DNA of 64,000 nt from contig CATNEN010000003.1 in the NCBI GenBank assembly GCA_950097015.1, forward strand, positions 12,958,001 through 13,022,000, given 5' to 3'. The first letter of the stretch is position 1, and each line of letters opens with the position of its first letter. The notes under the pieces are model-generated. The model saw only the letters and a program-made list of their open reading frames with translations. It was not told the origin of the DNA and ran no database searches. Shown here one piece after another: positions 1-64,000 of this stretch. The stretch comes from Macrostomum hystrix. Lineage: Eukaryota > Animalia > Platyhelminthes. The translations under genes and the position numbers were made by a program.

Positions 1-220
1 ATGTACCTCTCCCCTTCTCAATGTACCTCTACCTTCTCATTGTACCTCTCCCCTTCTCAATGTACCTCTCCCCTTCTCACTGTACCTCTACCCTTCTCAC
101 TGTACCTCTCCCCTTCTCACTGTACCTCTCCCCTTCTCACTGTACCTCTACCTTCTCACTGTACCTCTCCCCTTCTCACTGTACCTCTCCCCTTCTCACT
201 GTACCTCTCCCCTTCTCATC
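1..220. repeat. 20-bp minisatellite (TGTACCTCTCCCCTTCTCAC)n, runs off the window start
   Basis: About 11 tandem copies visible directly. Confidence 0.95.
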
Positions 221-661
221 AGGTCAATGTAAAACTTTTACTTCATAGTCTGGACTTGTCTCTAAATACATATAAAATGTTGTGACGACGGTAAGTAACT
301 AAAATCAATAAATCCCGAGCCATTCGCATGCATTGTAATGTACGGCTTAATTTAATGCATAAATTACAAGTATATATACTGTATACTATATAGTAATAAG
401 TCTGGTTTTGTACTTAATCAAGTCTGGGCATAGCGGTTTCAAATTAATCAAAGAAATTTAATTAACTCCAGCGAACGTGCGGAGAAAAATTTATCACTTT
501 GCTTCCACTCTTTGCCCGAACTCTCAAATGAAAACAAAAAAAATAGTTAGGCCCTAAGCCTGTACTTCGTAAAGTTACTTGCAGTCATAGTGAATCAGTA
601 GCTTAGACTGAATGATAAATAACTGTACTCTGTACTCACACACTCCACTCCCTCAGGACTC

Positions 662-1161
662 ATGCAGCCACTCCCTCAGGCACCATTCAGCCACTCCCTC
701 AGGCACCATTCAGCCACTCCCTCAGGCACCATTCAGCCACTCCCTCAGGCACCATTCAGCCACTCCCTCAGGCACCATTCAGCCACTCCCTCAGGCACCA
801 TTCAGCCACTCCCTCAGGCACCATTCAGCCACTCCCTCAGGCACCATTCAGCCACTCCCTCAGGCACCATTCAGCCACTCCCTCAGGCACCATTCAGCCA
901 CTCCCTCAGGCACCATTCAGCCACTCCCTCAGACCATTCAGCCACTCCCTCAGGCCATTCAGCCACTCCCTCAGGCCATTCAGCCACTCCCTCAGGCACC
1001 ATTCAGCCACTCCCTCAGGCCATTCAGCCACTCCCTCAGGCCATTCAGCCACTCCCTCAGGCACCATTCAGCCACTCCCACAGGCACCATTCAGCCACTC
1101 CCTCAGGCACCATTCAGCCACTCCCTCAGGCCATTCAGCCACTCCCTCAGGCACCATTCAG
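662..1161. repeat. 23-bp minisatellite (CAGCCACTCCCTCAGGCACCATT)n with 21-bp variants
   Basis: Direct tandem copies; ORFs 612..1178 and 662..1165 are repeat artefacts. Confidence 0.95.
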
Positions 1162-2713
1162 TTAAAAAGCCGAAATAGCCAATAGCCAAAAAACTTAAAT
1201 CGAGGAACTTCGTGCCATTCGAACCGCTTGACCTCACAATGCACCGAGAACTTTGTTAGCTATCCTGCCAATGAACCACTTTCTTGGCCTCTTTTGTTAT
1301 CATCGTTTGCCGTCCTTAGGGTTTTTTAATGCCTTTTAAGACTTCAAGCTGCTAAATGCTACAACGAAAAGACATGCGAAAAACATTTTAGCTGAAGAAA
1401 AGTCATAAGTCATAACTCTACTTCAGACCCACTATCTTAGTAGCCTTTGGTTTATTTTAAAAATCCTTATTTAGCACCTTTCATGTAGGTTGCACAATAC
1501 ACACGCCCACGCAGATGCTTTCAATTTCAATGAACGGAGAAGAGAAATGATGCCTCGCAAAATAAATAATTGTAGAATCGATCGCATAGTGCGTCGCGTA
1601 GTCAATGACACTGGGGCAAACTTCTTTTCCAACTAACAAAATACCGAAAAAAGCAATAAACTTAAATAGAGGAAATAGTGTATTACGCTCGTATAACATT
1701 TTTCTGTTCGTGGGTAGGGCCATAAAAATCTCGATAGAAAAGAGAGGACCAAAGTTACCCTCGGCTGGCCGGCAGACCAAAGAAAGACTTTTATGACACC
1801 TATCGACTTTAACCTTAGCTGTTTAGCCAAAGCTTCACTGGACTTGAATAGAATTTGGGGGGTTGTAAAAACCCTCACCCCCGCCCCACGCTGTGCTGGT
1901 CTTCTACCCCGTCTGGGGGGGCACTTATACAGCTGAAATTAGGGAGAGGGGTGGGTGGTTTTGAGGCTGTAAAAATTCCCCGGCAGGCCGGCCCGAACGA
2001 ACATTGACAAGCCTCCAAGCCATAACACCCGCTAAGCACAGTTTGAGGTTGTAAAACTCACCCACCCCCTCCTCTCCACAAGCTAAAACACAACCCACTG
2101 CCCGACCTCTTCCTTTCTCGGATTTTTTTGACATCAAAAGCGGCTTGGCCGGCCCATGCTCATTATAAATGCGCCCAAAAAGGCCCTCCCCCAGAGCAAT
2201 GATTTACTACGCAACAGCGAACACAGTCAAGCGGCGGTTTTAAAAGTCGGTGCGGATACTATAAATTTATTGTCGGTTACCGGTTACTGGGCTTTAGTTT
2301 AAGCTGCATTTCTTCAGTTTCTTTTCTACAACCGGAGGAAGACATGTGCCTTTTAGAGATTCCACTTTAAAAGTCAGCAGTGTATTTCCTTTCTTATCGA
2401 TTTTACTGGAACTTTTTGCCTGCCTTTTTCATTTGGCCATTCGCGAATTGTAGGGATAATTGAAGAAACATTTAGTTTCTAATTAAGTTAGGCTCTTTGA
2501 CTGGCAGACTGCGACACTGTGTCTACTTAAGTATGCTTTTATGCATAATCAGTTCTACAGATGATCGGAATTAAAATAATAAACAATGCCCGCATTTCAC
2601 ACTAACCAACTTCACACTAGATGGATAGCGGATACCCGTATCTAAAAGTATCTAACCGTGTAGGAATGTGATATTTTAAACACAACCTACAACCACCTAG
2701 CTATACCTACTTA

Positions 2714-2920
2714 GGGATTGTAGCCTATTGTGGTTGGAGCGTCGGACATGTAGGTCGGGGGTTCGATTCCCAACTCCACTGAAGCAATCTGTACGCAAGA
2801 CACTTAACTCTACATTGCTTAAGTAAGTTCAGTTCCCCTGCTGTTAAATTAGTAATTGAGGGTTGCGTGTGGCATCCCCCCAGTCCAAGGACTGAACAGG
2901 CGTACTCAGCCTTCAGATGA
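2714..2920 (+). mobile_element. tRNA-derived SINE, family A (CORE-like central domain)
   Basis: A box TAGCCTATTGTGG, B box GGTTCGATTCC, then CAAGACACTTAAC..TTGCTT..GTTCAGTT..TGTTAAAT; aligns by eye with the copy at 50536-50765. Confidence 0.75.
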
Positions 2921-2924
2921 ATAT

Positions 2925-4105
2925 AGAGGATCGATATCAGCTGACACACTGCATGACCCAATGGATACAGAGGATCGATATCAGCTGACACACTGCATGA
3001 CCCAATGGATACAGAGGATCGATATCAGCTGACACACTGCATGACCCAATGGATACAGAGGATCGATATCAGCTGACACACTGCATGACCCAATGGATAC
3101 AGAGGATCGATATCAGCTGACACACTGCATGACCCAATGGATATAGAGGATCGATATCAGCTGACACACTGCATGACCCAATGGATATAGAGGATCGATA
3201 TCAACTGACACACTGCATGACCCAATGGATATAGAGGATCGATATCAGCTGACACACTGCATGACCCAATGGATACAGAGGATCGATATCAACTGACACA
3301 CTGCATGACCCAATGGATACAGAGGATCGATATCAACTGACACACTGCATGACCCAATGGATACAGAGGATCGATATCAGCTGACACACTGCATGACCCA
3401 ATGGATACAGAGGATCGATATCAGCTGACACACTGCATGACCCAATGGATATAGAGGATCGATATCAGCTGACACACTGCATGACCCAATGGATATAGAG
3501 GATCGATATCAACTGACACACTGCATGACCCAATGGATATAGAGGATCGATATCAGCTGACACACTGCATGACCCAATGGATACAGAGGATCGATATCAA
3601 CTGACACACTGCATGACCCAATGGATACAGAGGATCGATATCAACTGACACACTGCATGACCCAATGGATACAGAGGATCGATATCAACTGACACACTGC
3701 ATGACCCAATGGATACAGAGGATCGATATCAACTGACACACTGCATGACCCAATGGATATAGAGGATCGATATCAACTGACACACTGCATGACCCAATGG
3801 ATATAGAGGATCGATATCAACTGACACACTGCATGACCCAATGGATACAGAGGATCGATATCAACTGACACACTGCATGACCCAATGGATACAGAGGATC
3901 GATATCAGCTGACACACTGCATGACCCAATGGATACAGAGGATCGATATCAACTGACACACTGCATGACCCAATGGATACAGAGGATCGATATCAACTGA
4001 CACACTGCATGACCCAATGGATACAGAGGATCGATATCAACTGACACACTGCAAGACCCAATGGATATAGAGGATCGATATCAACTGACACACTGTATGA
4101 CCCAT
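2925..4105. repeat. 44-bp tandem repeat (AGAGGATCGATATCARCTGACACACTGCATGACCCAATGGATAY), ~27 copies
   Basis: Period 44 (unit starts at 2925, 2969, ...); begins directly at the end of the SINE body. Confidence 0.95.
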
Positions 4106-4643
4106 ATGAGTGGATATCATAGGATAATATCCCATTTTACTCTAATTAAGATTAATTGAAAATGCTTTGTCACATTGACTGCCGACTCACAGGGAAAAAC
4201 TTTAATTTCCAACTTTAAAAAAATCCCACATCATTCTGCTTATTCTCATAAGTTAGAATACATGGCCCGTAAGGATAGCCTGGCATTGTAGTGTTGTATT
4301 ATATGTAGATGTTTTATTACCAGCAATACGCATTGTACAATATTCTGGCTGTGGCTCAGGTAACGTTGTAAATTTTCAAAACCTAATGTGCAGTTTATTG
4401 CCGACCGACCGCTGTTTGCAAATATTCTTTCCTAATGTATAAAATTATATGACCATGTGTTTTATGGCTCTCAATACCTGCAGTAGCTGCAATTAGAAGC
4501 TTTACTTATCGCTTAAGACTGTCCAAAAAATTATTAATGCACCATACCTGGACAAAAACACGGATAGTGCAATCGTTTCGTGCAATCGATTTAAAAAATA
4601 AACAGTTTTGTTAGAAAGCTAAATATATATTCCATGTTTTACT

Positions 4644-5135
4644 TGAAGCTTGTGTTTAACCCTGAAGCTTGTGTTTATCTCTGAAGCTTGTGTTTATCCC
4701 TGAAGCTTGTGTTTATCCCTGAAGCTTGTGTTTATCCCTGAAGCTTGTGTTTAACCCTGAAGCTTGTGTTTATCCCTGAAGCTTGTGTTTATCCCTGAAG
4801 CTTGTGTTTATCCCTGAAGCTTGTGTTTATCCCTGAAGCTTGTGTTTATCTCCGAAGCTTGTGCTTATCCCTGAAGCTTGTGTTTATCCCTGAAGCTTGT
4901 GTTTATCTCCGAAGCTTGTGCTTATCCCTGAAGCTTGTGTTTATCCCTGAAGCTTGTGTTTATCTCCGAAGCTTGTGTTTATCCCTGAAGCTTGTGCTTA
5001 TCTCTGAAGCTTGTGTTTATCCCTGAAGCTTGTGTTTATCCCTGAAGCTTGTGTTTATCCCTGAAGCTTGTGTTTATCCCTGAAGTTTGTGTTTATCCCT
5101 GAAGCTTGTGTTTATCTCCGAAGCTTGTGTTTGTC
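4644..5135. repeat. 19-bp minisatellite (GAAGCTTGTGTTTATCCCT)n
   Basis: Direct tandem copies. Confidence 0.95.
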
Positions 5136-5241
5136 CATCTAGCTTGCATTTATCCCTGAATCTTGTTCAAAATGTTTATTTCATTAGAAAGCTGAATAAA
5201 TTATCTGTACTTTATAGCTGAAGCTTGTGCGTCTACGTGTT

Positions 5242-5995
5242 TCATCTCTCTGGTGTCTCATCTCTCTGGTGTCTCATCTCTCTGGTGTCTCATCTCTCTG
5301 GTGTCTCATCTCTCTGGTGTCTCATCTCTCTGGTGTCTCATCTCTCTGGTGTCTCATCTCTCTGGTGTCTCATCTCTCTGGTGTCTCATCTCTCTGGTGT
5401 CTCATCTCTCTGGTGTCTCATCTCTCTGGTGTCTCATCTCTCTGGTGTCTCATCTCTCTGGTGTCTCATCTCTCTGGTGTCTCATCTCTCTGGTGTCTCA
5501 TCTCTCTGGTGTCTCATCTCTCTGGTGTCTCATCTCTCTGGTGTCTCATCTCTCTGGTGTCTCATCTCTCTGGTGTCTCATCTCTCTGGTGTCTCATCTC
5601 TCTGGTGTCTCATCTCTCTGGTGTCTCATCTCTCTGGTGTCTCATCTCTCTGGTGTCTCATCTCTCTGGTGTCTCATCTCTCTGGTGTCTCATCTCTCTG
5701 GTGTCTCATCTCTCTGGTGTCTCATCTCTCTGGTGTCTCATCTCTCTGGTGTCTCATCTCTCTGGTGTCTCATCTCTCTGGTGTCTCATCTCTCTGGTGT
5801 CTCATCTCTCTGGTGTCTCATCTCTCTGGTGTCTCATCTCTCTGGTGTCTCATCTCTCTGGTGTCTCATCTCTCTGGTGTCTCATCTCTCTGGTGTCTCA
5901 TCTCTCTGGTGTCTCATCTCTCTGGTGTCTCATCTCTCTGGTGTCTCCTCTCCTTGGTGTCTCATCTCTCTGTCATGGTGTCTCATCTCTCTGCT
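5242..5995. repeat. 16-bp minisatellite (TCTCATCTCTCTGGTG)n, nearly homogeneous
   Basis: Period 16; continues into a minus-strand hAT MITE remnant. Confidence 0.95.
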
Positions 5996-6080
5996 GTCTC
6001 ATCTCTCCTTTATCGCATATTTCTACAGTCAATGCGGTCCGCTGTCGTCTGTAAGGTTCTCACTTTGGCCCGCTAGCTAA
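5995..6080 (-). mobile_element. Degenerate fragment of the hAT MITE family
   Basis: 6000-6078 is a diverged reverse complement of ~9640-9720 (CTACAGTCAATGCGGTCCGCTGTCGTC vs CTACAGTTAATGCGGCCCGCTGTCGTC). Confidence 0.8.
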
Positions 6081-9000
6081 GTAGTTATTAAGCTACATAA
6101 CAGGCAGATAAAATTTTCAAGAAACGAAAGAGTTATTTCTTTTTTTTCCCGCAGTAATTAGCTAAAAATCATAACTAAAATGATTTACTTTGTGTCGTTG
6201 CGTTTTTGTGGGAATCTGGGAATTGTGGGAATAATAAAAATGATGACAGGAACTCTTAAGGTATAATCCTCAGTTTTTTGCTTTCTACTTTACACGGAAC
6301 TTTCGAGAACTATATAAGAATCTGAGCTGAAAAATTCTCACCATTTATTGGGGGATTATTCTGAATTCTGAACTGACCTTCGTCCTTGGGCTATTGAGTT
6401 GTGGTAATCTGTCATCGACATCCAAATAATATTATTTTCCTCATTTTGTGATGTGTTATGTCGGTAATAGCACGATGGAAGCAAAATAATTCTCCCAATT
6501 CCCAAATGGGAGATTCGGGCGTGGATGCAGTAAAAAGGGGAAGGATTTCTCGGCCCCAAAAGGCTTTGAATTATTTTTTGACTTAGGATTACCATATCCT
6601 GGGCCATTCCTATTTTTTCCTAAAAAAATAACACGCTATTTGCTAGACATACCGGACGCTTATAAATAATATATATTCAATCTATTCAGTTTGGGATATT
6701 CGAAATATATTATAGATCTGTGAAGACTGAGTTTACAAGTTACATATTGTAACTTCTATTTGTTGTACTTACAAGAAACTCCTTACTTATTGAAGAATAC
6801 CCGTGAAGGCTTTTTATAAGCATCAATAATATAAAAGAGTAACGAACATGCAAATAAAATGTCAGAAAATTCTAGTTAGATTTACCTTGCGCCATTCCGC
6901 TATCGATCAGCGTATTTGTAGCGTTGTTTGCCCCAGCCTTGATAACATTCTGCTGGTTGCCATTGTCAATCAGCTCTTTCCAGTTAGCAGGCGCCATTGT
7001 ACCTGTTTCGCAGGAGCTTTGATGTCAGCCTCCTATCTGTTGCTATTTCTATACCTTTTTGACTCTATGGCAGTTAGTTGAAGCTTCGCTTGGCCTCTGT
7101 CGGCATCTTTGATGATAATTTATACAGCTTACCATATCTAAATCTGTTGTAAAATTGTTTCACAGTCTTCTATGAAAGCATTTCTATTGGTTCGCATGCA
7201 AATTTCTAGGTCCTAATCTAAGGAAGAAAGCTATCGCGATGATCTTATTGGTCCTTAGCTCTATTGTGACACAAGAAATGTAAATAAGCATTTAACTAAT
7301 CAATCTACTGCGATAAAGTAGTATACCAAGCAAATAATAGCTAAAAAATAACACGAGTAATATTGTTCTCTGTTGCATGCGATAAAAGACACGATTGGTT
7401 ACGGGTCTCAGGGTCTGAATCTCGCACTGAATATTCCGATATCGTATGCGTTGTCATGGAGAATATACTACGATGGGCTTGTCTCCCGTGGAGGCAAACA
7501 CCGAAAAACACAGAGAAAGTGTTCACACACTGTCTGATCAATGATGAGAAAGTCAGGACAGGTTCCGTGAGCCTGCTGATACATTCTTAATTTTCCGTAG
7601 TTCAGAAAATTAGGCGGAATAGCCACCTTTTACTGTCTTCGAAAAGATACTACGTCGATTATTTGTGTCGACGGCTATTACATCGTGAACGATGATAAAC
7701 TCGGGGGAGCTGCCGACGAATTGCAAACTAAAAAAATGCAATCAAAAGCAAAAGTCCTCAATCAAAAGCATGTGTGCGTTGCAGTATACAATTTACAGAC
7801 AACGCTGCAATACACGTACTGCACTGCAATTTCATGTTGTAAAGTTTAAACATTTATTAGGTCAATTGTCTCTAAAACCACATTTCATTTCAATTCCTAC
7901 GAGTCTTACAGATTCCTGAGACGGTAAAGAAAGAAAAATGAAACCCTTTTGTGGAAAATGAAATGTGAGCAATGTCAACAGAGATTTTTTATGCGGTGTA
8001 GGAATTTGACAAAGTCACGACAAAAGCTTTCAAGATTAAAAAACTCGATCTGCCTTATTTTCTTCGATAGCACATAGCGGGTGACGAGTGGCTGTAGCAT
8101 TTTTTTCTTTTCATTATTTAACTTCGTTATTGCACAAGACGACCTAATAAATAGGCCTACTTATCAAAGTTCGATCGACGGCTTTATTAAGCCTACTAAT
8201 AATTAATTCTTCATATTTAATATTGTGCTAGTAATCACCTACTTATATAGGCCTATATATATACAGTAGAGATAGTAAGGAATAGGCTAGGCCATACTGT
8301 GTCTAGACCTAGAGCCAGGGTAGCATGTATTATGGTTCAATAGACATATAAAATACAGGGAATTTCCTACATGGGCCATGGTCAAAGAAAGTTGTAATGT
8401 ATGTCAGAGCTGAGATGTACTAGCTATGGTATTTTGCTATTTAAAAAATAATTCTTTTTTTAGCAGCTTTTTGTTTGTTAAAAACATTTATGTGTAAATG
8501 TAAAGTGAGAGTCGCAATGACCGACGCGCACACAAGCATGGAGACAGGGGAGAGAAGGCAGACGTCATGAAGAATTTTCTTTCCAGTTGGAAGGTGCATT
8601 TAAAATCAAAAACAAAAAGAGCTAAATGTAGGTGACAAGACAGAAGAAGACACTTTTATGAACATTCTAGAATTTTAGAATAATTTGTAATTATAACTAC
8701 TAATACTAATCATGCATATTTGTATTAGCAAAAAGTAATGGCATGGCATTGTAGTGTTGGTGTTGGCATTGGCATAATCTGCATGTAGCAAGTTTGGCAG
8801 TCACTTTTAAATAGAAGTGTTGGAAGCATGTGAATAACAAGAAATGATTGACAAATATCCAAATAATTGTTTATATATCAAGGCTTATATAGGCCCCTAG
8901 TTTATAATTTTTCTCAAATGGTGGTAGTGTCTCTTTTAATCTATGAACATGCGATGTCTCCCACTCTTAGGCCTACAATAATTTAGCTTTTACTTGCCTA

Positions 9001-9620
9001 TAGGCCTATGACTAGGCCTATATGGTTCCTAGTCAGTTTGTCATCTGCTTTTTTGTCATATTTACTTTTGTCTCCAGCTTTTCAGATTGTACACTTTCTT
9101 ATCCAGCCAATTTGCAAATCTCAAAGTTACAGTTTGGTCAGTTCATCAACCATCAATAGAAACTAGTGTTGACTTGATTTATAATTGTCAATGTATATAG
9201 GATAGGCCTAGGCATATAGAAAACTGAGTTCAAACTGTGAGGTTCTAGTTCAAGGAGATCACAAATGTTTAAATTTATTTATTTAAATTCATAGAGTTTA
9301 AATTCATACCATAAAAAGAAAAGTGATTGTTATGATGTGGTATAGTTAGTTGCTATGCTTGTAGATAGACTAGGAAAATCTTGCTAAGTAATGAATTAAA
9401 TAACAAAGAAAACTACTAGGCTTCTGATTATTGAGATAGTCAATTCAAAACTCAAATTTCAAAATTTGAAATTTGCACAAAGCACAAAGACAGCAATTAA
9501 ACAATTGGTGGCATCAGTTTGCCATGTACCCTGCCTTAAATAATAGAGATGACAAAGTGTCTACAAGTCTTGGTCACTGTTATCTACCCTCTTATACCCT
9601 GGACATTTTATCATCTAGAT

Positions 9621-10001
9621 CAGGGGTCGGCAAACTTTTTAGCGAGCGGGCCACGGAGAGAACCTATAGGACGACAGCGGGCCGCATTAACTGTAGGAAT
9701 ATGAGAAAGGGGAGAGATGACACACAGGATAGATGAGAAATAGGAGAGATGAGAAATGGGAGAGATGAGACACCAGATAGACGAGACAGGGGAGGGATGA
9801 GCCAGAGATGAGAATAGATAAGACTGGAAAAAGACGGGAGACACGGCAGAGATGAGACAGGGGAGAGATAATTAGACACAGGACAGATAAGACACTGGAG
9901 AGATGAGACAGGATACTATAGGTGGTGGAAGGGGCAACGTGCCAGATTTAGGGGCTTCGAGGGCTGCATCTGGCCCGCGGGCCGGAGTTTGCCGACCCCT
10001 G
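9621..10001 (+). mobile_element. Non-autonomous hAT (Charlie/Buster-type) MITE, 381 bp, complete
   Basis: TIRs CAGGGGTCGGCAAACT / AGTTTGCCGACCCCTG; perfect 8-bp TSD ATCTAGAT at 9613-9620 and 10002-10009 (nTCTAGAn target); GAGATGAGACA-rich interior. Confidence 0.93.
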
Positions 10002-11127
10002 ATCTAGATGACACAAAGCAGACAAAAAAGTGTCCAGGAACCTGACTCTACTAGGAATAGGCCTACCACACACTATTGGCCCTGAAAGTGCCATTTAAAC
10101 CCATCTTTGCTAGACCTAGCAATTTATCACTATAGTAGCCTCTCATTATCTACTATGAGTGAAACACTATCTAAAGCTCTGTTGGTAGGCCCTATCCTTT
10201 ACACCATTCATCAAGCATGTCATGTATCAAAGGGATCAAAGATTTGTTTACTTTCATATCACCTCTAATTATGTAGGCCGACTGAAGAAAAAAAAAACAC
10301 AATAAATATAAACACTAGGCCTAGGAACATTTCAAGATTAGCTACTAATGAGTAATGATAGTCTTAGTATGTTCTTTCGCATAGTGCACATAGGCTCATT
10401 TTCTCAACATCTCAGAGTTGATCTGTTTTTTAAACATATTAATTGTAATAATTAAAATGCAAGAACACACTTTTAACGTGTTTGACATTAGTTCACAATT
10501 ATACTCTTATTACAAACTGCTACATTATTGATTTTAGTTATACTTTGTTTATATATGTTCAAAGTAACTTCAGATATGGCAGTTGCAATGCCTTGTCAAA
10601 AAGCCACTGAAGGAATTTAGATGATCATGTCCTAAGAATCTGTTCAGAGCCATATTTTTTTTAATTACCTTAATTATTCCATGTAAGCAAAAGTAGTAGG
10701 TCTTAAACTCAAAAGATTGTAGATTAACATCTCCATCTAACCTATGCTTGTGTATATTATTTATATATTTGTCCTAATGTATATGATTGAAAAATACTGC
10801 TGTACTTTTTAAGTTTTTTAAGAGCTATAATACAAACAATAGTTTTTTAGCTCGTAATATTTTTTGTGGCAACTTAACTTGCATGAACATGAAATGTTTC
10901 ATATTTATTTATTTTATATCGGGATAAAAAAATTGGCTCTTTGCTAGACATTAAAAAAACGTTACTATGGTTTGATTTATAACTTTCTCACAAAAAATTA
11001 TTTGTTATGCGGCACTTTTCAGAGTTACAAGTGAAATTTTTCGCTGTGAAGGATTTACTCTGAAGACTATAATTTTTTACATGCCACATATTCGAACTCA
11101 TCTACTGAACAGTAGTCAAGTTAGTAC

Positions 11128-14100
11128 ATGCAACCGTCAGCTAGTGAAAAGCAGGCCCAGCGTGTGGAGCAGGAGCTGCTAGATCAGATTATTCGCTTCT
11201 TTAAACTATTCGGCCTTGTTGCCGGAGTCTGGTTAATTGGCTACCTGGGCTTCAGTGTCACCTGGTTACTGGTGGCTGTACTAGCCTATGTCATCACTAG
11301 TCACATTAAGGCCCAGCGCAAGGCGCGAACCAAGGCTTGTCAAGCCGTTGCTAGGTCTAAATTCTTTGTATAATTCTAATTTGATTGCTGCGATTCTGGG
11401 ATCCTTAGATTTAGGACAGATCCTCATATTGAAAACATTTTCTCTCTTTGATACGCATCGCGATCATTTTGGGAGTTTTATTCCCAAATCCTCATTGAAG
11501 ATCCTCATATTAGAAATTTTTTATGCTCAGATCCGTAATGTCTTCCCAGATCCTCATATTAGGTATTTACTTCCACAAATTCTACGAGTAAATCCTCATT
11601 GTCGGATATTTTCTTCATCCTTATAAAGGGATTTTTCTTCGCATTACGGCATGGCACCGCCTAGGCATGCTATCCACCAGCTTCTTGCACATTTTCTGGC
11701 GAGATGGCAGCCCACGAGTGCTCAATGATACGGTACAGCTGGTCAGTGGAAGCTGGCTGCTGCCTCTGGATGTCCCGCTCAACCCAGTTCCATAGATTCT
11801 CAATCGGGTTGAGGTCTGGTGAGTGCGCTGGCCAGTCCATGGTGCGTATGTTGTTCTCAGCAAGCCATGCCTACACAACCTTGAAGGTGTCCTTGGGATC
11901 GTTGTCCTGCTGAAACTGCCAGCTGTTCACTGCACTCAGTGGCCGTGCATCTACTGCCTCTGGTAGGTGGCTGCTGAGGATGTCACGGTACTGCTGACTA
12001 TCCATGATGCCCTCAATGCGAGTTATTGGCCCAGGTCCAGCTCTGGAGAACGCAGCCCACACCCCACCCACCCCACAGCCCACACTGCCGCCTCCATGCT
12101 TCACGGTACCAATGGTGCACCTGGGATCGAATTCCTCGGCAGCGCACATACCGGCGGCCATCAGAACCGGTGCGGAAAACTTGCTCCCGTCTTTTGACTT
12201 ACTTGACTTATCTGCAGGGCGGTCCGACGGACGCAGCGGGGAGGCGGGAGTCGCCCATTCCGCTAATCCCTGAAAGACCCGCAATCGGCCGATGGCGCGG
12301 GGCCAGTCAGGGAGGTCCGTGTTCGGTCCTTCCTGCAGCTTGTTCCTCGCTGGGGAAGAAAGAGGCTCGTCTGGTAGCCCTTAGGAACCGGACGAGCCGC
12401 GGGATGTTCTCGGATCTGCAAACATCGTCCATTGATGGGTTTGGTCCGAGGTGATTGAGCCTCTCTCTGGTGAAGAAAGGGCAGTGGCAGACGAAGTGCA
12501 GGGCATCCTCGTCCTCAAGGTTGCAGAAAGGGCACAGCTCACTCCGGAGGTCTCCACGGAGGAAACAGTGTCTGGCGTAGCAGCCATGGCCCGTGAGGGT
12601 CATGGTGAGGGCCCGGATGTCCTTCCGGGTCTGGTTCAGAAGGACCTTCCGGAGCCGAGCGGATGGCACTGGAACTGCCGCTTTGGATTGGCGGCAGTTA
12701 GTGGTGCTTCTCCACCGGGTAAGATGGAGGTTGGCGGTCCAATCATTAATCTGACGATAAATGACGGTGCTCGGAATCGGAGCCGGGGGGGAGGGGCCCG
12801 GCGCAGAGCTGGCTCCTCCCTGCTTGGCCAGGTGGTCAGCAAGCTCGTTACCAGGAAAACCGGCGTGCCCTGGTATCCACTGAAGTCTGACGGTATTCTT
12901 ACCGGCCAGGTTATTGAGCTGCCGGACACAGTCGGAGACTGTCCGGGAGGTTGTGGTGGTGTGACAGAGGGCTTGCAGAGCAGCCTGACTGTCCGAGTGA
13001 AAGATGATAGTCCTGCCTGAGATGTTTTTCTCATTCAACTCCGCAGCGCAGGAGCTGATGGCCAGGACCTCGTTCTGGAAAACGCTCGAGGATTTTCCAG
13101 TGTGTTGGGCGTGTGTGGCGACAACACGTCCGTTGATAAGGATACAGACCCCGAAGCCAGCGGAGCCATCCTTCATGGATCCGTCCGTGTAGCAGTGGAC
13201 CTCCTGGGTGTTCCAGTGGTCGCTAACTTGGTCCCTGGTGGGGATGAGAACCTTAAAGCGCTGAAGGAGGTTGAGCGAGCACGGTTCACCGTCCGTAAGG
13301 ACATTGATTCCGTTGCTCGCACCCAAGTCTCTCAGGCAAAGGTCCGTGTGCGGCAGGAGCTTTCGCTTCGCTGCCGCTCGTTGGGGGACGAAGCGCACAC
13401 CGGCATCAAGGAGACGCCGGGCGGTTTTTGCCGCCTCCCCGCGGATAAAGATATCGAGCGGGAGGATGTTCAAGAAGGCGTTGAGGCCATCGAAGGGGGC
13501 GGATGGCGGGGCGCTCATGATCGTCCGACATGCGCGACCTTGCACTCTCCGAAGAGTCTCATGGCAGGTCTTAAGCTGAAGGGCACTAGCCCAGATCAGT
13601 CCGGCGTACGAGACAGCCGGCCTGACCATAGCAGTGTAGATCCACCATAGGCGTTTGGGGGTGAGACCCCACGTGTTGCCCACCGCCCTGCGCAGCTGCG
13701 CCAGGATCGCAAAGGCCTTTTTGGCTTTGGCATGGACATGAGGAGTCCAGCTGAGCCTGTGATCGAGCGTTATGCCCAGGCATTTAGTTTGCTTCTGGAA
13801 GGTGATGTCCTTTCCATACAGCTGCAGGGGGCGAATATGCCATTTGTTTTTGCTGGTGAACATGATCGCCGCTGTCTTAGACTCGGAGAGCTTCAGACCG
13901 CAGCGAGTTGCCCATCTTTCGGCGTTGTTGATAAAGTTTTGCAGAAGGTCTCGGAGGGCCTCTGGTACCGGGCCAGATGCCACTGCCGTAACATCATCCG
14001 CATAGCCGACCTTTAGGATGGGGTCTGGCTGAGAGTCTCGTAAGAGCTCGTCGATAACCATGTTCCAGAGAACTGGTGAGAGGACGCCGCCTTGTGGGCA

Positions 14101-17100
14101 ACCTTTGCAGACAGTGACCGTCCGCTGGTGTCCAAGAAGGTGTGCCGTAGCAGTGCGGTGGCGGACCATGTACATGATCCACCTCCTAAGATGCGAATGC
14201 GTGTGCCGCATACGTAGGGCCCTGTCAAACGCCTCGAAGAGAACGTTGTCGAAGGCCCCGTCAATATCCAGGAAGATGCTCAGGGCAAAGCCGTTCCCGA
14301 GGACGGCCTTTTCCAGAGCGTCCACCAGAGCGTGGAGAGCGCTTTCGGTGGAACGTCCCGACCGAAAGGCGTGTTGATTGCCGCTTAGTGGCATATTTTT
14401 CAGCTCCACAGAGAGGAGGCGCCAGAGCACCAATCTCTCCATCAGTTTGACCATGGTGGAGGTAAGGCTAATTGGCCGAAACGATTTAATGGAATGGTAG
14501 TCCGGGCGGCCTGGCTTGGGGATAAAAACCACCCTCGCCTCGGTCCATGCCTTCGGAACATACCCAAGCACAATGCAGGCCTTAAGGAGCTTGCAAAGAT
14601 TAGTGAGGAAGCCATGGCATTTTACCGCCTCGCGGATGAAGGCTGGTATAATGCCGTCCGGCCCCGGGGATTTGAAGGGTTTGAAAGACTGGGCTGCCTT
14701 GGTAACCCGGTCTTCAGTAATGATGGACGTCGCAAGGATATGACCTCCCTCGGTGTGATCCGGGGGGTCTGTCCCTGCTGGCACGCTGGGGAAAAAGGCT
14801 GTGAGCATAGTGTCGAGCGTTTCCCCAGGGTTCTCGGTGGGTCGGCCATCGGCCTTCCTCACCGTCGAAAGCTTGGACATGCTCCCGTGGACTTGCTCCC
14901 GTCACTCCAGATGACCTTGGTCCAGTCTCCTGGTGTCCAGCTGGCATGCTGCTTTGCCGACACAAGCGACACTTCCGGTTTTTGTCGGAGATGAATGGCT
15001 TCTTCCTAGCGATGCGGCCATGCAGTCCAGCAGCTACCAGGCGGCGGCGGACAGTCATGGGGTGCAGCTGGACATTGCAGGATACGAGCAGTTCACGGCT
15101 GATGTCCACAGCAGTGAGCCGACGGTTGGACTCAGACATTCGTCGATCCAGTCGGCGGTCAGTTTTCGGAGCCCTGCCAGGTCTTGGGGTATAGCCTGTG
15201 CTGCCAGTGCTGCTGAGGCGCCTGCATGAGTGCTTGCTGGATGCAAGTTTTCGACTTTCGCAGCTGCGTGGCCATGGCACGCTGAGAATCTCCTTGGTCA
15301 AACAGGGTCTTGATTTTCCTACAATACTCAGGCGACAGAGCTCTGCCTTTACCCATTCTAGGAATTTCAATATAATTTTTGCTTGGAGTATTGAATTTGA
15401 TGCTTTGGACTTGGAGAATCAGCAGGGCCACTTGTATAGCACATTTTAGCCGAAATAATGAAGTGGTCTTATTACTCTGTGACTTTTGAAATTCTAAAGG
15501 GAGATAAGGGACTCCAATTAAACATACTGAATAGCGACTAATTACCCAAGACATCATTAATTTAATTGTTCGATGCCATCGTTATTGATAACTGTTTAGA
15601 TTAGGATGCTTCCCCAATATGTGCAGGTTATGAAATAAAAAGTTAACTTTTTGTTAGGTGGTCTTAATTCATTGTGCGCCACTGTACATATCCTCTTCTT
15701 AAAGCTTGAGTTTCTTATAACACCTTTCAATCTTATACAATAGGCCCCTATATAATTATGTTTTTTCTTGTAGAGACGAGCGTCAATACCTGGCCAATCT
15801 AGATAGCCTGCCATCATGGGTGTTCTTTCCCGATGTTGAGCGAGCCGAATGGCTGAACTCTATCATCAAACAGGCCTGGCCGTTTGTGAAAGACTACGCT
15901 GTAGCTTTAATTAATAATCAAATCTTGCCTGGCGTTAAAGACAATCTGCCGGATATGATGAAAAGTTTTCGATTCTCCAGACTAGATTTGGGAGATATCG
16001 CTCCACGCATTGGAGGTATCAAGGTGAGCTTAAAAATGTGATACATTCAAGTAAGAAAATCTCAAAGATTTGGTTCCACGTCTCACATTTAGGAATTCTG
16101 TAAGATTCCATATTACTTGTCGCTCGATATTAGAAAGTTGTAACTAGCAAGTTTTGCCCCCCTTCGGGGAGCACTACTGGTCAGACAAAAAAATCTTGTG
16201 CAATGCAGAAGGATAAAAAACCTGAAAGCAAACAAAAACGTAAACTCATTTCGTCAGTAATAATTTCCCTGATTGCGAATATACGTTATTGCGAGTCATC
16301 GAGAATTAGAATTCTCACTAAATACAAAAATAGTCAGGCTGAGCTTGAATACATTCTGAGACATCCGGTCAGTACACCAAGAGCCCCATTGGGGCAAAAA
16401 TAACCCAAGTAACTTACGTTTGATACAAATCAGCTTAATGCTACTGAGGTACATGTGAATACTATCCCCTCAGCAATAAAAAACGAATGTCCCCCCCAGC
16501 AGCAGAGAACTAATTTCCCCCCTGCAGCAGAGAACTAATTCCCCCCAGCAGCAGAGAACTCATCCCCCCCAGCAGTAGAGAACTAATTCCCCACAGCAGC
16601 AGAGAACTAATTCTCCCCAGCAGCAGAGAGCTAATTCCCCGCCGCCCGTTTTGCCGCCCGTTGTTATACCAAGGGAGGATTTGCCACTCCCTCTAAATTT
16701 TTTTGGCAACACCCGAATGCTAACAGTGTTGGGTGGTGACTGATTGGTTGACAGACTAGGCAAGGGTGTCCTGCGGTTGAGCTGCGCCTAATATTTTGGT
16801 TTGATCAGTGAAATTGGCAAAATTCGCGTCAGGGTGTCCATAGTGGCCTAGTTCCACCTTTTGTAGCCATTGAAGGTCCAGCAGTCCGTTTAGATAAAGG
16901 TAGGTGACCACCGAAGACGGAGATGATGCAGGCACATTCGGCTGACTTGCTGATGAAATTTGAAGGCCTGGCAAGGCCGCACTGAGGCGCAGTGCTAATT
17001 CGTGTTTAGGGATGTATGAAATACTCTAGCGTTTAAGGGAAAATTCTCACCTTCGGCCAGAACCATTGAATATCTCGACGGTCTGAAGAGCTGGTGACTT

Positions 17101-20100
17101 GATTATTTTTTCAGATGATTATTCTTTTGTTTTATGTGCTTGCTCTGCTCCGCTCGGGTGCAACAAAAACACACCCCCTTGGTAGTTCTACTGTTATGTG
17201 GTCATCCACTGATCAGCAATCGTATTTTTAATCTCCCTTAGATATCCCAAAAATGTTTAAGTAATCCCAATTTTCCCCCCTCGCTATCTTCATTAACCAG
17301 GTGTACACAGGCGACAGCATTCGCCGCTCCGAGATAGTGATTGACGTTGATTTAATCTACTACGGCGACGCCAACATTGAATTGAAATGGAGCGGCGTCA
17401 AAGCCGGCATTAAGAGCGTCGAACTGCGCGGCACTGTTCGCGTTGTGATCTCGCCGCTAATTCCTAGAATACCCATCGCCGCCTGCGTCTCCGTCACCTT
17501 TCTATCCGTGCCCTATTTGAACTTTGATCTAACCAATTTGGGCAACGTGTTAGACTTGCCCGGATTGCGTCAGATCCTAGTGAAAGTGGTCACCGATCAG
17601 ATTAGTGCGCTAATTGTTGTACCGAAACGACTGGTGATACCGTTAGTTAGCGATCTGGATTTGAGCACTATGCGATGGCCGCTTCCGCAGGGTGTTCTGC
17701 GATTTGAGGCCAGTTCTACTTACTGTCTTTTTTACTGTATCGCTTTTTACATTTTTTATAGTGGAGTACATAATTGTTAACTCCTACTAAAAGCAGGACA
17801 GATAACAGGGGGGTGAGTCGCAGAGCGTTCTAACGCGTTTTCCTCTCGTACCAATGTCCTTGAGCTCGATTCTGCGGCGAGGCAACGAGGCGTGGTCTAT
17901 AATAATTTAATAATTTAATAATAATTGCTGGAGGGCTGCGGGCGCATCATTTGGTGACACTAGACCCGCAGCCAGCAAGGAGGCAATTCGGCCTATTTCG
18001 CTGACTCCTGAGCACACACTCACACAGGTGTGTACATCTGTCCTGTGCCTTGGAATAAATTGCAAGACAAGCCTACAAGCGTTCTCACCGCGGCTGTGCC
18101 TTAATTTAATGGGGCCTCGTCTCGTCGCTGTGCCACTCACCCCCTGGCTGAGGGGTCTACTATCACCAATTAATCTATAATGTTCCAGAGCCCGCAGGTT
18201 AATAAAATAATAATAATCAACTCTTAGCCAATACACACAATGTCCTTCAGGTGGTTGAGGCTCGCGACCTGAAGCGCAGTGACGTTGCCCTATTTAGCTC
18301 GGGCAAATCGGATCCATACGCCGTTGTGTCTGTTGGATCGAAAAAATTTACCACCAAAGTGATCGCCAATTCTTTGAATCCAATTTGGAATGCCACGTTT
18401 GAAGCTGCTGTTGATGTACAGCAAGGCCAGTTGATGGAGATTGAACTGTTTGACGAAGATCCCGGCTCTAAAGATGATCCACTGGGCTCGGCTAAAGTTG
18501 ATCTCGGAAGCGTTGCCAGCGAGGGCCTATTGGATACTTGGCTGCGCTTGGAGGATGTGGATACGGGATCTGTTAGGCTGAGACTGCTCTGGGCCAATCT
18601 GCTTGATGCGGCCGTGTTCCAGGTAAGTATTGTTTTGCTTTTTTGTACGTTTTTAGTTAGTACGTATGAGTACTAAGTGTTGTAACGTTTCTAGTTTGTT
18701 CCTATGCAGGTTTTTAGAGCTTAAAGATTTGTAGAGGTGCTAGCTTTGTACAGGAATGGGTATTGTGTAAGGATTGTAGCTTTGTACAGGTACTAGCTTT
18801 GTACAGGTACTAGCTTTGTACAGGTACTAGCTTTGTACAGGTACTAGCTTTGTTCAGGTACTAGCTTTGTTCAGGTACTAGCTTTGTACAGGTACTAGCT
18901 TTGTACAGGAATGGGTATTGTGTAAGGATTGTAGTTTTGTACAGGTACTAGCTTTGTTCAGGTACTAGCTTTGTACAGGTACTAGCTTTGTTCAGGTACT
19001 AGCTTTGTACAGGTACTAGCTTTGTACAGGTACTAGCTTTGTTCAGGTACTAGCTTTGTACAGGTACTAGCTTTGTTCAGGCACTAGCTTTGTACAGGTA
19101 CTAGCTTTGTACAGGTACTAGCTTTGTTCAGGTACTAGCTTTGTACAGGTACTAGCTTTGTACAGGTACTAGCTTTTTTATAGCTTGCATTAGTTTTAAT
19201 AAGTATTTTTAGTATTTTAGATTTAGTACACATAAGTACAGATACAGTTTTTTTCACAGGTAATAATTATTGAATTGTCGCTAATTCAATCATATATACT
19301 GTACTTTTGTTTAAACCGTACCCTATACCCGTACTACTAGCCAAATTGTATAGGAATCTGCGTGGTTTAATGCTTTTTAGTACTTAATTTTTTTAATTCA
19401 TCTAAATTTTTCAGAGGATTTTTTTACTGATTTGTCTGGTTTGCACAGATTTGTCTTTTAATATATACATTCTAGATTTATCTACAATTTTATTTCAGTC
19501 TCCAAGCAAGAGAGTAGGCGGCAGTGGAGCCTACAGCCGCGCCTTCTTGTACGTCGGCGTGGACAGTTGCCGCTCTTTGCCGACAGTGAAGGGCGGCCAA
19601 GAGCCTTCTGCTCTGGTGTGTTAACTTTTGCTTCAATATAGACTTACAGCCCTCCGCAGCTCAAATGTACATTCACTTTCTTAACCTCCTCACTCACCCT
19701 CTGCCCCCATGTACATGCGCTCTGGACCAACCCCCTTTTTCACCCTCTACCCTCAATGTACACTCGTTCTTGACCAACCCCTTTTTTACTCTCTACCCCC
19801 AATGTACACTCGCTCTCAACCAATCCCTTCACTCAAACGTACATTCACTCTCGACTAACCCTCACCCGGTGCTATTAATAAAGTCGGTTTTGACCGACTA
19901 CCCCACAAACGGTCCAAGTGTACGGGCCGTACATTGAATCACAACCAAAATCTAATAAATTTCCCCAGGTGGAGGTCTGCATCGTTGGCGGCGGCGGCGG
20001 CGGCGGTGGGAGCAGCGGCGGCGGCGAACCTCAGCGCACAGCCATTGTAGAGGAGTCGCCGAATCCCATCTTCGAATCGCCTTTTCATTTCTTTGTCTCC

Positions 20101-21344
20101 GAGCCGTCGATTGAAAGCGTCCAGTTGACTGTCCTGCACAGGGGGCAGCAGCGACTGGGTCAGCTGCAGATTCCGCTGCGCTATCTGCTCAAGGAGACTG
20201 GAATGCAGCTCACCCGAGCTTGGGATCTGGATACGGGCAGCGGCGCCCGCTCCCAGGTCAACTATGATAATGAATGTGGTGATTCTCCCTATTCCCTAAT
20301 CCTCAGTGTTAGATAATGGGGAAGATTCTCCCTAATCCTTAATCGCCACTGTTAGATAATGAAAAGATTCTCCCTAATTCCTAATCTCCACTGTTAGATA
20401 ATGGGAAGATTCTCCCTAATTTCTAATCTCCACTGATAGATAATGAGAAGATTCTCCCTAATCCCAAATCCCCACTCTTAGATGATGGGAAGATTCTCCC
20501 TAATTCCTTATCTCCACTGTTGGATAGTTGGAAGATTCTCCTTAATACCCAATCCCCACTGTTAGATTGGTGTAATTTCTCATCCAATTCTCCCATCGAA
20601 TTCCATACGCAGATCATTCTAAACCTGGCTCTGCGCGCGATTGTCGAAGGCAAAGCCCAGGCCCCAGCCGAGGTTCCTGTTCAACCAAAGGAGCCGGCAG
20701 TTGTGGAAGAGCCTCCAGTGATCAGCTCAAAGGCTGCCGCTACATCTGCGGCTGCTCCAGCGGCATCGTCTGTGCCATCAGATGCGCCTGCCTTAGCTAC
20801 TCAGGACAGTCCCATTGGTGTGAGACAGAGAAAGACTATCGCATCGGCCAACAATAGTGAACTGCAGCAACAGTCGGTGTCTTCTATGTCGGCAGCTTCA
20901 ACAATGTCACCCGGCGCTGTTGGTCGGGTGCAGGTGACACTGCGCTATAGTCAGACTCGCCAGTGCCTGGTGATTGTGTGCCATCGCGCCGAATTGAATC
21001 AGCCAACTGACAATGAGTCAATTGGCGATGTCTATGCTAAGCTGTACATCGAATCTAGCAATGGGAAAATTGTGTCTAAAAAGCAGAAGACAAAAACTAT
21101 GAAATCTACTAGGCAGCCAGTCTACGATGAGTCGTTTGAGTTTGCACTGGACGAATCGGAATTGTCTAACAGCTCACTGTGGCTACTGATACAGAGGCCG
21201 TCTCCAAGCAAGCTAATTGTTAGTAGGAGCAGTCGCAATGTAATTGGCGCCGTAAAGATTTCGTTAATGGATTTTTTGCAAAAGCAGAATGCCACAATTT
21301 GGTACGATTTGGGGCCGTATTCTGCGGCTAGTGCTGACTATTAA
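11128..21344 (+). CDS. ESYT: Extended synaptotagmin (TM hairpin, SMP domain, C2A-C2B-C2C), ~797 aa
   Basis: Exons 11128-11354, 15774-16023, 17301-17708, 18251-18622, 19499-19615, 19969-20256 and 20613-21344 join in frame. Motifs: LPSWVFFPDVERAEWLN, DLGDIAPRIGGIKV, PQGVLRFE|VVEARDL, GKSDPYAVV, GRVQVTLRYS, PVYDESFEF. Confidence 0.93.
12192..14890 (-). mobile_element. 5'-truncated non-LTR retrotransposon (I-group, LOA-like) with RT, RNase H and C-terminal CCHC
   Basis: 13-bp TSD ACTTGCTCCCGTC at 12179-12191 and 14891-14903; short TAAGTCAAG-repeat tail. Confidence 0.92.
12307..14880 (-). CDS. LINE ORF2 remnant: reverse transcriptase + RNase H (endonuclease lost), 857 aa uninterrupted
   Basis: KSPGPDG, FRPISLTS, GCPQGGVLSP, GYADD; RNase H YTDGS..E..SDSQAAL..WIPGHAGFPGNELAD; CPFC..H..C knuckle. 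Confidence 0.92.
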   Translation of the reverse strand: MSKLSTVRKADGRPTENPGETLDTMLTAFFPSVPAGTDPPDHTEGGHILATSIITEDRVTKAAQSFKPFKSPGPDGIIPAFIREAVKCHGFLTNLCKLLKACIVLGYVPKAWTEARVVFIPKPGRPDYHSIKSFRPISLTSTMVKLMERLVLWRLLSVELKNMPLSGNQHAFRSGRSTESALHALVDALEKAVLGNGFALSIFLDIDGAFDNVLFEAFDRALRMRHTHSHLRRWIMYMVRHRTATAHLLGHQRTVTVCKGCPQGGVLSPVLWNMVIDELLRDSQPDPILKVGYADDVTAVASGPVPEALRDLLQNFINNAERWATRCGLKLSESKTAAIMFTSKNKWHIRPLQLYGKDITFQKQTKCLGITLDHRLSWTPHVHAKAKKAFAILAQLRRAVGNTWGLTPKRLWWIYTAMVRPAVSYAGLIWASALQLKTCHETLRRVQGRACRTIMSAPPSAPFDGLNAFLNILPLDIFIRGEAAKTARRLLDAGVRFVPQRAAAKRKLLPHTDLCLRDLGASNGINVLTDGEPCSLNLLQRFKVLIPTRDQVSDHWNTQEVHCYTDGSMKDGSAGFGVCILINGRVVATHAQHTGKSSSVFQNEVLAISSCAAELNEKNISGRTIIFHSDSQAALQALCHTTTTSRTVSDCVRQLNNLAGKNTVRLQWIPGHAGFPGNELADHLAKQGGASSAPGPSPPAPIPSTVIYRQINDWTANLHLTRWRSTTNCRQSKAAVPVPSARLRKVLLNQTRKDIRALTMTLTGHGCYARHCFLRGDLRSELCPFCNLEDEDALHFVCHCPFFTRERLNHLGPNPSMDDVCRSENIPRLVRFLRATRRASFFPSEEQAAGRTEHGPP
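16485..16640. repeat. ~24-bp tandem repeat (CCCCCAGCAGCAGAGAACTAATT), ~6 copies
   Basis: Direct imperfect tandem copies in ESYT intron 2. Confidence 0.8.
17808..18110. mobile_element. Two SINE family B fragments (+ strand head ~17808-17890; - strand 3' part ~17910-18110)
   Basis: Head matches GGGGGTCGGTGGCGGAGCGG..GAGCTCGATTC; tail matches 36904-37040 and 49225-49340. Confidence 0.7.
18740..19178. repeat. 17-bp minisatellite (GTACAGGTACTAGCTTT)n
   Basis: Tandem copies in ESYT intron 4. Confidence 0.93.
20270..20570. repeat. ~42-bp tandem repeat (GATAATGGGAAGATTCTCCCTAATCC..CCACTGTTA), ~7 copies
   Basis: Fills ESYT intron 6. Confidence 0.88.
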
Positions 21345-21447
21345 TTAATGACCTTGACTTATTTAACCTAATCCAATGAGACTAAAACCTGATGTAAGAG
21401 GCCAATGAAAATGTGCTCAATAGTGACGTCATAGTTAAACCCAATTA

Positions 21448-22186
21448 TCCCTATGATCTATTAATCCTATGATCTAGTATCCCTATGATCTATGGCTGTG
21501 ATCTATAATCCCAATCTAGTATCCCTATGATCTAGTATCCCTATGATCTATGGCTGTGATCCATAATCCCAATCTAGTATCCCTATGATCTAGTATCCCT
21601 ATGATCTATGGCTGTGATCTATAATCCCAATCTAGTATCCCTATGATCTAGTATCCCTATGATCTAGTATCCAAATGATCTAGTATCCAAATGATCTAGT
21701 ATCCATATGATCTATGGCTGTGATCTATAATCCCAATCTAGTATCCCTATGATCTAGTATCCCTATGATCTAGTATCCAAATGATCTAGTATCCATATGA
21801 TCTAGTATCCATATGATCTACTAGTATCCATATGATCTAGTATCCATATGATCTAGTATCCATATGATCTAGTATCCATATGATCTAGTATCCATATGAT
21901 CTAGTATCCATATGATCTAGTATCCCTATGATCCAGTATCCCTATGATCTAGTATCCATATGATCTAGTATCCCTATGATCTAGTATCCCTATGATCTAG
22001 TATCCATATGATCTAGTATCCCTATGATCTAGTATCCCTATGATCTAGTATCCCTATGATCTAGTATCCCTATGATCTAGTATCCATATGATCTAGTATC
22101 CATATGATCTAGTATCCATATGATCTAGTATCCATATGATCTAGTATCCATATCATCTAGTATCACTATGACCTAGTATCCCTATG
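21448..22186. repeat. 16-bp minisatellite (GATCTAGTATCCMTAT)n
   Basis: Tandem copies just after the ESYT stop codon, probably in the 3' UTR. Confidence 0.93.
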
Positions 22187-22699
22187 AGATACTATTATAA
22201 TATTATCTACTAGATCATAGGGATCATAGCTCGTGCCAGATCTAGTTCCAGATCAAAATGTTTATCTGCAGATTACTCCACTGTCGCTGTTTAAAGAAAA
22301 ATTTCAATCAACTATTGCTATGAAAAATTAATTTATTAAAATCTCTATATAGTAGTTCTTACATACAGCTGTGTCTGTATTCGTTTATTGGCTAAATCTT
22401 TTTTAACAGCTTTTTCTTTTACATCTCTTTATTTTGGATTTTAAGAATCTTTTATCGGCTTGTGAAACTTATTGCGAATGAATATTTTTATTTCCTTTTT
22501 TATTCTTTTTATACTCTTTATACAAATTTATTTAACAAAGGTCTGTTATGCTTTAGTTCGACTTTTTATATTGCTAAGAAATAATGCACTTTATCGGGAT
22601 TAGTGGAAAAAGAGGAACTGTTAAATCTCGATTGGGATTACTAAGTAAATAAAAATTATATTCGCAAGTAAGCAGCTCTATATAGAGGGCAAGTGGCAG

Positions 22700-22878
22700 C
22701 ACCGAGGTCCTGAGCTCGATTCCGCGGCAAGTCTAGATTTATTCAAGGCCGCAGCATTGTAGGGGCTTGTCGTGCAATTTACGCCCTTGAGGGCCAACCA
22801 GCAAGGCACAGTGAGTGTACACTGCCTGAGGATGATAAAGTCAGGGGGGCAGATGTACACACCTGTGTGAGTGCTCAA
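22700..22878 (+). mobile_element. SINE family B, partial
   Basis: GAGCTCGATTCCGCGGC..GTGCAATTTACGCCCTTGAGGGCCAAC..GGCACAGTGAGTGTACACTGCCTG shared with other copies. Confidence 0.78.
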
Positions 22879-23419
22879 ACTCGCCGCGGACTGAAAATGC
22901 CAAAACCCTGACAGCCACGTACTGTTTTCCGTTTTCTCAATGCTGTAAAGTAATAGTCTTTAAATAATTACTGTTTTTAACTGTCTTTACTCATAGCCTA
23001 TTGGATATATATTTTTCTAAAATTTTACTATGTCAAATCTTTTATTTTCCTGTTTTATCATTGTTCCATCGGCCTTCTCTTGTCTAGCTGAAAGCGTTTT
23101 TTGTTACGTTTTTACGTAAAAAATTATGATATAAAAGCTTTTTTAGAAAGCTGTTTTGTTGCTTTTTATCTTGCTGTCCGTTTTTGCTGAAGTTTAATTA
23201 AACATATCAACCGTTTTTAACTGTTTTTCTTTTTATTCTGGTAAATAGAATAGATAGTAATAGTAGAGTAATTTTTAACGTACTTCTCAAAGTTTTCATT
23301 TGGCTGAGGCGATGCATATTTTTTAAGTTCATTTTCTTCTTTTAGAAAGATAAAGAAGACACTTCTTTTAGTAAGTCTTACTTGTCGCCCTTAATTATTC
23401 TACCCCCTGACTTCCCCAA

Positions 23420-23995
23420 CCACAGATCTTCCTCTCCCCCACATCCACTACCCCCAAATCTTCCTCTCCCCACTTCCTCTGCCCCACATCTTCCTCTCCC
23501 CCACTTCCTCTGCCCCACATCTTACTCTTCTCTCACTTCCTCTACCCCCAAATCTTCCTCTCCCCCACTTCCTCTGCCCCCACATCTTCCTTTCCCCACT
23601 TCCTCTACCCCACATCTTCCACTCCCCCACTTCCTCTGCCCCCACATATTCCTCTTCCCCACTTCCTCTACCCCACATCTTCCTCTTCCCCCACATCCTC
23701 TACCCCCAAATCTTCCTCTCCCCCCACTTCCTCTACCCCCAAATCTTCCTCTCCCTAACTTCCTCTGCCCCCACATATTCCACTCCCCCACTTCCTCTAC
23801 CCCACATCTTCCACTCCCCCACTTCCTCTACCCCACATCTTCCTCTCCCCCACTTCCTCTACCCCACATCTTCCTCTCCCCCACTTTCTCTACCCCACAT
23901 CTTACTCTCCCCCACTTCCTCTACCCCACATCTTCCTCTCCCTCACTTCCTCTGCCCCACATCTTCCTTTCCCCACTTCCCCTACCCCCAAGTCC
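23420..23995. repeat. C-rich degenerate minisatellite (CTTCCTCTACCCCACAT-like)
   Basis: Direct observation; the Pro-rich ORF over it is an artefact. Confidence 0.9.
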
Positions 23996-24384
23996 GCCTT
24001 TCCCAATTTATTCCCAGCCTTCACTGCTGTGAACTTTACTGCTGAATTATCGCTTTCTAGTTTCTCTTTGTATTGATTTTTATAAACGTGGTGCTTTAGT
24101 TTTTAATATTTAAATTTTCTTTGCATCGAAAATCATATATTAGATTCTTTGTGCTAACTAACATTTCCAAGTTTTTGGTATTTTAGTTATTTTTAATGCT
24201 AAGATAATCTGATTAAGTTACTTGGTTTTGTGTTCTTTGCGGTGACTGTTTCTTTATCGTAAAATATATATCTGAATCTTCAGATGATATCTTTTCGTGG
24301 CTGACTTTTCTTCACTTATTTACCGAAACTAAGTATTTTGTTTCTAGTGCAAACTAAACGATCTCATTCTTCCGTTCTATACAT

Positions 24385-25030
24385 TCACCTGTCTGAGGTA
24401 TTCATCTGTTATAGATGTTCACCTGTTCTAGTTATTCACCTTTTCTAGTTTTTCACCTGTTCTAGTTATTCACCTGTTCTAGTTATTCACCTTTTCTAGT
24501 TTTTCACCTGTTCTAGTTATTCACCTGTTCTAGTTATTCACCTGTTCTAGTTATTCACCTGTTCTAGTTATTCACCTGTTCTAGTATTCACCTGTTCTAG
24601 TTATTCACCTGTTCTAGTTATTCACCTGTTCTAGTTATTCACCTGTTCTAGTATTCACCTGTTCTAGTTATTCACCTGTTCTAGTTATTCACCTTTTCTA
24701 GTTTTTCACCTGTTCTAGTTATTCACCTGTTCTAGTTATTCACATTTTCTAGTTATTCACCTGTTCTAGTTATTCACCTGTTCTAGTATTCACCTGTTCT
24801 AGTTATTCACCTGTTCTAGTTATTCACCTTTTCTAGTTTTTCACATGTTCTAGTTATCACATGTTCTAGTTATTCACCTGTTCTAGTTATTCACATGTTC
24901 TAGTTTTTCACATGTTCTAGTTATCACATGTTCTAGTTATTCACCTGTTCTAGTTATTCACCTGTTCTAGTTATTCACCTGTTCTAGTTATTCACCTGTT
25001 CTAGTTATTCACCTGTCCTAGAGTTTCACC
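24385..25030. repeat. 17-bp minisatellite (TTATTCACCTGTTCTAG)n
   Basis: Tandem copies. Confidence 0.93.
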
Positions 25031-25160
25031 TTTTATTAAAATAAACTATTTTAGCTATTCACCTGTTGTAGATATTCATCAGTCCTAGATATTCACATAT
25101 TTCTTTATTTTTCTTTGTTAAACCGTGTCTAAAAAGTTTTTAAAAAATAATATCTTTCAG

Positions 25161-25192
25161 GATCAGCCAGGCAATCAGGAACAAGAGCTGCA

Positions 25193-25235
<43 letters not shown>

Positions 25236-25700
25236 GTGCAGCAGTCCACACCTAGGCGTGGTCGAATCGAGCTTACCCTTCGCTATAGCCGTCCTCGCCA
25301 GTGCCTCGTGATCGCCTGTCATCGAGCCGAGCTTCTACCTCCGTCACCTGTCAATCAACAATTAAGAAAATTGTCTGCATCAAGCCAGTGTTTGAATCCG
25401 TACGCCAAGCTGCACGTTGAGACCTACTCTGGCCAATCGGGCACCGCGACTATTTGCAAGCAAAAGTGCAAACGCACTAATACAATGCGATCTACATCTA
25501 AGCCGGTGTTTGACGAGTCATTCGATTTTCCATTAAACGAATTGGATTTGGAGCGTAGCGTACTCTTTGTTAGCGTGCTGCATCGCAGGTTAAAGAGGCG
25601 CGGACCCAATCGTGGCTTGCCGCTCGGATTGGCCAGGATTGCTTTGGCCAATTTCTCGCACAATAGTACAGCCTGGTATGAATTGGATGCCGCCAATTGA
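25161..25700 (+). CDS. Paralogous ESYT C2C-type exon (polyQ + single C2 domain, 179 codons); alternative last exon or separate trans-spliced gene
   Basis: Acceptor TATCTTTCAG at 25160. GRIELTLRYSRPRQCLVIACHRAEL and TMRSTSKPVFDESFDFPLNE closely parallel ESYT exon 7. AATAAA at 25811. No upstream in-frame ATG. Confidence 0.8.
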
Positions 25701-25909
25701 CCCTCTGATTGGTCCTACAGCAATTTTGTTTTTAATTATATGCTGCTACTAACAGTAGAGTAGTGTAACTGAAATGTTTGACGAGGGTGAGGATATTTCT
25801 GTTGCCCTAGAATAAACTCGATTATAGATGTGAGATTTGGCGACGGTGATGTGGAAATTAATAGGTAATATCCAGAAAGAGAATCAAAGGATGAGATTCT
25901 ATGAATCTA

Positions 25910-26575
25910 TGAATAGGGTGAGATATAAAAAGGGGGTTAGAGTGTAAGATCTAAGGGTCTATGGGTGAGATTCTAAAGGAGTCTAAGAGTGAGTTTTCAG
26001 CGGAGTCTAAGGATGAGATTCGAAAGTAGCCTAAGGGTGAGATTCTAATGTTATCTAAGGGTGAGATTCTAAAGGAGTCTAAGGATGAGATTCAAAAGTA
26101 GCCTAAGGGTGAGATTCTAATGTTATCTAAGGGTGAGATTCTAAAGGAGTCTAAGGGTGAGATTCTAATGTTATCTTAGGGTAAGATTCTAAAGGAGTCT
26201 AAGGGTGAGATTCTAAAGGAGTCTACGGGTAAGATTCTAATGTTGTCTAAGGGTGAGATTCTACTGTAGTCTTAGGGTGAGATTCTAACGTAGTCTAAGG
26301 GTGAGATTCTAAAGGTGTCTAAAGGTGAGATTCTAATGTAGTCTTAGGATGAGATTCTAAAGTAGCCTAAGGGTGAGAGTCTAAAGGAGTCTAAGGGTGA
26401 GAGTCTAAAGGAGTCTAAGGGTGAGAGTCTAAAGGAGTCTAAGGGTGAGATTCTAAAGTAGCCTAAGGGTGAGAGTCTAAAGGAGTTTAAGGGTGAGATT
26501 CTAAAGGAGTCTAAGGGTGAGATTCTAAAGGAGTCTAAGGGTGAGGTTCTAATGTTGTCCAGGGGTGAGATCTTG
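25910..26575. repeat. 24-bp minisatellite (CTAAGGGTGAGATTCTAAAGGAGT)n
   Basis: Tandem copies with degenerate edges. Confidence 0.9.
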
Positions 26576-27348
26576 CAGGTGAGTCAGTAGGTTAGTAATT
26601 AGGAGTGTCAGAAACTTTCAAAGCTCAAATTCATTCTTTGAAAATGCAGTGCGTAAATACAAAAGCATATAAACATTTACGTATACTAATTTTTACCCTG
26701 AACTTTAGTCTAGTCTCTTTGCTAGATTAAAATAAGCCAAAATGATGTGAAATTGAAGATACATTATTTTCTATAATTTTCAGATTGTTTTTAATTCATA
26801 TTTTAATTGCTTTTTTTACGTTTGATATGCACTCGTTGCTACTGATTAAGTAGACGAACTGCGTCGAGTCAGTAGATTTTGTGCTTTTCTTTTAAATTAA
26901 AGCTCGCCTTGTCAGTCTTTTATTGTAAAAATCGGCATTTCGCAATTCGATTGTTTCATTAGAAATAATATTTTACTTATCGATGTTTAATTGAAAAGTT
27001 TATAATGACAGGTTCTATCTTGTGCAATGTTAGTTCATTCTACGATGATGTAAATTATACTACTTACAATACGTTTTCCGCGTTTCTGTCTTTACAAATT
27101 GAAATCAATTTTTTGATTAGTATATTGTCCAATCAAGTATTCTGATTCTTTATTGCCTTCTGCGTGCGTATAATAATCAGTGTTAGACCGTGTGAACAGT
27201 GATCTTAACAATGTTATTAACTTATTCATAAAAAAGTTAAAGTATACATTAGTGAGCTTTCTATCATTTAAACTGTACTGTGTATAGTCTTTAACCTCAA
27301 TTGTTCAATTGTCAGTTTGTGCCTGACTAGTGTTCAGTCACAGTATAA

Positions 27349-29195
27349 CTAGCCCCTGTCTAACAGGTTTTAGTCCTTGTCTAACAGGTTCTAGCCCCTG
27401 TCTAACAGGTTTTAGTCCTTGTCTAACAGTTTATAGTCCTTGTCTAACAGGTTCTAGCCCCTGTCTAACAGGTTTTAGTCCTTGTCTAACAGTTTATAGT
27501 CCTTGTCTAACAGGTTCTAGTCCTTGTCTAACAGTTTATAGTCCTTGTCTAACAGGTTCTAGTCCTTGTCTAACAGTTTATAGTCCTTGTCTAACAGTTT
27601 ATAGTCCTTGTCTAACAGGTTCTAGTCCTTGTCTAACAGTTTATAGTCCTTGTCTAACAGGTTCTAGTCCTTGTCTAACAGGTTCTAGTCCTTGTCTAAC
27701 AGGCTCTAGTCCTTGTCTAACAGTTAATAGTCCTTGTCTAACAGGTTCTAGTCCTTGTCTAACAGTTTATAGTCCTTGTCTAACAGGCTCTAGTCCTTGT
27801 CTAACAGTTTATAGTCCTTGTCTAACAGATTCTAGTCCCTGTCTAACAGGTTCTAGTCCCTGTCTAACAGATTCTAGTCCCTGTCTAACAGGTTCTAGTC
27901 CATGTCTAACAGGTTCTAGTCAAAGTCTAACAGTTTATAATCCTTGTCTAACAGTTTTAAATCCTTCTCAAACAGGTTCTCATCCATGTCTAACAGGTTC
28001 TAGTCCTTATCTAACCGATTCTAATCCCTGTCTAACATGTTCTAGTCCTTGTCTAACAGATTCTAGTCCCTGTCTAACATGTTCTAGTCCTTGTCTAACA
28101 GATTCTAGTCCCTGTCTAACAGGTTCTAGTCCTTGTCTAACAGTTTATAATTCTTGTTTAACAGGTTCTAGTCTCTGTCTAACAGGTTCTAGTCCTTGTC
28201 TAACAGATTCTAATCCCTGTCTAACAGGTTCTAGTCCTTGTCTAACAGGTTCTAGTCCCTGTCTAACAGGTTCTAGTCCCTGTCTAACAGGTTCTAGTCC
28301 CTGTCTAACAGGTTCTAATCCCTGTCTAACAGGTTCTAGTCCCTGTCTAACAGGTTCTAGTCCTTGTCTAACAGGTTCTAGTCCTTGTCTAACAGATTCT
28401 AGTCCCTGTCTAACAGGTTCTAGTCCTTGTCAAAAATGTTCTAATCCCTGTCTAACAGGTTCTAATCCTGGTTTAACAGATTCTAGTCCCTGTCTAACAG
28501 GTTCTAGTCCTTGTCAAAAATGTTCTAATCCCTGTCTAACAGGTTCTAATCCTGTTTTAACAGGTTCTAGTCCTTGTCTAACAGGTTCTAGTCCTTGTCT
28601 AACAGTTTATAATTCTTGTTTAACAGGTTCTAGTCCCTGTCTAACAGGTTCTAGTCCTTGTCAAACAGGTTCTAGTCAATGTCTAACAGGTTCTAGTCCC
28701 TGTCTAACAGGTTCTAGTCCCTGTCTAACAGGTTCTAATCCCTGTCTAACAGGTTCTAGTCCCTGTCTAACAGGTTCTAGTCCTTGTCTAACAGGTTCTA
28801 GTCCTTGTCTAACAGATTCTAGTCCCTGTCTAACAGGTTCTAGTCCTTGTCAAAAATGTTCTAATCCCTGTCTAACAGGTTCTAATCCTGGTTTAACAGA
28901 TTCTAGTCCCTGTCTAACAGGTTCTAGTCCTTGTCAAAAATGTTCTAATCCCTGTCTAACAGGTTCTAATCCTGTTTTAACAGATTCTAGTCCTTGTCTA
29001 ACAGGTTCTAGTCCTTGTCTAACAGTTTATAATTCTTGTTTAACAGGTTCTAGTCCTTGTCTATCAGGTTCTAGTCCTTGTCTAACAGATTCTAGTCCCT
29101 GTCTAACAGGTTCTAGTCCTTGTCAAACAGGTTCTAGTCAATGTCTAACAGGTTCTAGTCCTTGTCAAACAGGTTCTAGTCAATGTCTAACAGGC
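27349..29195. repeat. 21-bp minisatellite (CTAGTCCTTGTCTAACAGGTT)n with an internal ~420-bp higher-order duplication
   Basis: Period 21; variant block at ~28260-28680 recurs at ~28680-29100. Confidence 0.95.
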
Positions 29196-29344
29196 TATAC
29201 CTCGTCCAAGAAGAAATATTTCTTGTCAGGCTCCAGTCTTGTTTAATCATGAAACTAGTTACTAGGCTGAGTCGACAGCACCTGAAATAACACGAATACG
29301 AATTCCAGCTTTGAACACAAATCTTGAGCTACGCCAAATGAACC

Positions 29345-32300
29345 ATGGACATCAAGCAGCTACGCCAGCTAGAATTTCCCCAACTAAGCGACTATGTCTA
29401 TCTGGATCACGCTGGAGCTACGCTCTATTCGGAGCGTCAGTTGACCAGAGTGATGCAGGAGCTGCAGGGCGGCATGTACGGCAATCCGCACACACAGGTT
29501 AGTCTAATTTGCATATTTGAACTTTTTCTATACATATCGGCTTATCGTAGTTCTTATAACGAAAAAAATTACTTGCACTAGCTAAATGAACAAAAATAAA
29601 AACTTGCATTTGTTAGTCCTATTTTCTCTGCTTTGCAATGCTTCACGAAAGTTTTGAATGGTAAATTTCCTTTAACAAGTGGTTGCTGTTTTGTATTTTC
29701 GATACATATCGGCTAGCACAAGCCGATCTTCAAAATTATTTTAATTGACAAAATGCAGTGTTTGCATAAGCTTTCTTGTGATGAATCGAAGGTTAGCCGA
29801 TATGTTTAGAAATTCTGGTATTTCAAGCGGATAGTAACATTTTTCTGTGGCGTTTTGTCATTTAAAATTGTACTAGCTTTTTTTTGCCCGTTGTTTTTGG
29901 GGCAGAAATTTAAAGCAAAGCAGTAAGCAATTCACGTCTCTGTATTAACTTTATAGTGAAGGTCACCATTTATTTATTTACTGCATTAATGAAAAGTGAA
30001 GAGTTTGTTTAAGTGCGTTTTAAGTAAAAAATAAGTGAAAAGTTTGTCCAAACAGCCCCCTCTTGATTACTTCTTTAGAAACATGTCTCTTAGCCACTCC
30101 TCTATACAGTCAGTGGCAGATCCAGGAAGCTTCCTTCTCGGACCATTAGCCTAAAGGCATAGAAGTCCATTGCTGACACATTCTTTGTCGCCGATGGGTT
30201 TCCAGTGCGAATGTCAATTTGCCTGATGTTGATGTGGTACCCATCCTCTCCGTCCCAGAAAATAAGCGGATACTGCAATGTATCATAGGCTTTGTGCAGC
30301 TCAGAAATCCTTTGCAACTGATTGCTTCGCAGCTGCAGAACAATGTCTCGCTTCTCAAATTCCTGCCCAACAATTTGAATTGCGACATCGTTAACAACTG
30401 GTGCGTTATATCTCCTCTCATGCTGGCCTGCAGGCCGTTTATCAGCACGAATGACTACTCTGTGCTCCTCTGTGTCCCGTGGCAACCTCTCCATGGCAGT
30501 TTTAAATTGACGAACATAATTATTTTTCTCGTGCAGGACTTCCTGTAACTCAAATACAATGTTGGCACGCACTCCTGGAGCGATTCTACATCGGCGCTCA
30601 ACCTGCTCTTGATGATCTCCCATGAAGTAGATCTGCTGGAACTTTGGCTCCTCTCCAGGCAGTGGTAGCAATGATCCTGTCATGGTACACCTGACCTTGG
30701 ACTTTGAATGCAGGCATGAACCCTGGCTCACGGACAATACTTTTAGCTCCAAAAGAAGTCATTTGAAAGCAGCTGTTGTAGCACCGGATATTAGACAGAA
30801 AGTGCTCAGATTCTTCTGTCTCACCCAGCAACAGATGCCGAAGGCATGGTGGCAGGTTCTCGTTCAAAGGTTCAAGTATGACCTTTCCGTTGGAACAGCA
30901 CATGCCTGGAGTTTCGTTGGCCCATCTTAATGCATTGCAGCGTGCGCATTTGACCAACATTCTCGCCATCGCAAGTTTAGGATGGACACCATAGACAACA
31001 GTGGGATCATAACTCAGAGCCGCATTCAGTGCCCAAGGACGTGGGCCAGCTGGCTGATCAGGTTCGTCAACGTTGGGGTTTGTTGGGGCCGGGGGTGGTC
31101 CAACAAATTGGAAGGTCTCAGCGCGTTCCCTATGCCGCTCTCGATCATCCTGCCGACGCACTTCAGCCTGGTTGGCTGTTTCATTGCGACGGGCCTCGGC
31201 AGTCCGGTCTCTGTTCTGTTCTTGGCGCTGCTGTGTCTGGACTGCAGTCTCATTGCGACGGGCCTCGGCAGTCCGGTCTCTGTTCTGTTCTTGGCGCTGC
31301 TGTGTCTGGACTGCAGTCTCATTGCGACGGGCCTCGGCAGTCCGGTCTCTGTTCTGTTCTTGGCGCTGCTGTGTCTGGACTGCAGTCTCATTGCGACGGG
31401 CCTCGGCAGTCCGGTCTCTGTTCTGTTCTTGGCGCTGCTGTGTCTGGACTGCAGTCTCATTGCGACGGGCCTCGGCAGTCCGGTCTCTGTTCTGTTCTTG
31501 GCGCTGCTGTGTCTGGACTGCAGTCTCATTGCGACGGGCCTCGGCAGTCCGGTCTCTGTTCTGTTCTTGGCGCTGCTGTGTCTGGACTGCAGTCTCATTG
31601 CGACGGGCCTCGGCAGTCCGGTCTCTGTTCTGTTCTTGGCGCTGCTGTGTCTGGACTGCAGTCTCATTGCGACGGGCCTCGGCAGTTCGCTCTCTGTTAA
31701 GCTCTCGTCGCCTATCTACGTCTCTGCCGTGACTGGCTGTAGAACTTATTGCAGCTCCAGCACTGCTTCCACTGGTGCCTGATGTCTGTGCTCTTGTCCG
31801 AGGTCGAAGGTTATAGGGCTGGACTGGCTCAGCTTCATTTTCACTTGAAGCTGCTTGTGGCTGTGCTGAGGTGCTTGGTCTAGGTACTGCTGTTGTTGCG
31901 CCGTCTTCTACTGCATCGTTTGGCCTTGCTGTTGCTCGTCGAGCTGCTTTAGTCAAGCGACTTAAAAAACTTTTCTTAGGTGGCATCTGATTCTGAAAGT
32001 TAGAAGTAGTCCGAATGACAGGGGACCTGTGTTGAAAAATCTTTCTCTTATCTTCAGTGGGAAAGGCTAAGCCTCTATTTTAGCAAAGCACTGTACGCCA
32101 GCCTCTCTCTTTCTTCTATCCCAGGCTGGCTGTAGAGAAATATCGACTGGAGAGACAGTCTAGGGGTTTGGGCTGTGTACATTCACGGCTTGAAATACAA
32201 TGTACAGTCTGGGGCTTCGGCGCCCGGGGAAGGGAGGGGGTGGCTGTAATAAAATTTGGCCCGCAGAGTGGCGGAGGGGAGTTGGGGTGGCTGTCTTCGG

Positions 32301-35300
32301 AAAACAAAAAGTGACTCACTTTGAGATGATGCAGCTTTGCTCTGGATTGAGTAGAGATGTTCAAAATTGACAGCATTATTGGAAAACATGTAAAGTGTAA
32401 GTGGATCAAATTTGGAGAAAATCTGACAAAGTGGGGCGACGATATGTCGAATTGAGTGATTTTTTGACGATTTTTGAGCAGTTTTTTGCACTTTTGAGCA
32501 GGAAGGAAATGATTTTTCGGGAATTTGAGTAGCCTATTGCACTCAGCGTAGGTGGTTTTAGGTATGTGCAAAGTTTGGTGCGATTTGGTTGAGCGGTTTC
32601 GGCGTCTATAAAGACAAAAGGTTGCACACACACACACACACACACACACAGACAGACAGACAGACAGAGTTTTCACTTTTATATATATAGATATATTTCG
32701 CTACATATCGGCTAACTTAGAACCTCTAATATTATAGGCTCGCAAGAGTGCCAACACTAGTCGCCTTGTTGAGGAGGCGCGCAATTCAATTCTGCGCCAC
32801 TTCAACACCAACAATCAGCAGCACGCTGTTGTATTCACATCAGGCGCCACGGCGGCTATCAAACTACTAGCTGAGTGTTTCTCACCTGAGGGCGACTCTA
32901 ATTCTTTCTACTTTCTCAGAGATTCGCACACTTCCATTGTTGGCATGCGCGAATCGCTTAGACAGCGCGGTTTCAACATAAAATGCTGCCAATCTGAAAC
33001 TGAATTTGAAGAATTCGCAAATAGTGCTACTGATAGTAGTGTTCGTCAGAATAAATTGTTCGCCTTCCCGGCTCAGTGTAATTTCTCCGGCAGGAAGCTG
33101 GATTTGGGACTCATTGAACGCTTGAAACTGCGCAATAAATCTGTCTACGTACTACTGGATGCCGCCTCATTTGCCGCCACTAATCCTTTGGATTTAACAG
33201 CCTGCACGGCGGACTTCGTTTGTCTATCGTTCTACAAGATGTTCGGCTATCCCACTGGCCTAGGTGCACTCATTGTGCGGCTAGATAGTGCGGCCAGCGG
33301 TGTGCTTAAGAAGGCCTACTTCGGCGGTGGAACTGTTCAAGTGAGTGTGGATTATCGGCTTCTATCTAGTTTTGATCTAAAATCGCTGGTCTTCTGATAA
33401 GAATTACCATTTTCTAATGTCGACGTGTCTTTAACTGGTATCAAAGTGCCATTTTCTTATCGGTAATTGCTGTTTTATGATCAAGAGGTGCCATTTTCTG
33501 ATCAAGAAGTGCCATTTTCTAATCAAATAAGTGCCATTTTCTAATCAAATAAGTGCCATTTTCTAATAAAAAGTGCCATTTTCTGATCAAGAAGTGTAAT
33601 TTTCTAATCAAATAAGTGGCATTTTCTAATCAAATAAGTGCAATTTTCTAATCAAATAAGTGCCATTTTCTAATCAAATGAGTGCCATTTTCTGATCAAT
33701 AAGTGGCATTTTCTACTCAAATAAGTGGCATTTTCTAATCAAATAAGTGCCATTTTCTAATCAAATAAGTGCCATTTTCTAATCAAATAAGTGCCATTTC
33801 TAATCAAATAAGTGCCATTTTCTAATCAAAAAGTGCTTTTTTTGACAGGAGTTCCACTTAATATTTTAATTAAATGCCATATTCCGATATACATGTATAC
33901 ATGCAGATGTGCCATTTTCTGATTTAATAGTGCCATCGAAATAAAATCAAGTTTCTGCCTAATGCCTTACTAACTTTCAATCGCAGGCAGTTGTTCCCGC
34001 TGGCGCATTTGTTCAACAATCGCCCGATCTGGCTGGCTACTTGGAAGATGGCACTCTCAATTATCTGGGCGTCATCGCATTGCGACACGGCTTCTGGGCC
34101 CTGGAACAACTGGGCGGCGGAATGCAACGCATCAGCGAGCGAGTGTTTCACCTGGCCCAGTACCTAGTTAGCGGGTTGAGCAAACTGAGACACGCTGATG
34201 GCAAGCCTGTTTGTCAGTTCTATACGGACAACGATTATACTGAGCTGTCTAGGCAGGGCGGCATTGTCGCTTTTAATCTGATTCGTAGCGACAGCTCATT
34301 TGTTGGCTATTCGGATTTGAGCTCACGGGCTGAGAATTATAAAATCCAGGTAAGCTTGTCTATGGGATCTGAGTGGTTATCTGCCAGTTAATCCACAAGT
34401 TAATCTCCTCTATGGAATCTGAGCGTTAATCTTTATGTTAATCTCCTCTGTGGAATCTGAGCGTTAATCTTTATGTTAATCTCCTCTATGGAATCTGAGC
34501 GTTAATCTTTATGTTAATCTCCTCTATGGAATCTGAGCGTTAATCTTTATGTTAATCTCCTCTATGGAATCTGAGCGTTAATCTTTATGTTAATCTCCTC
34601 TATGGAATCTGAGCGTTAATCTTTATGTTAATCTCCTCTATGGAATCTGTGCGTTAATCTGTATGTTAATCTCCTCTATGGAATCTGAGCGTTAATCTGT
34701 ATGTTAATCTCCTCTATGGAATCTGAGCGTTAATCTGTATGTTAATCTCCTCTATGGAATCTGAGCGTTAATCTGTATGTTAATCTCCTCTATAGAATCT
34801 GAGCGTTAATCTCCAAGTTAATCCCCAAGTTAATCTCCTCTATGGAATCTGAGCGTTAATCTCCAAGTTAATCCCCAAGTTAATCTCCTCTATGAAATCT
34901 GAGCGTTAATCTCCAAGTTAATCCCCAAGTTAATCTCCTCTATGGAATCTGAGCGTTAATCTCCAAGTTAATCCCCAAGTTAATCTCCTCTATGAAATCT
35001 GAGCGTTAATCTGTATGTTAATCTCCTCTATGGAATCTGAGCGTTAATCTCCAAGTTAATCCCCAAGTTAATCTCCTCTATGGAATCTGAGCGTTAATCT
35101 CCAAGTTAATCCCCAAGTTAATCTCCTGTATGAAATCTGAGCGTTAATCTGTATGTTAATCTCCTCTATGGAATCTGAGCGTTAATCTCCAAGTTAATCC
35201 CCAAGTTAATCTCCTCTATGGAATCTGAGCGTTAATCTCCAAGTTAATCCCCAAGTTAATCTCCTCTATGGAATCTGAGCGTTAATCTCCAAGTTAATCC

Positions 35301-38300
35301 CCAAGTTAATCTCCTCTATGGAATCTGAGCGTTAATCTCCAAGTTAATCCCCAAGTTAATCTCCTCTATGGAATCTGAGCGTTAATCTCCAAGTTAATCC
35401 CCAAGTTAATCTCCTCTATGGAATCTGAGCGTTAATCTCCAAGTTAATCCCCAAGTTAATCTCCTCTATGGAATCTGAGCGTTAATCTCCAAGTTAATCC
35501 CCAAGTTAATCTCCTCTATGGAATCTGAGCGTTAATCTCCAAGTTAATCCCCAAGTTAATCTCCTCTATGGAATCTGAGCGTTAATCTCCAAGTTAATCC
35601 CCAAGTTAATCTCCTCTATGGAATCTGAGCGTTAATCTCCAAGTTAATCCCCAAGTTAATCTCCTCTATGGAATCTGAGCGTTAATCTCCAAGTTAATCC
35701 CCAAGTTAATCTCCTCTATGGAATCTGAGCGTTAATCTCCAAGTTAATCCCCAAGTTAATCTCCTCTATGGAATCTGAGCGTTAATCTCCAAGTTAATCC
35801 CCAAGTTAATCTCCTCTATGGAATCTGAGCGTTAATCTCCAAGTTAATCCCCAAGTTAATCTCCTCTATGGAATCTGAGCGTTAATCTCCAAGTTAATCC
35901 CCAAGTTAATCTCCTCTATGGAATCTGAGCGTTAATCTCCAACTTAATCCCCAAGTTAATCTCCTCTATGAAATCTGAGCGTTAATTTCCAAGTTAATCC
36001 CCAAGCTACTCTCCTATATGGGATCTGAGCGTTAATTTCCAAGTTAATCCCCAAGCTACTCTCCTATATGGGATCTGAGCTATTTGTTTAGTTAATCTAC
36101 TTTATGATGTCAAGGATTAATTTCCCAGTTAATCTCTTCTTTGGTATCTGTTTGTTAATCTCTCCAGCTTCGGGTTGGCTGCTTCTGCAATGTTGGCGCC
36201 TGTCAGCGCTACCTGAACATCACGGATGAGCAATTATTAAACAATCTTCGCGCCGGGCACGTCTGCGGTGACAGTGTCGACTTAGTCGACGGTAGGCCTA
36301 CTGGCGCAGTGCGGGCCTCATTCGGCTACATGTCGGATGAATCCGACGCGGACGCTTTGATCTCAATGGTGGCGGAGAATTTCGTTCTGACAAAGCTGAT
36401 ACCGCCAATTCCTGGCTTGGCGACGCCGTCTTTGATGTCCATGTCACGCGACGAGCTCGCCAGCTTGTTCCGCGGAGGTGTCGTGGACGGCGGCAACATC
36501 AAAGCGTCAGTCAATAGCGGCGCCGCCCATTTGGCTCGCATCTTTCTCTATCCGGTGAAATCGTGCGCCGCCTTTGAAGTCGCCGCCAGTTGGCCAGTAG
36601 ATGGTCGGGGTTTTTATCTGGACAGGCACTGGATGGTTGTTAACGAGTCTGGCCTCTGTCTGACTATGAAACGAGAGTCGCGTCTTAGTCAGGTATGTTT
36701 AAATGGTTTCGCACGGTTGTCGGAGCTTAAAAATAGATTTCTATAGTGTATTAGTATATACTCTATTAGTATACAAAATAAAGTAAATCTGCTGTCTGGC
36801 AGGCATTGTGCAACTGTAACTCCTTCTTCTAAGGAAAAATTACAAAAAATATTTAATAAAATGCATAAAATGCATTTGTGCTACTGTCTAATTAGTAGTA
36901 CTTTATAATAATAATAATAATTGCATGAGGGCTGCGGGCAGTGGCACATTATTTGGTGACACTAGACTCGCAGCCAGCAAGGAGGCAATACTGCCAATTT
37001 GGCAGACTCCTGAGCACACACACACAGGTGTGTACATCCGCCCTGATTTTCTCATCATCAGGCAGTGTACACTCTCACTGTGCCTTGGAGGTTGGTCCTC
37101 AAGGGCGTAGATTGCACGACAAGCCGCCAAGCCTTCTCTCCGCGGCTGCATCCTAAATTAATGTGGCATCACCGCGGAATCGAGCTCCGAGCCACCGACC
37201 TCCTATTAGTAGTATCTACTCAATACATTTACCTTGAGATTTACCGCCAATCCTCAGGTACGGCCGTTCATCGACCTAGAAAAGCGGCTACTTATTATGA
37301 ACTCTCCCCAAGCCGAACGCAACGTAATTGTGCCGATGGACGCCGGGCATCAGACTGCAGCCCTCTGCCTCAGCAGCCGCGTCTGCGGCAGCCGGGTTCG
37401 CCTATTGGACTGCGGACAGGCCGCCGCCGACTGGCTGGAGGCCGTCATCGGCTATCCCTGCCGGCTGGTCCGCCAGGACGGAGCCCGCATGGCCAAGACT
37501 GGCGAACAGGTCTGTCTCTCTGTCTGTCTGTCTGCCTGCCTGCCTGTCTGTCTGTGTGTCTGTGTGTCTGTCTGTCTGTCTGTCTGTCTGTGTGTCTGTG
37601 TGTCTGTCTGTCCTACTAAAATCTTCAATATTCCGTCCTTGTCCTGACTTGCCGCGACTCTTATTTATCCCCGGCCAAATATCGCAGGCCATCTCGCTAG
37701 CCAATGAGCAGCAGTTTCTTCTGCTCAACGAAGCCAGCGTCGCCCACCTGCTCGACTGCATCGGTGGTGAGAGTCCACTGGACCTTCCCCAGCTAATCGG
37801 CAGGTTTCGAGCCAATCTGGTCATTCGCGGCTGTCAGGCCATGTCCGAGGAGGCCTGGACTCGATTGAGCATTGGTGATAGAAAGTTTATAGCCCACGGT
37901 GTCTGCACTCGGTGAGTTACTAAAGAGAGAGCGGATTGAAGAGGTAGGGAGCGGATTGATGAGGTAGGGAGCGGATTGATGAGGTAGGTAGCGGTTTAAA
38001 GAGGTAGGGAGCGGACTGATGAGGTGGGGAGCAGATTGATGAGGTAGGGAGCTTATTAAAGAGGTAGGGAGCGGATTGATGAAATGGGGAGCAGATTGAT
38101 GAGGTGGGAAGCGGATTAAAGAGTAAGGGAGCGGATTGAATATTTATGGAGCGGATATAGTTGGTAGAGAGCGGATATAGTTGTTAGACAGCGGATATGG
38201 TTGGTAAAGAGCGGATTGAGTTGGTAGAGAGCGGATTGAGTTGGTAGACAGCGGATATGATTGGTAGAGAGCGGATATGGTTGGTAGAGAGCGGATTGAG

Positions 38301-39304
38301 TAAGTAGAGAGCGGATTGAGTTAGTAGACAGCGGATATGGTTGGTAGACAGCGGATATGATTGGTAGAGAGCGGATTGAGTTAGTAGACAGCGGATATGG
38401 TTGGTAGACAGCGGATATGGTTGGTAGGGAGCGGATATGGTTGGTAGAGAGCGGATTAAGTTAGTAGACAGCGGATATGGTTGGTAGACAGCGGATATGG
38501 TTGGTAGACAGCGGATATGATTGGTAGAGAGCGGATATGGTTGGTAGGGAGCGGATATGGTTGGTAGGGAGCGGATATGGTTGGTAGGGAGCGGATATGG
38601 TTGGTAGGGAGCGGATATGGTTGGTAGGGAGCGGATATGGTTGGTAGAGAGCGGATATGGTTGGTAGGGAGCGGATATGGTTGGTAGGGAGCGGATATGG
38701 TTGGTAGGGAGCGGATATGGTTGGTAGGGAGCGGATATGGTTGGTAGGGAGCGGATATGGTTGGTAGAGAGCGGATATGGTTGGTAGGGAGCGGATATGG
38801 TTGGTAGGGAGCGGATATGGTTGGTAGGGAGCGGATATGGTTGGTAGGGAGCGGATATGGTTGGTAGGGAGCGGATATGGTTGGTAGGGAGCGGATATGG
38901 TTGGTAGGGAGCGGATATGGTTGGTAGGGAGCGGATATGGTTGGTAGGGAGCGGATATGGTTGGTAGGGAGCGGATATGGTTGGTAGGGAGCGGATATGG
39001 TTGGTAGGGAGCGGATATGGTTGGTAGGGAGCGGATATGGTTGGTAGGGAGCGGATAACAGTGATGTAAGCTCAGTCCAATCTCTCATTTCCCGCCTGTC
39101 AGTTGCGACATGATCGGCATCGATCAGGACACGGGCGAATCCACAGTGGAACCGATGCGCACCCTGTCACAGATGAAAGGCGGCGCTTTAAAGTTTGGCC
39201 TGTACGTTTCGGCGGCGCCTGATACTCTGTCCTCCAGATCGGAGGCAGTCGAAGATGGGCCCACATTTCAATTGGCCGTTGGCGATGTTATCAAGGCTGA
39301 ATAA
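29345..39304 (+). CDS. MOCOS: Molybdenum cofactor sulfurase (NifS-like PLP domain + MOSC), ~773 aa
   Basis: Exons 29345-29497, 32738-33340, 33987-34349, 36168-36692, 37258-37509, 37688-37911, 39103-39304, all GT-AG and in frame. Motifs: YLDHAGATLY, VFTSGATAA, FAFPAQCNFSG, SFYKMFGYPTGLGAL, LRVGCFCNVGACQ, YPVKSCA, SLANEQQFLL, RFRANLVI, CTRCDMIGIDQ. Confidence 0.95.
30102..31986 (-). pseudogene. Helitron Rep/helicase N-terminal fragment (STPR-type repeats, Zn finger), frameshifted near 30683 and truncated
   Basis: CARCNALRWANETPGMCC, YNSCFQMTSFGA, FKVQGQVYH / GSLLP..PKFQQIYF, ERRYNAP, YDTLQYPLIFWDGEDGY; no HUH nuclease or Pif1 motifs. Confidence 0.88.
31180..31690 (-). repeat. 69-bp coding tandem repeat (23 aa RRNETAVQTQQRQEQNRDRTAEA), 7 identical copies + 1 diverged
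   Basis: CATTGCGACGGGCC recurs at 31182, 31251 ... 31665. Confidence 0.95.
33445..33840. repeat. 22-bp minisatellite (AAGTGCCATTTTCTAATCAAAT)n
   Basis: MOCOS intron 2. Confidence 0.92.
34385..36085. repeat. Compound 38-bp / 50-bp minisatellite built on GTTAATC subunits
   Basis: MOCOS intron 3; period 38 at 34501/34539, period 50 from ~35160. Confidence 0.95.
36904..37198 (-). mobile_element. SINE family B with (ATT)n tail
   Basis: Shared body, 3' stem-loop and ATT tail; MOCOS intron 4. Confidence 0.82.
37510..37612. repeat. TCTG/TG microsatellite
   Basis: Starts at the donor of MOCOS intron 5. Confidence 0.9.
37930..39056. repeat. 20-bp minisatellite (GCGGATATGGTTGGTAGGGA)n
   Basis: MOCOS intron 6; diverged 5' copies grade into homogeneous 3' copies. 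Confidence 0.95.
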
Positions 39305-39529
39305 TTACCTATTTACCTATTGCCTACTTAACTGATTTGGTGCTAATTTGAATCAAGGAATCAATCCGAAATTCACATTTGATTCATTGCTATTGAATCA
39401 TTAGGCTACATTCCGTCTGCAATTTTTCAAATTGTTTAATCGCCGTTTTTTACAGTAAAAATATTTGTTTACCTGTTGCACTGATTTATTTATCTTTCAA
39501 TTAGATACTTTTATTTAGCTGAGTACAGG

Positions 39530-40015
39530 ATTAGGGATCTATAGAATGACCAGATAATTAGATTATGGAATGAACAGATTAAAGGATTTTAGCATACCAG
39601 ATTAAGGGATTTTAGCATACCAGATTAGGGGATTATAGCATACCAGTTTAGGGGATTATAGAATACCAGATTAGGGGATTATAGCATACCATATTAGGGG
39701 ATTATAGCATACCAGATTAGGGGATTATGGAATACCAGATTAGGGGATTATAGCATACCAGATTAGGGGATTATAGCATACCAGATAAGGGGATTATAGA
39801 ATACCAGATTAGGGGATTATATCATACCAGTTTAAGGGATTATAGCATACAAGATTAGGGGATTATAGAATACCAGATTAGGGGATTATAGAATACCAGA
39901 TTAGGGGATTATAGAATACCAGATTAGGGGATTATAGAATACCAGATTAGGGGATTATATCATACCAGTTTAAGGGATTATAGCATACCAGATTAGGGGA
40001 TTATATCATGACCAG
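39530..40015. repeat. 23-bp minisatellite (CCAGATTAGGGGATTATAGCATA)n
   Basis: Intergenic between MOCOS and the ZNF gene. Confidence 0.92.
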
Positions 40016-40515
40016 CTTAATGGATTCAGATTAGTGGATTATAGAATAGGGGAATAAAGAATTACCAGAGGTACGAAGACCATTAAGAATGACCAGTGGG
40101 TTTTATTTTATGTACAGTATTGGCATAAACTAAAGCATAGTGCTTAAAGTTGTAGAAAATGTAGAATTTTATTATCATTTTATTTATTTGTTTATTCTTT
40201 CTATCTTAGAAATATCCTTTAACCATGACGAAGAGGTCTATAAATAAGGGTGTAATTTTAACACTATCAAAATCAATATTCTTGATGTTTCAGACGCAGA
40301 AGTTTCAATCATAAAATTTTTATAACAAAATATACCGTTTTTATACAAAAAAGTCCTTTTGATTTATTGATTTTTTTCATTAAAGCAAAATATTTGTACT
40401 GCTGTTTTTTAACTTAAGTGCAGAAATAAAAATATATAGATCAAATTATAATAGGTAAATTTTTCGGGGAAAAATATGTTTTTTTAACGCAACAATTTCA
40501 GCATTTTCTGTTCGC

Positions 40516-42107
40516 ATGTACTGTCCAACATCTAAAGAAGGTTACCATGGCAACAATCACAACGATCCAAATATTTCCGCGGCAGCAACAGGAGCCCAGC
40601 ACCAGCAGTCAACTTGTCCTCAGCAGCAGCAGCAGCAGGGCGATCTGTTTGTCTGTGGTCGGTGTTCCATCAGATTTCACAATATTGATCAATTTCTAGT
40701 GCACAGGAGTACCGCTTGCCCATTGGCGCAGAGTAATGTCATCTCAACGGACCGACTTCTGGCTCACCTACAACAGGGACAGCCGATTCAGTATCAACAG
40801 CAGCATTATCATCATTCTCATGATTCTCATTATCATGAGCAGCAGCAGCAGCAGCAGCAGGTGTCCGATGGCAATCTGACAATGTCTAACGAGGCAGTCT
40901 GTGCCAGTATTGCTGCTAATCAACAAATTCATCAAACTGCTGATACTGGAATCACACAATTCATTGGCGCACCCGACACTGCCGCTCAGGTTAGTCCTAA
41001 GAAGTTGACGCATTTTTAATCCATTTGTGTGTACTTCTGATTTCTTGTTTTCGCATTGAATTCGTTATCTTTTCTTATTTACCTAATCCCTTTTCTCATT
41101 TATCTAAACCACTTCTTTATTTGCTTAATCTGTTTCCTTACTTCCACTAATCCGTTTCTTAATTACCCAATCCATTCCCCTAATCCGTTTCTCACTTACC
41201 CAACCCATTCCCCTAATCCGTTTCTCACTTACCCAACCCATTCCCCTAATCCGTTTCTCACTTACCCAACCCATTCCCCTAATCCGTTTCTCACTTACCC
41301 AATCCATTTCCCTAATCCGTTTCTCACTTACCCAATTAATCTTCCTTAATCCGTTTCCCTTGTATTCCAAATTCATTAATCCGCATTCTTTATCTATTTT
41401 CTTAATCGCATTCATGATTTGCATTTCTTTAAAACCCTAATCCGTTTCTTTACTTGCCTTTACTTACTCGCTTTTCTCGAAATCGAATTAAAAATTTCAA
41501 ACTCAAAGGATTTCTTGTCGAAATTCATAAAAAATGCATTTTTCGCTACATTTCGGCTATTGATTTATGATTTACTATTATCCCAAATTAAACATTTTAC
41601 AGGCCTACAATTCCAACTATAGCACAGTGGCCAATCTTGGCGACTGCACTGTCGCCATGAGTCAAAACGGTTATTATGATTCGGCAGCACTGACTGCTCA
41701 TAACAATGCTAATCGAACTCAGCAGCAGCAGACACAAGCTCTAGACGATCAGCAATCAGCTCTGCCCCTCACTACACTACTATCGGAAGCGTCAGTAGTA
41801 TTAGATGTTGTTGGATCCAATGCTGCGCCTATCAGTACAGCCCAAGTGTCTGCAGATAATCCATGCTTTGATTATCAACAGCATCAGTATCAACCACAGC
41901 AGCATTATCACCAAACTGAACATATTGCAGCTTACACTGATCACTATGTACATCAGCATCAGCATCAACAGCCAGTTATTGAATCGTCTAACTACTTGTC
42001 GAATAGTCATCATCAGCATTATCATCCCCACCAAGATCCTCATTACAATCAGCATTATCAACATCATCAGCACCAAGTATTTGAAAACGGGTCCTATGTC
42101 TGCCAGC

Positions 42108-42148
<41 letters not shown>

Positions 42149-45100
42149 AAACATCATAATCATCATCAACAACAACAATATCAACAACAACATCATCAAC
42201 AACAACAACAACAACAACAACAACCGAATGTTTCGGAGCCAGCTTCATCTGCAACAATGCAGCATCGTTTATCGTCGTACAATGTTGCTCATACTACTGA
42301 TAATGCTACTTCTAGTAGTCATCAACGCAACTACAATCAAAGTAAAAGTGGGAAATATAGAGCGTCCGGCCAAATTGTTCAGGCAAGCACTAATCGACCG
42401 CAATCGTTTCCTTGCACAATGTGCGATCTAGTTTGCAAGCATCAGAATCAATTGACGCTTCATATGCGCAAACACACGGGTTAGTACATTTTTCGTATAT
42501 TTTTACTTTTTATGCACAGTTCTACTTGTTAAACAATTTAGTAGTGTAGTGCGCAAATTTTGCGGCTCAGAAAACAAGTTTCCGTGGGTTTTATTCATTG
42601 ACGTCTTATGATATCAATGAATTTTTTTCATACACATTGATAGGTACATATAGATATGATTCCATTTTTATTTTATTTAGAATCCTAATGAAGGATTAGA
42701 AATAATGATATATGAATTTAATTTTCGATACATATCTGATAGGGTCATGAATTTTCTTGCAACGTTTCAATACATATCGGATAGGGCACTGAAGTATTTC
42801 GTTAATTTTTCGATACATATCGTCTTTAAAATCTATTCACCAACCCCGCAGGCGAGAAGCCATTCCAATGCGTCATCTGTGGCCGGTCGTTCTCGCTAAA
42901 GCACAATGTTCGCAAGCACATGAATTCGCACAAGATTTGGCCAGCCGTGACTTCACAGCCGTTGCCGTCGTCAAATTTGACTTCGGCAGTCGCCACAGCG
43001 GATCCTGATGAACAGTGCAATGAAGCCGACGCAACTGCGGCCGCGATCGAAGCTGACGAGGACGCCGCTGCCTCTGCATTGACAAAATCTGCATCGTCAG
43101 CAACAGCAGCAGCGGGCTCTTCCGCGGTTCCCACCGATGCCTTGGTAGTTCGACCGTCCAAGTCAATTAGCGCGGCGGTTCGAGTGAAAGCTTACACGAT
43201 TCTGGAATCGGATGGGCTTGGAAGAAATTCGGCCGAACCTCTGGTAAAACCTCTATTTAAATGGTCTCTATTAAAATCTTCAGGATCATTCTGAAATCTT
43301 CGGGATCCTTTAAAATCGTCAGATTCATTCTGAAATCTTCAGGATCATTCTGAAATCTTCAGGATCATTCTGAAATCTTCAGAATCATTCTGAAATCGTC
43401 AGGATCCTTCTGAAATCTTCAGGATCATTCTGACATCTTCAGGATCATTCTGAAATCTTCAGGATCATTCTGAAATCGTCAGGATCATTCTGAAATCTTC
43501 AGGATCATTCTGAAATATTCAGGATCATTCTGAAATCGTCAGGATCATTCTGAAATCTTCAGGATCATTCTGAAATCGTCAGGATCATTCTGAAATCGTC
43601 AGGATCATTCTGAAATCTTCAGGATCATTCTGAAATCTTCAGGATCATTCTGAAATCTTCAGGATCATTCTGAAATGTTCAGGATCATTCTGAAATCTTC
43701 AGGATCATTCTGAAATCTTCAGGATCTCAAATCTTCAGGGCCATGGGTTTAAAAGTGGATTTCTTCATCTCCAACATTGCTGAAGGTTCTGGTGGACAGT
43801 CGTCACGAGTGTCGCTTCTGCAATCAGTGCTTCCCCAGCTATCACAGGCTGCGCAGTCATCTGCATCAGCTGCACGAACAGTGCAAAGTCTATCGCTGCC
43901 TGCTAGCAGCTTGTCAGTTCCAGTGCGGCCAGCTTGATCCGTTCCTTCGTCACCTGGATCAGCACCGCACAGCGGGTGAACTGGCCTATCCCTGTCACCT
44001 GTGCGGCAAACAGCTGCCAACATTGCAGCTCCTGGCTCTGCACGAGGCTGCTCACGGGCCGCCTAATCGGGCCGAATCTGATGTTGAAGACGAAGACGAC
44101 GATGTTCAGGATGTTGGCAAAGTTCGAGGACGAAGGACAGCTCATAGAGAGCCTGCTCGGTTGGTGATTCATATTTATGTACTCTGGGTGTCAGTTGGTG
44201 TATTGTTGTGGGTGTCAGGAGTTGGTGTATTGTTGATGGTGTCAGGAGCTGCTGTATTTGGATGTCAGAAGCTACTGTAGTGGGATGTCAGGTGCTGTTG
44301 TATCGGGATGTCAGAAGCTACTGTAGTGGGATGTCAGAAGCTACTGTAGTGGGATGTCAGAAGCTACTGTAGTGGGATGTCAGAAGCTACTGTAGTGGGA
44401 TGTCAGAAGCTACTGTAGTGGGATGTCAGAAGCTACTGTAGTGGGATGTCAGAAGCTACTGTAGTGGGATGTCAGAAGCTACTGTAGTGGGATGTCAGAA
44501 GCTACTGTAGTGGGATGTCAGAAGCTACTGTAGTGGGATGTCAGAAGCTACTGTAGTGGGATGTCAGAAGCTACTGTAGTGGGATGTCAGAAGCTACTGT
44601 AGTGGGATGTCAGAAGCTACTGTAGTGGGATGTCAGAAGCTACTGTAGTGGGATTTCAGAAGCTACTGTAGTGGGATGTCAGAAGCTACTGTAGTGGGAT
44701 TTCAGAAGCTACTGTACTGGGATGTCAGAAGCTACTGTAGTGGGATGTCAGAAGCTACTGTAGTGGGATGTCAGGTGCTGTTGTATCGGGATCTCAGAAG
44801 CTACTGTAGTGGGATGTCAGAAGCTACTGTAGTGGGATGTCAGAAGCTACTGTAGTGGGATGTCAGGTGCTGTTGTATCGGGATCTCAGAAGCTACTGTA
44901 GTGGGATGTCAGAAGCTACTGTAGTGGGATGTCAGAAGCTACTGTAGTGGGATGTCAGAAGCTACTGTAGTGGGATGTCAGAAGCTACTGTAGTGGGATT
45001 TCAGAAGCTACTGTAGTGGGATGTCAGAAGCTACTGTAGTGGGATTTCAGAAGCTACTGTAGTGGGATGTCAGAAGCTACTGTAGTGGGATGTCAGAAGC

Positions 45101-47552
45101 TACTGTACTGGGATGTCAGAAGCTACTGTACTGGGATGTCAGAAGCTACTGTAGTGGGATGTCAGAAGCTACTGTACTGGGATGTCAGAAGCTACTGTAG
45201 TGGGATGTCAGAATCTACTGTAGTGGGATGTCAGAAGCTACTGTAGTGGGATGTCAGAAGCTACTGTAGTGGGATGTCAGAAGCTACTGTACTGGGATGT
45301 CAGAAGCTACTGTACTGGGATGTCAGAAGCTACTGTAGTGGGATTTCAGAAGCTACTGTAGTGGGATGTCAGAAGCTACTGTACTGGGATGTCAGAAGCT
45401 ACTGTAGTGGGATGTCAGAAGCTGCTGTAGTGGGATGTCAGAAGCTACTGTAGTGGGATTTCAGAAGCTACTGTAGTGGGATGTCAGAAGCTACTGTAGT
45501 GGGATGTCAGAAGCTACTGTAGTGGGATGTCAGGTGCTGTTGTATCGGGATCTCAGAAGCTACTGTAGTGGGATGTCAGAAGCTACTGTAGTGGGATGTC
45601 AGAAGCTACTGTAGTGGGATGTCAGAAGCTACTGTAGTGGGATTTCAGAAGCTACTGTAGTGGGATGTCAGAAGCTACTGTAGTGGGATTTCAGAAGCTA
45701 CTGTAGTGGGATGTCAGAAGCTACTGTAGTGGGATGTCAGAAGCTACTGTAGTGGGATGTCAGGTGCTGTTGTATCGGGATCTCAGAAGCTACTGTAGTG
45801 GGATGTCAGAAGCTACTGTAGTGGGATGTCAGAAGCTACTGTAGTGGGATGTCAGAAGCTACTGTAGTGGGATGTCAGAAGCTACTGTAGTGGGATTTCA
45901 GAAGCTACTGTAGTGGGATGTCAGAAGCTACTGTAGTGGGATTTCAGAAGCTACTGTAGTGGGATGTCAGAAGCTACTGTAGTGGGATGTCAGAAGCTAC
46001 TGTACTGGGATGTCAGAAGCTACTGTACTGGGATGTCAGAAGCTACTGTAGTGGGATGTCAGAAGCTACTGTACTGGGATGTCAGAAGCTACTGTAGTGG
46101 GATGTCAGAATCTACTGTAGTGGGATGTCAGAAGCTACTGTAGTGGGATGTCAGAAGCTACTGTAGTGGGATGTCAGAAGCTACTGTAGTGGGATGTCAG
46201 AAGCTACTGTACTGGGATGTCAGAAGCTACTGTAGTGGGATTTCAGAAGCTACTGTAGTGGGATGTCAGAAGCTACTGTAGTGGGATGTCAGAAGCTGCT
46301 GTAGTGGGATGTCAGAAGCTGCTGTAGTGGGATGTCAGAAGCTACTGTAGTGGGATGTCAGAAGCTACTGTACTGGGATGTCAGAAGCTACTGTAGTGGG
46401 ATATCAGAATCTACTGTAGTGGGATGTCAGAAGCTACTGTACTGGGATGTCAGAAGCTGCTGTAGTGGGATGTCAGAAGCTGCTATAGTGGGATGTCAGA
46501 AGCTACTGTAGTGGGATGTCAGAAGCTGCTGTAGTGGGACACCTGGATCTGTTGTATTAAAATGAAGTCTCATTTTCCCCCGCAGACGCGGCAGCGGTCG
46601 ATGCCTAACTGTGACCAGTTTTCGTTGTCAAGAATGTGGCGCCCGTTTCAAATCGGCCCGAGCCGCCCAGGTGCACAGGCACCGAGCGCATCACAGCTCT
46701 CATCGCTGCCCAGTGTGTAGGCGTAAGTTTGTTTTCTATCAGCGTCTGCGAGCGCATATGGCTAGTCACGGCGCCCTACGAGAAGAGCTTAGAGATCGGT
46801 CAATCAAGGTTACTACCAGCGCCGAACGTAATTTCGCCTGTCCGCTTTGCCCGAATCGCTACGGTAGAAAAGTTCGATTGGATCATCATCTAGTAACGGC
46901 GCACACTTCTAGATCGTCTTCTACAGCGTCAGCTAGCAGTAACAGCTTAGCCTGTCCGATACCTGGCTGTCAGAAGCGTTGCTCGAATCACGCTCTACTA
47001 AAGCTGCACCTGTTGCGCAGGCATGCCGATTCTGTTGCCGATGCTAGAGTTACGAATTTCGACTGCGATATCTGTCCTAGGAAGCTGTACAATAGGCGGG
47101 CCTTCATTCGTCACATGCGTAAGCACGAATCGATTTTGCCAACTGGTTCAAATCAGGTCCCACTGGCCTGTCAGATCTGCGGCAAATTATTCAAGAGATT
47201 GACAGCTTTGGATAAGCACAAGACTGCTTGTCTAGATAGGCAACAACTCAGGCAGCAGATTGTTAAACAGCGACAATCTGCTAAGCAATCTGCTAAGCCT
47301 ACTGTCGATTCTACTACTGACAGTAGGCTAAGACGTTCCAATAGGCTTCAATGCAAGAAGGCAATAGTGCAGCAGCAGCAGCAACAGGTAGAAGTGCAAC
47401 AGCAGGCTGGCAATTCTGAGATTCAAACCTATCATTGTCTTGAACCGGCTTCGTCAGTAAATTATAATCAGCAGCAGCAGCAACAGCATGAAAGCTTTTT
47501 GCAATTATTGCCCGATCTGGATTCTAGCAGTTGTTGTCTGTCTATTGAATGA
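40516..47552 (+). CDS. ZNF341: ZNF341-like C2H2 zinc-finger transcription factor, ~1027 aa
   Basis: Exons 40516-40989, 41603-42479, 42852-43243, 43786-44159, 46586-47552 in frame. N-terminal DLFVCGRC finger, [33 protein letters not shown] and [27 protein letters not shown] follow the ZNF341 finger order as recalled. Confidence 0.85.
41140..41355. repeat. 33-bp tandem repeat (CCCTAATCCGTTTCTCACTTACCCAACCCATTC)
   Basis: ZNF intron 1. Confidence 0.88.
43272..43730. repeat. 20-bp minisatellite (AGGATCATTCTGAAATCTTC)n
   Basis: ZNF intron 3. Confidence 0.95.
44260..46540. repeat. 23-bp minisatellite (TGTAGTGGGATGTCAGAAGCTAC)n, ~100 copies
   Basis: ZNF intron 4; a recurring variant unit GGTGCTGTTGTATCGGGATCTCA marks block duplications. 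Confidence 0.96.
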
Positions 47553-47822
47553 CTCTTAACTGCAGATCAGATTTAATCGCAACCTAATAAATTCAATTCT
47601 AACTATCTTATTGCTTTCAATTTAGTTACAACTTTTAATTACGAATGCAAAGAAATTGCGACATAATCTTGTCAAGCATTTTTAATAAATTAAATTTATA
47701 ATTGTGTATTTACATTCAAAATTCCGCACTTCTGTAATGAAAATGTTGTTTTGCCTCTGTACTTCATTTAATATACTTTATAACTCAACGTAAGCACCTT
47801 ATGTTAAATTTAAGAATATACT

Positions 47823-48237
47823 TGGATGTCAGCAACCTTCTGTACTTTGCGAGCAGGAGAGAGAACCCAATAGATGACGGCGGGACGGGTTTGTATCGGA
47901 GAGATAAGACAGGAGAGACGTGACATTAGAGAGATTAGACATAAGATAGATGATTCAGAAATTAGAAGCGGGAGAGAAGACAGGAAGCGAGATTAGACAC
48001 GATAAAGAGCGAGAGAGAGAGAGAGAGAGAGATAAGACGGGGAGAGATATGAGAAGGGCAGAGATGGGACAGGAGAGAGATTAGACATGGAAAATATGAG
48101 ACGGGAAAGATGAGACAGGGAGAGAGATGAATGAGATTAAAGAAAGATAAAAAAGGAGAGATAATACAGGGGAGGGGGAGATGAGACTGGTGAGAGTATG
48201 TTTTTGATGGGGCCATAGGGCCGGGATGAGTTCGACA
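47823..48237 (+). mobile_element. Degenerate near-full-length hAT MITE copy
   Basis: GTCAGCAACCTT..GCGAGC..GAGAGAACC..GACGGCGGG resembles the 5' end of 9621-10001; GA-rich interior; decayed 3' end. Confidence 0.65.
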
Positions 48238-48319
48238 AAAGTGACAAAATCAACGATTAACGATAAACGAGTAACAATTATAATATTTTCCGTCTTTCAG
48301 TTTGAATCAGCCAATTGAA

Positions 48320-48514
48320 ATGCTTCTCCGCTACTATCTGAACGAGCAGGGTGAGCGAGTCTACACTCTGAAATCGGTTGACCCTAACGGTCAGCCGACC
48401 CAGTCGGCTCATCCAGCCCGATTCTCGCCGCACGATCCCTATTCTAGGCAGCGCATCACAGTCAAGAAGAGATTCGGCCTGCTGCCCACCCAGCAGCCGC
48501 CGATCGTGTATTGA
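48320..48514 (+). CDS. NOP10: H/ACA snoRNP subunit 3, 64 aa, intronless
   Basis: [18 protein letters not shown]...[32 protein letters not shown]. Confidence 0.97.
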
Positions 48515-48532
48515 TTCTGATATCGGTGATCG

Positions 48533-48830
48533 ATTTCCACAATCAAACTGGCTACGATAATTATTGACCTGTATTGTGTGAATTGGGTAGTCTATTTCCA
48601 CAATCAAACTGGCTACGATGAATATTGACCTGTATTGTGTGAATTGGGTAATCTATTTCCACAATCAAACTGGCTACGATGAATATTGACCTGTATTGTG
48701 TGAATTGGGTAATCTATTTCCACAATCAAACTGGCTACGATGAATATTGACCTGTATTGTGTGAATTGGGTAATCTATTTCCACAATCAAACTGGCTACG
48801 ATTATTATTGACCTGTATTGTGTGAATTGT
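48533..48830. repeat. 61-bp tandem repeat, ~5 copies
   Basis: TTTCCACAATCAAACTGGCTACGAT.. recurs every 61 bp directly after the NOP10 stop. Confidence 0.93.
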
Positions 48831-49217
48831 ATTAATGTCACTGGGCAGTTATTTATTTATTGTCTTATTATGTTATGCTATTAATATTTGTCTGTCAACG
48901 TTTATTTAAAATATGGGTTAACTTTATGTTACATCCTGAATTGTGTGCATTAATTATAACAAAACAACTCTTGGTGCATTTCATAATGTCCAAAGCAAAG
49001 CTGCAGTTACAACAACTATACTATTGGTGTAATTTTTGCTTTGTTGTGCTTTTATTCCAGGAAACTGTTGTTGGCCTTTGTGGAGTCTTGACTTGACTTT
49101 TTCTTTTTTTTGAATGATTCGCTATTTACTCTTTACTACGTACTGGTGTCGGCTAACTGTGGCCCGCGGGCCGAAGACTGCAAAGCTTCGAATTCCAGCC
49201 ACTTGGCCTAGTAGTCA

Positions 49218-49560
49218 TAATTGGAGGTGGTCTGCGGGCAACGGCACATCATTCGGTGACATTAGACCCGCAACCAGCGAGGAGGCAATTCTGCCCATTT
49301 TGCTGACTCCTGAGCACCCACGCTCATTGGTGTGGACATCTGCCCTGACTTTCTCAACTTTAGGCAGTGTAAAATTTCACTGTGCCTTCGAGGTTGGCCC
49401 TCAAGGGTGTAAATTTCACGACAAGCCACCAAGCCTTCTCTCCGCGGCTGCGCCCCAAATGAATGTGACCTCGCCGCGGAATCGAGCTCCTTCGTGCCGT
49501 GCGCGGACCTTCGTGCGAGAGTCAAACACGCGTTAGACCGCTGTCACTGACCCCAGCCAC
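49218..49560 (-). mobile_element. SINE family B, near full length
   Basis: tRNA-like head near 49555, shared body and 3' stem-loop; a short hAT-end fragment lies at ~49143-49180. Confidence 0.82.
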
Positions 49561-49741
49561 TGGGCCATTCTAGTATTAAATCCTCTACGTCTCATCTCTA
49601 ATCAAATTTTATATGATTTCCATGATTCCGCATGATTGTGATTGGTCAAGTTTGGGTTATATTGCAGTTCGCCAAATATGTCATACTCCCTACTATGAGT
49701 AGCTAAACAAGATAAAAAACTATTCCTTTATTTCTTTTCAG

Positions 49742-50113
49742 CCGCCTAAAGGAAAAGCCAAAGGAGCAGCCGGAGGTGGCGGCGGCGACAAAGACAAGGA
49801 CAACAAAGAGAAGAAAGGCGGCACAGCCGTAAAGGTGCGGCACATTCTCTGCGAGAAGCAATCAAAGTGTTTGCAAGCTTTGGAACAATTGAAAGCTGGC
49901 AAGCGATTCAACGAGGTGGCAGCCGAATTCTCCGAGGACAAGGCTAGGTCTGGGGGCGATCTCGGCTGGATGACGCGCGGCTCGATGGTTGGCGACTTTC
50001 AAGACGCCGCATTCGCCTTGCCAACCAGTTCATTGGACAAGCCGGTGTACACTGATCCGCCGGTGAAGACTAAATTTGGCTATCACATTATCATGGTTGA
50101 GGGCAAGAAATAG
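49742..50113 (+). CDS. PIN4: Parvulin-14 peptidyl-prolyl isomerase; genomic ORF lacks the initiator ATG
   Basis: TTTCTTTTCAG|CCG CCT AAA GGA AAA = (M)PPKGK...; [50 protein letters not shown]. Confidence 0.96.
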
Positions 50114-50269
50114 TTTATAATTATTATAATAATGCGAAGACTTCATAGCTTCATTTTGCTAACGTTAGTTAAACTATAAAAAATAAAGTTAGCAGACATT
50201 CTTCAATGCTACTTAATGTCAGTAGTCATTACTTTCGTATTTTTTCATTTTTAAATTCACCTCTTAGTA

Positions 50270-50425
50270 CGCACTGTCCTTGTCTTCCTCATCGTCAGGC
50301 AGTGTACACTCACTGTGCACTGGGATTTGGCACCTCGAGGGCGTAAATTTCACGACAAGCCCCCAAAGCCCTCTTTCTGCTGCTGTTCGCCTCAAATAAA
50401 TGTGGCCTCGCGACGGATTCGAACG
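50270..50425 (-). mobile_element. SINE family B fragment
   Basis: CTCATCGTCAGGCAGTGTACACTCACTGTGC..GGGCGTAAATTTCACGACAAGCC. Confidence 0.72.
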
Positions 50426-50535
50426 ACTACTCAACTACTATCTACTAGTGGTCCTTATGTATGTCTTCAATCAAGCATATCTTATTACACACGTACATTT
50501 AGTAAACCGAGTATGCATGCATAAATTTATATATC

Positions 50536-50765
50536 GGGGGTTGTAGCCTAGTGGTAACACCGTCGGACTCACAACTTGAAGGTCGGGGGTTCGATTCCTG
50601 ACTTCACTGGAACAAAGTGTGTCCTTTAGTAAGACACTTCAATCTGCATTGCTTCAGTTCAACCAGCAGTTAAATGGGTACCAGCATATGCTTTTATACT
50701 TGAGGGTGAATGTGGGGTTCCCCCCGAGTCCATGGACTGAACAGCCGTACGCAGACTTCAGTTCT
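50536..50765 (+). mobile_element. tRNA-derived SINE family A (CORE-like)
   Basis: GGGGGTTGTAGCCTAGTGGTAA..GGTTCGATTCC, then GTGTGTCCTTTAGTAAGACACTT..TGCTTCAGTTCAACCAGCAGTTAAATGGGTA. Confidence 0.8.
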
Positions 50766-51526
50766 GGCCCGATTTGGGCAGGTGTAAAATAAAATAATAC
50801 ACACATCGAGCGGCGAGATCTGAAGCCATTGTTCTTACGAACAATGGGCACTTTGGAATGAATAATTAAAGATATTGATTGATGTGTATTTTTCAGGAGC
50901 ATTTTTCTGTGATAAAGAATTATATGATTAAATTGTATTGTGTTAAAATGTACTCTATAGATACTCAAGTGCAAGCTGATTCTAAATTTAGTTCCAGAAA
51001 ATAGGAAAGTGATGAGGATGCTTGTAGCATATATTTGTAACTTAATACTCGTAATATGAATATATTCATGAATGAAAGCTTTCTATCAAATTCGTTGAAG
51101 CAACACTTGTTTTGTAAGTACATTTTGTAATACGTCCCTAAACTCTGTGACATCTCTCATAAATTCTTACGCTCAGAGGATGCAAGTGGCGGCTGGCACA
51201 GATATGTCTATGGTAAAAATTGAAGGTCTCGCTGTGGGCCAAAACCATTTTTGCGTTCAATTTAAGAGAATTTGCGTTTAATTTGAGAGCCATAGACCAA
51301 GAGAAGTATGCTTTGATTTTGTCTGCAGTTCAGAGAGCTTGCTGACCCCGCTGTTCAGGCTGTCCGGTCCGGTCCGCCTGCGGATCTGACTCTCACAGAG
51401 TGCATGGCGAGTTGCCATTCTCCAGCGGTGCGCAACAAATGCCAAACAACTACAAAAGAGACTTTATCGGAGACTACGATCCTAACGTGCGGATTACCGA
51501 TACTTCGACACTTTATTGCTGAGCGT

Positions 51527-51768
51527 TAATAATAATTATTATTCACACAGGTGTGTACATCTGCCCTGAATTTCTCATCGTCAGGCAGTGTACACTCTCA
51601 CTGTGCCTTAGAAGTTGGCCCTCAAGGGCGTAAATTGCACAAAAGGCCCTCAAGCCTTCTCTCCGCGGCTGCGCCCCAAATCAATGTGGCCTCGCCGTGG
51701 AATCGAACTTAGGGACCTTGGTGCGAGCGCAAACGCGATAACCGCTCCGCCACCGACCCCCCTAACTA
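51527..51768 (-). mobile_element. SINE family B with intact tRNA head, flanked by direct repeat CTGAGCGT
   Basis: Head GGGGGTCGGTGGCGGAGCGGTTATCGCG..GTTCGATTCC; direct repeats at 51519-51526 and 51769-51776. Confidence 0.82.
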
Positions 51769-52251
51769 CTGAGCGTAATCCGAACGTATTGCAAGAGTTG
51801 CGATCGACCGCCGACTCGCCTTCGTCCATTGACTTAACACTTGATATTCAAAGGAAAAATGGTACTCGAATCGAGAACACCCTGTCAAAGTTAATCGCTA
51901 AAATGTGCACAAAAGCCGGAATCTGGCAACATGACTAGTCTAGTCTACGAGCTACGTGTGCCACTCTTCTCTATCAAGGTGTTTTATGTCTATGGTTAAA
52001 ATACATCCTGGAAAGGGCTAGCGTAGGGATTTAAATTAATATTTAGTACAGCTATTGATCTGCTTCCAATTACATATTTTTCGTTCTTGGTTTTCATAAT
52101 CTGAATTTGAAAACTGTTTGTCTATGGCCGAAACCAAATGCTTTAGTCCATTTGCCATTTGCTTATTTAGGCTGAGCTTTTGCTGAAAGAAACAACGTCA
52201 GCTTATTTTGCTCGATAAAAATAGACTACTCATTCCTGACCAGCAGACCGA

Positions 52252-52431
52252 ATGTCTGACCGATTGCACAAAGCGCGCTCGTTTCGCGAGATCTACATGA
52301 TGAGTCCCAATGATTTGCTGTACAACGAACCTGGCTTAATTCTAGGCCTGACCATTTCTGTGCTATCAGTACTGTTACTTAGCCGAGTTTGGCTCTACTT
52401 CTGTGGAGATGACGATTATCAGGCTGCTTGA
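52252..52431 (+). CDS. Candidate 59-aa single-pass membrane micropeptide (not in the ORF track)
   Basis: MSDRLHKARSFREIYMMSPNDLLYNEPGLILGLTISVLSVLLLSRVWLYFCGDDDYQAA*; CAGCAG acceptor 5-8 nt upstream; coding-like GC island in AT-rich flanks. Confidence 0.45.
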   Translation: MSDRLHKARSFREIYMMSPNDLLYNEPGLILGLTISVLSVLLLSRVWLYFCGDDDYQAA

Positions 52432-52639
52432 GACAGCTTAAAGTTGTTAAATATGATTTGTTTATGCATCGATTGCATAGTTTATTGCTAAACAAACTGA
52501 TATGCTGCTACTGTTTTCACTTTATCTTTTAAAATATATATTGTATAGCCCATGAAGCACTCTGAATTGTTGAAAATCATTTAAAATCAATTAATAGAGT
52601 TTTCTGTTTTGCCTTAATAACAACAGCAATTATTAAAAA

Positions 52640-53482
52640 CCATCACCTGTCTTTCCACCTGCCTTCCCTGTCACTCTATTTTCACTTGTCACTCCGCTGC
52701 CTCTTCTGTCACCTCCACTGCCTCTCTTGTCACTCCGCTGCCTCTTCTGTCACCTCCACTGCCTCTATTGTCACTCCAATGCCTCTCTTGTCACTCTAAT
52801 GCCTCTCTTGACTCTCTACTGCCTCTCTTGTCACTCCAATGCCTCTCTTGACTCTCCACTGCCTCTCTTGTCACTCCAATGCCTCTCTTGACTCTCCACT
52901 GCCACTCTTGTCACTCCACTGCCTCTCTTGACTCTCCACTGCCACTCTTGTCACTCCACTGCCTCTCTTGTCACTCCACTGTCTCTCTTGTCACTCCACT
53001 GCCTCTCTTATCACTCCAATGCGTCTCTTGGCTCTCTACTGCCTCTCTTGTCACTCCAATGTCTCTCTTGACTCTCCACTGCCTCTCTTATCACTCTTAT
53101 CACTCCAATGCCTCTCTTGTCACTCCACTGCCTCTCTAGTCACTCCAATGCCTCTCTTGTCACTCCACTGTCTCTCTTGTCACTCCACTGCCTCTCTTAT
53201 CACTCCAATGCGTCTCTTGGCTCTCTACTGCCTCTCTTGTCACTCCAATGTCTCTCTTGACTCTCCACTGCCTCTCTTATCACTCTTATCACTCCAATGC
53301 CTCTCTTGTCACTCCACTGCCTCTCTAGTCACTCCAATGCCTCTCTTGTCACTCCAATGCCTCTCTTGACTCTCCACTGCCACTCTTGTCACTCCACTGC
53401 CTCTCTTATCACCCCAATGTCCCTCTTGGCTCTCCACTGCCTCTCTTATCACTCCACTGCCTCTCTTGTTACTCCACTGCCC
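52640..53482. repeat. 20-bp minisatellite (CACTCCACTGCCTCTCTTGT)n
   Basis: Tandem copies. Confidence 0.93.
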
Positions 53483-54044
53483 CTTAATTCTTCACTGGAT
53501 ATTCTGTGACATTTGCATTATTGGTACAATAGTCGTGCAGTGTCACTGCAACTATCTAATCCTGAGATGTGTCAAATTTATAATTATTCCCACTTAAAGA
53601 GCATTAAAATCTCATGCAAGATAACTAATTAGCAGACCTACATTGTTTCTAGCTTCTGTTCTCAGACACGCGAGAAAATTGAGTTCCGCCGCACCAGTCA
53701 GTAACTTGATTCCGCAGCTGCCTTAAACTGAGCAGGTTTTCGCCGACTCGCATTGTCAATCCAGGGTCTCAATCAGAGTGGCTTTCGCTGATCAAAGGAG
53801 GGAATTTTTGTTTTAGTCGCATCGCCGCAATATTGAAAGCTACAAAGCAAGGTGAATATTAGGAAATTAGACTTTTTTTAAGGATGTCTTTTGTCTCACA
53901 ACTATATGGGGCTTTAAATGTTTTTGTTAGCAACAATTCCCTGTCACACATCAGCAATGTAGATTTCAGCACTATCTAAAATCTTTCTATAAATATAAAA
54001 CGCTTTCTTCCACAAGCTTTCAACTTTTTCATCACTATTAGCTC

Positions 54045-54488
54045 GCCACTCCCCTCCCTTCTCTTTCACTCCCCTCCCTTCTCTGTCACTCCCCTCTTTT
54101 CCCTGTCTCTCCCCTCCCTTCCCTGTCACTCCCTCCCTTCCCTATCACTCCCCTCCTATCCCTGTCACTCCCCTCCCTTCCCTGTCACTCTCCTCCCTTC
54201 CCTGTCACTCCCTCCCTTCCCTATCACTCCCCTCCTATCCCTGTCACTCCCTCCCTTCCCTATCACTCCCCTCCTATCCCTGTCACTCCCCTCCCTTCCC
54301 TGTCACTCTCCTCCCTTCTCTGTCACTCCCCTCCCTTCCCTGTCACTCTCCTCCCTTCTCTGTCACTCCCCTCCCTTCCCTGTCACTCCCCTCCCTTCTC
54401 TGTCACTCCCCTCCTATCCCTGTCACTCCCCTCCCTTCCCTGTCACTCCCCTCCCTTCCTTGTCACTCCCCTCCCTTCCCTGTCACTC
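54045..54488. repeat. 20-bp minisatellite (CACTCCCCTCCCTTCCCTGT)n
   Basis: Tandem copies. Confidence 0.93.
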
Positions 54489-54926
54489 ATGATGGGCAAG
54501 ATGACATTGTTTGCCCATCCAGGGCACAATTAAATGGCAAACAATGAGTCATTTGAGACGGGTGAGACGTTTAGATTATAACTAATATGATCTACGAGTG
54601 TTATCCGATGATCTAAAATAGATTTCTATCCATAAGTGCACTTTTTACTGGCATGGAAATAATACAATTGGGATTTCAGTTCCGGCCTTAATTGTCTCAT
54701 CTGCGCAATGACTAGGAATTAAAAAAGCAATTGACGATTGAATACCGCGGCTTCTAGGAACTGCTATTCTAATTTGTGTCTCTTGTTTAAACAAGTGTTT
54801 CGATAAATTTGCCTTGCAGTTGTTTATGACTCTCTAATTCGAGAATATTTTGCTCTAAAGAAATTATAAATAGAAAGAGGAGAATTAGAAATGGGAAGAA
54901 ATAGAAATTCAGAGTTAAGGTGAGTA

Positions 54927-55105
54927 GAAGAGTGGTTAACGCGTTTGCCTCTCGCACCAAGGTCCGTGAGCTCGATTCCGCAGCGAGGCCACATTCATTT
55001 AGGGTGCAGCCGTGCAATTTACGCCCTTAAAGGCCATGCAACCTCCAAGGCACAGTGAGAGTGTACACACCTGTGTGAGTGTGTGCTCAGGAGTCAGTCA
55101 GGAGT
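54927..55105 (+). mobile_element. SINE family B, internally deleted
   Basis: AACGCGTTTGCCTCTCGCACCAAGGTCCGTGAGCTCGATTCCGC..GGCACAGTGAGAGTGTACAC. Confidence 0.78.
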
Positions 55106-55649
55106 CAGGCTCCAATGGGACTTCGTGTCAAAAAAATGTGACAATGTAAAAAAACAACAACGAGACGAAAAACGCGAACAAGACGCGGAAAATGTGAAAT
55201 ATTGACTTAGAAACCTAGCGTGGAACCAAACAGTTTGTCTAGGAATGACACAGCAGCACTTGCTGTACAACCTGACAACTCGCTGACCTTTAGGATGTCT
55301 AAAAACCTAACCTGAGGTAAACAAAAAGTTATGGGATCTGAAATTAATTTTTCTATCCTCTCCTACCTGTGGCCGCCGAAATGGGTCACAGCATTGTCCA
55401 AAAATGGGATTTCTCCTCTCTGCGATATACCTCTTGTAGCCGGATTATGTATCGCTTAGTTGCCAAGACTAAATAGTTCTGCTGTAATTCTCTTGCGTTA
55501 CATTTTCGTTTGAACCGATTTGCCTTGATCTGCTGGTGCCTGCTTGGACTGTACATTTTTGTGAACCATTTATAATAATGCATCCTACTGCTTTGCCCTT
55601 TCACTTTTCATCTGTTTGTCTTCATCTCCTATCCTTCTATCCCTTACTC

Positions 55650-56288
55650 TCTCCTCCTCCCTCTCCCTCTACCTCTCCCTCTCCCTCTCCCTCACCCTCT
55701 CCCTCTCCCTCTCCCTCACCCTCTCCCTCTTCCTCTCCTTCTCCCTCACCCTCTACATCTCCCTCTACCTCTCACTCTCCCTCTCCCTCTCAATCTCCCT
55801 CTCCCTCTACCTCTCCCTCTCCCTCTCCCTCTACCTCTACCTCTCCCTCTCCCTCTCCCTCTCCCTCTACATCTCCCTCTACCTCTCCCTCTCCCTCTCC
55901 CTCTCCCTCTACATCTCCCTCTACCTCTCACTCTCCCTCTCCGTCTCCCTCTCCCTCTCCCTCTCCCTCTCCCTCTCCCTCTCCCGCTCCCTCTCCCCTC
56001 TTTCTCTCCCTCTCCGTCTCCCTCTCCCTCTCCCGCTCCCTCTCCCCTCTTTCTCTCCCTCTCCGTCTCCCTCTCCCTCTTCCTCTCCCTCTCCCTCTCC
56101 CACTCCCTCCCCTCTTTCTCTCACTCTCTCCCTCGCTCTCCCTCTCCCTCATCCTCTCTACCTCTCCCTCACTCTCTCTGTTTCTCTCCCACTGACTCCC
56201 TTTCTCCCTCTATATCTCTCTTTCCTTTTGTCCCTTTCCCTCTCACTCTCAATCTCCCTGTCCCTCTCTTTCTCTCTCTCCCTCACTG
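55650..56288. repeat. (CCTCTC)n polypyrimidine microsatellite
   Basis: Direct observation. Confidence 0.93.
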
Positions 56289-56769
56289 TATTTTCGCAAT
56301 GCTGTTTTTTTAATTCATCTTGGCAACACGCCAAAAAACACTAAGACAGACGAAGCAGCTCAAAGAAAATTTTCTCTTTTAAAGAAGGAGAAAATAAAAA
56401 TTTTCGCAACTCATGTGCGATACAAGAATAGCTAGCAACAAAAAATTGGTGTTGAAAATGTGAAATAAAATTCTCCATGTTTATTTCCTTGTGTCCAGGG
56501 GCTTTTAATCTAGTGTTTTTGCTTCACCGATATCTGAGCTTAAAAATCTCTTTGACAATCTTTTTAAACATCACGCAGGCATTTCTCTGTTTATCACTTC
56601 CGACACTGCCAAGACTGTAGAAAAAAATAGAAAATGAAAAAAAATTATAGAAAAACATTATTCCTGATTGTCTTCACAACTGAAACCTCTTTCGTCTTGG
56701 TAATACGTCACGTACATAAGCTAGAAAGAGATTAATATCATGAATTGCGGAGAGAAAGGAGGGAGAGAG

Positions 56770-57340
56770 AAAGAGGAGGATGTACGAAAGGAGAGGAGGA
56801 TGTGGGAGAGGAGAGGAGGATGTGGGAGAGGAGAGGAGGATGTGGGAGAGGAGAGGAGGATGTGGGCGAGGATAGGAGGATGTGGGAGAGGAGAGGAGGA
56901 TGTGGGAGAGGAGAGGATGATGTGGGAGAGGATAGGAGGATGTATGAAAGGAGAGAAGAATGTGGGAGAGGAGAGAAGAATGTGGGAGAGGAGAGGAGGA
57001 TGTGGGAGAGGAGAGGAGGATGTGGGAGAGGAGAGGAGGATGTGGGGGAAGAGAGGAGGATGTGGGAGAGGAGAGGAGGATGTGGGGGAAGAGAGGAGGA
57101 TGTGGGAGAGGAGAGGAGGATGTGGGGGAAGAGAGGAGGATGTGGGAGAGGAGAGGAGGATGTGGGGGAAGAGAGGAGGATGTGGGAGAGGAGAGGAGGA
57201 TGTGGGGGAAGAGAGGAGGATGTGGGAGAGGAGAGGAGGATGTGGGAGAGGAGAGGAGGATGTGGGAGAGGAGAGGAGGATGTGGGAGAGGAGAGGAGGA
57301 TGTGGGAGAGGAGAGGAGGATGTGGGAGAGGAGAGAAGAA
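56770..57340. repeat. 20-bp purine-rich minisatellite (TGTGGGAGAGGAGAGGAGGA)n
   Basis: Tandem copies. Confidence 0.95.
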
Positions 57341-57849
57341 TAAAGAATTAAATATAATGCGGCTTTTTTGTCACGATCTGCGTCAGGAAAAAAGTCAGGA
57401 AAATATGAAAATATTGCACAGGCAGAGGGAATTTCAAGTTCATCCCGTCCATCGTGACTCATTTTTTGAACCTATGAGAGAAAAAGTGCAGCCGTTTGTC
57501 TGTCTAATATAAATATCAGAGAAAAGCAGAAAACACACTGCGACAGAAATCAGTTTCTTTCACTTTGTGACTGACAGCCTTCGTCCGTTCCTCTCTGTCC
57601 AGCATCTTTTTTTCTGAACCCCAACTGACCTCATAACGAAAGATGCTTATCGCACAGAAAATTAATTATAAGGAAACTTCGATATAAGCTGACAAAAGCT
57701 CCATCTGGGAAACGTACAGTTAGAAAATGATCAATTAGGTTGATATACCAATCGCAGTCTCCGCCTGTGCTGTGACGAGGAGGGAAAAATTTGGCCATTT
57801 TCAAACTGAAAATTCAGCTGTTTTCCTTCGTTTATTTTTGTTTTTTCTT

Positions 57850-58460
57850 CTTTTTTAGTCTGTTTTTTTCCTGTTTTGTCTGCCTTGTTTTTGTCTGTTC
57901 TGTTCTGTTTTGTCTGTTTTGTTCTGTTTTGTTCTGTTTTTTCAGTTTTTGTCTGTTTTGTTCTGTTTTTTCTGTTTTTGTCTGTTTTGTCAGTTTTGTT
58001 CTGTTTTTTCTGTTTTGTTCTGCTTTTGTATGTTTCGTCTGTTTTGTTCTGTTTTTGTCTGTTTTGACTGTTTTGTTCTGTTTTTTCTGTTTTTGTCTGT
58101 TTTGTCTGTTTTGTTCTGTTTTTGTCTGTTTTGTCTGTTTTGTTCTGTTTTTGTCTGTTTTGTCTGTTTTCTTCTGTTTTTGTCTGTTTTCTTCTGTTTT
58201 AGACTGAAGCTCCTTGACTGAATATCTGTAAATCTCTTTGACTGTTTTCTTCTGTTTTTTGTCTGTTTTGTCTGTTTTCTTCTGTTTTGTCTGTTTTCTT
58301 CTGTTTTTGTCTGTTTTCTTCTGTTTTTGACTGTTTTCTTCTGTTTTTGAAGGTTTTCTTCTGTTTTTGTCTGTTTTCTTCGGTTTTTGTCTGTTTTCTT
58401 CTGTTTTATCGGTTTTCTTCTGCTTTTGACTGTTTTCTTCTGTTTTCTTCTGTTTATTTC
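57850..58460. repeat. T-rich low-complexity repeat (TTTTGTCTGT/TTTTCTTCTGT)
   Basis: Direct observation. Confidence 0.9.
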
Positions 58461-58999
58461 GTTCTATTTAGTTTTTAGAAGTGTGCTGTTTTCTTGCGTG
58501 ATTTCTACTATTTGATTTTCTCTTTCGTACGAGATTAAGTGACAAAGCTTCAATTAATATTTTTAAATCATAGATTCTAAGATTTCCTCCTCGAGGATGT
58601 GAGTTGCATCATTTCTTAGCATATGAAGTGAAACTTATATAAGACAGTAAGTATTTCAGATATAGACATGACCTCATTCTGGACTAACTCGAGCAAATAT
58701 CATGACGAAATAGACAAAGTACATAGGAAACCGCAAATCTCATTTCATAATCTGAATTTCTTAACTGTGTGCATGCTTCCTTGTCCGTGAGGTTACTCGT
58801 GTTAAGGACTCGGGTTGTTGGCTCAAATCTCTCACTCAGTGAGTGGCCCGTTTGCATGGTCAGCGGGATGTCTGCACCTGGATGTTTGCTTTAATATGTG
58901 CACTATTAGTTTCATCCGTAGTCTCTTGCCCGGGCTGGTCAGATGGGCGCATAGGGGCGATGTAGGGTATACGAAGAGTGATTGGGACAGAGATTTAGA

Positions 59000-59517
59000 G
59001 AGATGTAGGGATGTAATAAGAGAAAGGGAGATGTAGGGAAATGTTGGGAGATGTAGGGAACTGTTGCGAGATGTAGGGAAATCTCGGGAGATGTAAGGAA
59101 TTGTCGGGAGATGTAGGGAACAAATAGGAGATGTAGGGAAACCTTGGAAGATTTAGGCAATGTTGGAGATGTAGGGAAATTTTGGGAGATGTAGGTAACT
59201 GTTGGGAGATGTAGGGAACTGTTGCGAGATGTAGGGAACTGTTGCGAGATGTAGGGAAATCTCGGGAGATGTAAGGAATTGTCGGGAGATGTAGGGAACA
59301 AATAGGAGATGTAGGGAAACCTTGGAAGATTTAGGCAATGTTGGAGATGTAGGGAAATTTTGGGAGATGTAGGTAACTGTTGGGAGATGTAGGGAACTGT
59401 TGCGAGATGTAGGGAACTGTTGCGAGATGTAGGGAAATCTCGGGAGATGTAAGGAATTGTCGGGAGATGTAGGGAACAAATAGGAGATGTAGGGAAACCT
59501 TGGAAGATGTAGGCAAT
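59000..59517. repeat. ~20-bp GAGATGTAGGGAA subunits organised as a 178-bp higher-order repeat (~3 copies)
   Basis: TTGGAAGAT marker recurs at ~59144, 59322 and 59500. Confidence 0.88.
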
Positions 59518-60160
59518 GTCCCTCCCTCACTATCTCTCTCACCCTCACTATCTCCCCCTCCATCACTATCTCCCCCTCCCTCACTATCTCCCCCTCCCTC
59601 ACTATCTCCCCCTCCCTCACTATCTCCCCCTCCCTCACTATCTCCCCCTCCCTCACTATCTCCCCCTCCCTCACTATCTCCCCCTCCCTCACTATCACCC
59701 CCTCCCTCACTATCTCCCCCTACCTCACTATCTCCCCCTCCCTCACTATCTCCCCCTGCCTCACTATCTCCCCCTCCCTCACTATCTCCCCCTCCCTCAC
59801 TATCTCCCCCTGCCTCACTATCTCCCCCTGCCTCACTATCTCCCCCTGCCTCACTATCTCCCCCTGCCTCACTATCTCCCCCTGCCTCACTATCTCCCCC
59901 TGCCTCACTATCTCCCCCTGCCTCACTATCTCCCCCTGCCTCACTATCTCCCCCTCCCTCACTATCTCCCCCTACCTCACTATCACCCCCTGCCTCACTA
60001 TCTCCCCCTCCCTCACTATCTCCCCCTCCCTCACTATCTCCCCCTCCCTCACTATCACCCCCTCCCTCACTATCTCCCCCTACCTCACTATCACCCCCTG
60101 CCTCACTCTCTCCCCCTGCCTCACTATCTCTTCCTCCCTCACTATCTCCCCCTACCTCAC
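59518..60160. repeat. 18-bp minisatellite (CCTCCCTCACTATCTCCC)n
   Basis: Tandem copies. Confidence 0.95.
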
Positions 60161-60493
60161 ACAGACACCACTGAAGTAAGTGTGCTTATCCAAATGAAAA
60201 AACACTTCACACGTGGGAAGTTTTTCAATTGCTTGTTTATGTAAAGTCCGTGTATTTTAAAATAGATTTTAACAAAAAAGTACCAGAATCAGATACCTGT
60301 ATTTTCCGCTTAAAACTTGCATTACATTGCAAATGACAAAAAGTCAAAACTGAGTAGCAATCGGGATTTTAAATTAATTAGTTTTTTTTCATAGAGCAAA
60401 ACAAAAGGTGCTGATATAACAAATTGGAATTTATTTAAAAAGGAAAGAATGTTTTACTTCTCGAATAACTCGCAGTTTTCAAACGTAAAAGTC

Positions 60494-61651
60494 TCAGAAG
60501 CTGAATCCCGAACTATCACGAGCTGCTCCTTTGAAACAGAAACAGACCCGCCCACAGCTGTCAATCAATCGACTCCATCGTTGGCGAACAAATTCCACGC
60601 AATATTGAGCTCTCTTCTTGCACAGCTGATTTCCGCAAAGAATGTACACAAACGGATCAAGACTGCTGTTCAGATGCACGAGCAGCTCCAAATAAAAAGT
60701 GCAACGTTGACTGTTCAACAAGCTGACGTTCTTGAAGCCGAAACAGTGCCATAGAATCGCCAGCAATGTCCTAGGCAGGCGAAGGATTAGAAACACCAGG
60801 ACGAGGATTAGCAGTGTTCTCAACGCCCTCCTATGCTGCCTAGTCATTGCGCAATCGGCCAATGCAACGATTTCGTCTGAGTTCCGTTGTCTCAGGTAGC
60901 AATAACGACGCGAGTTCACGTCGATAGATAGTCTACGATGGGAGGCTTGCTGCGGAGACGGCTGCTGCTGCTGCTGCTGCTGATAAGGAGCCGAAATCAA
61001 AGCCGATAATGACGTCTTTCGTTGCTGCTCAATCGATACTCTCTGGCTGCTGAATTTGATTCTTCTGCTAACAACCAGGTTGCAGCTGGCTAGGAGCACA
61101 AGGGCCAAAACGAACTCGGAGGACAGGTGTACGGATCTCATCATTCTTCGTCCTTCTTCGTAGTCGTCGCTGCGATCTGGACGATATTTCGGAGTCAAAA
61201 GACTGGTTGTCACGTGACCAGACGTCGCCATAATCCACAAGCCGACAGACATTGCCAACGGAGCTGATCGACTGCCGACAAGACCGCGTCGGCTTGACGT
61301 CGGCCTAACAACCTGGTACGCTCTGTCCATGGTGACTGCCACCATTGACCAGACTGACACCGACTGGGAGCTGGCAACTATCGCCTCCATCCATCGATGA
61401 GGACCGCCAGAGCAGACGAACAAATACCAAGTTCCAGGAGTTAGTAGGGCCAGAGTCAGATCGGCCAGTGCCAGATTTGCCAGAAACACTCGACGCCGTC
61501 CTGAACGAACCGACGACACGTTTGTCAGGGCTGTGACATTTGCCAACGAGCCAACTAGCAGAATTAGTAGCACCGGAACTGCTGACAGAGACGCTTCTAG
61601 AGGCTGCACCGTTGTTGTTGAGCTGTTTAGTTGAGAGCTGTCATTCTCCAT
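60494..61651 (-). CDS. Divergent rhodopsin-class (class A) GPCR, single coding exon, 385 aa
   Basis: N-terminal N-glycosylation sequons (NDS, NSS), TM1 GSLAN, TM2 NLALADL, TM3 DRA (DRY variant), TM6 FLILRLP, TM7 NSSLDPFVY. Confidence 0.85.
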   Translation of the reverse strand: MENDSSQLNSSTTTVQPLEASLSAVPVLLILLVGSLANVTALTNVSSVRSGRRRVFLANLALADLTLALLTPGTWYLFVCSGGPHRWMEAIVASSQSVSVWSMVAVTMDRAYQVVRPTSSRRGLVGSRSAPLAMSVGLWIMATSGHVTTSLLTPKYRPDRSDDYEEGRRMMRSVHLSSEFVLALVLLASCNLVVSRRIKFSSQRVSIEQQRKTSLSALISAPYQQQQQQQPSPQQASHRRLSIDVNSRRYCYLRQRNSDEIVALADCAMTRQHRRALRTLLILVLVFLILRLPRTLLAILWHCFGFKNVSLLNSQRCTFYLELLVHLNSSLDPFVYILCGNQLCKKRAQYCVEFVRQRWSRLIDSCGRVCFCFKGAARDSSGFSF

Positions 61652-62009
61652 TGCCTCAACTATCTGCAATCCTGTCAACTAAGCAGTGACGACAGTTATC
61701 ATAGAAAACTCCCTGCATCCCTAAAGATTTCTTCTGCTTCTTTTTAGACTTATATAGGCGACGTGATTTAGGGATGCAGGCCGAGGTGGATGTCCGGGTC
61801 CGGGCTTCAGCAAATTCACGTGGGTGGCGCTTTTGGATTCTGCTGAGGCGGATGGCGGATGCTGGGCTAGACTGACTGGGATTGCGACATCCTCCAGCCA
61901 ATGGCAGAAGCGCTTGGCTGGCGAACCATACTAGCATCTCACACACCCTAGTGTCGCAAAGTGCGACCCGCAAAGCTGCGAAATCAGATGCCCCGGTCAC
62001 TTCTAACAA

Positions 62010-62465
62010 CTCTCCCCTGTCTCATCTCTCCTTTGTCTCATCTCTCCCCTGTCTCATCTCTCCTATCTCATCTCTCCCTGTCTCATCTCTCCTTTGTCTC
62101 ATCTCTCCCCTGTCTCATCTCTCCTATCTCATCTCTCCCTGTCTCATCTCTCCTATCTCATCTCTCCCTGTCTCATCTCTCCCCTATCTCATCTCTATTC
62201 CCTGTCTCATCTCTCCCCTATCTCATCTCTATTCCCTGTCTCATCTCTGCCCTATCTCATCTCTATTCGTTGTCTCATCTCTATTCCCTGTCTGATCTCT
62301 CCCTGTTTCATCTCTCCCCTATCACATCTCTCCTCTCTCTCATATTTATTACCTGTCTCATCTCTATTCCATCTCATCTCTCCCCTATCTCATCTCTCCT
62401 CTCTCTCATATTTATTACCTGTCTCATCTCTATTCCATCTCATCTCTCCCCTGTATCATCTCTCT
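62010..62465. repeat. Degenerate (TCTCATCTCTCCCCTG)-type repeat, related to the hAT MITE interior
   Basis: Reverse complement of the GAGAGATGAGACAGGG motif of 9710-9910. Confidence 0.8.
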
Positions 62466-64000
62466 TGAGTCTTTACCTTTCCATCAGTAGTACCAAATAA
62501 TTGAGTAGCATTTGATGAAGATGTGAAGGTAAAATATAAGTATTGTAGTTTACGAATCCTTTTTGACAGGTCTAGATTTTAAATCCTTTTCAAGCCTTAT
62601 AGGCTTGTGTGAAAGCGCTTACATGTTCTGGAGCATAAAATTAAATAACTAATGAATCATATATCATGAGTACATGCCGGTTTAACGCTAATAATTCGTA
62701 CATTAAAATGCTTTTTGTGTCTGAATGTGTTGCTATCCTACAATAATTCTTGACTATACAATTAGTTTGAGACCTAAAATTAGCAAATAGTGTTTTTTAA
62801 AGCTAAATGACATGCCGATAGTATGGGACACAAGTCGGCTTAATTGCTTTTTTAATCAACTAAAACGCGCATAAACAATCGGGTATATTCCAGGGTTGCA
62901 ATCCTTTAATCCCTAATCCCCATCCGCATCGAGACTGGATCTGTTAGGAGATTAAATATGATTTTTAAATTTAAATTGGCTTTCAGAAATATAATATGCG
63001 GACACTAATAGTTGACCAGTTCGTGAACTGAATTGAAACCTGACATCGAAGAGAAGAATATCTAGCGAGACAGACAGAGAAGTAGAACCAGAGGATTAAG
63101 GGATTCTGACAGGAAAATGAAAGAGGGGATGGAGGGTTGACTTGTTTTTTGTTATTTTTGTGTGAAATTACGAGAGAAAAACGTTGAGCAAAAAATGTGC
63201 ATCTTTACATTTTAATCAGCTGGTTTATGAAAATAGGTTTAAATCCAGCAACTGAGAAAGTGAATTTTTTCAAGCGAAACTCGTTAATTTTGTATGGCAA
63301 AAAAATAATAAATGATTAGGAAAACACTTCATAACATCAATCTAGGTTAATTAGTTCTAAATTGAAATTCTAATTTATAAAACTGCTTTCGATTTACAAG
63401 CTGTGTCATTTTTTAAACACAATGTTCAGAGTTTTTCGTGAATAAAAACTTACAAAACTGTTTTGTTTTAAACTTTAAGTTGATTCATTTGTTATAAATG
63501 ACTGCTGCTTGTGCTAAACGTAGAATTTAAATTTAAATTAAAAACATTTGTACCACGAAAGTTAAGTAAATAAAATTGAAAAGTAGTTAAAAAATTAATG
63601 AGAAAAGTAAATTTCTAACTCTAAACGGAAGGTGGAATTAAAGTTTACCTGAGGATCAGTTGAAGGTTATAGCCCAGAGGGACATTGTTGACCCTCTTGT
63701 TAAGGAATAAAAAATGTCGCATTGCTTCGCTACAAATTTTGAGAAAAAATTCAAGTCTGAGACAAGTACACACAATACTTAAGGGCTAGAACTATGGCAA
63801 TCGCATTTGAATAATCGGAAAAACGTTTACTGTTAGTAGCGTGATAGGTATATTTTGCTCTTTTTTAAACGACCAAGTGCATTTTACAACTTGCCACTTT
63901 TAATTGGCAAAAGAAAAAATGTTTTCGTGAATGCAAAATAGTTTTAAAGTGAGCAGCATATAATTAAACTTACGAATATATTACAAAATTTGTATCTAAA

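Follow-up and report, generated by a model that had tools for sequence, protein, structure and literature searches.

The window analysed here is a stretch of 64,000 nucleotides of Macrostomum hystrix DNA (C3:12958001-13022000, where C3 is contig CATNEN010000003.1), and the positions given below for the locus are positions in this window. The forward strand carries two small genes, NOP10 and, downstream of it, Par14/PIN4. The PIN4 open reading frame is intact and intronless and runs over 123 codons, from codon 2 (CCG, Pro) to a TAG at 50111-50113. Its first codons are CCG CCT AAA GGA AAA, and a splice acceptor stands immediately before them. Between the two genes lie a tandem repeat and a high-copy dispersed repeat (Table 1).

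Table 1. Features of the NOP10-PIN4 region, in window positions
Feature	Position	Strand	Basis
ccgtctttcag acceptor for trans- or cis-splicing, 19 nt upstream of the NOP10 ATG	48290..48300	+	sequence
NOP10 gene, own ATG, intronless, possible first cistron	48320..48514	+	Pfam Nop10p 1.3e-23
61-bp tandem repeat, 5 copies, 96% matching, begins 4 nt past NOP10 stop	48518..48829		repeat search
High-copy dispersed repeat, about 345 bp, in NOP10-PIN4 spacer	49210..49555		genome search
ATTAAA, first poly(A)-type hexamer past NOP10 stop, 162 nt before PIN4 acceptor	49575..49580	+	consensus match only
TAG closing the frame upstream of Pro2	49700..49702	+	no ATG in next 13 codons
Polypyrimidine tract and TTTCAG 3' splice acceptor, proposed SL trans-splice site	49720..49741	+	sequence, motif match
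Par14/PIN4 coding exon, codon 2 to TAG stop	49742..50113	+	ORF, Pfam, structure matches, alignment
AATAAA, probable PIN4 poly(A) signal, 68 nt 3' of stop	50182..50187	+	consensus match only

The PIN4 reading frame encodes a full-length Par14/PIN4 parvulin, a PPIC-type PPIase. The product matches the Pfam families Rotamase_3 (PF13616, 6.3e-20) and Rotamase (PF00639, 4.7e-17), and both matches pass the curated cut-offs. Human Par14 structures (1fjd, 3ui4, 1eq3) are matched with E values of 1e-50 to 1e-52 over about 100 residues, whereas the match to Pin1 structures is far weaker (1e-8 to 1e-9). The protein of 123 residues lacks a WW domain, and its first 25 residues are rich in Lys, Gly and Asp. 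Human Par14/PIN4 (PDB 1fjd, 1eq3, 3ui4) is alike in its PPIase domain, in its basic Gly/Lys-rich N-terminal tail and in the absence of a WW domain, and a MPPKGK-type start is common to both. In contrast, the flatworm gene is a single exon without codon 1. The human gene contains introns, and its ATG is genomic.

In an alignment with nine orthologues, PIN4 keeps every invariant family column, including His34, Asp66, Thr110 and His115. We take these residues to be the equivalents of H42, D74, T118 and H123 in the active-site network of human Par14. Searching the genome itself (220 Mb, 42 contigs) gave one match at 100% identity, with 3/3 candidates scored, so PIN4 is single-copy. Because the only copy keeps all the invariant columns, the gene is under selection and must be translated.

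Reading frame, acceptor and genomic sources of a start codon

According to the sequence-only reading, the frame of PIN4 is closed upstream by a TAG, with no ATG between this stop and the ORF. The claim is correct to the base. As read directly from the sequence, the TAG lies 42 nt, or 14 codons, upstream of Pro2, and the 13 in-frame codons that follow it (CTA AAC AAG ATA AAA AAC TAT TCC TTT ATT TCT TTT CAG) include no ATG. The earliest in-frame ATG within the ORF is codon 77. Since it comes after the conserved His34 and Asp66, initiation there cannot yield a working enzyme. A GTG at 49835 was also rejected as the start; it is merely the call of a bacterial-code ORF tool, and its use would delete the conserved Lys-Val-Arg before His34.

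The alignment locates the gap precisely. Column 1 holds the Met of the orthologues, and in column 2 residue 1 of PIN4 is aligned with the P of their MPPK..., so that PIN4 is empty only at the initiator Met column. Most of the nine aligned orthologues start with MPPK, in agreement with the earlier statement that Par14 orthologues begin in the MPPKGK manner. Together, the sequence and the alignment bear out the view that the ORF opens at codon 2, right behind a splice acceptor.

The AG of this acceptor occupies 49740-49741, and the preceding 20 nt are 90% pyrimidine. Its TTTCAG fits the Macrostomum trans-splice acceptor motif [T/C]TNCAG (PMC8629364). Over positions 48515-49760 (1,246 in all) the motif YTNCAG is found five times, so the chance of finding one exactly at the codon 1/2 boundary is about 0.4%.

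Between the TAG and Pro2 the frame contains two near-cognate codons, ATA at 49712 and ATT at 49730, and one of them could serve as a non-AUG start on an unspliced or otherwise processed mRNA. However, both fall in the polypyrimidine/AT-rich region of the acceptor. Initiation at either would add 4-10 unconserved residues, and the orthologues show no such N-terminal extension. ATA and ATT also rank among the weakest near-cognate start codons. We give this explanation the slightest chance of those considered.

The missing ATG could also mark a decaying or untranslated copy of PIN4, whose start codon is lost and which no longer yields protein. The lack of a genomic ATG and of an intron, together with the dispersed-repeat copies on the flanks, would suit such a copy. 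Against it, this is the only PIN4 in 220 Mb, no stop or frameshift interrupts its 123 codons, the invariant family residues are all present, and the product shares 89% identity with its M. lignano counterpart. Decay is thus very improbable in our judgement. We also rejected a retrocopy of a spliced leader (SL)-bearing mRNA, as no SL-like sequence precedes the ORF; a proper acceptor is present there instead of SL or poly(A) remnants, and PIN4 is therefore not a retrocopy.

A cis-spliced exon is the other possible genomic source of the AUG. On the plus strand, neither ATG/GT nor ATG/GC occurs between the NOP10 stop (48514) and the PIN4 acceptor. These scans uphold the earlier observation that the interval holds no ATG/GT mini-exon. 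The published cis-donor consensus GT[AG]AG (PMC8629364) has zero occurrences within 48515-49741. The nearest plus-strand sites are at 44236 (ATG/gtgtca) and 46758 (ATG/gc), both within ORFs of the upstream zinc-finger-like gene. The sole ATG/GTRAG in the 49.7 kb upstream of PIN4 is found at 12602, 37 kb off, whereas introns of M. hystrix average 692 nt (PMC10468722). A search upstream for a cis exon ending in ATG/GT, the check named by the sequence-only reading, finds none within reach of the PIN4 acceptor and one weak in-frame alternative at 48189. From these scans, there appears to be no cis exon ending in ATG within reach.

The alternative at 48189 emerges when the first exon is allowed to consist of an ATG and a few more codons. 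The sole GTGAG-type candidate is then ATG AGA CTG/gtgaga, which ends at 48189, upstream of NOP10. Positions 48181-48189, followed by GTGAGA, are in phase 0 with the acceptor, and joining them to 49742 would give MRL-PPKGK...; an ATG-ending exon far upstream would be another form of the same explanation. The donor at 48190 could serve the NOP10 acceptor at 48300 as well, and a 5' exon shared by both genes is conceivable. On the other hand, the 48189 site lies within a GA-rich tandem repeat that holds several other ATGs and whose composition gives rise to GTGAG. With this exon, the N-terminus, which is MPPK in most of the aligned orthologues, would grow by three residues, and the intron would need to span the entire NOP10 gene. 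As for an exon that ends exactly in ATG, no ATG/GT is present inside the 5.5 kb upstream of the acceptor, and the nearest two sites fall in ORFs of another gene. We consider a cis-spliced exon unlikely.

Spliced-leader RNA genes and a proposed leader-donated start

The SL of M. lignano is 35 nt long, with its sequence printed in PMC8629364, and the M. hystrix SL is identical to it wherever the assembled sequences overlap (PMC10468722). The genome was searched with a 23-nt pattern, composed of the 3' part of the M. lignano SL plus GT, and with the reversed pattern as a control. The pattern (...GAAGACTCAATTTATTGCATG/GT) has at least 20 exact genomic matches, most of them about 11.6 kb apart, and the reversed control has 0. 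We notice that SL RNA genes recur at this spacing of about 11.6 kb on contigs C15, C17 and C42, and that both orientations are present on C17.

In one copy of the SL RNA gene (L003, minus strand, 1547-1436), the leader ends with ...TTGCATG and is followed by a GTAAG donor. This copy is predicted to fold into three hairpins, of which hairpins II and III are separated by a single-stranded AUAUUUUUAG Sm-like site. The fold has a minimum free energy of -34.7 kcal/mol (z = -4.2), a value equalled by 0/200 shuffles. The genome carries a canonical AUG-terminated SL RNA gene with a GU donor. The general statement of the sequence-only reading, that flatworm SLs end in AUG, holds in this genome, which has at least 20 exact AUG-ending SL copies. 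Its proviso that the organism might lack an AUG-terminated SL proves not to be so, as the SL RNA genes end in ATG/GTAAG.

We propose that PIN4 is trans-spliced at 49741/49742 and that the AUG of the SL serves as the initiator, a reading to which we assign a probability of roughly 0.85. Because PIN4 lacks its own start codon, with an ORF that opens at codon 2 behind an acceptor, an SL-supplied AUG would be the most likely source of the missing Met. The 5' part of the PIN4 pre-mRNA, the outron, would be removed at the TTTCAG acceptor, at 49741, and a spliced leader of about 45 nt ending in AUG would be joined straight to the CCG at 49742. With the leader joined there, the AUG would stand directly before CCG. 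The joint would read ...UUGCAUG/CCG CCU AAA GGA AAA, with the leader AUG as codon 1, and the ancestral N-terminus MPPKGK would be regained. A PIN4 transcript joined to the SL at 49742 would carry the leader end ...CAATTTATTGCATG before CCG. The leader would give the PIN4 mRNA both its cap and its codon 1, whether the precursor is monocistronic or polycistronic.

The earlier suggestion that the Met is supplied by the leader is supported, strongly if indirectly, by every sequence-level test, namely the SL RNA genes, the acceptor type, the cis-exon scan and the intactness of the gene. What we infer is the joining of the SL at the PIN4 acceptor, the use of the SL AUG as the initiator and, possibly, a NOP10-PIN4 polycistron. 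A point against this reading is that the SL AUG carries a U at -3, a weak initiation context by vertebrate rules.

The Macrostomum lignano orthologue and published systems

The best match of PIN4 in the protein search is from the sister species M. lignano, with 94% identity over 82% of the query; the protein collection searched contains no transcript-derived protein of M. hystrix. The M. lignano PIN4 (PAA53485.1 / PAA65621.1) has 124 residues and shares 89% identity with it across the alignment. The deposited entry is labelled "5' partial" and starts with KHRMGKSKG, where M. hystrix has PPKGKAKG. In the M. lignano model the frame stays open up to the very first base, which lies one codon upstream of where M. 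hystrix has Pro2. Such an open 5' end would fit a transcript model from which the SL was trimmed off, and the SL AUG would be in frame in M. lignano PIN4 too.

The M. lignano protein model also implies a Met, and hence a genomic ATG, at codon 4 (KHRMGK). With this ATG, SL dependence would not be conserved in the genus, which counts against the leader reading. The comparison of the two species makes strict leader dependence of PIN4 seem specific to the M. hystrix lineage, and it suggests that the start codon of PIN4 may have turned over between leader and genome within Macrostomum.

Two reports state that all reported flatworm SLs end in AUG (PMC9851317, PMC12582326). As both cite it, the work of Cheng et al., 2006 (J Biol Chem 281:733) found the SL AUG in frame in 28% of those S. 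mansoni transcripts that are trans-spliced, and more than 40 S. mansoni cDNAs to need the SL AUG for the start of translation. The M. hystrix genome paper (PMC10468722) holds the final ATG to be a probable part of the SL and notes that the AUGs of flatworm leaders sometimes initiate translation; it reports trans-splicing for 10-20% of the genes of M. hystrix.

PIN4 resembles the trematode SL-AUG system in several respects: the SL ends in AUG, the acceptor lies at the codon 1/2 boundary, and a conserved ORF without its own start has the AUG in frame. It differs in belonging to a free-living member of the Macrostomorpha and in concerning Par14/PIN4, with the junction and its translation inferred from the genome. 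The SL trans-splicing and operons described for Macrostomum (Ustyantsev and Berezikov, 2021, PMC8629364; Wiberg et al., 2023, PMC10468722) are alike in the exact 3' part of the SL and in the [T/C]TNCAG motif. They are also alike in having a conserved housekeeping target and a same-strand neighbour inside the repeat-adjusted distance of 1 kb. In contrast, the passages on the leader in these two papers give the terminal ATG merely as a likely or occasional start, and no SL-AUG-dependent genes are named there. PIN4, NOP10 and Mlig024055 are not named in the text or supplements of the two papers as searched. The slORFs found by slORFfinder (PMC9851317) likewise take their start codon from the leader. 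However, they are mostly new or alternative ORFs, whereas in PIN4 the SL AUG would bring back the canonical ORF that a conserved protein had ancestrally.

The mechanism is already published for flatworms, as are the leader and the AUG at its end, and PIN4 is an ordinary new example; since all three are on record, the case opens no new question. PIN4 would offer an example from a free-living, early-branching flatworm of a mechanism that has been demonstrated experimentally in schistosomes, and it would mean that a conserved housekeeping enzyme can depend wholly on trans-splicing for its translation. The main value of the finding lies in correcting Macrostomum gene models. Where a gene finder demands a genomic ATG, such genes will be missed, truncated or called partial, as in the "partial" PIN4 of M. 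lignano, and a catalogue of SL-AUG-dependent genes would improve the models.

The NOP10 spacer and a possible operon

NOP10 and PIN4 lie on the same strand, separated by a spacer of 1,227 nt. The 61-bp tandem repeat probably belongs to the 3' UTR of NOP10 or else to the intercistronic spacer. The dispersed repeat has 3,229 first-look candidates genome-wide, at 81-89% identity, and shorter copies of it in the same orientation are found at 50278-50424 and 51550-51709, so that PIN4 is flanked on both sides. The tandem repeat (about 312 nt) and the dispersed repeat (about 346 nt) take up about 660 nt of the spacer, and about 570 nt of unique sequence remains.

In M. lignano, an operon is called where same-strand neighbours have a repeat-adjusted distance of less than 1 kb and the downstream gene is trans-spliced (PMC8629364). 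The repeat-adjusted NOP10-PIN4 spacer of about 570 nt is below the 1-kb threshold of that study. Because of this short distance, and because the first poly(A) hexamer past the NOP10 stop lies near the PIN4 acceptor, a NOP10-PIN4 dicistron resolved by the SL is plausible from the arrangement of the locus. We put forward only tentatively the further step that PIN4 is the downstream cistron of such an operon and has come to rely on the SL for both its cap and its initiator codon; this history is possible, though on balance we doubt it. If the operon and the SL dependence are both true, start codons would shift between genome and leader within one genus, and the expression of a conserved enzyme would be strictly gated by trans-splicing.

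At the NOP10 acceptor, an SL joined at 48301 would let the leader AUG open a 6-codon uORF (ATG TTT GAA TCA GCC AAT TGA), which would end 1 nt before the NOP10 ATG. Alternatively, cis-splicing could link this acceptor to the gtgaga donor at 48190, across an intron of 111 nt.

Further upstream, a multi-exon gene, apparently of the C2H2 zinc-finger type and with long poly-Gln/His tracts, extends over 40516-47552 on the plus strand, with an AATAAA 33 nt past its stop. Together with NOP10 and PIN4, the zinc-finger-like gene makes up a trio on one strand, which might represent a single transcription unit. GA-rich tandem repeats with periods of 16 and 47 (47860-48190) fill most of the spacer between the zinc-finger-like gene and NOP10.

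Downstream of PIN4, the segment at 50537-50610 is tRNA-like by eye (ggggttgtagcctagtggtaac...ggttcgattcc) and is perhaps the head of a tRNA-derived SINE. ARAGORN called no tRNA in the window, this segment included. Rfam gave no match in the window at the gathering level and, around PIN4 at E values up to 1, one sub-threshold chance match only. We also notice a 20-bp satellite unit (...gcggatATGgttggt...) that forms a long array at 38197-39037.
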